A DNA stretch of 60,886 nt, filler included, from Sphacelaria rigidula (GCA_964200075.2; 10 parts of 10 records of this genome joined end to end with filler, not necessarily neighbours in it); one strand, 5' to 3'. Positions 1 through 60,886 are shown, numbered from the whole stretch's first letter. A program made the numbers and translations. The notes: a model not told the origin generated them from the sequence alone.

Positions 1-264
1 AAACGAACTCGCTAGCGATCGCCTGCGATCGCTTGCAGGGTAAGTGTTGGGTTGGGTTTCCTCCTTTCATCAAAGAAAAAAAAAAAAATCGCCCTACCGC
101 GGCACGGGGGTGCTCACTGATGCCTGCCGGAACCTGCTCCCTCTGCGTGCGTGTTTCGGGCCTCTCATTATCCGTTTCCGTCCTGAAGAACGCATCGATA
201 TGAATGTTTCACAAAACAGAATGTTCCCGCTCAGCAACCAATTCTCGCCGCCTGTTGAAGCAGG

Positions 265-374
265 CCCTTAGAGCTCAGACCGCGATGCGGGTAGTCCATC
301 TGGATCACACATACTTTTTTTAAAGTAGAATTGACCCGACTCAGCAGGTAACGTATACCCTCGCGGTGAAAGGG
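265..374 (-). mobile_element. piggyBac-like MITE, degenerate (same family as 47929-48030)
   Basis: CCCTT...AAGGG ends. The reverse complement aligns by eye with 47929-48030 (gagggta..acctgctga.tcgg...aaaaaagtat..gtgatccaga.ggactacccg). Confidence 0.6.
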
Positions 375-532
375 TTGGGTCGTGTCTTGTCGTCTCAACG
401 AGACCAAATAAAGAAGGCGGGAAAAGGAGCCAGCGTCCAAAAGCAGCATGTTCATTAATCGCCGGGCAGGTCTACGGTTGCGGCAACAAGTGCAACATGC
501 TGCTTTTTTACGCTTGTTCCTTTTGCTGATTT

Positions 533-556
533 TTGTTGTTGTTGTTGTTGTTGTTG
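533..556. repeat. (GTT)n microsatellite
   Basis: Read directly from the sequence. Confidence 0.9.
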
Positions 557-817
557 GCTCGATAAGAGTTATGGCAGCAGTTGGAGTTGGAAAAAAAGAA
601 GAAGGAACAAGCTTACAAAAGGAGAATGATGTTGACCAGTCGCCGCAACCGTAGACCCGCCCGGCGATCGATCAACGTGCTGCTTTTGAGGCTTGTTCCT
701 ATTCTCGCTTTTTTGTTTTGGTCTCGGGAAGACACGGCTAACCAGCAGCAGCATGGGTGACCTGCTGAATCGGCAATCAATCTGGATTGATATATTTATG
801 CATGGCCCAGAAAACCA

Positions 818-1152
818 CACACGCGGCCATTTGGATACCTCCAAAATTCCTCCAGGTGGGTAAACTTTTCGAGCCTCCAGAGGAATTAAACGCCTCCGGA
901 GGGGTGCGCGGCCCTCCAGAGGCAATGTTTTGGTTTCCTCCAGAGGGATGAAATGCCTCCGGAGGCTTATTTTTGCCTCCGCAGGGCCACGTATATCCCC
1001 AAATTCCTCCGGAGGGGTGCGTGGCCCTCCGGGTCGGTAGGGTTTGGTTTCCTCCAGAGGGATTAAAGGCCTCCGGAGTCTTTTTTCCCCCTGGAGGGCC
1101 GCTCTTCCCTCCGGAGGCATTTTGGGGTGTGCGAGCCAAATGGGCCCGTGTG
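818..1152. mobile_element. Small TIR element filled with CCTCC(G/A)GAGG palindromes
   Basis: Imperfect inverted ends CACACG..CCATTTGG / CCAAATGG..CGTGTG. About 12 CCTCCRGAGG motifs at roughly 20-30 bp spacing. CA dinucleotide on both flanks. Confidence 0.55.
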
Positions 1153-4100
1153 CAACCCTTGCGGTTCGGGAATTGAGTGTTTGGCCCAGATGACTCAGCA
1201 TGACGCTGAAAGGGTTGACCTGAAGCGTGTTGCCTGACGGTGAGATTCCTTGGAGCATGCATGTTCGATACGGGAAGCCTTCTCCGGGTGTGTGGGATCC
1301 CCCCTCCCCCCCCCCAAAAAAACGCCCTCCCCCTCGAAAACTCACTGCCTTCAGGCGAAACTATTCCGAACCCAGTTAACCCTCGACATTCGAGCGAGTG
1401 TGCATCTGTTGAATCGGCATCGCTTTGACCTGAATATAAAAAGGCACGCCGCCTAAGGGTTCATCTGCGGCCGCTCATAGGGTCAGCCTCTTGATCCTTT
1501 TGACTGCTGGGGGGATATCATCTGTTGAATCGGCATCGTCGTCAGGCCCTGTCATATAAAAAAATTGTTCTCATGTCGAAAACGTGCGGTCGTATCGAAT
1601 TTCCTCGTTTCTGATTCGCCGACGCTCTTTCTTTTCTCAGATGGTTTGAAAACGTGGATGCCGTGGACGTATCAGGTAAAATAGCAAATTCGATTCCACC
1701 GTAAGTTTTCCAGTCGAAAACAATTAGGTAAGACACGGCTTCTCACTAGCAGATTGAGAGTAAGAGCCAGACTATCAACGCGGCTGAACCCCATCCACCG
1801 CCAGCGGGTGTCATTTGTTGCATCAGCACCATTTACATGTGAAAAATTATACTTCGTACTCAATTTAAACAATGACTGCAGTGTGACACCCAGCGCGTGC
1901 GTGTTTGCCATCATCCCAGGGTGTACATGAAAAATTCGATAGTGCACTCGGGTGTGCACACAAATGGTTTTATCGCACCCCCTGCTGTCAAAGGGTCAAA
2001 CCGCCCACAAAGTTCATCCTTTGAATCGGCATCATTTTCAGGTGAAAAATGGGCGACAGACAAGGCACAGCAGGTATGCTCAAGGGGTCAATGCAGATTT
2101 GGGATTTAGGTAAATAGAACATGATTCAGGTATACACTCCACTCACTCTCTTTCCCCCCTGATTTGTCCTTCTACACGAAAGAAACCTGAACGCAGGCTT
2201 TCCCTACAGCTACAGTAACCGAAATGTTTCACGTACGAGTTTATTTTAGAGCTCCTCGTCATAAAGACGCAGAAAGTAACGGAGTATCACACACGCTTGT
2301 ATTGCCGTCATATTTTGTGTGTAGACTTGAAATCGGGCGACCGTTTGCATCACGTGAGAGGAAGTTTCAGCCAGCCACAGACGGTACCGTTGTGCATATT
2401 GCAGGCCAGCCGTTGGACTTGTTTGATGATGTTGACCTTGCTTGTCTTTGAGGGAAATTTACCCCTTTCCAACAGAACAGTATCTCTTCATCAAATAAGA
2501 GAGTCTGAACGGTAGCTACATACCATCCATGGCTCGTGGTATATAGTACTATACTTGCGTGCAGTTTCACTCATGTTTATTGTTCGGAACATATTCGTTC
2601 CAGTAGACTTCCAAAGGACCCGACAACGTGTTTTTCTTGTATTTACCCCCCCACGTTCGTCGCCGTGCCGATCTCACCTAGGCTGTGCGGGTTTCAGTAC
2701 CACTGACTGACTACACCTTTGAAGCTGAATCTTACAGCAACCATCTAAGGTGACGATGACAACAATGCCGAGTCAAGGGATGAGCCGTTCTGTCAGTCAA
2801 AAGGCTAAACTAATCACTTCGAGCCACCCCTTACACCGTTCTGCAGTTACACATTATCCACCTGTTGTTTCGAGAATAATTCATACGATCGTACACCTGA
2901 TCACGAAGTATCAAGCCGCCGAACATTCGTATCTCCCTCCCCCTTGACTCAACGGTAGTTACTCAGGAGTTTCTGGGTGTATGCTGTAGTCGTACAGCAA
3001 GTGATCGGCGTGTTCCGTCGCTCTCTAGCCAAGCGGAGGTTTCTGGTTTTTGTTGCCTCGCGTAGACTGCGCGTCTGCGACAAGGGCTTCGGCTGTTCAA
3101 TCACACTATCCCTTTTGTCGAAATCGCGATTGTTCAGTACGTCCTGTCGCCAGTATGGTTCATGCTTTCGACGACTTCGTGCTAAACGATGTCGTTATCT
3201 ACAGATTCCAAAAACCTGGCACTGCTGTACGTAGTAGATATATATCCTGCTGCATCGTGCTTTTTGCGTGCGTGTGAGTGCACATTGCACTGTCTGTAAA
3301 CTATCGTGCCTGGGTTCGTCCTTGTCCGTCCTACCGTTACAAAAAATACGCATTAGCGATTGATCCCCATGGACAAGTAACGTCAACATCAAAGAAGTCC
3401 AACGGCTGGCCTGCAATGTACGTCTCTCTTTGTCTCTCATCCTTCCTGAATCGCATGCAATGCCCGCCATATGTTTCTCCCTGCTATCATCCTTGCAGCC
3501 ACCATACGCTCTCTCACCTTCGCGTTGAGGTAGAGTCATGACCACACGCGGGGGATCTCCCCTTCAAAAATCGTTCGACATATACCCCTCATAAACGGGG
3601 CCCCAGACAAACACCAGAGTGTTGTATTTGGCATTTGACTGTTTATTACGAAGATTTACGGTACCCGTCCATTACACCAGGTCTTCCCTTTTTCACACAC
3701 GTTGGTTGACTGTATGTCCGATAGCTGACTGTTCACCAAGATACGGACGTTGTACTTTACTCTTCAGCACCGCACCTCACCGCGCCGCACCGCACCGTAC
3801 AACACCGTGTCTAAGAACTGTACCGCTTCACTACAAAAGTTGTGGGATTCAAGAAGAGCTCATGGTACAACGGTACAGTGCGGTGTCCTATAGCGCGGTG
3901 TTTGAGACAGCACAGGACGGGGTACCTCGACTCTCTCTCACCAGGTGCTTTCCGGGGCTGCAGATTCAAAGCTCCAGAGACCCTAGCCCAGAAAAGCCAC
4001 CTCAGCTCCCCCGGATGGTAGGGCGCGGCACAGACAGTAGCTTAACACCGCACCGCTGGTCGCCGAGCGATTTTCCTTGGCTGTATCTATCTATCTACTG

Positions 4101-5201
4101 TTGCACCTGAAGTCCGCAGTGCTGTCTGTGAAGAAACGGAAGTTACGGAATATATATGAGAACGGGAAAAAGTCATATTCGTGGAAAAAACCAAACGCCC
4201 GAGCCCGAAATCGCAGGTGGAGGACCGTTCAGATTGTTCCCAGATTTCTGCGGCTGGATCTGTATCGGTTCGACCGACACATGTTGGATTGCGTCTTGAG
4301 GTCATGTGCAGTTCACCACTTCACGGTATCTATTGATTGCGGTGCCGTCCCTTCATCTCTCGCGGTGTCTCAGTTTTTGCTGCACCCAAGTATATGCTAC
4401 TTCTGTGCTGAATCTTGTCGTGTTGCTCCAATTGAGTGGCAATTCACAAGGATTTCAACCAATCGTCCACCGAAGCTCGGAATGCCGTGTTCTACAGCAC
4501 AACAAGTTGAGTTCCTTTAAATATAGTTAGGGTTGGGTTTACTGCTGAACATCCAGACTTGTAGGTGATCATATTGCATCTCGATACGTGAATGGATGCT
4601 GTTTGTGACGAAGGTCCTGCTTGCTAAACTGAGCAAAGACCTCGAAAAAGTCAACATAAGTAGTTTTCATTGCCGCTCATGGTAGACCTGCACCGGATGT
4701 GTGTTCCGTAATACGAGTATAAAATTAATTGATTTGTCCTTACTTTGCAGCAACACTCCACGGTACGTGCACGTGCAGGAATGGGGATGGCGTATCCTGC
4801 ATCCCGTGTACGGCGAGCTTCTACCTCATGTGCGACGACAGTCCCAGAAAAAGTGTTTTTCTCCCTCAACCACTGCAACCATTTTGTGTGGTTGCTGGCA
4901 TTTATCTCGTTAGTTTTAAACCCGGCCGTAGTACACGTGGTGAGGTCGGCAGCGCTGTTTGGCGCCACCGTGAACGCGTCAGCTCTGGTATCTATTTCCG
5001 ATCTCGACGACGCTGAGAGCTGGCTGGGATACTCGTGCGCTTCCATCGGAGGTGAGAGCGGCAATAAGCGGGCAAGAAAGCAAGGCCAGGTCTCCGTATC
5101 TGCCTCAAGAGGGCGTTTGCCATCAATTGTGCAGTGTGTACCCAAGTGCAGATGTACGCGTGTCACGTTCAAGATGACACGGTGCTGTACGAGGTGTAAC
5201 A

Positions 5202-5202
<1 letters not shown>

Positions 5203-5235
<33 letters not shown>
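5203..5235. repeat. (CTG)n microsatellite
   Basis: 11 CTG units. Confidence 0.95.
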
Positions 5236-5238
<3 letters not shown>

Positions 5239-5465
5239 TATGGAACAAACGCGATTCAAGTTATTTCCCATGATTTTGACGTCATCTCATGAATATGAGC
5301 CCACGTACTATACTCGTACTTGAACGGATTATGCGGCCCTGGGCCGCAAGATCACGAGGGTAACCACCCCTCATCAGTTGCGATAATAAGTAGATGGACG
5401 CACAGCGCAGAAACCTCTAGCGGATTATTCGTGGATCGGGCTGCGGAGCGCGCAAGACGTACATA

Positions 5466-5999
5466 CTTCCTCTGTCCCACAAGTAAACTACGTTATGGGC
5501 GGCAGATCGTATCTCGCCGATGCATGTGCCCATTATGCTATACTTAGGTTCGTTGGAAAGCTCTGGTCATGGCGATGACCACAGAAGAAAAAAATATCCG
5601 ACTCGTACTTACTGAGAAATTTTGGGTCGAAAATGACCAAATTTTGACCAATTCCGACTAGTTTGAACCACTTTCGGTGTAGATTCGACGAAATTGACCT
5701 GTTTTATAGTAAACGAAGGCTGCTACGTGCCCGAGGGGTTTTGGACGACACGTAGGCGTCACACACAAGCGATGAATCGGAGACAAATAGTCAGTTTCCG
5801 TTTTGTTCGCGATTTTGGCCATTTTTCCGCGGTTCCGTCGTTCTTCTCAGCTTTCCGGAAAAGGGGCGGAATAGGGCCCTTTTTCGGCCGACTGATGTTT
5901 TTTGGGCCATTAGGCCGCTTCTTATAATAGACAAAAATAAAATAAAAACTGGAAAAGTGTCTTTTTGGAGCTTTTACGTCGTTTTACGCCCCAAAAGAG
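5466..5999 (+). mobile_element. Stowaway/Tc1-mariner-like MITE, truncated by the contig end
   Basis: TA|CTTCCTCTGTCCCACAAGTAAA terminus. Internal blocks are shared with 40979-41592 (ggcagatc.tatctcgcc; atccgactcg.acttactgagaa). Confidence 0.6.
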
Positions 6000-6099
6000 N
6001 NNNNNNNNNNNNNNNNNNNNNNNNNNNNNNNNNNNNNNNNNNNTTAATTAATTAANNNNNNNNNNNNNNNNNNNNNNNNNNNNNNNNNNNNNNNNNNNN
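6000..6099. other. Artificial contig linker (N44-TTAATTAATTAA-N44). Identical linkers at 12099-12198, 18198-18297, 24297-24396, 30396-30495, 36495-36594, 42593-42692, 48691-48790 and 54789-54888
   Basis: Nine identical 100-bp spacers with a six-frame stop linker. The intervening contigs are 5999 bp (x6) then 5998 bp (x4), i.e. sorted by size. Confidence 0.98.
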
Positions 6100-8788
6100 A
6101 ACAAAAACCTTTTTTTTCCCCCCCCAAAAAAAGGAGAAAAAAAAAAAAAAGGGAACCCCCCCCCCCCCCCCCCCCCCCGCAGAAAAAGAGAGAAAATACC
6201 GCCATTTGCGAACCAGCAAACATCACAACCACCACCTGCTAAACAGCATCCACCACGGGAAATAGCAGTGCCGCAACCCCGACACCGAATTTCCCGCCAA
6301 AAGCGAATTGAACCCACCTGACCCAGCCGATTACACGCAGGCCTGCCTCCAACATATTGATCACCGGCTTGTGAGGCCCCTTCCATTCCTTCACCCTCAG
6401 GCGGCCTTCCTTCATTACGCACTCAGGCCCGTGCTGGCGAGCGTAGGCGCCGAGCCCCCTCAAGGCAGGATCCAACTCTAAAAAGGACGTCATGGCACGG
6501 TGTTCCATCACGGGACTTTCGACCGCGCGTGAACCGTTAAATAATAAAAAAAAAAGCAGACGGGGAAAACAAACGATCAAACAACGAAAACAGCAACGCA
6601 GCGACGACATCGACGACAACGTTCCAAGACCTCGCGTCATGCTTCCAGCTTCCAAAACAAGTCTCTCTCACAAAGTCGTGCAATGACATACAACCTCCCT
6701 CCGCCACATCTGTTTTGAATTTTCACCTTCAAGGGGTAAAGGCTGGGGGGGGGGAATCCCGACAAAACAAAAAATTCCATCATATGACAAAACATTGGCA
6801 TGTACGTACGTCTAGTGTACATCTGTTGTTGGCGGTCCAAGTTCTGCTACGCATTTACGTGAGAAAAAAAGTCACCTAACCTCTGATTTTTCGAGTCAAC
6901 ACGAATCGCTGTTCTGACGGGAACTTGACGGGTGTCGCAGTGGGCGTTTCAATGCCGTACATACACGATATGCCAAGCTACACAAGAAGAAAAACGTACA
7001 GTCAGTATGCCTCTGATCGGAGAGCTGCCTCATCAACAAAGACACATTTTTCTTTTACTTGCCATTCCAAAGGGCTACCCCAGCTCTAAACCTGAACCTA
7101 CCCCCTAACCCTATCCCACCCGGAGGCCGACCGTGATGCCTTGGTCAATGAAGGGTTCATTCCACCTGCGCTGGTAAATCGCAGTGTATACCAACTGCTG
7201 GCAAACATGATCCTCTTCCCAACTGGTTTGCGCAGACGCTCAAAGCGTCGAGCGCCGTGGTGAGCTTAAAATATCCGCACCTTGACATTACGCCCCCAGG
7301 TTTAGTTGATGCATTTAAACGCTCGTACTTCTATCTTGGTTTGCCACCAGAGCTATCAGACCATCGCGCAGTGGCGACCGGGGGGTCATGACGTGCAGCA
7401 GCGGTCTCTGTACAGTGAGCGCCGCGGACAATTTGCGCGTAAAGGGAGCGTGCTTGAGTATGTAGCGTGGCATCGTAGAGAGTCTTGGGAGCCGTGACAA
7501 GATTTAGGGTACCAAGATCGTTTGCAGAGCCATGTGAAGCATCGGCTGAGTTCTGGAGAGCCGAAATCATGGCCTCAACCATGGTTCCGGGGCCAGATGA
7601 CGGGGTGCGGCGCGTTGGACTATCAGAGGTCGGAGAGTGAGGGCTTCCACCGGAAGCAACACCCGTGGCAATATTTCGAACACCGGAAGCGGGCCGCTTT
7701 GACGGGGTTGGAGAAGGGTTGATCGTCTCCGAACTGGGCGCTATGGAAGAAGCCACCGCTGTGGGCTCAACTGAGGGCACCATCCTAGCCGTGGATCCCA
7801 GGACGGCATCCGGGGGAGCATTTCTCAGTGAGAGGGGTGCCTCAGCACTAGCCGGTATCGAACTGTCACGGGATGATTCATCGTGGGACATGGGTGTTGC
7901 AGCCGCAACAGCTGTCGAGCCGCCAAGGAATGTTACTACTTGAGGCAGTCTTGACTTTGTAGGCTGCTGGTCTTCGAGTCCCGTGGATAGAGCAGCGCTC
8001 TCAGGTTGTTGTCGTAGAGCTGAAGGTGAAATACCGCCCTTTCCGATGTGGCGAGAACGGTGACTAGTTTGGCTTCGTGTACAGCGGGGCCGTGGGTCTC
8101 CCAAACCCGGAGGAGGAAGCCGGGCTAACGTGTTGCGACAAAATGAGGGGGGGTGTCGGCGGCGTTGAATATATGGTTCTGAAAATTTCAGAACAGTTAT
8201 CAGAGCCATTTCGCGCGATCGATAAGCGCAAGTAGCCAAACAACAGGAGGGATATAGGTGTGGTTGGTGTCACGGGTGTCCCGATTTAGAATGCAGGGCA
8301 GTAGCGTGTCACCATAGAGAGCAAAGGGCGCGTGCCCGAAGGAATGCCGTGATGTAGTAATTAAGGACACCAAAGTACGAAAATGCCCCAGTGAATGAAG
8401 AGTACAGTCGGCAGGTAGAAAGCCGCACTTGAATAAAGACGTACGGGGCGGCCGAAAGAAAACATTTTCGAGGGCCGGAACCCTTGAATGTAACAAAAAA
8501 AATACGGACTCGAAACGGGGCGAGCTATTGGATTGCAATTAACTGCAATAACGAAGATGGTGTGCTTCAACGCTGTACTTTTCGACAATCAGTGTACCAT
8601 AAAGACGGGAGCAGCCTGCTGTCTGTGCTCTGTATAAACACTGTGCCGGTGAAAGCAGAGAAAATTTTCGCACACAGTCGATGCTGGGCCGCGGCGCGAT
8701 GTAAAACAGGTAGAGAAGGTCCGTGTAAATCACCTCAACTGTCTTAGTGGTGATGTTCACACGCGGCAATGGGTAGACTTAAAATAGT

Positions 8789-9168
8789 CCAGCAGGGTGG
8801 CAACAGCACGGGATGCTGGGGGTACAGCAGTGCAGAATACAACGCAAGCGGAGCTCGAGTGGCTCTGTCACTTGAAGCTCAGGGATAGCCTGTGGTGGAG
8901 AAAGGGCAGGTGGGGAGAAGGTAACTGACCAAATCTCCGCCGCCCCTCGCTTGGCTTACAGCGCTTAAGTAGGAATAAGATCACAACATATGCCAGCAGG
9001 GGGTGCGACAGCACTAGATGCTAGGGCACAGTAGCGCAAAATACAACGCGAGCGGAGCTCGGGTGACTCCGAGCACGGCAAGTGAGGGATAACCTGTGCT
9101 GGAGAAAGGGCAGGTGCGAAGAAGGTAACTGACCGGATCTTAGCCGCCCTTCGCTTGGCTCACAGCAC
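8789..9168. repeat. Diverged tandem duplication, about 204-bp period, 2 copies
   Basis: ccagcagg...aatacaacgc.agcggagctcg...ggagaaagggcaggtg...gaaggtaactgacc...tcgcttggct occurs at 8789 and 8993. Confidence 0.85.
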
Positions 9169-9319
9169 GATAGTACTTGTGGGATCAAGCAAACAAAATG
9201 TTGACTAGTCACTACGCGAGGTAAGCTACAGTACCTCGGGCTACGAGCAACGGTAGAGCACAGTCTGGTAGTTAAACAATCAGTACAGAAAAAAGAAGAC
9301 ACGGTCTAGTTGACGCCAG

Positions 9320-9788
9320 TGTAATGGGCTTACGATGGGTGTATAACCAACACGCTTCTCAGAGTACCAGTGGCCAGACAGCTTGTGCGGTGGTACGCAA
9401 GCTATAGTCAGAAGCCAACAGCTGGCGCTCTAGCGACAACCCACGAATAAGCCTACAGCTTCCTTTCATGTAATTCAGTTTCATGCGGTAGGTTGATGCC
9501 CTCAGAATGTACGGTAGGTGATATCTTTATTAATCGTTCTCGTTCAGGGTCAGTGCTTGTTCTCAACTCAATCCTCACCGAGTGATGTCATGCTGAGAAG
9601 TCGGGGCAGACTAGTGAACGAGATGCGTGAGCCTGGACGACTCGTAGTATCTGCTTACTCAAGCCCACCCTCGTCTCTGACCAATTCTGAAGAGACCTGC
9701 AGTCCCTGAATGTCCAGTATCCAATATAGTATAGCCGGACCCATCGACGGGTCTGAAAGGGCATGACAACAGGCCAATATGATCCTCA
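9320..9788 (+). mobile_element. LTR-like repeat (TG...CA) followed by a PBS-like TGG
   Basis: Starts TGTAATGGG, ends GATCCTCA, next bases TGGCACTCGG. A highly similar inverted copy lies at 11366-11833. Confidence 0.65.
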
Positions 9789-11365
9789 TGGCACTCGGAC
9801 CCAGCTTCCTCGATAGAGAAAGTCAGCGACAACTCTTCTTACAAGCCCCGATGTCATCATAGACGAGCTCGATCTTCCCGCGATGTCCCTTCCCGCTCCG
9901 CTGCCGCCACTATCCGCTTGCTTCAACGGTAGATTCCAGATCTGCAACGCTCATTCAAGCACACCAGGGACTTTTCCGAGGCTTCGCCCACCACCCCTTC
10001 GGCAACAACTACGGCCACCGCGGCAACGACTGCTGCCCCTCTCACGACCACAACCGCTCCGGCCGCCATCGCTGTCGCCCCGAGCGTCATTGCGGCACCT
10101 TCGGCCGCTGTTACTGCCACCCCTGCGTCCGCCACTGCCGCCGTCAGCGGTACCCACACCATGATCAGGTCTCCGGCCAGGTCCCCAACAACCCCCGCCG
10201 CCCTACCAACACAAACACAGCCGCATCTGACTGACGAGTTCTGCCCAGCGGGCTACCTTGTGTGCCTGTTCATGGAACACGATCGCGACGCCCAAATCGC
10301 ATCATCGCCCGCTACCGAGCCGCCACCCCGGCGCCGGTACTATCGGTCACCACCCTGGCGCCGGCAGGTACGGCGCCGGCATCTCGCGACGTGCAGGATG
10401 ACCACGCCGCCGACGAGAACGCGATCCGCAGAAAAGTCTGCGGAGAAGTCGCAGACAGTATGGACAAGCCAAGTGACCTCGTGGGAGGAAAGGGCGAGAC
10501 CAGGCTGGTCATCGGCCCTGGTGTCAGTGGTAGCGGCGTATGTCTTTTTTCCCGACTTACGGGGGATACGGTACCCCGAAGAGGAAAAAGAGGCCGGGCC
10601 CGATGGCGAAGAAGCCGCGGGGGTTCGCTGAGGGTGCTGCGGATCTTGGAGCGACGTGGCGCGAGCGCGAGCGGTCGTATAATCGATAGGCAGGGTCGCC
10701 GCGGTATCAAGCGCAATATCGATAACACCCACGGCGTCTACGCACCGCTTTGTACAACGCCCGTTACTGTCACTTTTCTTTCCCTTCTTTGGATATCTTG
10801 CCTTACCCTTTTCGCTGGGACCAGCCTCTACGACATCTAAGAAAGGACCACCTACACCGGACCACGATCGGAGACCATCAGGAGCCGTTCACCATCTACG
10901 CCTACTGGAGCTCTAGTATCCCCTTTCAGCTGGCGCTGGATCTCATTGAATCACCGATTTTCTGAATTCGTTATTTTTCGCTTTCGACCAACATGCGTTG
11001 GTCTCATGTTACCGATCTTGTCAGTTTCCCTTTGACATCCCCAAGGTACAAGCTCTGCTCCCTGTTGTACCTCCCTGGTTTCCTCCTTCGTTTTGCTAGC
11101 ACGCCGAAGCAATTTCTGCTCCTTCGTTGGTCGCTAGCACGCAAAAGCAGTTTGTACTCCCGCGTTTCGAAGCATTTTGTTCTGCTTCTCGAAGCAGTTG
11201 ATGCTTCCATTATTTTGAGCTGTGGGAGTGGGTACAGGACTGTCTTCTTGGGCGTGCCTTATTAGCCGCTCATGACTTGACGAGTAAAAAAAAACTAGTT
11301 TTCGCTGCTTTTAGCGATACATCTTCGTAGCTGTAGTAAAGGTTCGTCTGGGTGGGTTAGTGATG

Positions 11366-11833
11366 TGAGGATCATATTGGCCTGTTGTCATGCCCTTTCA
11401 GACCCGTCGATGGGTCCGGCTATACTATATTGGATACTGGACATTCAGGGACTGCGGGTCTCTTCAGAGTTGGTCAGAGACGAGGGTGGGCCTGAATAAG
11501 CAGATACTGCGAGTCGTCCAGGCTCACGCATCTCGTTCACTAGTCTGCGCCGACGTCTCAGCATCACATCACTCGGTGAATATTGAGTTGAGAATAAGGA
11601 CTGACCCTGAACGAGAACGACTAATAAGAGACCACCTTCCGTACATTCTGAGGGCATCAACCTACCGCGTCAAACTGAATTACATGAAAGGAACGTTTAG
11701 ACTTATATGTGGGTTATCGCTAGAGCGCCAGCTGTTGGCTTCTGACTATAGCTTGCGTACCACCGCTCAAGCTGTCTGGCCACTGGTACTCTGAGAAGCG
11801 TGTTGGTTATACACCCAGCGTAAGCCTATTACA
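11366..11833 (-). mobile_element. Inverted second copy of the 469-bp LTR-like repeat
   Basis: Reverse complement of 9320-9788 over its whole length. No TSD, PBS or PPT visible. Confidence 0.7.
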
Positions 11834-12263
11834 ACGCACGGTCATTGTCCAACAATCGGCTCGTCTTGGGTTTCTTCTTATCTTCCACATTCTGTAGCAA
11901 AAACAAAAGTGGTCGACCGTGGTTTCCACGGTACTCACAGTAAGTAAAGTACCCATCGCACCCGGGTATCTGAGTATTCGCTTTCCTCAAAAGGCTGGGT
12001 ATTCCCGGGTACTCGGGAAGATAGGGTACTCATGTTCTTGCATGCCGTAGTCATCAGACCATTAACCTCGCATCCCTACAAAGCCGGGACGGAGCACGNN
12101 NNNNNNNNNNNNNNNNNNNNNNNNNNNNNNNNNNNNNNNNNNTTAATTAATTAANNNNNNNNNNNNNNNNNNNNNNNNNNNNNNNNNNNNNNNNNNNNCC
12201 AACCTCTGCAGTCACCTGCCAAGAGGAGTGCAACAGTCTCCACGACTACCGTATTCCTTAACA

Positions 12264-12277
12264 GGTTTATGAGCCTC
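12264..12277 (+). promoter_or_regulatory. Primer binding site complementary to the anticodon arm of tRNA-Met (half-tRNA type)
   Basis: GGTTTATGAGCCTC directly after the LTR-terminal CA. Resembles GGTTATG(A/G)GCCC of Drosophila copia-type elements. Confidence 0.75.
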
Positions 12278-12455
12278 GATTGTCTGCGAGGTGCAAATAC
12301 CGAGAGCTTCTAAAGGAGAGCTTGCCGGGGAGATGTCTTCGGCCAGTTCTACAGAGTTCTACAGAAGAGCTGAATACCTGGGACAACACAGACACTACAA
12401 GTGAGTTGAGGCGACCGCGGATCGTACTCTACGTATGTAGAGTCAAGGCGGCACG

Positions 12456-12861
12456 CTGTACAAGCTACAGTGAAAACCTGTGCGCGCAGGAAGGCGGCAC
12501 AGTCAGGGAAATCGCACTTGCGCGTCGAGCGTTGAGAAGCCTCGAAGCATACAGCCTTGCGTAGTTCATCATCCCTGCAGACAAAACCTGCACCAGTTGC
12601 AGTCTGTACAAGCTACAGTGAAAACCTGTGCGCGCAGGAAGGCGGCACAGTCAGGGAAATCGCACTTGCGCGTCGAGCATTGATCAGCCTCGAAGCGTAC
12701 AGCGTTGCGTACTTCATCATCCCCGCGGACGAAACCGGCACCAGTTGCAGTCTGTACAACAAGCTACAGTGAAAACCTGTGCGCGTAGGAAGGCGGCACA
12801 GTCTGGGAAATCGCACTCGCGCGTCGAGCATTGATAAGCCTCGAAGCGTACAGCGTTGCGC
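12456..12861 (+). repeat. 148-bp tandem repeat (about 2.7 copies) in the copia 5' leader
   Basis: Units start at 12456, 12604 and 12752 (ctgtacaa..ctacagtgaaaacctgtgcgcg). Confidence 0.95.
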
Positions 12862-12882
12862 GGTTCATTTTCTCTCTGTACG

Positions 12883-15800
12883 ATGAGTTACACCGCCACC
12901 AGTTCCGACCGCATGGCGGCCGTATTCAAACGGGTACCGACATGTTCGAACGATAAGAACACCTTCATTGCATGGAAAGATCAGCTGCGAGTAGCTATCT
13001 CTATCGTTGACAAGCCCATGTTTGCCGTTCTCAACGGTCAACGAAGGCCTACTGACGAACCAGCAGGGCGCGCATGGGACCGAAAAAACAGCGACCTGTT
13101 TTCGCTGTTGTTCCTTTCAACGACCGGGCCTGCAGCTGCGACCATCCGACGCTTCTTGTACACAGAGGATGGAGATCTCGATGACCCGCGGGTCGGCGAT
13201 GGGCAAGGTGCGTGGAAGGCCTTGGTTGACAACTTTGACGGCAACACCAAAGCGGCTAGGCGGGTAGTTCACGCTCAGCTGGTTAGCCGCACGATGAACC
13301 GGGCGAGGACCCCGAAAATTTCTTCCAAGACATGGACGAAATTCGACTGCGTCTGGAGGGTCTCGGGGATCAAATGCACGACGATCGCTACGAGGACATA
13401 ATCCTCAAGGCGATAACCCCCGAGTATGACTTCGTGCGCACAAAATGCTACACCGAGCGCGACTTCGGCCTCGACAACATTCGCACCGCAATGTGCAACG
13501 CGTACAATGATCGGAGTATTGGTACGTCAACTGCACCAACCGTGGCCGGACCTGGAGCGGCCATGCAGGCTACGACATCTCGTATACAGTGTCACCTTTG
13601 CAAGGGGTGTGGGCACTATCAACGTGAATGCCCGAAAAACAAGCGAAGTCGGACACGGCCGAGTGACCCAACACAGAGACGTTGAAAAGCAGGCAAGAAG
13701 AACGGAGGTAACGAAGCATCAAAATGGTGCTCGTATCATAGAACAACAACACACAGCGATGCCGAGTGCAAGGTACAACGAAAGAAAGCAGGAGCGAATG
13801 GAAGCGCCAACATCGCCAATGTAAGCATTCCCGGGTTGTTCATCCCGCCGCCTGCCGCGGCGACGACTGCATACAGCAATTCGTCCGGAACAGTCGGAAA
13901 TCCCTGCGACCTGTGATGACAGAGTCGGCTCCTCCAGTGTTTTCCTTCGGCGCGTCCACCCTACCACAGCATGCTGGAAAAAACACGATTGACCTCTTCG
14001 GTGCCTTCGGTGGGGGTACTGGAGCAGCTTTCATGGCGGCGGTGCCAACGGCTCGGACAGCCAACGACACCAACTCCGTAACCTGGCTGATGGACAGTGG
14101 CGCGACCAGTCACTACTTGGACACCAATCTCGAGTCGGGTGTTTTAGCTCGGGCGAGTGAGTACACGGCCCTCGAACGGTCGTTCAAAATCGTAACAGGG
14201 AGACATGATGTAGTTGAAGCAGTTACAACTGCCACAATTCATGGTATAGTGGCCGACAGAGAAGAGAAGGCGCACCATGTCGCCCTCTCTTGCTTCGTCG
14301 TTCCCGGACTCGGGCGTCATCTGTTCTCCGTGAAAGTGGCGACCAAGCAAGGCATCATCGCCATCTTCGATCAACATCATCCCCGACTGAAGATTTCATC
14401 GTTCGCGCTTCCCCTGGAACAATCGATCCATGACCAAGACCTCTGCACGTTCCGCATGAAGCTGAGCAGCCACGCGGAGCAGCAACCTGGAGTGGCTATG
14501 CACGTCAGCACCGGCGCAAATCTCTGGCATCGTCGACTTGGTCACGTCGGCATTGAGAGCCTGAATGTACGTCGGAAGGTGGAAGGCTCTGGTAGCAGCT
14601 TCGATGGAAAGCTACCACCCTGTGACATTTGCGCCCTGAGCAAAAGCAAACAACAACCACGCCCGAGAACTGCGGACTATAAGGTGAACACTCCCTTCCA
14701 TCTCGTTTTCGGCGACTTCATGGGGCCATTTGTACCTGCTGCAATGGGCGGCTACAGCTACGTGTCTGAAATTACCGATCAGCATACCAAGTATCGAGTG
14801 GTTTATCTGCCAAAACTAAGAGTGACGCCCTCAGCACAATCCAGACCTTTGTTAAATCGGTGGTGATACCGATGGGGCTACGAGTTCAACGTCTTCGTAC
14901 AGATAAAGGCGGCGAGTACAAGGGACAAGAGTCCAAGGACTACTGCCTCAGCACTGGCATTCGTCATGAATACGCCTCTACGAATACTCTGCAGCAGGTG
15001 GGGGTTTCCAAGCGCGACGGCGGCATCCAGCTATGACACGTTGTCTCCTTAAGGACAGTGAACTACCACCGTTCTTATGGGCGAATTGATGTTTACTGCG
15101 GCATATCTCCCCAAGTGTGTACCTCATTCGGCGCTCAACATGGTGACACCATACAAGGAATTATACGGCAATGACGCGAACCTCTCTCATCTCCGTGTCA
15201 TTGGCGCACGGGCCTTTGTACATGTGGAGATACATACGAAGCAAATGGCGGACCAGGCTTGGGAGGGATCACTGTACGGTTACAGCCCTAACAGCAAGTC
15301 TTACCGGATATACAACCCTGCCACCAAGCGTGTGGTGGAAAGCCGGAACGTAGTCTTCCCTGAGACCCCGCCACATGTCCTTCCATGGGATCATACTTCT
15401 TGCAACAAGTACGAAACCGACGACGATTTCGCGAGGGACGTTCGCAATCATGGCATTAGCCTTTTCAACGACCCCACTACCACGTCTGCTGAATCCTCGT
15501 CCAACATCCACGAACGTATGATCAAACTGTTTGGAAACCTACGCGGCGTGACGGACCGCGTCAACGACCTTATCGGATCTTCATCGGGAGAGGTCCCCAC
15601 TGGAGCGTCCCCAGGAGGGGGAGTCACTGAAGGTTCACCTCCAGCTACAACACCGTCACCTACAGCGGATACTTCGCGTGTCAGCACGCGGGCTAATCCA
15701 CAAGCCCCGATAGACATCATCTCCGGCGCGAGCACGAGAAGAGCTCAAGCCCGCGAGCTAAAGCGCCTGGAGATTTTGGCCAATTTCTACGCCAGGGCAA

Positions 15801-17786
15801 ATATGCGAGACATCGCTCACGAGGATGGAGTTTCCTTTCTGGAGTATGCGTACTCTGCCACAAACACCCAAATTCGGAGTTGTTCGGAGGGGGAGAAAGC
15901 GGCCATAGTGCCGAACACCTTTCAAGAGGAAATGCGACTGCCAGAGGCGAAGCAGTGGAAGGCAGCATCAGACAAAGAAATAGAAAGCCTCCGTTCCAAT
16001 AATGTCTTCACGCTTGTACCCTTCACGGCGATTCCTGCAGGGATGGAAGCCATCGGATCCCGGTGGGTGTACAAGGTAAACGCCGACAACACATACAAGG
16101 GAAGACTGGTCGTCCAAGGATGGGGACAAGTACCGGGCATCGACTGCGGCGGCACCTTCGCTCCCGTCTGCAGGCTACAGAGCATCGGTGACTGCTGCCG
16201 AGATAGCCCCCCCCCCGGACCGGCCAAAAAGGTGCACGGAGGCGATGATCATAAATGCCGTTAGAGCTGGTTTCGTGCTGCACGACGCGACTCATTCAGG
16301 CGTCATAGCTTATTTCGGACTGCTACGCGTCACTCATGTGGGCGAAGTTGCTGAAACGAGCCCAATAGTAGGATCGCAGCCGGTTTGTCGGACGGTCTCC
16401 GGTGCACTTCTTGTGGGGGGGCTATCTCGGCATCAGTCCCGTATGGTGCTTGCAGCGGCCGCGGAGATTGACTGGGAAATCTGGCAGCTGGACGTGCAGA
16501 CGGCATTTCTAAACGCGCCCGTTGAAGAGGAAGTTTACGTCAAGATGGCCCCGGGCTACGAGGAGAACGATCCCGTGACGAGAGTTCCTCTCGTGATGAA
16601 GCTCAATAAGTCGTTATATGGCCTTCGCCAGTCGCCACTAAAGTGGTGGAACACCATGGACAAATTTCTGGGGGAGATCGGTTTCACCTCTCTCGCTTGA
16701 GATCCCTGCATCTACGCCTTCACTGACAACGACGACAACGACAACACCAGGGCCGGTAACTCCCGGGGCGACACCGTCAGCACCGCTCTCGAAAAGAGGG
16801 AGGTCGTCGCGCTTCTCACCCTCTACGTGGACGATGTGCTCCTTGTTGGAGGGGACGTGGCAATACTGCAGATGCTCAAGAGAAAGCTCATGGTTCGTTT
16901 CAAAATGACGGACATGGGAGACGTATCACTTGTTCTCGGAATGAGAGTCACCCGAGACCGCAAGAATGGACCGCTCACTCTCAGCCACGAGAACTACACC
17001 AAATCGATCCTGGAGAAGTACGGCATGGGGGACTGCAACCCGCTGAGCACACCAGGAACGGGAGCAGAGCTGTCATTGAATCAACCGGAAGAGCAGCGTC
17101 TGGATCCGGCGACAACACAGCGATACCAGGCGATCACTGTCTCGTTAATGTATCTAGCACAAGTGACCCGGTATGGCATCCAGTTTGCTGTCAACCAGCT
17201 TGCGAGAGCGATATCAACAATATCAAAAGCACACATGGGTGCTGCGAAACATCTTCTACGTTACCTTGCGGGGAGTGCTAGTTTCGATATCACATACAGG
17301 AATGGAGGATTTCAGCTCACCGCGTTTTCGGACGCCAACTGGGGGAACAACCCGGATGACGAGAAATCGATGCCCTCGTATATCGTCATGCTCTCGAACG
17401 CTCCGGTGAGTTTCAAAGTCGGAATACAGGGTCTAACTGCTCAGTCGACAATGGAAGCTGAGCTTGTGGCGGCAGCGCTGGCAATGAAGGAGGCTGTACT
17501 CTGTTCTAACATGATGATGGAGCTGGGATTCGGCGAGGCATTTCACAGTGTTACGGTTCACATCGACAACACCTCAACGCTTCACGTTGCCGGTAACAGC
17601 ACCTACAGTGGACGGACCAAGCATGTGGCATTGCGCTACTTCTTCATTCGCGAACTCATCAAGAAGCGGAGGATCACCCTTCATCATCCGGACAACAAGA
17701 ACAACATCGCCGACATTGGGACGAAATACCTGGGCAAAAGTCGTCACCTGCATCTGCTGCACGTAATCAAGACCTTTAGGACTTAA
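12883..17786 (+). pseudogene. Copia gag-pol polyprotein, disrupted
   Basis: Zn knuckle CHLCKGCGHYQREC, KWCSYHRTTTHSDAEC motif, protease WLMDSGATSH, LWHRRLGH...CDIC, integrase core, RT (SRWVYKV, QLDVQTAFL, KSLYGLRQSP, YVDD), RNase H (FSDANWG, STMEAE, IDNTS, RTKH, ADIGTK). Several frameshifts, a TGA at 16698 and an insertion at 16187. Confidence 0.95.
16187..16439. mobile_element. 253-bp fold-back MITE inserted in the copia RT
   Basis: TIR GACTGCTGCCGAGATAGCCCCCCC / GGGGGGGCTATCTCGGCATCAGTC. Removing it restores FAPVCRLQSI-RMVLAAAAE. Confidence 0.9.
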
Positions 17787-18008
17787 AATAGAGACGCGAA
17801 CCAGGGAGCTGGTCTGATGCGTACTTTCTAGCGTGTGGTTGGATCACGACTGTGTTTTGAATAAACGAGAACGTAGGAAGTGTTGAGTTAAAAATCCGAG
17901 TGTACATTGTAGGGAATGTGCAGAAATGGAAGCATACGTTTCCATAAGTAGGCCTAGAAATATTCATCCGTCCGGATTTCTTTATCTCTCCTGAGTGCTA
18001 CTTCCATT

Positions 18009-18017
18009 GAGGGGGAG
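18009..18017 (+). promoter_or_regulatory. Polypurine tract of the copia element
   Basis: GAGGGGGAG immediately before the TG start of the 3' LTR. Confidence 0.85.
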
Positions 18018-18297
18018 TGTCAAGAATTTCATGTTGCACAACATATGTGAGTCAATGTTCAGTAGCATCAAGCTGAAATACGGAGGCTTGTTCACTGAGT
18101 AACAGGCGGGACATTATGCGGGGCAATAGGAAACGGTTAGAGTTGTTGTACAACCTTCGAGAATCCTGTGGTGTGAAGATTGTTCTGCAAAGATATCNNN
18201 NNNNNNNNNNNNNNNNNNNNNNNNNNNNNNNNNNNNNNNNNTTAATTAATTAANNNNNNNNNNNNNNNNNNNNNNNNNNNNNNNNNNNNNNNNNNNN

Positions 18298-18856
18298 CTT
18301 GTCCACCTTTCCTGCCTGGGTTCTCGCTATCCCTTTTATCCCTGCCCACATTTGTTTTATCCCGCCGTCGAAATCTTCATTTGCTTTATTCCCTTCACCT
18401 TCTCAAACTTTCTTCTTTTTCTGCTGTACCATCTTTTCAAGTCCCTTTCGAGCTTTAGTATACTCCTCCTATCCTCCCGTAGTTTCACTTGATATCCACT
18501 TCGCGTGGGCGTCTCTCCTTACTCTTCTAGCCTCTTTCCCTTCCTCATCCCACCATTCTACCGCTCTGTTGCATACGACCAGTTTCCTCCCGATGCCTTT
18601 ACTCGCTGTTTTCTTCACCATCTGCTCCCATTATTGTATGATCTTCGCTTCTGTCTGATTTCTTTTCATTTCGGTGTCAACTGTACTTACGCGTTCCAAC
18701 AGCTCGGAAATCTTCACTGCATTTTTTGCCATCTTTTCTTCTTTTTGGAACACTTGCCGGTTTTTTCCATATTTAGTTTATCGATTCTCCATTTGTACGA
18801 CTTCCTACCCCGACTTTTTCTCTTAGCTCTCGTCTGTTGGCTTTCTGTCCATATTA
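18298..18856 (-). pseudogene. LINE ORF2 fragment (end of the endonuclease and linker toward RT)
   Basis: Continues TDHCL|IWTESQQTR...KWRIDKL...WWDEE...QMWAGIK once 18857-20946 is removed. Contains frameshifts and stops. Confidence 0.85.
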
Positions 18857-20946
18857 GAACACAGGATCTTAAGAATTGGGGATGGATCTTTTATTGGGGA
18901 TGAGAAACCCAGAGAAAACAAATCTTCCACACCCTGGACAAAACAATATGTTTTCGATATATATTAGTCAATGATATTGAAACTTTGCTATATATTGCCG
19001 GCGTAATGTATGTTGGTACCCTTGGATCGCACACGTATTTCGCGCCCAATATGTATCGATGTCGTGGGACTGCATACATATTGCCCGCCCAATATATATT
19101 GGTACCGTGGGGTTGAACACATATTGTCTTATCAATATATATTGGGGCAGTGTGGGTATATATATTGCACGACCAGTATATATTAGGATCGCATTGGTGA
19201 GAACATTTTGACCGGTCAAAATGTATTGGATTTGCGTGGGTGCCAATGCATTGGCCTGTCAATATATACTGTATATTATAAGTATGGTGTACACTTGAAA
19301 AACAATCCAGACGCGGTGGATGCCGGAGCCCGTGCAGATTGGGAAACGCGTCGAAGGGAGTGGCAGAGGCTCGCGTGCATTGCTACGAAGAGTTGTCGAA
19401 TTCGATTGATATGTATATATGTATATGTGAAAATACTCATCAGAAAATATGGTGGCAGAAGAGGCGACCCGGTATATATGCCTTCTGATACCTGTCTCGT
19501 CACTGGTACGGGGCCGCCCATCCCCTTCACAGCATGTAATATGCCCTGGCTAAACAACACGACAGGAAACGCGGGTCGATATGCGTCTTTTCGTGCCCCT
19601 GTGGTCACCGGTCCTGTGTCGCTCATACCCTGGACAATACAACATGTTCCAATACGATACTAATACTTTGTATTGGAGACAGCGCAAATATTGTCATTTC
19701 AATATACATTGTGTCGAGATTTCCTCGAAGATATTGAAGCAACAACATATATTTCTCGTGCCATGATCGTGAAGTAGTGCATGACAATATACGTTGGACG
19801 TGCACTTACTCCGGGAACAAAACAGTCAATACATATTGTGCATGCCGGCCTTGAATGTATTGAAGTGTCAATATATATTGAGTCAAAGTGATGCGGATAA
19901 TATTGTTGCAATAATATATACTGAGCGCAAACCATGCAAAAGCATTATTTTCCCAATATATATTGCGCACGCTCATCGCATAGCTATTGCTACACCAATA
20001 CATATTGAACACGCTCGCGGAGGAATATATTGAGCGTTTTCGGCATGTGGTAATACATCTTTCAATGGCGCCCGCGTACATAGAACTGCCCACCATACTA
20101 ATCCCGATGCGCTTTCCAAAATACACATTGAATCACCAATATATATTGCCACACCAGTATGTTTTGTGACGGTCGGCTCCTTCGTGTATTGTTTGCCCAT
20201 TATATATTGGACGCATTGACGCACGACATGTTGGGGCGGCAATATACATTGGCGCTTTGGGTGTTGAGTATATTGAACCATCAATATATGTATATTGACC
20301 TCGTGTGGCAGCCAGTATATTTCTCCACAAATATATGTTGGTGCCTTACCGCACCAACCTATTACTCGGCCTATAAATATTGAGGTGGCGCGTGTCGTGA
20401 TATATTGTTTGGTCGATATATATTGCATGTCGCGAGCCTTGACATACTGGTGGTACAACATATATTGACCCTCTCTCGTGTCATCATATTGCTCACCCAA
20501 TATATATTGACCACCCGACGCGTCGATATATTGAGCGAGCAATATATATATATATTACATATTGTATTGTCCAGGGTGTGAAATCTTCGTATCCACATCA
20601 AATCTTTGAAATATGATTCCATTTCTTCACGTACTGATAGCTATAGACAACTGCTACACGCGATAGAAATTTGAATTTCGATCATCAAAGTTTTGGGATC
20701 CTAGGTGAAAAAACAATTCGGAACCATTTTGGCGCCCGTTCGGACACCCGAAATTCCCCAAAAAGGGTTTTTCACCTAGGATCCCAACATTTTCTATGCC
20801 GTGTAGCAGTTTTCAATAGTGATCAGTAGGTGAAGAAATGGAACGATGTTGCGAAGATTTGGGGTGGATATGATGATTTTAATTCCCCGGGTTTCTCATC
20901 CTCAATAAAACGATCCATCACCAATAATTTGTAAGATCCCGTGTTT
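18857..20946. mobile_element. TA-TSD TIR element (about 430 bp without its nested insert) inserted in the LINE endonuclease
   Basis: TA|GAACACAGGATCTTA...TAAGATCCCGTGTTT|TA with long imperfect inverted arms. An uninterrupted relative lies at 26257-26692. Confidence 0.9.
18928..20580. mobile_element. Non-autonomous TIR element with an 8-bp TSD and a phased palindrome array
   Basis: TSD AAATCTTC at 18920-18927 and 20581-20588. TIR CACACCCTGGACAA(A/T)ACAATATG. Internal extra TIR copy at 19624. Confidence 0.9.
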
Positions 20947-21700
20947 TAGGCAATGATCTGTGTTTCCCCCGTCCTCCGCGCATATATGTACTTCCATTTC
21001 TCTACTATTCCCATGCTACACTACATAGGCAAGAACGGAGTGTTGTTTTTTATCCTTTGCATTCCCTCGTCCATGTCCATTGCGTCTCTGGCTCTTATGC
21101 TCTATCGTTCAGCTTCTTCATCTCGTTGTGCCCGAGGAGTTTCAGCATTTCTACCTCATTAGTGTTCTTCTTATCTTCCCCGTATTGCTCAATGATATCA
21201 TCCGGTTGACCTGCTCTTCCTACCCTTGCATTGAAACCTTCCACTAACAATACTTCTCCTTGCCTTTTAAACTTATGTACATCCGCTGCTATCTCTACAA
21301 ACCTCCGTTGTATACCGTTAACCCTACTCTTCGATTCTGGGGGCATGTAGACGTTACCCACGGAGAAGTCTTTCATTCCCCGCTTTCCTGGTACCCTTAG
21401 CCATATGCTCTCGTCGAATTTCATGTAATCGATTACTTCTACACTGTCGCACAGATATTCCTTGACCAGGAATACTACTCTCCCCGCTCCCCTGCTTTTG
21501 GACTTCTGTCCCTTCCGCTTCTACCTATCCATGCGTACTCTTCAACTTCGCATCCTATTCCCGCCCCCTGTTTCTCCCATGACTCTTGAATTCCTACTAT
21601 ATCTAGGTCGTGTTTGCTCACTTGTTGCACTATCTCTTCTCTTTTGCGCTTGACTATGGCGAACCTACACACGTTCCACGATCCTATTCTGAAATTCTTC
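20947..21700 (-). pseudogene. LINE ORF2 APE-like endonuclease domain, decayed
   Basis: RIGSWNV...DIVGIQESW...GVVFLVK...ESIWLRV...VGNVYMPP...EGFNARVG...TDH motifs across frameshifts. The upstream region 21700-22300 is probably a decayed ORF1. Confidence 0.9.
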
Positions 21701-22989
21701 TTGAATCATTATCTGCTCTCGTGTTGTCTACTGTTCTCTCTCCGTCGCTTTTACTTTCACTTTTCCTCGCTTGGTTGTTCTTCCCGTTTCTGCGTTAGAC
21801 TTTGTCTATTTGCTCCGGGCAGCTATGTCCCCTCCCCTTTCCCTTTTGGACACTTACCTGTTCCTGCCTCTCCCCCCCTCCGTTTACCCGTGGACTGCGT
21901 CCTAACCTTGTTGTTCCATTAGCTATGCATACTCCCCACCCTATTTTTCTAACCCATGCCGAGACCTTACTTGTCTCAATCGTTTCCCACTCCTTGCTCG
22001 CCGTCTGTTTCAGCGTGACTCGGGAGTGTTCTCCCTCCCTTTCTACTTTTCCTGTTGCCAAACAGTACAGTCGAAATCCACGGCATCTCCTTTAAAACTA
22101 ATTTCTATACTGTCACTTCGATACGAACTCCAAATACGAGCATTACTAGTACGTTACCCGTCCAATCTTTACTTCTAAATCCACCCTTCCTTACCGCCTC
22201 TCTCTCGATCTCTTTCAAGATAACCTCCGGCTTGTTCGTTTCAATTGTTTCGGAGGAATGTAGTCAGCGTACTCGGACATCCCAATCCTAGTACTCGTTG
22301 GGGGCCTGGTGTCTCTCATTGTTTTTGCTGGCTCACCGACACTGTATTATGCCTCTAACACGGGCTCGTAGCCTGAAGCCAAGTTCAACACCTTTCACAC
22401 AAGTACCCCACATGATCTTCATGGTAAAACATCCAGGCGTCCCACGAGGATCGCATCTTCTATCTCCTTGCCCCTCTGCTGTACTGGCTACTTTCCTCCA
22501 GGGAGGTCATTTCCACCGTACAAGGTTTAAGGACGGCTTGCATAACACATGACCTCACTCACATCAGGATGTCCCGTACATCACTTTTCCCACTCCGTGT
22601 ACGGTTCACCATGGGTCGCTACTCCAAAGATGCTTCCGAGTAGACCTTTGCTGCCGAAAGCTTGGCCAACGATTCCCCACACTTCGTACCAGCTTCTATC
22701 CTTCAAGATCTCAAGAAGTCTACCTACCACTTGGTGCTCCTTCTCGTAGACCACGTGGTCGGTCATCGGTAAGGTGTTTGTTCCATGAGTGCAATAGGTC
22801 TTGACGTTCACGTCATGCACTGTCTACCCCTCCCCTCCCTTGGACGCTTTTTGCATCTAATGCCGGAAATTTCTGGAAATAATTGACCAGACTTCCACCG
22901 CCCAATGGAAACCGGTAAGGTTTTACGAGTATCTCACCACGAGCCTCTAACCTCTATGTGAATCTGACACGGAGGGGGTGATGACCCTA

Positions 22990-23160
22990 CCCTGTCCGTA
23001 CTGGTTATATCTTCTGTACTTTCGATTTGCATGTAAGGTGATCAACCTTCACGCTGTTACGTACATGTCTGGGTCCCTATCCATACTGGTTATATCTGCT
23101 GTACTTTCGATATGCATGCAAGGTGGTCAACCCTCATGCTATTACTTGCATGTCTAGGGT
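22990..23160. repeat. 85-bp tandem duplication
   Basis: ccct.tcc.tactggttatatct.ctgtactttcgat.tgcatg.aaggtg.tcaacc at 22990 and 23075. Confidence 0.85.
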
Positions 23161-23261
23161 TTGGCCCTCATTCTTGTCTTACGCTTGTTACGATATCGGG
23201 GAGATTATCGGTTGTTTTCGGACTTGATATGGAAAAGTATATTTGATATTTATCACTATTC

Positions 23262-23990
23262 CACGTTTACGTTCGGGCTGTGTTATGGTAGCCTAAAGGA
23301 AAAGGAGGGTCAGCTTATTTATATCATGTTTATGTACGGACTGTGTCATGGTAAGTTAAGGAAAAATTACGGTGAGCTTATTCATTTCATGTCTATGTCC
23401 GGGCTGTGTTTTGGTATGATGAATAAAAGGGAGGGTTAGCTGCCTTATTCCATGTCTATGTCCAGGCTGTGTTATGGTATGCTGAGTAAAAAGGAATATT
23501 AGCCTATTTCACGTCTATCTCTGAGCTGTGTTATGGCAGGTTAACGAAAAAGGAGGGTCAGCTTCTCTATTTCATGCCTTTGTCCGGGCTGTCTTATGGT
23601 AGATTAAGGAACAGGAGGGTTACCTTCGCTACTCCATGCCCATGTCCGGGCTGTCTTATGGTAGGTTGAAGAAAAAGGAGGGTTAGCTCATCTATTTCAT
23701 GTCGACGTCCGGGCTATGTCATGGTAGGTTAAAAAAAAAAGAAGGCTAGCTTATCTATTTCATGTCTATGTCAGGGCTCTGTTATGGTAGGTTAAAGGAA
23801 AAGGAGGATCAGGTTATCTATTTAATGTCGATGTCCGCGCTGAATTACAGTAGATGAAAGAAAAAGGAGAGCTAGCCTATTTATTTTCATATCTACATCC
23901 GGTCTGTGTTATGCCAAAAAGGAGGGTTGGCCTCGTTATTATCATATCTATGTCCGGGCTGTGATATGGTGTCGGAAAAAAAAAACGTTT
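23262..23990. repeat. Minisatellite, about 62-63-bp unit, about 12 diverged copies
   Basis: Approximate consensus TCCGGGCTGTGTTATGGTAGGTTAA.GAAAAGGAGGGTTAGCTTATCTATTTCATGTCTATG. Confidence 0.95.
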
Positions 23991-24396
23991 TGGCATATCA
24001 CGTATATATCCATCTTGTGTGTTTTCGGCGGAAACAAATCGGGTTACCCAGGTTTTTGCATCTCTGTTGTGTCTCTCGGTCCGGGACTTTATTTGTCCAG
24101 TGGCAGTCCCTGGTATATGTACGGTGACAGTCAGTACATTTCATGTCTAGGTTTTGGTGGCTTGTTTTACAGCGCCGTTGACACTCAACGCCAATCAAAG
24201 GGTCTAGAGGTGAGGGCCCGGGGGGGGGGGGGGGGGCCCATTTTTTGTTTGCCTTAGTCGGGGGACCATTGACCCGGCATACCTTTCGGGCGGGGGNNNN
24301 NNNNNNNNNNNNNNNNNNNNNNNNNNNNNNNNNNNNNNNNTTAATTAATTAANNNNNNNNNNNNNNNNNNNNNNNNNNNNNNNNNNNNNNNNNNNN

Positions 24397-24492
24397 GTGA
24401 GAAAAAATTCCAGATCGCTCCGGGAATCGGACCCCCCAACTCAACCATCAGAAGGTTACGAGGTTACCAACTGAGCCACCGGGGCGACCGGC
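24397..24492 (-). mobile_element. tRNA-derived SINE, 5' head (truncated at the contig start)
   Basis: Reverse complement is GCCGGTCGCCCCGGTGGCTCAGTTGGTAACCTCG..TTCTGA..GTCCGATTCCC. Matches 45519-45615. Confidence 0.85.
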
Positions 24493-24947
24493 TAGTTGTT
24501 AGGAGCTCTTTATCTGACCCAAAACACGACTTATGAAAATATGTGAGAGTACGCCCGGATTACTATTCCAATGTGCTGGGGGTATCCCGAATGAATTTTC
24601 AAACGGGGATGTCCTGACTCATATTCTTGTGATCTAGAACCGTTAGGAGCCCCTGAGCTAGACAATATTTCGCGCAAAACGTGCACCCCTACCGTAGCAT
24701 GGCTCTGACACGGGGTTGACCATGTGTTGGTGCAACGACAAAAGCTACGTCAGGGAGTGACCTGCCCATTCACGGCGAGGCGAAACCCAGTCGAAATCTC
24801 TCGACGGCGGCACAACATACTGCTTGCTACATCAGATGTACATTACGTAATGCGCACCCTGCACCTGAAAATAGATTGGACGAACATTTCGGTCTTCATC
24901 ATAACCCTGCGCTTACATACGCGGGTTTTCAGCAACATGCTACAGTT

Positions 24948-25248
24948 AACAACGATTTCGTGAGATTGGGAGTAGAGTGTTGATTGAGAGTGGCTTTGAC
25001 CATTCGCTTTAACTTGGCCGATTGTTCATTCCGTGTTTCCTTTTCTTTGCCTCTATCACTGGCGTGTGCTTACAGCTACAGGTCGATATCCTACTCAGGG
25101 ATATCAAGGGCCTCAGTGGCGAGCTACTACAGAAAACATACTGAGTCCCGTGGAGGGACATTTCGGAACTAAAACGATTCACTCACTAATTGACCGTTTT
25201 TCACTCTCAATCGTATCCACTGCTCTCAATCTCACGAAAATATTGTTT
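24948..25248. mobile_element. MITE with CGTGAGATTG(A/G)GAGTAGA-type inverted ends (ends approximate)
   Basis: Inverted termini. Relatives at 26982-27880 (opposite orientation, with nested inserts) and 30496-30612 (partial). Confidence 0.7.
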
Positions 25249-25329
25249 GTTTCGTGCAGATGGTAGACACGCCATTCCTAACCAGCCTCATTGGTCGTTC
25301 TGGAAGCCCCGTCCCGAAGGGGTTAACTT

Positions 25330-25475
25330 TTTCCACAACGAACAATGACTAGAGTGCTCGCCCTAATATTTGTTTCTCCACAGTGATCAATGACTTAGGT
25401 GCTCGCCCTATAAACGTTTTCCACAACGAGCAATGACTCGAGCGCTCGCCCTATGAGTTTGTTTCCACAACGAGC
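25330..25475. repeat. About 44-bp tandem repeat, about 3.3 copies
   Basis: tttccacaacga.caatgact.gag.gctcgcccta repeated. Confidence 0.85.
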
Positions 25476-26256
25476 AGCCCAACGAGTGCGAGTACCGCGA
25501 GTCACACTCGAGCTCGTCCGACGTGTAAAACGTTTGAGCCGTAGCTGTTTTTCAACTGAAGCTGTGTCTTGGAAATTCTTTTTCAACACGACGAGGAAGT
25601 TCGTGCGGCGCAATTGATTTAGTTTGTTCTGCTGTGTTTGGGTTCAAGCGAATTTGCACACTTTCGGGCCAAAAAGCTGAGCGAAATTTGTGAAGCGGTA
25701 CTTGTTTACTTGTATTCAATACAGACAGTACAGACTGTTGTACAGAGACAGTACAGTGCTGCCTGTACTGTCTCCGTGGTGCGTGTGTTTCGTTCAGCAT
25801 GCCGGCGCGGTGGGGAAAAGAAGCGGGTGACGTGACATACAGACAGCTACTCTGCACACAGGAGGATGTGAAGAAGATTTGGATCACGTGGATTTTTGTA
25901 CTGCCCCTACTGTCCATGAGAGCGTGTTTGCAATTCGGTCGCCCACCTGAACACGCAACTTCGTCGGTGGACCCTACAACAAAATTCGATGCCTAAGTTT
26001 CGCCAACGAAAAAGACACACATCTTGGCAAGAGGGTGGTGGTGGCGGTGGTGGTAGTGGTATTGGTTTCCTCTCACTGTAGTTAGTGTATTCCTGTGCTC
26101 AGTTCGTGATCTATGCTGCAAGTTTAGTTGGCTGCTGCGAATAAACCACGTGGGTTTTGCATAATTGTATGAAAGGGTGGTGTTTGGCACGGCTGTCCGA
26201 TACATGGAAGTCATGTGCCCCCTCGCTCGTTTACGTCGCGTGTTTCCAACCGAAAA

Positions 26257-26692
26257 AAACACGTGATTTTACAACTTATTGGGATGGAATTTTTATTGAA
26301 GATGAGAACCCGGAGAAATACTAGCTTCGCATCCACACCAAATTTTCGAAAAGTGGTTCAATTTCCTCACCTCCTGGTAGCTGTTGACAACTACTACGCG
26401 CCATACAACTTTGGAAATCGATAACCGGAATGTTCGAATCTTGAATGAAAAAACCATTTTCGGGGGGAATGTTGGTGATCCGATCGGACGTCAAAATTGG
26501 TTTTCACCTAGGACCCCAACATTTCGGTTGTCGAAGTCCAAATTTGTATGACGTGTAGCAGTTGTCAGTAGCTACCAGCAAGTGAAGAAATGGAACCATC
26601 TCTGGGAAATTTGGTGTGGATACGAAGATATTATTCCTCCGGGTTCTCATCCCCAATAAAAATCCCATCCCCAATTTGTGAAATCACGTCTT
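26257..26692. mobile_element. MITE, uninterrupted relative of 18857-20946
   Basis: AAACACGTGATTTTAC...GTGAAATCACGT termini. Shared internal blocks (gatgagaaccc.gg, ttttcacctagga.cccaacattt, gtgtagcagtt). Confidence 0.8.
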
Positions 26693-26981
26693 AGAAGCCA
26701 AGCCTCTCTGTTTTTTACCCTGCCCGCTGCGCGCTAATCATTATCAAATGTTGAAGCCATCTGAGAACATAAATACCGTGGACACACCATATACGAGCTA
26801 AATACTAACAATTGGATATGACTGCATGTTTTCGGGTGGAATAAAAAAGTGATGATACGGCCCGAGTACGGTGTTTTTCGTTCGGACGAAATCGGTTCAA
26901 AATTGCGTGGGGGTCGATCATTTCCATCACACGGGCGACTTAGAACACACCCGCGAAATTTGTAAACGATCAACAACTCCA

Positions 26982-27880
26982 AACAGCGCTCTTGTGAGAT
27001 TGAGAGTAGAGGATACGATTCAGAGTGCGAAGCGATCAATTGAAGAATAAAAATTTTCAGTTCCGAAACGAACCTCCACGAAGCCCGATACGCTTTCTGT
27101 TGTAGCTTGCCACTGAAGCCCTTGATATCCCTGAGTAGGATATGAACGAGTCTTTTTATGGTACCGCCCATCCAAAAATAAAAAACAGCCCAAAACTGCC
27201 ACGAAGAAAACGGCCACAGAGCGCCTGATGTTGATTTCGGGCTGCACGAAGCGCCTCACATGGGCGAAATTGGTGAACACGAACCAAGGCGTGTGGATTC
27301 CCAGTGTCTCGTTAAGTTCGGCTTTCTTCATTCCGATTTACGTGTAAGTTTTGCCTCTACTTATCAGCCACTTTTGGGGGGGACGGGCTATCGTAGGAAG
27401 ACTTTGTAGCTGTAAGCATACGCCTGTGTTACAAGCTGTGACGGCTTTTGAGACAACCAACTAGACTGCTGACCAGTCAGCGCTGAGTGCTCAGTAGTCT
27501 AGTTGGTTGTCTCTTAAACCGTCACAAACGTTAGTCGTGGGGATTCAATCCCCGTCACTTTCACTCCGAGGATACGATGAGAGTGACAACATTAGAGGTC
27601 CTGATTGCGGTCGATAGACCGCTGTCAAGGGGAGTCGCCCTCCTCGGAGTGATGGTGACCGGGATAAAACCCCCACGACTAACTTTTGTGACGGCTTTTG
27701 AGACAACCAACTAGATTACTGACCAGTCAGCGCTGACTTCTCAGTGGTCTAGTTGGTTGTCTCTTCAAACGTCACAAAGCAAAGAAAAACACACACAGAA
27801 TACAAAATTGGGCAAGTCAAAGCGAATGATAGGACCTAATCTCAATCAACGCTCTTATCTCAATCTCACGGAAACGTTGT
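26982..27880 (-). mobile_element. MITE of the 24948-25248 family carrying nested inserts (ends approximate)
   Basis: Both ends align to 24948-25248 in reverse. Contains 27437-27776 and a segment (about 27170-27400) also seen inverted at about 38040-38210. Confidence 0.65.
27437..27776. mobile_element. 340-bp TGT...ACA element with a 4-bp TSD (TRIM- or Ginger-like)
   Basis: TSD AAGC on both sides. Two 90-bp self-palindromic direct repeats (27437-27526, 27687-27776). The empty site is visible in the sister host copy near 25055. Confidence 0.88.
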
Positions 27881-30800
27881 TTCCATCGTGAGCAACTTTT
27901 CACACACGATTTTACAAATTGTGGATGGATTCATTTTCGAGGATGAGCCTTCGGAACCTTCGTGAGTTTCGACATGTTTTCGAAAACAAAAATGCAAATG
28001 CCTGCTCCGGTAGTGATATGTGTCATTGTTCATCATCCTGACAACATTCACCGGCAATTTGTGGATTCCCGTTATACAGGGGATTCTGACAAATAAACGA
28101 GGAAAATTGTTTTGCGGGAATGAACGGAGGTCGAAAGTGTTTGGTATAAACACGGGATCTTACAGGTCGCGGAAGGATTTTCCGAGGTGGTGCTCTTATA
28201 AGTACGGGCCAAGTTATGTAGTACCAACACTAATTTCAAGTCATTCAGTTTCAATTTCGACTAAACCCTCTACGTTATATAGGCCATGGCATAAGACAAA
28301 CTTTGTTATTAATATGGACTTTCACACGTCTTTTTGCTACATTATCACATCGATAAAATCACGAACCCTTACTCACGTCAAAACCAATGATGCTCATAAC
28401 ACAATCACTATGAAGCTGAGAAGACTTGGCAATGTAACAGGTCCAATTTGTCCAGAAAATGATATCTCGTGCAGTAAACTTTCCCATTCGTGGGAGTGTA
28501 TTCCATCTGAATCTCAAGTCCGTAGGTTAGTCGACCTCAAGTACAAGTAGAGGTGCATAATGAGCTGCAGGTTGGTGCAGGAGATGTGGGTATGAGGTTT
28601 ACGTTATGGTATCAGGTAATGGAATATTGTCTGGAGTATGACTATGACTGCTTGCTTTTGTATGTGTCTACGGAGGTGCAGCAAGTTACTTCCGATAACG
28701 AAGACTGTATTTTGTGAACGAAATCTGTCTCGAAGTTTCCAAGCCCTAGCGAGGGAGGAAGCCCTTGGAGTAATCTTGTGACTTTGTTCTGAGTCCAGGA
28801 GGGGTCTATAAGTCGTGTTTCTTCCGTAATCCAACAAAAAATATATTCAAAAATTCAACATCAATGATTCAAATGAACCAAAAAGAACCCGCTGTATGCC
28901 GTGATTTATCAAAGGATAGAGAATCCTAATTTTCGGGGTTGATATCTAAAATGAGGTTTAAGTGGCATATCTTCTTTGCAGGGATGACGAGAAACGGTTA
29001 CTCGGAGCGAAACCATATTTCCCCCCCAAATGTCCGCACCAGTTCAGCAGTTCTGGCTAGGTGCGCCGAGCGAATGCGGTCGGTGTATACGCGTGTCGAT
29101 GATGATATCTCCAGAGGGAGAAACGACGACAAAGAGGAAGCTCCTCGCCCGTGTCCTTTGTGTGTCCTCCCTCGGCGATTACCAACTGCTCGAGAGACTG
29201 ACATCATGTATGTTACCAGCATGTACCGAATTTCTCATGTGCTGGTAGGCATGTTATATTGCTGACAGCCCCCCAAGGGACATCGAGGAACGGAGGGATC
29301 TCGTTTCTTCTTGTCTGTGGAGCTCACCGATGCAAATATCGATTTCTCTCTGCCTCTCTTTTTGAACAAGACGCGCTTCTGTGCGCTGCAGAACGCGTCG
29401 TTAGAAAACAGGGAGACGTCCTCGTCACCGCTACTGTTGTCTGTCACACACATGCCAGCATGGACGGTGCTGCGGCAATAACATATCCAATTTGAACTTG
29501 GGGGGTGTTATTCATAGTTGATTTTTCCCGACATGTGACCCTCTGAGTGCGCGACGACAAGAGCGTGCTACACGTTAGTTGGGGAGGTGTATCAGAGATC
29601 AAACACTTGTGGAGAACTTCTTGACACGCGGAGTGAATAGATATACCTACGGTGGTGACCTAACGGTTGCTAGCGTGGCGCAGGGGAGTGCCTCCATGCT
29701 GCAATCTGGAGCACACACTGACTGCGTGAACACCTCGGTATAGTAGCATTCCATAACTGATTCCGATGTGAGGAGGTCATGTATTACGAGCTGAGACGAG
29801 ATATCCACGAGGACAAGAGTGCTCTATGATCAACCACTTGCCGTTGCATTTGACATCCACGCCATCAACCGCCGACGGCAAAGGTCTTGTGGCTTTCAAG
29901 CAATGGTGTCAGCAGTACAGCAGGAAAGCCCGATCATATCTAGCTTTCGTTGCTCTACTGTACAGGGTGTCGTTTGCACGGTAGTCACCGTAACAGCATG
30001 CACAGAACTTTACAACGATAGGCTGTAAAACTAAATAGCTCGATTTTCTCAACTACTTCCACACAATTCAATGGACTCTCAAGACCTGACGAAGGTTGTT
30101 TCCTCGTCCCCCGCCAGGTATTGAAGAACGACGATAGAGTTTTAGCAAGCGCATGTAACATTGACGGGGGCACATAGAGTTTCTTCTCCATGAAAATTCG
30201 CATTTTCCCATCTGCAAACCGTTTTATACGCATTGTTTTCTCGATAAGAACGTTAACTCGTCGATTTCTGTTCAGTTCTCCACGGAACAGTGGATCCTAG
30301 AAAATGTGGTTCATACAAAATATGGGGTTCAAGTGGCATTTCTCTTTTGCAGGGAAGACACAAAACACTTGCGACTGAGCGAAGCCATCTTCCCCNNNNN
30401 NNNNNNNNNNNNNNNNNNNNNNNNNNNNNNNNNNNNNNNTTAATTAATTAANNNNNNNNNNNNNNNNNNNNNNNNNNNNNNNNNNNNNNNNNNNNAAAGC
30501 ATGTTTGGCTCCGTGGAAGTGCATTTCGGCACTGAAACGATTCATTCACTGATTGACCGCTTTTCACTCTCAATCGTGTCATCTACTCTCAATCTCACGA
30601 AAACACTGTTACTTATGACATCTTGTTTTCGCTGAAATTTCAAATGCCCATAACTTTTTTTTTTCTCCCTTCTTCTCTTTCCTTGTCACGTGATCTTTTG
30701 CATTTTGATCATGCAAAGCTTCTGTCAAAATTTCATCGTCCGACTCCTAATATCGCGCCGTGCGTCGCCTGAGCAAAAAAACATTCATTGTTGGCTGCCC

Positions 30801-31673
30801 CAGCTTGTTTTGCTTCGCTGGAAAGACCTCGTGCAAGAACCAGTCTCACACCCTGTCGTGAAAACAAGCCCAGAGAACGGATCGTGGCTCATCTTGTTCA
30901 GTACAAGCACGGGATCTTACTAATCGCGGGTCGAAAATCTTGAGGATGAGCGACGCCAAACATCACGGCCGGAGGCTGCGTTTGCATTTTTTCTTTGAAT
31001 ATGATTCCGATGACCATGAAGGTTCGCAAGGCCTTTCCTCACAAAATAATCCGTCCTCGTTTTGAAAATTCCCGTGTTGGAAGAAGTAAAAAGAGAAGCA
31101 ACACATGAGGGTCTTCTTCTCGGTGGCGTACAGCGGACCTTCGTGTGCACGACACGTTACAGTTTGGGCTTGAGCCGCCGGGGCATGCTTCAACCGGCGA
31201 ATCTCGTCATTCTGGGGCTGCAGCCTTTCAAGGCTACGACATTAGTATTGCATGAAAGATCAAGAGCAGCAGCTGCACAGAGTGGAAAGATCGCGCATCA
31301 TGGTTTTGGCATGCAGCAGGAACCCGGCCACGAGCAACGAAACGATGAGGAGAGTACGGAGGGGGGGGCGGGGCTTCGAGCGAACGGGTACCTGCCATCT
31401 GCGGTAGATTCGGCAACACCACGAGTATTGTAGCGATATTTTCAAGAGTGCGAAAAGCACGGTCGGAATGCAGTCTGCAGCTGGAATATCTGAGAAATCG
31501 CACCAACACTCATCTGCGGATTCCACGCCCGCTGGCTGTACCGCACCTACGGGAGAGTGCTGCGAAAACCGGAATACACGCATGCACTGACAAAAAATAC
31601 CACGCATCCAGCCGGGTCGTACAACCTCTTACTACCGAATATCCCGGATCAAAATATAAGCATGTATATTATG

Positions 31674-31908
31674 CACGGTTAGGACAAATCATCACGACTC
31701 AAAATCACCAAATTCACGATTTCTTCGGCCTGATCGACCAGAAAGGAGAAAGTTGATCGCTGGTCCAAGGGGTATCCACGCAACTTTTGCGCCATTTCAC
31801 GTGTATGGCCTGCATGCACCTGGGATTCAACGCTGAAATAAAGCCTAGGGATTGATTCATACTAAAATCAAGTTATTTCCAGACGAATCATTATTTGTCC
31901 GACCCTTG
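31674..31908 (-). mobile_element. hAT-like MITE flanked by an 81-bp duplication
   Basis: TIR CACGGTTAGGACAAAT / ATTTGTCCGACCCTTG. Inverted homolog of 32817-33073. Confidence 0.8.
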
Positions 31909-32013
31909 AAAAATACCACGCATCCAGCCGGGTCGTACAACCTCTTACTCCCGAATATCCCGCATCAAAAGACAAGCATATATAATATGTACGATGAACC
32001 CCCCCATCACGCT

Positions 32014-32121
32014 CTAGACGGCCGAGAGCTTGTCAATGGTCTTGAGAATCTTGTCGAACTCCACTGACTCCTTGAACTTCTTGGCCTGGATTTGGTTGAA
32101 CTCGTTCAAAGAGAACTTGAA
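32014..32121 (-). CDS. EIF3K: Eukaryotic translation initiation factor 3 subunit K, last exon
   Basis: ttgcag|FKFSLNEFNQIQAKKFKESVEFDKILKTIDKLSAV*. Resembles the eIF3k C-terminus (IKPKNIVEKIDFD). Confidence 0.88.
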   Translation of the reverse strand, partial: FKFSLNEFNQIQAKKFKESVEFDKILKTIDKLSAV

Positions 32122-32529
32122 CTGCAAAACCAGGCACACCAGCACAACAGAGAGATCGGATAGAACATTCACTGTGGTCAGCATGAGGTAACCAGGCGTA
32201 CGTGACGCGAAATAGGTAGTTGCAACGACCGAATTAACACGCCATTGCTTCTTCACCGCCCAGGTATCGCGGGGACTGGCCGTTGCTAGTGCGGACCTGC
32301 CTCCTCAAGATTCAGAGAATTTCCCCACGTACCGGTCGGTATTGTTGGCATTTCGGCCATGACACATATGGGGCAAAAACGTGCGAGTTATATACCAACG
32401 TGCTCCACTCGGTTTTGAAATCTTCTTCGAAATGAATCAGTCAGACGAGTTGGGATGGCTTCGTGGCACATGTATTCTCAACCCTACGTTTGTCGAGGAG
32501 CAAGCCATCCTAACCCCGACTACACGAAC

Positions 32530-32601
32530 CTCTTCCCCTCCTGGTGCCATCGTGATAACGTCTGAATTTGCCGCCACGAATGCCTCTAGCTCCGCCCCGT
32601 C
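32530..32601 (-). CDS. EIF3K: eIF3k internal exon
   Basis: ttccag|DGAELEAFVAANSDVITMAPGGEE|gttcgt, phase 0/0. Confidence 0.8.
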
Positions 32602-32816
32602 CTGGAAAAACACGAACAAATTTCAGACACAGAAAAGCAACGACATTCGAAAAGGAAACCGAGTCTTCCGCGCAAAACTGACCTATGTCAAAGCAATGAG
32701 AACATCTACAATGACACAACAGCGTGCAACAGAAAAACAGGCAGCAACAATCCACGAAGGGCGAACACATCTCCAGACGTCGCCTACGAGCATCACACTC
32801 GAAAATTCGAATAAAG

Positions 32817-33073
32817 CAAGGGTCGGACAAATAATTATTCGTCTGAAAATTATTTGGTTTCAGTATAACTGACTCGACTCGTACGAATCAACCCCTAGGC
32901 TTTGTTTTCAGCGTTGCAGCCCAGGCACACGCAACCCAGACACGTGGAATGGCGCAAATGCTGCGTGGATACCCCTTGGACCAGCGGTCAACTTTTTTCT
33001 CCCTTTCGGGCAATCAGGTCGAAGACATCGTGGATTTGGAGATTCCTAGTGGTGATGAGTCGTCCTAACCGTG
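32817..33073 (+). mobile_element. hAT-like MITE in an eIF3k intron
   Basis: CAAGGGTCGGACAA...GTCCTAACCGTG with TSD GAATAAAG/CAATAAAG. Another end of this family lies at 48791-48854. Confidence 0.85.
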
Positions 33074-33142
33074 CAATAAAGACTGCACAAGACATGATCT
33101 TGCCCCCGCCAACCGCCCTCAACAGAGCTCCTACTCCCTCAC

Positions 33143-33283
33143 CAGGTCGAGGCACTGCTCGAGGTTCTGCCTCGTGACCGACTGAAACGTTGTCGCCAAA
33201 GTGTGCACGATAAACACGCGAATGTGCTTCGTGAATCCCGGCACCGTCTCTATTAAGGGAGGCATGTCCCTCTCCGCACAAAT
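33143..33283 (-). CDS. EIF3K: eIF3k internal exon (not in the supplied ORF track)
   Basis: tcgcag|ICAERDMPPLIETVPGFTKHIRVFIVHTLATTFQSVTRQNLEQCLDL|gtgagg. Matches the GFEDSVRKFI..VVGITYQ block. Confidence 0.92.
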
Positions 33284-33791
33284 CTGCGAGGGTGAAGGAA
33301 GACACAAGTCACAAAGAACGGGAGCAATGTAAAGGCTAGGGTTTCAACGCGAGGAGGCGGTGCTGCACAGTTTCGGACAAACTGCGGAAGCTAACACCGC
33401 GCATGACCGTACTACGGTGCAGGACTATCGATACACGCTGGCATGCCTCAGGCCGGACTCCGGGGTACGTACTATCATGCACCTCCTTACACCCCGTATC
33501 CGATGGCTACGGACATTGAGAATGATGAGTAAGCCGTGAAAACCCGTGAGCACTCCGCCGCGGACCCATTTGCCTGGATTGAGCTGTACTTTACCTCCAC
33601 GAGTAGAGTGCCAACACAGGTACTTGTATCTTGACGACCTATCTTTGTCAGTATAAAGCACGCGGCACCCAGCGCGCGTCGCAAAAACACTTTTCATGGC
33701 ACACATCACGATATACCATGCCCAAGCCAGCCGACCGGTTGGGAGTTGGACGCAAAACCTCACGACGGGCCAACATACCTACGGTACATAC

Positions 33792-33932
33792 CTGCCAAAA
33801 ATCAACAAACTGAGCCGTCTCCAAATAATCTGCTCCTCGTTTCAGCGAGCTCACGGGCTCGCATGCGTGTACCGATGGCGGCACGATGTACATTAAAGCC
33901 ATGAAGTCCGTGCTTGGCGCGTTCATCAGCGC
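33792..33932 (-). CDS. EIF3K: eIF3k internal exon
   Basis: gagcag|ALMNAPSTDFMALMYIVPPSVHACEPVSSLKRGADYLETAQFVDFWQ|gtatgt. Matches ALTNLPHTDF...LLETCHFQAFWQ. Confidence 0.93.
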
Positions 33933-36211
33933 CTGCTCACGATTTGCGGCGAGGGCAGCGTGGAAACAGACGACCATAAAAGTGGGGGAGTTCGACAACA
34001 ATCAACATGCAGGTCGACGCTGCGACCAATCATGTAGACTTGACACCAAAAGCACGCGCACACATGTACAGGCGAACACTAGAGAATAAGCAAGCACATC
34101 ACTAGCGCGAATCTTGGAAAGAGAAAATGGCAGGGATGTCAACGACAATGATGTATGTGTCGCAACATAGGTGGAAAGTAGAAAGTAGACGGCATGGCAA
34201 AGCACTGTATTGCTCCCGTGCCCTCTTATGAGTGCCGGTACACAAAATCACCGCAGTACCCCTGAGCGAGCGCTGATCGCCGTATTGACCGCGACTTGTC
34301 CCAGTATATCAACGCGCGTATTCGTTCAAGGCTCACACACTCGAGAGACAACAATGATTCACAAAAGATTGCAGCAGAAATAGGGGATTTTTGTAATTTT
34401 TTCGCGGTCGACAATTTTCAACAGTTTTCCGCGCGCCACCGCTAATCCACGGGAACGTTAGATGCCGAAGTTTGGGGATCAAGAGACACTAGGCATCCGC
34501 TCGACATCAAGGAACAATAATCGTCTGTGCGCTCAATGTTACACGACTTACGGGCCGGGTTGACAGGGGGTGTTATTGGCCGTTTGTGTTTTCCTCAAAG
34601 CACATTTGTTTTCGGCTCTAGCGCGGTGAATCCGTGAAGATACAAAATGATAGTTTGAAAAACTATTTACGGTAGCGATCGGGATTGGTCCACCCCCCTC
34701 CTCTCCCCGCCCCCTGTGCTATGAGTAAGGGTTAGGGTTAGGGTACAAGCTCGTCGGGTGAGAACCTGGCGTGCTCCGTCCCGGCTTTATAGGGGCAGAC
34801 CCCCGATGGGGTTGGCGTCGGTTGGTGACGACGCTACAAAACACGCCACTCACTACGTAAGCTAGGGAACCAGGTTATCGAATTATTTTTGCGCGCTTGC
34901 GTTTTTCGTGCGGTGACCATGATGGTGGCGGAGCTGGATCATGTTGTGCGGCGTAGGAGAAGCTCAACTCCGCACAATGGGGATGAATGATCGTACCACG
35001 TAGTATTTGAATGGTGAGACACCAATGAGGCCGTGTATAAGTCGTGGCTGTCTCTGGAAGTGGCGATACCAGAAAATGAAGCAATTCGTTGGAGTCTGTC
35101 ATCCAAATGCAAGATAGTAAGTAGGCTTCGGGCCGAACTAAACCACGGCGCTTCGTGCTTGGTGATTGAGTGCGAGCCTGNNNNNNNNNNCCGGTTTTTT
35201 AAGGAGGCGAGGCCAATTTTTTTTTGACTACGGCCCCCAAATCCTAAGGCCCCCCCCCCCCCCCCCCCCCCAGTGATATGTTAATGGTCAAACGACTAAG
35301 GCAAGCAACAAATGAGTAAGCCCCCCTCCCCTCCCCGTGCTATACAAAGCTCAGGTGGGCAATCGTAGCACGGTACTTTTCTGAATTCTTCTCGTATAAT
35401 ATTCTTCCCTAGTACACGAAAGCCCTCCCATCGATGGATATTGGGAAATGAAACAGGTCGGGCTCAGGGCACAACCCTCAATTAGTGTTGCCGAGGTGAT
35501 ACGTAGTAAGTGCCTCGTTTATCATGGGTTGTCTCTGGGCTAAATACACGCAGCTTTTCAGCTCTAGCGCAATGAAAAGGTAGCAACTCAACAAATCATT
35601 TTTCTTCGTTTGTTCACGAAAAGGAGCGGGATTGCTCCAACAGAGCAAAAACACCCTAGGGTCAGAACATGGGGATGGGTAGTCGCAGGACGCCCCGAAA
35701 AAACAACCAGCTCGTAAGACGTTCAATATTGGGTGCAGAGCTGATTCCGTGTCCGAATGTGGAGAGGGAACCTAGTATCTCTCCATCCCCAAACTCAAGG
35801 CTCAAGCGTTCACTGGAATGAGTGGTGGCAAGCAAAAACATGATAAAAGGTCGCCGACTACAAGAAACCCCAGAAAAACCCTCAACTTCAGCTGCAACCT
35901 ACAGTATCTACATCGCTTGAAAACTCCATGGTTCATGCCATAGATACTACACGTACGCAGTGGGCGCTTGACGTTCACACCGGCGTTGTTCCTAATTACA
36001 GGGGGGTTCTCAGGAGCCGCGCGACACTATAGCTGACACTGGCAGCAATGCATCTCCGCTTGGTTGCCAAACATCAGCAGCAGAGATGCGGATTAAGGTC
36101 ACAAGAACCGCAGCAATCAGTAATGATTGGGTTCGCCTACTCAAAAATAGCTTGAAATATACAGGTCGACGACAATATCAAAAAGGATCACAGAGGTAGA
36201 TAAAGCCCCAC

Positions 36212-36319
36212 CTTTGCGAGCATCAGCGCTACGATCTCGGCTTTGCAGAGATCCGGGAAGAACTGGTAAAGCTTGAGCAAAGCTTTGTTTGCCTCGAAGT
36301 CATATGTCCCCGACTTGAC
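36212..36319 (-). CDS. EIF3K: eIF3k exon (the first coding exon or exons lie beyond the contig end)
   Basis: ttccag|VKSGTYDFEANKALLKLYQFFPDLCKAEIVALMLAK|gtgggg. Signature YDxEANxAxLKLYQF. Confidence 0.95.
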
Positions 36320-36678
36320 CTGGAAAAACGATACACAAGTACACACGCCAGCGACAATCGCGAAATTCAAGTAACGTCCAGGTAGTACCGGGGAGAGATG
36401 GGTTGATCCCTTGAGACCACGGACTCATCCCGAGGAAGGGGGGGGGGGGGGGGGGGGGAACGCATCGGAATATGAAAAAATAACATTAACATAANNNNNN
36501 NNNNNNNNNNNNNNNNNNNNNNNNNNNNNNNNNNNNNNTTAATTAATTAANNNNNNNNNNNNNNNNNNNNNNNNNNNNNNNNNNNNNNNNNNNNAGACAC
36601 ACCGACAGAAACCACCCACCCCCCCCCCCCCCCCTCCAAAATAAAACCCTCACGCCAGAGAATCCCCACGAAACTTAC

Positions 36679-36914
36679 TCGTCGAGAACGCACTCCCACA
36701 GCACATCCAGACCGGTCGCCGCAGTCCGAGACTTCTCCGTCTGCATCGGTAGGTTAGCCGGCAGCTGCAGTGAGTCGTACTCCACTACTTCTTCTGCGCC
36801 CGCGATCGTAGCGTCGCATTTGTAGGCTGCCGCCACATGCTTGAGAAGCTGCAGGGTGCGGCCGTCGTACTCGCTTTGCGGCATGTCGCGCACGCACTCT
36901 CCGAGGAAGTCCAG
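36679..36914 (-). CDS. USP9X/USP24/USP34-family ubiquitin C-terminal hydrolase, internal exon
   Basis: atatag|LDFLGECVRDMPQSEYDGRTLQLLKHV...GLDVLWECVLD|gtaagt. Fits the N-terminal helical region of this family. Confidence 0.8.
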
Positions 36915-36945
36915 CTATATGTTGTTGTTCGTCAATTTTAACGTT

Positions 36946-36947
<2 letters not shown>

Positions 36948-36981
<34 letters not shown>
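36948..36981. repeat. (GA)n microsatellite, forming a pyrimidine tract on the minus-strand intron
   Basis: 17 AG units. Confidence 0.95.
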
Positions 36982-36983
<2 letters not shown>

Positions 36984-37434
36984 CACACGAGCAGGGCAAC
37001 AAGTGGACGGGTCAGGGGACACTCGGGCATTATGCTAGACCGGAATAGGTACACTATTATACATATATTTTGGATGGTGACCATTTCCTCCCTTGATTTT
37101 CTCCACAACTTTTGAGAAGTACTGCGTAGCAGCAGTTTCTTCTGTAGAAAGGGCGCCTTGTGTTCTGTAGAAAGAACATTTCGGAGGGTGGGTATTCAAA
37201 AATCGCCATTTTGGAACAGGTTTACCAACGACTCACGCCACCAGGGAAGAGGAGGGGGAGGGGGGGGTCCTCCATAATATCGTCCCTTCTCTATTGTGAT
37301 CTAGATCCTGCATCGCAAATGTGCTGGCAAACACGACGTTCAAGCAATTTCACTCGCTGTCAGCAACAGCAATGCCGTTGCAGCCCACACCAGCACACCC
37401 CGGCACGCTCAAGCAAAGTAAATCACGCGCTCGC

Positions 37435-37594
37435 CTGTTGCTTGTTGAGCGTTTGGAATATCCCTTGGAGAACAGACAAGATGCCGTGCCGAATCGACTC
37501 GTGGGCCGATTGCCTAGACGCGTCCCAGATGAGGTCCAAGTGCTCGTCCGACAGGAGCCCCAGGGATCCCAGGAATCGCGGGATTTCGATGCAA
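37435..37594 (-). CDS. USP9X/24/34-like internal exon (GC donor)
   Basis: aatcag|t CIEIPRFLGSLGLLSDEHLDLIWDASRQSAHESIRHGILSVLQGIFQTLNKQQ|gcgagc. Compare ILRF...LDNIWAAQ.GKHEAI in USP9X. Confidence 0.85.
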
Positions 37595-38614
37595 CTGATT
37601 TCACGCCGAAGTCAGCACACGAAAAGGATGCGATCGAGCCACAGCAAGAGAGGACGAACGAGACTGCATTAACGGATGGGCAAGTGGGGGTCAATAACTT
37701 GCTTTTGGCCAAGCACGCACACAGTGGGTGTTCCGAAACAACGGGGGGGAGGGGGGAAGTATTTCGTCAGTGAGCCGACACAAGCCATACCGCTTATTGC
37801 GCTGTTTCTTCGGGGAAATGAAGGCCACATACGGGAATCCATGAGACATGAACCGCCGTTTCTCAGCATACCAATCGATCGAGGCAGCCGACGAGATCGC
37901 AAAACGATACGAGATTGCGCCTCGGTCAATAGGATAATCAAAATATTTTTTTTCATCTCCAGCGTGCGTCATCTGCTGAATCAACATCATGTTCACTTGA
38001 AAAATGAGTGGACACATCTACGTATGATCAAATTGACAAGAGCCGAGCACACTGGGCTGCTGAGAACTCCCACATTTGGGGTTGTTTTCGTCAACTTCGC
38101 CCATATGAGGCGCTTCTTCCAGCCTGAAACCAGCTACCATGCGATATATGGCCACTCTCTTCGTAGCAGTTTCGGGACTGGTTTGGGGGAAGAGGGGGGC
38201 TATCGCGAATCACTTTGTGATGAGTAAATGACCCAACCCCGGCTGGCGGTCAAGGGGTTCGCTCGGGAAATGACATATCAAAGTCTTGCGATATCCACTC
38301 TGTCGACATACTTTTCACACACGCCACACACAACATCCTCATTTGTATATAAGTACAGGCTGGTTCACGGAAAAGACCTATAAAACACTCCTCGGCAAAA
38401 CTTCACGTCGTTTCAAGGTCTCAGACCCTGAAATTTTGCACAAATGTGCTACGGATCATTACGTAGCTTTCCAAGGTCGGGGTTTTGTTGCTCTTCGACT
38501 TATTTTGCCGTTTTTCAGGAGTCCCAGTTTTTTCGCGGAAACTTCAATCCAGTCGGACCCCCGTACAAAGGTGGGAAAAAAAATCGTTCATTCAAAGTTG
38601 CGTGATTACCCTTC

Positions 38615-39084
38615 GGCTACTTCTCATGTATAAAAAAATGAATCTTGTTGAAAAGTGCATTTTTGGCGCTTTCTCCGTCGTTTTCCCCCCGAAAAGAGGG
38701 CTGGGCGGATGTTGACACCTTGGGACCACTTGCTCTACTCGCTGAGATGGTTCCACAGCACGTGTGCGATTCCCGTAGGTCACAGTTTTATTCTTGGCCA
38801 AAATTACATTTTCAATAACGGCCAAGTTATAAAAAAAAACAAGGTGGAAACTGACGTTTTTTTGGTAGCTTGACTGTTCGTTATTGAAAATGCAAGTTCG
38901 ACCAAAAACGAAACCGTGACCTACAGAAAATGCATGTGTGCTCTGGAACGGCCTCGGCGAGTAGAGCAAGTCATTCCAAGGTGTCAACATCCGCCCAGCC
39001 CTCTTTTCGGGGGAAAAACGACGGAGAAAGCCCCAAAAATGCACTTTTCAACAAGTTATATTTCTTGATACATAAGAAGTAGCC
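38615..39084. mobile_element. 470-bp fold-back MITE, Tourist/Harbinger-like
   Basis: GGCTACTTCT...AGAAGTAGCC with arms of about 220 bp. Flanks are TTC/TTA. Confidence 0.85.
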
Positions 39085-39645
39085 TTAGCACATTTGTGCA
39101 AAATTTCAGGGTCTAACTCCTCGATACGGCGTGATGTTTTTCACGTTTGTGCAATGAACCTTGCCGTGCCACGGTGAAACCGCAAACTACTAGATTTTAG
39201 AATGAAAAATGGCGTTTTTGGGCCGTCCTTGACATGAGCATGAAAATTCAAGCATCAGTTAATCGATTTTGGCCACGATACTTCGTGAGGCTCTTCCTTG
39301 GGTTTCGCGGCGACAGGGCGTCTGGGAAAAAAAAATGAAGAAAAGATCGTGGTGCCGGTTTTTTGGGGTCTCAAAATGGACACGACTTCGATACAACGAC
39401 TTGGATCCCGTCGGACCCCCGAAAAATGGTAAAGAAGCCAGTAAGTAGGAAAACTTCGTCGATCGAAACTTGCGTAATGACCCACAACACATTTGAGCAA
39501 AGTTTCAGGGTCTAACTCCCAATGACTGCGCGAAGGTTTGCGCGTTTGTGCGAGGACGTGAGCTTAAAACGTGCAAACTCCTAACTACTTGGTTTAAGTA
39601 TGAAAACGTCCTTTTGGGGTGATTGTACGTCAAGGCAAAACTGTA

Positions 39646-40177
39646 TTTCCTCTGTCCCATAAATAAAGGTACCGAAATTTGTACGGGCCCTCAACGATGC
39701 CCGATCGGTCTTTTTGTCATGAACTCTACGGTGTTTTTTGGGTCAAGAAAATGTGCTTAAAATTCGCGGCTCGTGCTTGAACCATGCCGCCACACGGCTG
39801 CAAAAAAAGTAGTCGGCCCCCAAATTGGCCGTTTTTTGCACCTTTCCGAAGGGAAAAAACGTGTCGAAAATATTTTATTCATTTTTCTCAAAATCGCGTG
39901 GGACTTCCTGGCAGCAAGCCCCAGTGAAGGCGGGGGCGATAAAAATAAAAAAATCGACACATTTTTTCCCCTCAAAACGGGGCAAAAAACGGCCATTTTT
40001 GGTCCGACTTCTTTTTTTGCAGCCGTTCGGCGGCATGGTTCAAGCACGAGCTGCAAATTTCCAACACATTTTCTCAACCCAAAAAACACCGTAGAGTTCA
40101 TTACAAGAAAAAAAACGATCAGAGATCGTCAAGGGCCCGTACAAATTTACGTACCTTCATTTGTGGGACAGAGGAAG
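39646..40177. mobile_element. 532-bp fold-back Stowaway-like MITE
   Basis: TA|TTTCCTCTGTCCCATAAAT...ATTTGTGGGACAGAGGAAG|TA with long inverted arms. Confidence 0.88.
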
Positions 40178-40978
40178 TATGAGATTTTCGAGTTTCTCGA
40201 CCAAACTTTGTATGTGTGTTCCTTGGACTATCCCAGGACGCATCATATTATTTTTTCTTATTTTGAGGCATTCTGTACCGCCTGCCGGGGGTCTTTATAC
40301 CGGGATCCCCGGAAGCCGAAAGAGAACGGAGAAACTTTGAAATTTTGCCAGGAATACAATCTTTCAATTTGGAGCATCAATACCTACAGAACTGCCAAGT
40401 TTGAGGATGATCTGAGCTTTTCTACAACAGATATAAGAGAAATCGTCACGAGGTTCCCTGGGTCTTTCGGGCGTATCGTGAATGGAAATTAGACGACGCC
40501 AAAACTCCTCATCACCGAAACATTACGGTTTCGGGCATATTTCGACCCCTTTGGAACCGTCTTCAAATCTGTTTCTCCCAGTAGATTCCCGAGCTGATGA
40601 CGATTATCACGATATGGAGCATGTGGAGGTTTGGTGGAAATTGGGCTTGGAATTGGTCGTGACAAATGTCTGTCCATAGCGCCACCGCTTTAGCCTCAAA
40701 CAAATTCCGGCTATGTCACCCTCTTCGTCTGTTCACTGGGTGCGTATTGCGGAAGGCATCAGCTGATGACAGAATTTTGGGTCTTTTTGCGTGAACCAGC
40801 CTGTATGTTTGTATGTATATCCTACTTTCACTAGCTGGAAAAACGCTCAAAATCGGCCTGAGCTTTCTCGTGCCCATTGGACCGACGAAATTTAACGACA
40901 GCAGGGGGCAGACATCATTCTAGAATCAGGTTCAAAAACAACAGACTGAGACTGTCCACTGATGCCGATGAACTCATA

Positions 40979-41592
40979 CTTTCTCTGTCCCATAAGTAAA
41001 GGTCCTTATGGGGGGGGGCAGATCATATCTCGCCAGTGGAGTTGATTACGATGCTCAAGTTATTTTTGCTGAAGAGCTATTATACTGATACAATGATTTT
41101 GAAATGAACAAAAATCCGACTCGGACTTACTGAGAATTAGCGGGTCAAAAAGTGGGAAATTTGGCGGGGTTGGGGTAATTTTTCTCATGTCGATAGGCGA
41201 TAACGACTTTGGTGCGAAGCATACCGGCGTGTCGACGCTGTGGAAGGCAGGGACGTTAAAAAGGGTGGTAGAATATAATCAGGGGACCTTTACGAAGGCC
41301 TGGGACTATCTAGCATCAAGCCCCAATGACGGCTACGACGATTCACGGAAGTGTTCATTTTTTCTTTGTACACTTATTCACGCCTGGAATGGGGACGAAA
41401 TACGGCCTTTTGGGGGCCGACTACTTTTCTTTCGGCCGTTTATGCATGCAGGGTGGTCCATGTAAAAAATAACAAAAAATGGGTTTCAACAAAAAAAAAA
41501 CGAAGTTTTCAGAAATAACTACCGTCTACGGCGTCGGACACCGTTGAAGGTCTGTGTAGTCATGAGGACCTTTACTTATGGGACAGAGGAGG
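40979..41592. mobile_element. Stowaway-like MITE ending about 26 bp from a USP 5' splice site
   Basis: TA|CTTTCTCTGTCCCATAAGTAAAGGTCCT...AGGACCTTTACTTATGGGACAGAGGAGG|TA. Confidence 0.88.
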
Positions 41593-41618
41593 TACATACA
41601 GTGTGTGGCACTACTCAC

Positions 41619-41698
41619 CGCTTCAGCGTTTCGGTGTGCAAGAACTCGGCGCTGAACAACAGCTGGATCAGCCCGTCTCGTACGATCCAGTCGGCAAG
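41619..41698 (-). CDS. USP9X/24/34-like internal exon
   Basis: gtgcag|LADWIVRDGLIQLLFSAEFLHTETLK(R)|gtgagt. The phase-2 end joins the next exon in frame. Compare MAEWIQQNNILSIVL.DSLH. Confidence 0.85.
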
Positions 41699-42381
41699 CT
41701 GCACGCGGGATTGGGGATTGAGGAGGGGGGGGGGAAGAGCATCTCCATCAGACCAAAGATACATACGGCCAGCTGCGCGCTGGGATGGGCGCATCTACAC
41801 CAGCCAGTGCAGACGTATCACAGCGTATTTTCAAGGTACCGGAGCCTCTGCAGGACAGAAATATATCATATCTTCATCGCCTGAAAGGTGGAAACAGATT
41901 ATCGAGCGATTTGGTCATTTTCCAAAGGTCAATAGCTTCCAGTGATCGGACGTTACACTTCATATTATCCAACATGATTCTCACAGAAATATACATGAAG
42001 GTCTACATGTTTGTTTTTGAGGATTTTTTCGCTCGAGTCTTCAAAGTCGAACATTTAGACCCGAAACTTCGAGACGGGGGGTATAACCATGATCGACCAT
42101 TCGAATAGCGTCATCCATCAATTTTCGTTTTCTATTATCTTCGGGAGATTGAAGGTGGAATCTTTATGTTTGGAATCCAACCACATAGATCTCACTCCCT
42201 TCTTTCCAAGAAAAACGAAATACTGCACGACAATGAAGGCTTGTGAATGGTCGACTACAATTACTCCTCCTTCCCAATCTTTTAGGTTCCGACTCTGACA
42301 ACTCGGCGGGAAACAAAAAAAACTCCGGAGACATTCGTTTTTGATGGTCGGTCGCTTTTTCGCTGGGAACAGCTCCTTGAC

Positions 42382-42501
42382 CTGTTGGCCGATCCACCGA
42401 CCCAAGTCCGTTCCTGCGTCATACTCCCGCATGTAGGCCAACTCGAGGCTTTCTATTTCTGTAGACCCTTGCCCTTGGCCTCTCAGAAACTCCTGCTGCA
42501 T
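42382..42501 (-). CDS. Probable upstream exon of the USP gene
   Basis: Poly-T tract, gagcag|MQQEFLRGQ...DLGRWIGQQ|gtcaag. This is the only open frame, but the donor is weak. Confidence 0.6.
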
Positions 42502-43039
42502 CTGCTCGAAAAAAAAAAAAGGAAAAAATTACCATGACAAAAAAGCACTATTACACGAGAACAAGAAGGCAAAAAAAAAAAAAAAACACACANNNNNNNN
42601 NNNNNNNNNNNNNNNNNNNNNNNNNNNNNNNNNNNNTTAATTAATTAANNNNNNNNNNNNNNNNNNNNNNNNNNNNNNNNNNNNNNNNNNNNGGTCACAG
42701 ACGTAGGCTCGCCTTTCCAATACCGTCCCTGCTATTCCTCACCAGACATATTACCAAAATAAAGATAGGAGATGATATTGGTCAACAGGTGTGACGTGTA
42801 ACGTGTAGCCGTCCTCCCAACAACACATACCACACACCTACGGATCGTCAATATTCAGAGGGTATCCAGTATAAATTCTTCGATCAATTGCGAACACAGC
42901 ACCCCTCCCAGGTGCTCACCATGTGGAAGTGAGTGCACTGACATGATATACGTATTCACTCACGGTGTACGAGTTCTGGGCTGCAAGATGGCTGCTTTTA
43001 GAGGACGCATCGCCGCGTTATTGCCGAAATCCCAATTAA

Positions 43040-43199
43040 CCCTTTTTGGACCGGGCTCCAAGAAACATGGTGTTTGCACGCAGGGGGCTTTTTGTGAATG
43101 GGCATCATATTCCGTCTTTTTCAAGTAAAAAATATACCAATTCACAAAAAGGTCACCGCGTGCAAACACCATGTTTCTGGGCGTTCAGTCCCAAAAGGG
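43040..43199. mobile_element. 160-bp piggyBac-type MITE
   Basis: TTAA|CCCTTTTTGGAC...GTCCCAAAAGGG|TTAA with inverted arms of about 60 bp. Confidence 0.92.
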
Positions 43200-44571
43200 T
43201 TAATAGCTTTACCCTGTTGTGTGCACGCCCGAACATACCGTCGACTGATGCACATGCTGTCTGTGTTGTGTCAGACTAGTGCACCAAGTTTTGTGGTGGC
43301 TCCGTCGCCCTTGGCGGAGAGACCCGTAGGCATATTTTCTATTCCAAACTGAAAATGTTTTTGCAGGTATGCAGAACGCAGTGCGGGCATTCACAATTAG
43401 AGTGCGGACGCGCGCATGCTCACCCATCGCAGTATCCAGTAATTTCTACTCTTTTTTTTTTTTTTTTAATTTTGGCGCAGGATCTTTTACATAACTGTAC
43501 GTGAGGGAAGCCTGTGAGAGGTCTCAGGTAACCAAGTTCCCCGTCCGCTAAAACAATAAAAAAATGTCAGGTCTCATGCCCAGCACACGTCTCTAGTTCG
43601 CGCCTCTTCCCTCATGACACAATCTGTATCACGAGTGCGAATTGTGAGTGAAAAAATACATCATAACGCGGCACAGCACAACAGATACGTTCATGAGATG
43701 AGGCAGGGTCCTATCAGAAGTGATTATCACTCTTCAAGAAATCACTTTCGTCAAAAACGACGGGTAATTGGTTGCTGTGATCCCCGAAAAGTGCCAAAAA
43801 ATCACCCTTGAAAAAGTGATTTTGTGACACCTCGGACAAGGTCATGAAGCATCCCGTTGACAGGGGCATAACCGAAGTCTTGACAGACGAGTCCACACAA
43901 CATTCAAACGTGAACCTGAGGATGGCATTGCCCCCCAAACCAAAACATACCGCTTTCTTCATTGCTGCCCATCAGCTGAGCATGCTGTGCGTGACCTTGC
44001 TCAAATCGGTTCAGAATTCAGTGAGAAATGATGACCAGGGTGAGACGCGCGCGTAGCACACCCTCAAAACAGTCAGCAACAGCACGTTTTCCGTTGCTAT
44101 TTGAGACGCACACGGCCGCCTTTCATCAAATACTGGACGGATTTCCGTCAAACAAAAGCCGTCGTGTGTAGATGATGAAGAGCTAGCGCTTCAGCTAATG
44201 CGCGTGAGTGATGGGTGTCTATGCGCCGGTTTCCGTCACTCGATGCGTCGGCTCTGTGCTGCCTGGTTGCGTCTTGTCCGCAGCAGTACAGAGGAATTGG
44301 ACTAACGGCCACTTCCAGAACCGCCGCATTTTCAACCTGTGTGCAGATCTGGGCTTCGATCTGGACAAAACTGCTTGTCGATAAGACGCAGCACTGGTCG
44401 TTGTGGGGGCAGTCACTTCCGCAAATAAATGTGATTTTTTCAAAAGTTATGAAATCATCACTTCTGATGAGACCCCGCCTGAGCAACGGATTTTTCGGAA
44501 TGGGACGTTTTCCGTTATTTGGTCCGAAACGGCCGTCACCCTCCTGAAAGCAGTAGTAGACAACATGAGTA

Positions 44572-44775
44572 CTTGATTTTAGACTCAACAAAGTTATGAG
44601 AAACTTGATGGTTTGGGGCAGGTGAGCAGTGGACCCGGCTTGTCCAGAACATGTTTTTGTTGAAATCGGTACCTGCGGCGTCGATTTGAGGTCTGCCAAC
44701 GCACACTTTGCCTTGGAGAACACGTGCACCTCCCCCCTTGTACGCCTCGGGTCTGGGTCAGGGTTAGGGTTAGCG
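44572..44775 (-). repeat. About 200-bp repeat ending in TTAGGG units; inverted partner at 47394-47607
   Basis: Its reverse complement aligns with 47394-47607. The outer end abuts TA. Confidence 0.75.
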
Positions 44776-45047
44776 TTTTTATCATCCGTTTGTTTAAAAG
44801 TCAACCAATATACGACCAAAACTTCAGGTAACCTCCCTGAAAGCCCAAGATCTGACGGAAATTTTGGCGCAGTCAGATTTGGAATTGGTGATGCCTTCCA
44901 TGAAACAGGAGCGGAATTATATGTTTTTGCACACCGAAATTCCCGTCAAATCACGGCGGGCATTTGGGGGGTGATGGCCGTTTCGGACATTCGACCGTCT
45001 TAGTGTACTACCATCAATCACATATAACCTCCCTGTAATGCGTGAGA

Positions 45048-45210
45048 GGACCGCATCGGAATTCAAAAGACCCCAGGATCGATGTTTTTCATGATGACTG
45101 CTCGGGCAAGTACCTACAGGGACCGCGCCCCTCACCTTAACTCCAAGACTATTAATAGCAGCCCTAACCCTATATTAACTATGGGGGTGTTTTAAACTCC
45201 GATGCGGTCC
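45048..45210. mobile_element. Small MITE with GGACCGCATCGGA inverted ends
   Basis: GGACCGCATCGGAATTCAAAAGACCCC / GGGGTGTTTTAAACTCCGATGCGGTCC. A related end lies at 48139. Confidence 0.6.
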
Positions 45211-45518
45211 AAAAAGCACGCAGTTCGCTCACACGTTACAAACACGTTCCGAAAGAAAAACGTTAAACGTTCCTGATCTCACAAACATATCGCTACAAAC
45301 GCGGCTCGGCGGCAAGGAGACCCACACTCTGAAGTGACTTTGTTCGTTGATGAGCAACAGAGACAACACAACAAGATAATTTCTGCTGCGGTCGTTTTGT
45401 TGCACAGTACGAGTATAATGTTTGGTTTTCAATTGTCCTCGGTATTGAAGCTCAAGTCGCAGCTGCTGGAATGCCAATCTCCAACAACGGCCAATATCCA
45501 CGAGCTATTGCACCAATC

Positions 45519-45885
45519 ACCGGTCCCCCCCTCCGGTGGCTCGGTTGGTAACCTCGCAACTCTCTGACGGTTGGGTCGTGGGTTCAAATCTCGAGGCGAT
45601 CTGGGATTTTTTCACAATGGCCAACAGTGGAGAGCGACTATGTCGTGGATAAACAAAATTCGACTTGACGGTCGACGAGGGAAAGGGACAGCTGCACCCC
45701 TTTCACGATAAAAAATAAAGGCAAGCGCCGCAGAAGGGCGATGGGGTTCTAAAAACAAATGAAAAAGAAAAGCCGATGTTGACCTTCCTGCTGTGTGACC
45801 CCGGCTGGTGCGCCCACATATATATATATACCGAAAGGTGTAGACACGGCGTCCAGAATAGATGGGACGACAACACACACACACA
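45519..45885 (+). mobile_element. tRNA-derived SINE, apparently full length, with a (CA)n tail
   Basis: A box TGGCTCGGTTGG (45537), B box GGTTCAAATCT (45581), CTG at the anticodon-equivalent position (Gln-like). Second copy at 24397. Confidence 0.85.
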
Positions 45886-47393
45886 TGGTCGCGTTTGGCT
45901 GCAAGGTGAGTTTCGTATGTATGTGTGGAATCTGAGTCGACACAACGACCATGATAGCGATGCCTACGTTGCGCATGATAACATCGTACTCCAAATGCCC
46001 AACTCTTGTCCCAAAATGAAATGTGAGGACGGCAAAATCTTCAAGCATCAGTTTCATCTTCTTCCCGAAGAAGGGGCTCTCAAAAGTGTACAGAGGCATT
46101 CGTTTTATGGCGTGCAATCATCTTCACCATTGGAAACATGGTGCAAGCTTACGCCACTGGTGTATGTACATCCTACTGGATCCGTTTACTTCTCAGGTTT
46201 CTGTCGATGCTAAAGTTCACGTTTATTTCACCTCTCATATGTAGAGCTCTGCAGATGGCGTCGGCTGTCGACTCCCTCGTCGGCACGTTGCTGCTTCTGT
46301 CCAGCTTTTCCCGAACGCCACGAGCAGGAGCGCCCTAGTGTCAGCACTACCACGGCTTCCAGAGCGATCACGGCTGTCACTCTCATCCTAATATGGCACA
46401 GGTACGAGACGGAAACAGGGGTGAACGCTGTGCCCTAATGAGACGCACGAGATTGCCCCCCTGCCCCAAAATGCTCCCCTCAGCTCTCAGCTGTAGAATG
46501 GGTGAAGTTTAGTGGGTTGGGCTCGTCAAGACGTCAACAACGGATGATGCCGTCGTGTACGGGATAATTTGATTGTCTGGATGTTTGCAGGATTCAGGAT
46601 TCCAGTGTCTTAACCCCTAGACGACCAGCGTCGATCATATGAGCCTTGCGCCATTTTCCAAGCCGAATAGTGCCGAATCAACGGATGTTCCACCCTCGCG
46701 GTCAAATAGATCATCCGTTCAGCGTTGGGGGTCCGGATCGCTTAACTGTTGAGTCGGCATCACTTTGAGTGTTGATTGTCAAGGTAAGTTATATGAATCT
46801 TACGATCATCTTTCATGAACGATGCGATGCCCTTTTGACAGGTGCCATATAAGGGCTATGAGATCCTCAGCGAATTCAATCCTTTCCAAAGCTCGCTAGG
46901 TTGGCATCGGCATCATTTTCACTCGAAAAATCACCCGAAGGCCCGGATGATGGTCAAAGATGCGTTGGCCCTTTCAACATTTCAAGAATTTGAGATGATC
47001 CCCGCAGATGGTCCACTTCGATCCATGGATTAAGTGGTCAATTTGATGGTTATCACCGCTCACGAGTGTGTCTTTGACGGCGAGGGTAGGTCATATGATC
47101 ACACAGTAATCTTCAATTGAAATTGATGCCGACTCAACAGGTGACCCGTGCTCGCGCGCGGTCAAAAGCGACGGGCGTGGGCCATCTGTTGAATCGGCTG
47201 ATTCACTCTGTTTCACTTGAAAAAGTATGCCTTTTCCAGATGAACTAATTACCCCCCTCGCGGCCACGAGGTCAAGATGCTGACAGGTTCAACCAGGGAG
47301 CAGGGCGGAGAATATTTTCGGACATGTAGCGAGACAACCTGAGGATGTGTACGTGAACAATGGTTAGTACTATGATATATGCCGCTAACCCCA

Positions 47394-47607
47394 AGGCTAA
47401 CCCTAACCCTAACCCCGACGAAGGCATACCGAGAACCCTCGGGAAAGGGGGCGCAGAGTGTTTCTTGGAAACAGTGTGCGTTGTCAGAGCTCAAATCGAC
47501 GCCTTTCAGCCGATTTGGACCAAAACACGTTCTGGACGAGCTGGGTCCGCTGCTCACCTGCCGCAGACCATGAATTTTCTCAGAACTTTGTTGACTCTAA
47601 AATAAAG
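47394..47607 (+). repeat. About 210-bp repeat starting with (CCCTAA)n; inverted partner at 44572-44775
   Basis: Same alignment as for 44572-44775. The outer end abuts TA. Confidence 0.75.
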
Positions 47608-47928
47608 TAAAATCGAGTACCAGCCACTGTTTACGTACTAATCCTCAGCTCCACTGCACATGTAGCCTCCCTTCATTGCAAGAAATTGATCAATGAAGAC
47701 TGTTTTGACTACAGTATTTTCTGTTAATTTTCTTACAAGAAACACTGGTTTATTCGTTTGCTCTTTGCTGTACTATTTTTTCAAGCGAAAGTGATCGCGA
47801 TTCAGAGGAGGACCTGACCTGGCGGTCAAAGGGTATCATCATCTGATGAATCGCCATCACTTTCACTTGATATAATAGAACAAAATAAGCCAGGATACCG
47901 GGAGCCGAGTTTGAGATACCTCTATCAA

Positions 47929-48133
47929 CCCTTTGACCATGAGGGTAGGTCACCTGCTGAATCGGCATCAATATTGACTTGAAAAAAGTATAGGTGATCC
48001 AGACGGACTACCCGTACGGCGGTCCAAGGCTTAACCCTTAGACAGCGAGAGTAGGTATTCTCCTGAATCGGCATCAGTTTCACTTGAAAAAAGTATCCAA
48101 TGATCCAGAAGGACTAATGTCGCCGTCTAAGGG
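47929..48133 (+). mobile_element. Two tandem piggyBac-type MITEs of about 100 bp sharing one TTAA
   Basis: TCAA|CCCTTTGACC...GGTCCAAGGC|TTAA|CCCTTAGAC...GTCTAAGGG|GTAA. Both contain ctgaatcggcatca..acttgaaaaaagtat..tgatccaga.ggacta. Confidence 0.75.
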
Positions 48134-48235
48134 GTAAAGGACTGCATCGGATTTTGAACATCCCTCTGGAAGGGTTAGGGTTAGGATACCGGGAGCCGAG
48201 TTTGAGATACCTCTAATATTAATAGGAGTGTGAAG

Positions 48236-48277
<42 letters not shown>
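48236..48277. repeat. (CAA)n microsatellite
   Basis: Read directly from the sequence. Confidence 0.95.
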
Positions 48278-48453
48278 CCCACCCCTGGCACTTGCAGAAA
48301 GCTTCCGATCCCTTCGACCGCTGGGTTTGCTCGTTATGGTTTTCACTCTCAGTTTTTACGTGAAAACGATATACCGACACGACAGATAACTAATCCCCCC
48401 ATCTAAGGGTTGAACTAGGGAGCAGCGTAAAAACAAATCTGGACATGTAGACC

Positions 48454-48690
48454 TGTGACGGTCTAAGAGACAACCAACTAGACTACTGACACGTCAGAGT
48501 GGAGTTGACTGCTAGGGACCCCAGTGCACACACTCTGGAAATGAGTGGGGGAGACGAGTAACTCAAAAAGGTACAAAAAGGTACGGTGAGAAGTGTCAAC
48601 ACTAGAGGTGCTGTTGACAGTCGATAGAGCGCTGGCAAGGGGAGTCGCCCTCCTCGGAGTGAAAGTGACGGGGATTGAACCCCCACGACT
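48454..48690 (+). mobile_element. Relative of the 27437-27776 element, truncated at the contig end
   Basis: TGTGACGG..GAGACAACCAACTAGACTACTGAC start and the shared block caaggggagtcgccctcctcggagtga...cccccacgact. Confidence 0.8.
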
Positions 48691-49416
48691 NNNNNNNNNN
48701 NNNNNNNNNNNNNNNNNNNNNNNNNNNNNNNNNNTTAATTAATTAANNNNNNNNNNNNNNNNNNNNNNNNNNNNNNNNNNNNNNNNNNNNCGAGTCGACT
48801 CATCATACTAAAACCAAGTGATTTTCAGGGGAATCAATACTTGTCCGACCCTTGGAAGTTATAGGGATTTGAAATTTCAGCAGAAACAAGATAATGTTTC
48901 AAGTTCAGGAGAAAAATGAGCATCTGCGGCTGCTTCCGGCATGTATCATTTCCTTGAGTGCAGAAGGTCTTCGTGAAATTCCAGCTCAAGACTCGTCGAG
49001 TTGGGCCGTGCGTGCAACATTTCGCGTGACGCTGCTGCACCCCACATATGTCCAGTGCGGGGCGATCGCTGACGTGAACCCACCGCATTGAAAAAAAACG
49101 CACTCCGACACGCTATCGCCCAACGATATCAGACGCACCCCTTACTTCATGCAGTACACTAACGGCATCGGCAATACGATGCCAATCGAACAGCGACGCA
49201 GTCCTTTGTCATCAGATGGATCTGCAGTTCACAGTGATATATATGCTTACATTGGTTTATTTCGGGAAACTGGGAAAGCTGTGGTGTGGGCAACTTTTAG
49301 CAGGTTTTAAGATGGCCCAGCTCGTACCTAGTCGAAAATACAACATCCAGGATTACAGATCTAGGCGTGCAACGTGTCTACAGAAAACACGGCTCCGAAT
49401 TACCTAAAAGACTCAA

Positions 49417-52400
49417 TCAAAACGCAAAATCATCACCATGACCGTAACCCGCTTCCGATGCCGCGTCCTCCTTCTCCGACCCGCTACACTCTGAGTCTGA
49501 ATCTCCAATCCAGACCCGGGCGGAAAACTTTGACCCGCCCTCTGTGGGTCCGTCTGGCTCGCCATCGCAACAATTGCGACTGGCGGGATCTACTCCCGGA
49601 TCCGATCTCTCTCCCACCAACCTCCCACCGTCGCACCGACACGACTTCTCACCATGATTCCTATTAACCCTTTGGGAACTAGACCCCCAGGGAGTGCTGA
49701 TTTTTGTCTCGGGGAATCGGCATTATTTTCAGTCATTTTCAAGTCAAAACGATACCCATTCACAAAGATTCACAAAACAAGAATCAGCACTTTAGTTCTG
49801 AAAGGGTCAACAGCGGCCCCCGACGCCTTCGTTGCTTCATTCGCTTCGCCCCTTCCACGGCACGCAGTGGGTCGGTTCACCCTTTCGGTGGTTCGCCGTG
49901 GATCCGCCCTTCCCATGATGAAGTCGGCAGCGCGCACCGACTTTTCCTCTGGCAGCATCATCTGTGGGACGGTGGGGAAGGGATCGGAGGCAAGAAACAG
50001 CGGCCTTGGCAACCGCAGCTCGGGGTGCGCTTCCCCTAACACTTGCACATTATGCATCGGTGACGATGTTGCCCCGCCTTTTCCGGGTTTCGTTCATATC
50101 TGAGGGTTTTCACGTTCCCGGATGTGTTAACGTAAGTTGCTTGACAGGTATACATCTAGGTTCTCCCGTCCAAGCTTCACCTCCCCTCTGCACGCCGTCT
50201 TTACCCCACCCTTGTGGGGAGTCTTCCTTCACGGCTCGGCACCCCATCGACGCCCGTTAGAGTCCACTGCGGGCATCCTGTCCCCAAATCCCCCACCGCC
50301 TTTATTCGAATACTGCATCAGACTTCTGCACGTGCCTCCTACAGGCTTCCAAGTCTGAGCAGCAGCGGGATGGCATGTGCCCATGTACTGTGGTGATACA
50401 GAGGCGGATCTTGTTCACGAATGACTCCAAGTTCCGCCCACAGGTGGTGAGGAGAAGGCCCGGATCCGCGGCGACTTGCTCGAAGGCATTATCGCACTTG
50501 AAAACAAAATACCGTAGCGAGACGCTTCATGCCCTCGCCGACATTCAACTTCGGTGTTTTGCCGTTGATCTCCACGATCGGCTTTGTCAAGAGGTTTGGA
50601 GATCGCACGGCATTCAGAACGGACTCCCGTATCTTGAGGGAGAAAATTCCGGACGCGCGTGAAAGGAAGTCACAGCTAGCTAACAGGTGGGCCAAAACGA
50701 ACAAGGCCACCTTCGCAGGTGACGTCGGCCCAGTATTCTGTCCGTCGGGCGGCCAAGCATTTTCGTTGCCGTCCCTCAGATCCACGACCGCCCTGTATAC
50801 CCGGTTCACCAGTATATACCGGGGGCACCCTTCACGATGCGTTTAACAGTGACTTCGGCGCCCTGCGGCGTTATCCACCCGCAGGACATAGCCAGGAGTA
50901 CAACCATCACTGATCAGTCTCGATGGAGGTTACGAGCCACTTTGTCAATTGCTCCCCGAACAACCTCCCGGAGTAGACGATTAAGTGGACTGCGCAGTGC
51001 GGACATCCCTCCCTTACCTATGCTGGGTCCGGCTGCGCTGTGGATACTCCATTCAGGCCCACTGCCATGACGCCACCAAAGCAGATGGCGTTGCGAGTCA
51101 TGAGTAGAGCGGTGGGGGAGCGCCGCACCTGGCAGATGCGCTTCTGCCGCCGTTGTTCCCCGCCCCTCGCCACTTGATAATGCCGCATGATACGTTGATG
51201 GAGTTGCCCGAACCCTCGTACTGGCGCCAAACATCCATATGTGGCGCCCTCATCGCCGCAGCCGCCCCCTCGCGTCCTCCCCCACTTGTCACCGCCTCAA
51301 GATACTTCCGCGAGAGCGCTCCTGTCACAGCACTGCCGCCGATACCTCCGCCCGCCGCAATTTCGGCCGCAGCTCCCAACACCGGCGGCATCGCCGGTCC
51401 TCCCTCCCCCCGCCCGCCTGACGCCGCCGCGGAATTCGACCGGCAGACCGCCGCCGCCTGCCCGCGGCCGAAAGCACTGGCATCTGTCACCGCTACTTCC
51501 GTCGCCGTCGCCACCACCCCCCCCCGGTAGCTCGGCCATTATCCCTGCCGTATTCCATTGCCGGATCGCACGATCCCACCCGCAGTCGTCCACACCGTCA
51601 CATCCCGTCGCGCCTGCCATAGCCGCCGCCGCTGTGTCGCCCCCTCCTTCGCTTTCTTCCACCGCCGCCGCAGACTGCCTCACTACCCCTTGCGAGACCG
51701 CCACCGGCCGCCACTCCTTCTCCACCTTGCCCGCTACTACTCGCTGCGGCGCGGGGATTCTGGTCAGTCCCGTCTCGCCCCTTACTGGCGGCACCCGTGC
51801 AGAGTGCCGTCGCCGACACGGGCCCGCGTCCGGCGCCCACCGCGATCGTCGGTCGCCCCCTCCCTCCCCTCCAACGTGCTGTCCTTCTCCTGTCACAGGT
51901 ATTGGTGTGGAACTGCTTCGGGCAGGGAGTTTTTTGCTCCCGTATGTTACGATCAAGGGCCCCTTGTGCTTCTCGACTTCTATTCGCTCGAAGTACCGCT
52001 GGCAAGGTAGTCCCGCACATGTCCATGGTTTTTCCGAAGCAAGTTTTGAAAGCCTGCCCCCCTGGGAAGGGCCACGGTTGACGTGGGATGTACCTGAAAC
52101 CCTTTTGAACTTTATCCATTCGCCCTCGCTGCGCATGCAACTTGATTATTCCCACGGCGTCGGGGTCGTCGTATGCTAACACCAATATCTCGGTCCCGGT
52201 GTCGGTCCATTCAGTGTACACTCTGGCCGCGTGATGAGCTTCGACTCCGGGATACCCGCCCTTTGTCTCGGCGTGAAGAGGTTCCCGATGCGCCTCCAGG
52301 GCGTAGTCAACAGGAGGACCCTGTGCTAAGTAGTATGGATCTAGCTGTTTCGCATCGGAACAGACATATTTTTTTCACTGCGTCGCGAAACTTGAGTTGG

Positions 52401-53290
52401 AGTGTCCTAAACCTGAGCAGCCAGTACGGTAGTGAGGGATCGAAGGAGCGAGGGGGCGGCATGACGGAAAGATGAACGCGCGTGAAAAAAGTAATTTATC
52501 CATCAGTCTGCCCGCTCGGAATACTCACATAGATCTATAACAACAGGTCTGGCATGGGGGCACCAACATTTGAAACATTTCACTCAAGTTAGATATATTC
52601 GGGCTGTAATCTGCTAAAGGCTAAAGGGGCGCCAAGGGGGTGCTCGTATCCCTGCGGCATCGCCGCCAGCCACCGGTCGGTGATGGCGATCCTTCTCACC
52701 TCCGCTGGAATCAAGGATGCTGAACGGGATGGACGCTCCAAGCTTCAGAAGTACCCTCTCCTTTTCCTCCTCGATGATATCGGGCACCCCCAGAAATCCC
52801 CCCAAAGCGGTCAGCAGCACCTGCGTTGACACGGTACTGTTTTTCGTGTTGGATTTCAAGGCCGAGTCCCGGCCTTGACTGTTCGTCGGCGTGATCGTCA
52901 TGTTCTTCGGCGGGATCTTGTACACCTTTTGCTTCGTTGCCCCCTCCTTTGTCTGGTCACCTAAGACGTAACTCGCGATATTGTCATCCAGCTTCTTCCG
53001 TGGCACATCGGAGCACGAAAAAACGGTCACTGCCTGTGGACGAGGCACTGAACAATACAGTCGCCGGATCTTTTGCGTACGACAGAGGGCTTAACCCCTT
53101 TTGCGCTGCGCCCCCTTCGCCAATATGGCCGCCGGCGATATCTTTCAGATTTTCCACCGACACCGCACGTTCGGAGTGTGTCGGTCGACATCTGATCTCA
53201 ACAGCGGATGTGGCATGTGCCGGATGGGAAAGCGGCCGGAGTGGCGCAGGCACATCGCCACCTGTCTGGAGGGGAAGCACAAGGTTAATT
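49417..53290 (-). pseudogene. Long intronless decayed ORF of unknown identity, probably TE-derived (e.g. non-LTR ORF1-like)
   Basis: Chain of protein-like minus-strand segments (52984-53280, 52614-53048, 51598-52221, 50914-51234, 50489-50809, 49417-49620) linked by frameshifts and stops. No recognisable catalytic motif. Confidence 0.35.
49668..49806. mobile_element. piggyBac-type MITE related to 43040-43199
   Basis: TTAA|CCCTTTGGGAACTA...TAGTTCTGAAAGGG|TCAA. Shared core ttttcaagt.aaa..atacc.attcacaaa. Confidence 0.8.
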
Positions 53291-55459
53291 AGGCACGGAG
53301 TGTTAGCCTTCCGGTGTTACTGGTTTGTGAGAGTGGAAGCGGGAGATCCATGTCGGCGCATGATACGACCAGATGTAAGTGTAGTCGAGTTCGTTCGAAA
53401 ACATCATTCTTCACCGAAAACAAGAGGAAAATTGCCAGTAGCGTGCGATCTTCAGTAGTTCTACTTCGCACGGTTACCGCGACAAGAGTGTTGTGGCGTT
53501 TTCACCTCGGGATCGATTACGGTGCCGTATCTCGCGTTCGGACTGCCCCGGGCGGCGTCTCAGATGGACAGCAGACTTTGCATGCCCACTGCGAGCCTTG
53601 GGAATCTTCCATATCTACGGTTAGCGAATAAGCCGGGGTTGAAGCTGACTGGTTTTGACCCAAAATGTATTTCATTGTGCGGTGCTCATGCTTTACAGTC
53701 CAAGTATAACAGGCTTTTGCTTGCCGTGCGGTCATATCTGATGGCCCCGGATGCCACTGTGCTACTGTACGACCATCCAACTTCACAACTGGAAATTTAT
53801 GTCGGTGCCAACTCCATCGATCTCGCTACACGTAAAGGGCCGTTTGAACCCAGGATCAGATTCCCAACGATTGCTCGTTGCGAAAAAAAACGGCACGAGC
53901 CGCAATCTGTACCTTATTCAGTCGAGTACACCGTGTACAGAATAACACCCGCCCGGCGACCGCAGATAGCACGTGGTGGGTCCCGCAGGCTCAGGCATGA
54001 CCGTGGTATACGCACTACAGTAGCACTGTAAAATGCATGTGTTTTCATCTTACAGTCGAGACCCTACGATGCCATGCAGTACACTTTGAAGACTGTATAA
54101 TGCTCTGTAGTGGACTGTACTTGACTAAACCACTTGTGCTCCGTGCTGCACTGCGGTCGGCTGTACTGTTCTTACAACGGGGCTGTACTACACCACTGTG
54201 CACTGGTTGTATTACAGTAGTATACCAGGCACTCCGGAGCTCCCGCGTACTGGTATGCGGCAAAAGTCAAACATTTTTTAATCTTCAGCGAACTGGTTTA
54301 TTTATCGGCACGGACGGATTTCGGCGAACGCTTCCGTAATGAATCTTATTTTGGTGTAGGTGATACCCTACTCCGTGTCTCTGCCGGTGGCGTCACTCGA
54401 GCGCGGTGTTCTGCCGCAACACCGGAGGTCAGGTTTCGCAGGGGAGGTGGTGTGCACCCTACGCTGCACAGATTGTATATGGTCACGTACTTTGCCCGCG
54501 TTTGGGCGCATAGCGATGTTCATCCAACGTGTATCTCTACATGTCGCTATCGTAGTGCACTGCGACACAACATAGGGAGAGGTTGGTAAGGAAATGTTGT
54601 GGACGTGGTAGGGCTTGAAGCGGATGCTTTTCTTCACTGGCTTCGACGTACCCCTACCACCTACCGTTTCGGTATACCTTGCGGAGGCGCACGCTGCCGA
54701 CATGCACGTGCGGTGCGGTACAGCAAGTATTATCGCCATCATCCATTGAACAGGGGAGTACCCCCCCCCCCCCCCCCCACCACAAAAANNNNNNNNNNNN
54801 NNNNNNNNNNNNNNNNNNNNNNNNNNNNNNNNTTAATTAATTAANNNNNNNNNNNNNNNNNNNNNNNNNNNNNNNNNNNNNNNNNNNNCGGGCAGCGCCG
54901 CGCCCCAAAGGGAAAATTGCGCTACCCTTTTTTTCTCCAAAAGCATAAGGGTCTACCTTTTTTTGTATATTGCCCCAAAAAAAAGTGAAGTGAGAACGAG
55001 GGTGGGGAGGGAGGGCGTACTCATTTGTTGCTTGTCTCAGCTGTTTGGCCATTGACCACGCATTCCTTTCGAGACGGATCACCGTTAACGAGGGGGTGGC
55101 GCGCGCACGGGGGGGGGGCAAGCTTCTGCCGCGTGGCTCCCTGTAACGAGGCCGTAAAAAAACAAAAACCATGTAAGACAAATATGAGAAATTGATTATA
55201 TCGGGTGTGGATAGCACGGTTCGGGAAAAATGTTGCATCCGTGGAACCGTGTTCAGGGAGTGAACCGTCTGATGAAATCTGGAGAGAATAAAGTCCGGTG
55301 ATTTTATCATCAGAGATGGTGTCAAGGAATATAACGGCCGCCCACGTGAGCGCTTGTATCTTTGTACTCCAGTAACAAACACTACTATACAAATGCGTCG
55401 TGGAGATGTATGTCTTGACTGTTGGGGTACACGTATCCTTCCTGACACGCGCCCGGCAG

Positions 55460-55762
55460 GTGATGACAGCCCCGCGCCGTCCGGACCCTCCGGTCATCAT
55501 CCGTTGTAATCAAAGATCTATCGTCGTCAAGTGGTACCCAGGGGCTGGCGGGGCCTGCAAGTATCGCTTGCAAAGTCGGCTGGTGGAAGGCTTGGACGGA
55601 GTGGGCGCCTTAGCCGATGCTACCCGGCTTGTCGGCGGCAGTGGCGGCGGCTTGGCGGGGTTGGGGAATGGAAGGCGAAGAAAAGCGTGGGGGGAAGGTG
55701 GGGACGGGGATACTGCTACCGGATGGGTAACGGTGTACGAGGGGGTGGACAGCACGGCCAAG
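55460..55762 (+). CDS. FN3 + DUF7699-like protein, exon (N-terminal half of the FN3 domain; gene 5' end outside the contig)
   Basis: cggcag|VMTAPRRPDPPVIIRCNQRSIVVKWYPG...KYRLQ...WVTVYEGVDSTAK|gtgatg. Confidence 0.85.
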
Positions 55763-55910
55763 GTGATGAGAAATAACGACGGTCTCTGAACCGGACTCTT
55801 GCGACGGGCGAGATTAGTACTGTGTGTAGTACACGCCGGAGTAAACAAGAATCTTCGCAAAAACACGAAATCGTCAGAAACTGCCACCGTTTTTCCACCC
55901 CTTGGTCCAG

Positions 55911-56090
55911 GTAACGGGTCTGGCCGCCAACAGCGTGCGTCGCTTTCGGGTGTGCGCGCTTAATGCTCGAGGCGTGGCGAGCGAGTGGTCATTCCCGGCT
56001 CAGGCAGCCACTGCACGTCGACGAGGTTGCGGAACGGGCGATGACCGAACCACCAGCGCCTTGCTGGCCCGACCTCAGTGTGCGGCAGAG
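55911..56090 (+). CDS. FN3 + DUF7699-like protein, exon (C-terminal half of the FN3 domain)
   Basis: gtccag|VTGLAANSVRRFRVCALNARGVASEWS...CAAE|gtgcgt. Matches the classic FN3 pattern VTGL.P...Y.FRV.A.N..G.S.WS. Confidence 0.88.
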
Positions 56091-56774
56091 GTGCGTATAA
56101 TAGCGGGCGGTGATTTCGTGTTTCAATACCCGGATCAGGTGGTGTGTATGCTGCTCTCATCTTCTGTTGTTCATCAGCCCAGCTTGAGAAATTTCCGAGT
56201 CTACAGCGGGAGACGCTAGCATCCTAGAAGTAGACTGATCGTGGAGAGTCATTCCAATAGAGGCAGCAGAGAGCTGGGCGAAGCGCGGTCATCACTGCAC
56301 GGACGAGCTTGAGCATTCTTGCGCTTGCTTTCCCGTGGCTGTAGACCAAAATGTACGGCCGGCGCTATGTGACCGTCGTCCCGACGGGAACGACATGCTC
56401 CCGTCACTCACACAATGATCTTGCCGCCCTCGGGTTCGGATGACGCGGCGGCTGCTGGCTGGCAGCAGATCCTACTTTCCACCCAGGACTCACCTCGACC
56501 TTATGCAGAGCGATCCTGTGAATGTAGCGCGCCATTCGAGTGCAACATGCAAAAGCGTGACCATGCCTCGAAAACTATTCGACGCCCAGTATGCGGAGCT
56601 CGAACTTGATTTTTTTATAATAGTATATCAACAACCATTCGGAGGTGGGATACGAGTAGTACGGCAGAGGTCGCGTAAACAGTCGCGGAAGGTTCAGAAA
56701 GAAACTGCATCCCCCGTAAACCTCTCCTCGAACACCCCGACAAAACATATGACAAAACTTCATCCGTACATCAG

Positions 56775-57238
56775 GTTTTCCGCGTGGATGCAGACAACGA
56801 CATCGTGGTGGGCGACACCATCATCTTCACGGAACGACTATACATGAACAGAGATGGCGATCTCCTGCAGCAGGGTCATGGGCCGGCCAGCACCCCCGTA
56901 GCCCTGCCTCCATCTATCGCCACCTGCCACCATCACGGAAACCCGTCCCCCGGTGGTGGCAGCGGGCCTCAGATAAGCCTGAGCGTAGCGAGTCTAGGGT
57001 CGGGCGGGGCGGCAGGGGAAGGGAGGTGGGCTTCCTCCGTCGGTGCTCCGTTTCGAGATGGCAACAGTAACGGGAACGAGCTTTGCGGCGGAATAGGGAT
57101 TCGTAGGGGGACACCGGGTTCGTCGGTGGTTACCGCTGGTGGGGACTTCGTCGGAGAGAGGACAGTGGCGGCGCATGTCCTGCAAGACTCGTTCCGATTG
57201 ATGAGGAGGCGTGAAGGAGCGGTGCTGGAGTATAACAG
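56775..57238 (+). CDS. FN3 + DUF7699-like protein, exon
   Basis: catcag|VFRVDADNDIVVGDTIIFTERLY...GERTVAAHVLQDSF...EYN(R)|gtgaaa, phase 2. Confidence 0.82.
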
Positions 57239-57633
57239 GTGAAATCCTGGTGGCGGTGCTTGCAGTGGTGTGTGTTGGGACACACTGTTGTGCATTTTAG
57301 CTGGCACGCCAACGGAACGCCTCGATCGTCAATGAAATTTGAGTGAAATTTGAAGACGGGTTGAGCGTTGCTTGAGTAGAGGTCTGGTCAGGTAACTTGG
57401 CTTAGAAAAGTCGTCGGCAATATGGCTCCGGAACAACGATGAGGACACGGTAAACATGGAGGTTGTTCGTAAAACATGGGAACTGATTTGTGCATCTGCA
57501 CGTACACCGGGTGTCTTGACCGTTCGTTTTACCCCCGCAAGAAACGCCGACAATACGACCGTTCGTCAAACCCTACCGTTACCTACAAAAATCTTCTTTG
57601 GTCGGGCTATTCAAATGTTTTGCTTGCACGCAG

Positions 57634-57856
57634 AGCGACAAGCCGGCATCGCATGCTGAGATTAGAGGTCGTATGGTCCACCGTTTCTCGACGAGAAGCG
57701 GAACGATTCATGTTGCCGCCGGGGACGGTGGCGGAGCGCAGCCAGGGCCGACTTTCTCAATTCGAGACATTCAGAGCGTGCTGGGAGCAGGAAGACCGGC
57801 GCAAGAGTGTCCGAGAGGAGTGGGCACTGCTTTGTGGAGGTGGAGGGCGCGGATGA
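57634..57856 (+). CDS. FN3 + DUF7699-like protein, last exon
   Basis: acgcag|a ATSRHRMLRLEVVWSTV...LPPG...LSQFETFRACWEQEDRRKSVREEW...*. Phase-compatible with the previous exon. Confidence 0.82.
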
Positions 57857-58686
57857 CAGAAGTGCGACGGAGTATTCCAGAGGCTGTCGTTGTCGATGCC
57901 CGGCGACTTTTTGGAAGAGGGGATGGTGTAAACCGTGAGAAATTGATGTTGGTTACCTGGGTGCTCGTGTAAAATTCGGATGGTCCTCCAAGTTAGGCGA
58001 AGCAGCCGCGCAAGCAATGGGTTCGTTTCGTCGCAGTACGACTGCAGCCTTGTCGGGAAGGAATCAAAGATGGAATGCGACGAACGCTGCCGTGTAGACC
58101 ACGTGGTTATGTCTTGAGGATATCCGGGCGTGAATGAAAATTACGCACGTCAATATCGCAGCTCCATCAAATTATTCGCTAAGGCTGAGGCACAAGGTTG
58201 TGACTAGCTTTGGCGATGGATGAGAGTTCTGACTATGGTTGGTTTCTCGCGTTCAGTAGGGGAGGAGACACACAGGAGGTGAGAAACATGATGCGTTTCC
58301 CCCTTGAAGGGCTGTGTATCATGTGCATGTGCGAAATAAATCGGCCTACCGATCACCTGCTTCATCTGTCCGATCTCGTTGCAACTCGTCAACAACATAG
58401 AGGGACCCGACGAGGCAAGCGCACGGGTTCTTTCAGGATTGGGCACCAATCGATCGGAAGCTCGTACCTCAAGGCTACCGAAAGAACCCGTGATACAGTC
58501 ACACCATTGCCGACAAGAAACAGGTAATGGCCACTCCTTGCGCAACCAACCGCTTCCACCATAGGATAGTTTCGTTCTGTAAGGAGAACCACAGTCAAAT
58601 TGAGGTGGGGGGGAGGGCATACATATCGCACTTGTGTTGCAACCCGAAAAATAGAAGAAAAATGATGTCGTCTGCAGACTCTAGAA

Positions 58687-59964
58687 TAGAGGTGGGCACC
58701 TGGAAACAAAAGAACGATTATAACCGGTTTTTGGAAACCCCAAAAGGCGTTAACCGGTTACGGTTATGAAAAAAACGGAGGAGTTTTGTGCCGGTTAAAC
58801 CGGTTCACGGGAAAACCGGTTTAACCGGGAAAAGGAGGCGTTATTTTGGCGGTTAAACCGGTTTTTCCGGTGAATCGATTTAACCGGTTTAATCGTGAAG
58901 TTTGAAATTGGTGCTCGTAGCTCGTAGCGAAAGCGTGACATACGACACGTCACCCTACACGTCACCCTTATATCTTACAAATAGAGTCAGCTCACAGAGA
59001 CCACAATCCTGCGGAGGTGACAAACACACTCGCATACTCGAAATTTTGATAAAATGGGCAGATAATCCTATAAAAAACAGTGCCCAAGTAGTGGTACGTA
59101 GTGTTTTCGGGCGACAGGAACAGATACCCCGTTAATAAGGAGGGTATTATTGACCGTGAAACACAGTTATTCGGCTCTGATGCAGTGAGTAGGTAGAATT
59201 AAAAAAAAAAAAACTCTGCGAGTACATTTCTTTACAACAACGATCGAAACAGGGTCGATCGACCTAAAATTCCAAAGAGTCAGAATCTGTGCTGAACAAT
59301 TACAGGACCCCCGATGACCGGTCAGCCCGCAAGTCACCCAATGTTGAGTACAGATGATTTTTGTTTTCATTGAATGTGGAGCGGACACAAGTATCTTCAA
59401 ATCCCCAATGTGATGGGCGGTGACAAGCGGAAGAGCCTGAGAAAATCGCCGATGACGAAGAAATTAGAAAAATAACGGTTCAGGTTCCCACTACTATCTA
59501 CTACTCCGGAGTATAGTTTTTATTTTCTACTTTTGACACCCTGTGTTTGCAAGGGATAGGTGCAAGATTTTGAACAGTAGCTGTTCAGGTAATCACGAAC
59601 ACCATTTCCTATCACGCATGAAACTCTTTGTCACCAGTCGTCAGCCACTGTGCTGTAAAGTTCGACAGGTGTTGCACGGGTGCGGAGTGCGGAGGTGTGA
59701 GATTGAACCTTGCCGTTACCGGCAATGGGTGTGTTTAAGAGTATCCATCACCCACCACACACGGAACATACGACAACAACGACGAATTCACCTGCGTCTC
59801 AATGATTTGAAGGCGCTTTCCCTTGCTCATCAGGTTAAACCGGTTTTCCGGTGAACCGCTTAAACCGGCTGAAAAAACGGTTTAACCGTTTTTTTGTTTT
59901 TCAAAACCACGCCTCTTCATCCAGTAACCGGTTTTTCGATTTTGTCATCCGGTGCCCACCTCTA
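58687..59964. mobile_element. Non-autonomous hAT element, 1278 bp
   Basis: Perfect 8-bp TSD CTCTAGAA. TIR TAGAGGTGGGCACC / GGTGCCCACCTCTA. Clusters of subterminal AACCGGTT motifs at both ends. Confidence 0.95.
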
Positions 59965-60886
59965 CTCTAGAAACACGTCCAGATACCCCGACTTCATCGA
60001 GTGAGGTATACTGTTCACTTCGTATCACGCGTTGTAGTCATGGCGAAAAAAAACCGTCCCTGATGGGGCACTGCGGTCCAACCCGCTCGAAATTGGGCGG
60101 GATTGGTCATGGTTTTGCCATTGGGCATGAGTGTTCGATGCTCACTCGATAGTGGAAGAGCTTACACCTGCACACTAGTTGGCCAATTTTGCTACCCATG
60201 TTTGTGTGTGAGTGTGGCCCATGCCATGAATTCACGTCATTCCGGCAGCGTGCGATAATTGCTACATTTACACGGACAATCATACACTTGGTGTAGCTGA
60301 GGCGGGGTTCTAGTAGAAGTATCACCCTCGACAGGAGACATCGAGCACCATATATACTTGTTGTACACCCTGTGATGTCGCGTGATTTCTACGCGACCTA
60401 TAGTCAGCAGTGGGGCACAGCGTATCCCAACTGCTGTTCGCTCACCCGTTGTGCGACTTAATGCTTGCCTTTGGCTTGCTGGGTCCACGCACATCCTGTT
60501 CGGCGCGCGGCCGTCTGGGATTTGAAACCCCGTAGAGGCCTCGACCGCGGCAAATAATCCATCAAGAGCAAAATAACATGAGCTAGTTGTTGGCCTGCTG
60601 TGCTGTATTGGGTTGGCAGCTCCAATTTGTTTTGTGCTGGGTGCATATCTACGGAGCCCACAATCTGCACGAGCAGTGTCATTATACTTCTTCTGTCTCA
60701 TCAGCAAAGTCGGTTATGGGGTGTAGATCACATCTCCCTAAAGGAGGTGCCTACGATGCTATAGTTAGGTGTCACTGAAAAATACCAAGTTTAGGAGATA
60801 CTCAAGGTGGAAACAAACCGTAGTCATACGAGCTGGGCCAGCCTAAAAACGGATTTAAGCTCTAAAGGCAATATCTCATCGACACA

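What the first reader, a model, noticed from the sequence alone, without database searches (positions are those of the whole stretch)
18928..20580. Mobile element carrying a CRISPR-like, helically phased array of palindromes with variable spacers
Seen: about 27 units of 42-43 bp. Each unit is a TATTG half-site, 5-6 nt, the palindrome CAATATATATTG, then a 15-20-nt GC-richer spacer that differs between units. Palindrome starts include 19004, 19047, 19090, 19133, 19174, 19217, 19260; then 19700, 19743, 19785, 19827, 19869, 19912, 19954, 19996; then 20198, 20240, 20282, 20329, 20371, 20414, 20456, 20498, 20540. Motif and spacing are conserved while spacers are not, and all units point the same way rather than mirroring from each end. 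The array is bounded by 23-bp TIRs and an exact 8-bp TSD. Known: TIR transposons often carry subterminal transposase-binding repeats, and 8-bp TSDs fit hAT, P or Merlin, but CACACC ends do not match the hAT YARNG consensus. Inference: 42 bp is about four helical turns, so this could be a selected, phased protein-binding or chromatin-organising array, or a template for processed small RNAs, in a possibly unclassified TIR family. No cas-like gene is present, so it is not called CRISPR.
Basis: partly seen in the sequence, partly recalled or inferred. Interest (0 to 1): 0.8.

Follow-up and report, generated by a model that had tools for sequence, protein, structure and literature searches.

The report
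Evenly spaced sites in algal transposon
This is one of well over a hundred copies of a non-coding jumping gene of the hAT kind, and its evenly spaced palindromes are fixed, inherited repeats that likely serve as docking sites for the enzyme that moves it, not a CRISPR-like memory array.

Summary
The array is real: 27 palindromes, mostly 42-43 bp apart, inside a 1,653-bp element with 24-bp inverted ends and an exact 8-bp target duplication. It is a dispersed non-coding family (242 exact end matches). Spacers are the same and collinear in all copies, partly homologous to each other, and no new spacer appears, so it is not CRISPR-like. hAT transposase genes in the same genome carry the same 16-bp end; one complete copy has an 8-bp duplication. 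Ectocarpus hAT-2 has the same CACAC termini, so the family is classifiable. Those hATs, and a sister family with a different site sequence, also carry 42-43-bp arrays pointing one way at both ends; an unrelated hAT family does not. Motifs are depleted of shared variants (15/449 versus 134/1118 sites) but not of rare ones, which points to constraint during transposition and none after insertion. Best reading: likely phased binding sites for the transposase's BED finger; binding is untested. The fixed pitch across families was not found in my paper searches. The scan earlier noted similar arrays in fungal transposons, not this family.

The parts
18920..18927 (.). Left copy of the 8-bp target-site duplication (AAATCTTC)
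   Evidence: Reads of other copies of the host repeat continue directly into the sequence after one AAATCTTC (loose ends at 18927), so the duplication arose on insertion.
18928..20580 (.). Whole non-autonomous hAT-type element, 1,653 bp, no transposase remnant detected
   Evidence: 52 matches from 40 scored of 761 candidates; 21 full-length copies collinear; tblastn of three hAT protein pieces against 50 family loci gave no hit
18928..18951 (+). Left terminal inverted repeat, 24 bp; the family's first 16 bases are identical to the 3' TIR of a hAT transposase element of this genome
18955..19271 (+). Left subterminal array: a first palindrome at 18955, then 7 units (ATATTG-N6-CAATATATATTG-N19) at 43-bp pitch
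   Evidence: lag-43 self-identity 0.58 in the window copy and 0.72 in the consensus, against a median of about 0.25
19272..19623 (.). Non-array interior shared by the family, including a worn AT microsatellite
19624..19647 (+). Internal copy of the left TIR, in the same orientation as the left end, preceding the middle array
   Evidence: (pair I6)
19688..20007 (+). Middle array, 8 units at 42-43-bp pitch
20125..20551 (+). Right subterminal array, 10 units plus one palindrome 18 bp upstream, same direction as the left array
20557..20580 (-). Right terminal inverted repeat, 24 bp
20581..20588 (.). Right copy of the 8-bp target-site duplication
18858..20947 (.). Host repeat: a roughly 430-bp foldback element into which the transposon has inserted (context, not part of the element)
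   Evidence: Inverted pairs I1, I3, I5; joints 18854 to 20947 and loose ends at 18858

Best explanation
This is a non-coding, multi-copy DNA transposon whose ends match hAT transposase elements of the same genome, and its three 42-43-bp arrays are fixed subterminal repeats that likely act as binding sites for the BED zinc finger of the hAT transposase that would move it. Shown: TIRs, 8-bp duplications, dispersal, fixed collinear spacers, a shared end with hAT genes, the same pitch and one-way orientation in related hAT families, and motif constraint limited to shared variants. Inferred: the array arose by tandem duplication of a unit holding three 6-bp half-sites. Source copies that kept the half-sites and their spacing transposed better, so motifs and lengths stayed while spacers drifted towards saturation. 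A pitch averaging 42.5 bp (about four helical turns at 10.5 bp per turn, general knowledge) would put successive sites on nearly the same face of the DNA for cooperative loading of transposase multimers. Once inserted, copies decay neutrally.
For: Family: 242 exact 19-mer TIR matches and 1,060 exact half-site-plus-palindrome matches, with 0 for each reversed control. TSD: 32 long elements have 8-bp duplications (21 exact, 8 with one mismatch, 3 with two), with a target profile near AAATATTT. Partner: L244 (C9129) is a 6,779-bp element with this TIR type at both ends and an 8-bp duplication matching at 7 of 8. Among the 40 hAT-containing stretches fetched, 12 more have this TIR 1.0-1.5 kb from the dimerisation exon. 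Their transposase is hAT: 30 of 30 Atlas hits carry PF05699 at score 0.94; hhalign to a Pfam-confirmed hAT gives probability 97.6, E 3.6e-12. An N-terminal CCHH finger scores 0.96 against BED clusters. Pitch: the top self-identity lag was 42, 43, 84, 85 or 86 in 16 of 16 ends with this TIR and 7 of 8 sister-family ends, against 9% of 293 random windows; an unrelated hAT end type passed z 3.3 in 1 of 51, the null in 7 of 293. The sister family has 14 units at 42-43 bp built on a different site (AGCTCA), with pairs up to 93% identical. Arrays are in direct orientation at both ends in L244 (87%) and L181 (86%). L244 has TATTG-N6-(C/A)AATA just inside its TIRs and related C-AT-N4-AT-G palindromes 42 bp apart. 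Selection, 48 copies: common-variant sites 15 of 449 in motifs against 134 of 1,118 elsewhere (p=2e-8); rare variants 0.0319 against 0.0312 (p=0.70). Precedent: Hermes BED domains bind a palindromic subterminal pair cooperatively and phasing matters (PMC10368747).
Against: No binding was measured. The element is not a deletion derivative of L244: blastn finds only the 16-bp end and AT runs. The strict pattern ATTG-N6-(C/A)AAT occurs once in L244 against 16 times in the family consensus, and L244's array units use a 7-nt linker and a looser palindrome, so the true partner may be a sister family I did not find. Direct Pfam support for the partner is weak: dimerisation domain E 0.03 and 0.13 in two copies and no hit in L244; no zf-BED hit. 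The PDB search gave only Hermes, at E 0.55-0.76. The BED model was low-confidence (pLDDT 51.5). The inspected partner copies are broken by stops or frameshifts. In Hermes, mutating inner BED sites did not greatly reduce transposition and a host factor was proposed (PMC10368747 Discussion). Copies are related and were picked by best score, so the p-values are not from independent samples. The two array-bearing hAT groups join at only SH-aLRT 87 in a quick tree of 116 columns.
Confidence: 0.8

Rival explanations
1. It is a hAT, but the arrays bind a host factor (a DNA-bending or chromatin protein) needed for transposition rather than the transposase.
For: Constraint acts on source copies, which fits any transposition cofactor. 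Inner Hermes sites were dispensable and a host bending factor was proposed (PMC10368747). The array units of the nearest partner differ in detail from this element's.
Against: The site sequence changes from family to family along with the transposase and TIR (ATATTG-type against AGCTCA) while the geometry stays. One host protein would be expected to keep one motif (inference).
Confidence: 0.1
2. The arrays are an old minisatellite decaying without function inside a hAT; regular spacing is only inherited.
For: Spacers are homologous: left arm 0.48 against 0.26 shuffled (p=0.0005), right arm 0.36 against 0.31 (p=0.003). The sister family still looks like a minisatellite. Deletions remove about one unit at a time, which slippage alone gives.
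Against: Decay is not uniform: motifs are 89% alike between units while spacers are 35% alike (null 31%), and all 22 spacers keep 18-19 nt. Shared variants avoid motifs in both AT and GC columns (p=5e-5 and 0.015).
Confidence: 0.05
3. A CRISPR-like array that acquires spacers, or a template cut into small guide RNAs.
For: Superficial repeat-spacer look. Contigs from three runs guessed to be RNA cover family copies in short pieces, but these are contigs of uncertain type and say nothing about processing.
Against: Spacers are fixed and collinear across copies. In the alignable parts of 48 copies the three insertions of 25 bp or more are AT-run expansions, and none is a new spacer. Spacers resemble each other. 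No Rfam match. Inserted copies show no constraint, and 11 of 21 full copies have a palindrome swollen by AT slippage.
Confidence: 0.02
4. The element is moved by a transposase of another superfamily with 8-bp duplications (MULE foldback type, KDZ/Zisupton, P).
For: Muta1 has 8-9-bp TSDs and tandem 12-bp subterminal repeats (PMC5499845). Ectocarpus KDZ elements have 8-bp TSDs and tandem-repeat termini. 19 MULE domains exist in this genome. The exact parent was not found.
Against: The identical 16-bp end sits on hAT genes. TIRs are 24 bp and arrays are direct, not foldback. KDZ and P-type searches found nothing, though their controls did not ring. Of 19 MULE loci, two (L202, L206) have this TIR type within 1.5 kb; in L202 the two ends face each other 265 bp apart, like a small insert, and L206 was not resolved.
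Confidence: 0.03

Closest known systems
hAT-2_Ec32 (Repbase hAT-2_ESi) of Ectocarpus, PMC12477816 supplement file 1, row 124
   Same: CACAC-GTGTG termini, short TIR (21 bp there, 24 here), assumed 8-bp TSD, spliced hAT gene in the autonomous form, similar size class (8,945 bp against 6,779 bp for L244).
   Different: This copy is non-coding and from a much more abundant family (92 copies listed for hAT-2_Ec32). The annotation row mentions no subterminal array. I could not compare sequences: the TIR strings were not in the five supplement files held.
Ds1 and Ds-l4 non-autonomous elements of the maize Ac/Ds family (PMC3260210, passages)
   Same: Non-autonomous hATs that share little with the autonomous element beyond the TIR and subterminal repeats; 8-bp TSD; hundreds of copies.
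   Different: Ds1 is about 400 bp with few hexamers. Here about 26 three-site units at a fixed 42-43-bp pitch fill most of 1.65 kb.
Hermes subterminal repeats bound by BED domains (PMC10368747, passages and Discussion part 1)
   Same: hAT with an N-terminal BED finger; palindromic half-site pairs; exact phasing matters near the end; ends are asymmetric.
   Different: Hermes sites are 4-bp words, described as interspersed and not aligned between ends, with two palindromic pairs on the left end. No long regular lattice is described in what I read.
Muta1 foldback MULE of Aedes aegypti (PMC5499845, passages)
   Same: Tandem 12-bp subterminal repeats with variable linkers that strengthen transposase binding and excision; 8-9-bp TSD.
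   Different: Different superfamily. Repeats lie within 145-bp inverted TIRs (mirrored ends) with 3-4-bp linkers; here the arrays are direct and the pitch is 42-43 bp.
CRISPR arrays (features recalled)
   Same: Repeat-spacer appearance with a palindromic repeat.
   Different: Spacers are fixed, mutually homologous and not acquired; the array lies inside a eukaryotic TIR transposon; no Rfam match.

Membership tests
hAT superfamily (non-autonomous member) | 8-bp target-site duplication | tested here: met
   Exact in the window. 18 of 21 two-ended copies pass at 2 or fewer mismatches, one more (L029) is exact by eye, two do not match. 32 long elements in all.
hAT superfamily (non-autonomous member) | Short terminal inverted repeats | tested here: met
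   24 bp, 23 of 24 matching
hAT superfamily (non-autonomous member) | Termini shared with an element that encodes a hAT transposase | tested here: met
   16 of 16 bases identical with the 3' end of L244, 17 of 19 with its 5' end; 12 further gene-linked ends; hAT identity
   Ends read CACAC. Gene-bearing hATs here and Ectocarpus hAT-2_Ec32 also read CACAC, so the consensus is not defining for this clade.
hAT superfamily (non-autonomous member) | Partner transposase has BED finger, DDE core with CxxH, C-terminal dimerisation domain | tested here: inconclusive
   BED by Atlas 0.96 (PF02892 on 10-40% of cluster members) but no Pfam or PDB hit. TD and CxxH columns are invariant. Dimerisation domain is supported, weak.
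hAT superfamily (non-autonomous member) | Mobilised by the hAT transposase; subterminal repeats bound by it | not testable with these tools
   Needs binding and excision assays; indirect support
hAT-2_ESi / hAT-2_Ec32 family | Sequence similarity to the described consensus | not testable with these tools
   The consensus sequence was not found in the supplement files held; only the CACAC termini match
CRISPR-like acquisitive array | Spacers differ between copies or are gained at one end | tested here: not met
CRISPR-like acquisitive array | Spacers are unrelated to each other and foreign in origin | tested here: not met
   Mutual homology above shuffles in the left and right arms; the middle arm is not significant (p=0.065). 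Foreign origin was not searched.
CRISPR-like acquisitive array | Processing into small RNAs | not testable with these tools
   No run on record as RNA and no raw reads were offered
MULE foldback (Muta1 type) | Long TIRs made of mirrored subterminal repeats | tested here: not met
   TIR 24 bp; arrays direct
KDZ/Zisupton or P | Matching transposase in the genome | tested here: inconclusive
   No PF18758 or PF21787 match, but neither search rang in controls

The most novel reading that the evidence does not exclude
The CACAC-ended hATs of this genome share a fixed end architecture: long one-directional lattices of three half-sites per 42-43 bp, kept across families whose transposases are only about 30% identical and whose site sequence has been replaced. 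The pitch would then be set by the protein assembly, a helically phased transposase polymer or repeated multimer that coats several hundred bases of each end head to tail, unlike the closed Hermes octamer that reads only the first 35 bp.
Probability: 0.3. Interest if true: 0.55.

Novelty: new variant of a known kind. Interest (0 to 1): 0.3.

Why it matters
As an element it is ordinary: a non-autonomous hAT with subterminal repeats. What adds value is the geometry. The role of distal subterminal repeats in hATs, and whether hATs other than Hermes form higher multimers, is stated as open in PMC10368747. A clade in which the pitch is fixed at about four helical turns while the recognised word changes, with a genomic sign that the sites are selected only during transposition, gives ready substrates to test this: swap motifs between families, or shift the pitch by half a turn. 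It also gives a simple signature (CACAC ends plus 42-43-bp periodicity) for classifying unknown algal DNA elements.

Tried and rejected
Three early TIR-to-hAT links were coincidences and were dropped. In C13751 (L082) a 160-bp mini element sits in a hAT family with its own TAGAG ends. In C8403/C19620 the exact TIR lies inside a larger repeat with a shared flank in six loci; these two rows carry a false 'A' label in the tree, and one 'B' label there (L074) is also unreliable. In C6133 (L150) it is a 134-bp insert. A putative third end type (L184, L145) showed no 42-bp period, 0 of 2, and has the same flank in both loci, so it is probably not a true end. One of the 16 ends counted (L248) is not linked to a gene of the partner family. 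KDZ and P-element domain searches were empty, with uninformative controls. No autonomous element was found among 20 TIR-bearing stretches, and no closer parent among 13 further hAT stretches. The tblastx output was cut at 2,000 characters and showed only a family copy. The TIR was absent from metagenome contigs and the unit from viral contigs. Rfam: no match. Sequencing runs: no RNA holder on record; laying contigs of three guessed-RNA runs and one other run cannot show expression or small RNAs. The homologue search for the dimerisation exon among longer proteins found nothing, which is weak evidence. The profile of the DDE exon gave no relevant PDB hit. The BED model was too poor for a fold search, which was not run. 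The careful tree did not finish; the quick tree was used. I did not search spacers against phage, virus or host sequence: 18-19-mers are too short to be significant in those collections, and the spacers are fixed in the family. Paper searches for a described 42-43-bp hAT array listed nothing that describes one. Most listings were seen only as titles and abstract starts, and subscription journals, Repbase and Dfam were not searchable.

Full report
Observation. The element spans 18928-20580, has 24-bp TIRs matching at 23 positions, and is flanked by an exact AAATCTTC duplication. The palindrome occurs 14 times with at most one mismatch, all inside the element, against 0.12 expected. Scoring 27 sites gives 20 of 26 intervals at 42 or 43 bp, and a half-site on the 5' side in 20 of 27 against 1 of 27 in the mirror position. 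There are three arrays and an internal third TIR at 19624. The element sits in a small foldback repeat; other copies of that repeat carry one AAATCTTC, which shows the duplication was made on insertion. The genome is 244 Mb in 27,214 contigs. That it is a brown alga is my inference, from the CACAC hATs, the genome size and an 'algae metagenome' label.

It is a dispersed family with fixed spacers. A DNA search gave 52 matches from the 40 best of 761 candidates, most near full length at 79-85% to the window copy. The 19-bp end occurs 242 times exactly, and the half-site-plus-palindrome 1,060 times, with 0 for reversed controls. So there are well over a hundred copies. The 21 two-ended copies among the first 30 loci align collinearly at 87-95% to their consensus. 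Each of 22 spacers averages 88-98% identity to the consensus over 19-21 copies. In the alignable parts of 48 copies (of 50 loci given), the three insertions of 25 bp or more are all AT-run expansions, and 15 of 17 deletions are 38-44 bp, about one unit. Larger insertions in a few copies split the alignments and were not classified; they held no hit to three hAT protein pieces. Spacers also resemble one another: left arm 0.48 against 0.26 shuffled, right arm 0.36 against 0.31, middle arm not significant. The array therefore arose by tandem duplication and does not acquire sequence. Thirty-two long elements have 8-bp duplications, with a symmetric preference near AAATATTT.

The decay is not uniform. 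Between units the motifs are 89% alike, the spacers 35% (null 31%), yet all 22 spacers are 18 or 19 nt and the consensus pitch averages 42.5 bp. Splitting variants among the 48 copies by frequency separates two epochs. Rare variants, which mostly arose after insertion (inference), hit motifs and spacers equally (0.0319 against 0.0312, p=0.70). Common variants, inherited from different source copies (inference), occupy 15 of 449 motif columns against 134 of 1,118 spacer and interior columns (p=2e-8), and 1 of 48 TIR columns. The motifs behave like the TIR: constrained while the element is being copied, free afterwards. In line with that, 11 of 21 full copies have a palindrome lengthened by AT slippage. 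The copies are related and chosen by score, so the p-values are indicative.

The partner is a hAT. KDZ and P-type searches were empty but uninformative. The genome has 139 hAT dimerisation matches among 150 scored candidates. Three early links between this TIR and hAT genes proved to be small inserts and were rejected. A protein search with a sister hAT led to L244, a 6,779-bp element with this TIR type at both ends, an 8-bp duplication matching at 7 of 8, and a spliced, now broken gene. Twelve more of the 40 stretches fetched have the same TIR 1.0-1.5 kb beyond the dimerisation exon, with different flanks. Pfam is weak on this family (E 0.03 and 0.13; none for L244) and the PDB search returns only Hermes at E 0.55-0.76. 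However, the Atlas gives PF05699 for 30 of 30 hits, hhalign ties it to a Pfam-confirmed hAT at E 3.6e-12, and its N-terminal CCHH region scores 0.96 against BED clusters. The curated Ectocarpus library lists hAT-2_Ec32 (Repbase hAT-2_ESi) with CACAC-GTGTG termini and 21-bp TIRs (PMC12477816; I saw passages, section 5 part 1 and searched rows of supplement files). The library's sequences were not among the files I could search, so family-level identity is untested. The window element shares only the end, not internal sequence, with L244, as Ds1 does with Ac (PMC3260210, passages). Its exact parent was not found.

The pitch is a trait of this hAT group. The top self-identity lag was 42, 43, 84, 85 or 86 in 16 of 16 ends with this TIR (one of them, L248, not linked to the partner gene) and in 7 of 8 ends of the sister families with TIR CACACGTCGGACA. 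Two interior controls peaked at 63 and 91, and two doubtful ends of a third type showed nothing. Random windows gave such a top lag in 9% of 293, and an unrelated hAT end type passed the threshold in 1 of 51 against 7 of 293 for the null. These ends are copies of about three or four families, not independent events. The sister family's array has 14 units at 42-43 bp with three AGCTCA-type half-sites each, and pairs up to 93% identical, which shows the minisatellite origin at an earlier stage. The two transposase groups are 27-34% identical in the regions aligned and join at SH-aLRT 87 in a quick tree of 89 short sequences, apart from the unrelated end type; this is weak support.

Mechanism. 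hAT transposases bind subterminal repeats through the BED finger. In Hermes two BED domains bind a palindromic pair cooperatively, and a one-base shift impairs cleavage (PMC10368747, passages and Discussion part 1). In the MULE Muta1 more subterminal repeats give stronger binding and more excision (PMC5499845, passages). I infer that each unit here offers three half-sites, and that a pitch near four turns lets transposase multimers load cooperatively on one face of the DNA. Against this: nothing was measured; L244's array motif is looser, has a 7-nt linker and matches the strict unit pattern only once; and inner Hermes sites were largely dispensable. The change of motif with family argues for the transposase over a host protein.

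Novelty and verdict. Non-autonomous hATs with subterminal repeats are common, and CACAC-ended hATs are already catalogued in Ectocarpus. Seven paper searches showed no description of a fixed 42-43-bp, one-way lattice conserved across hAT families. One listed paper on a maize hAT was opened for passages and describes only short subterminal motifs (PMC9881132). The library lacks most subscription papers, Repbase and Dfam. Earlier notes of this scan report similar palindrome arrays in fungal transposons and none for this sequence; I did not test them. Verdict: real feature, not CRISPR-like, a hAT family with an unusually regular end architecture. New variant of a known kind, interest 0.3.

Noticed in passing
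window 23256-23913 (and 22990-23160): A 63-bp tandem array of 10.5 copies whose units, read on the minus strand, contain a word resembling the partner hAT's TIR (CACAGCCCGGACATAGACATG); an 85-bp two-copy repeat lies just upstream. It may be the end of another element of the same group; 63 bp is six helical turns.
   Followed up: no
L149 3946-4088, L150 4332-4465, L178 557-693, L197 6547-6681 and 7079-7220, L239 2766-2935: Several 134-170-bp mini elements with the same TIR type and 8-bp duplications but no 42-bp array, so very short ends seem enough for some members to have moved.
   Followed up: partly
L244 about 700 bp from the 3' end; also L230, L232, L246, L264, L265: The partner hAT has a degenerate internal TIR copy just before its 3' array, in the same orientation as the left end, like the internal TIR at window 19624. 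The right end may have been built from a duplicated left end.
   Followed up: partly
TSD profile of 37 elements: The preferred target, near AAATATTT, resembles the array's own AATAT half-site; L035 shows one copy inserted inside another copy's array.
   Followed up: no
window 18858-20947 and L244 element positions about 2290-2640: The foldback repeat that hosts the element appears very abundant (much deeper cover than the element), and a similar sequence, judged by eye, lies in an intron of the partner hAT.
   Followed up: no
window 21095-21705 (-): Broken reading frames that look like a LINE endonuclease by recalled motifs; no Pfam hit at E 0.001 for the one piece tested.
   Followed up: partly
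window 13742-17786 (+): Degraded Copia-type LTR retrotransposon (gag-pre-integrase and RVT_2 hits) on the neighbouring contig.
   Followed up: partly
L081 (C8403) just beyond position 2922; also L136, L139, L141, L142: A larger repeat holds an old TIR of this type followed by a tRNA-like sequence (judged by eye) in several loci.
   Followed up: no
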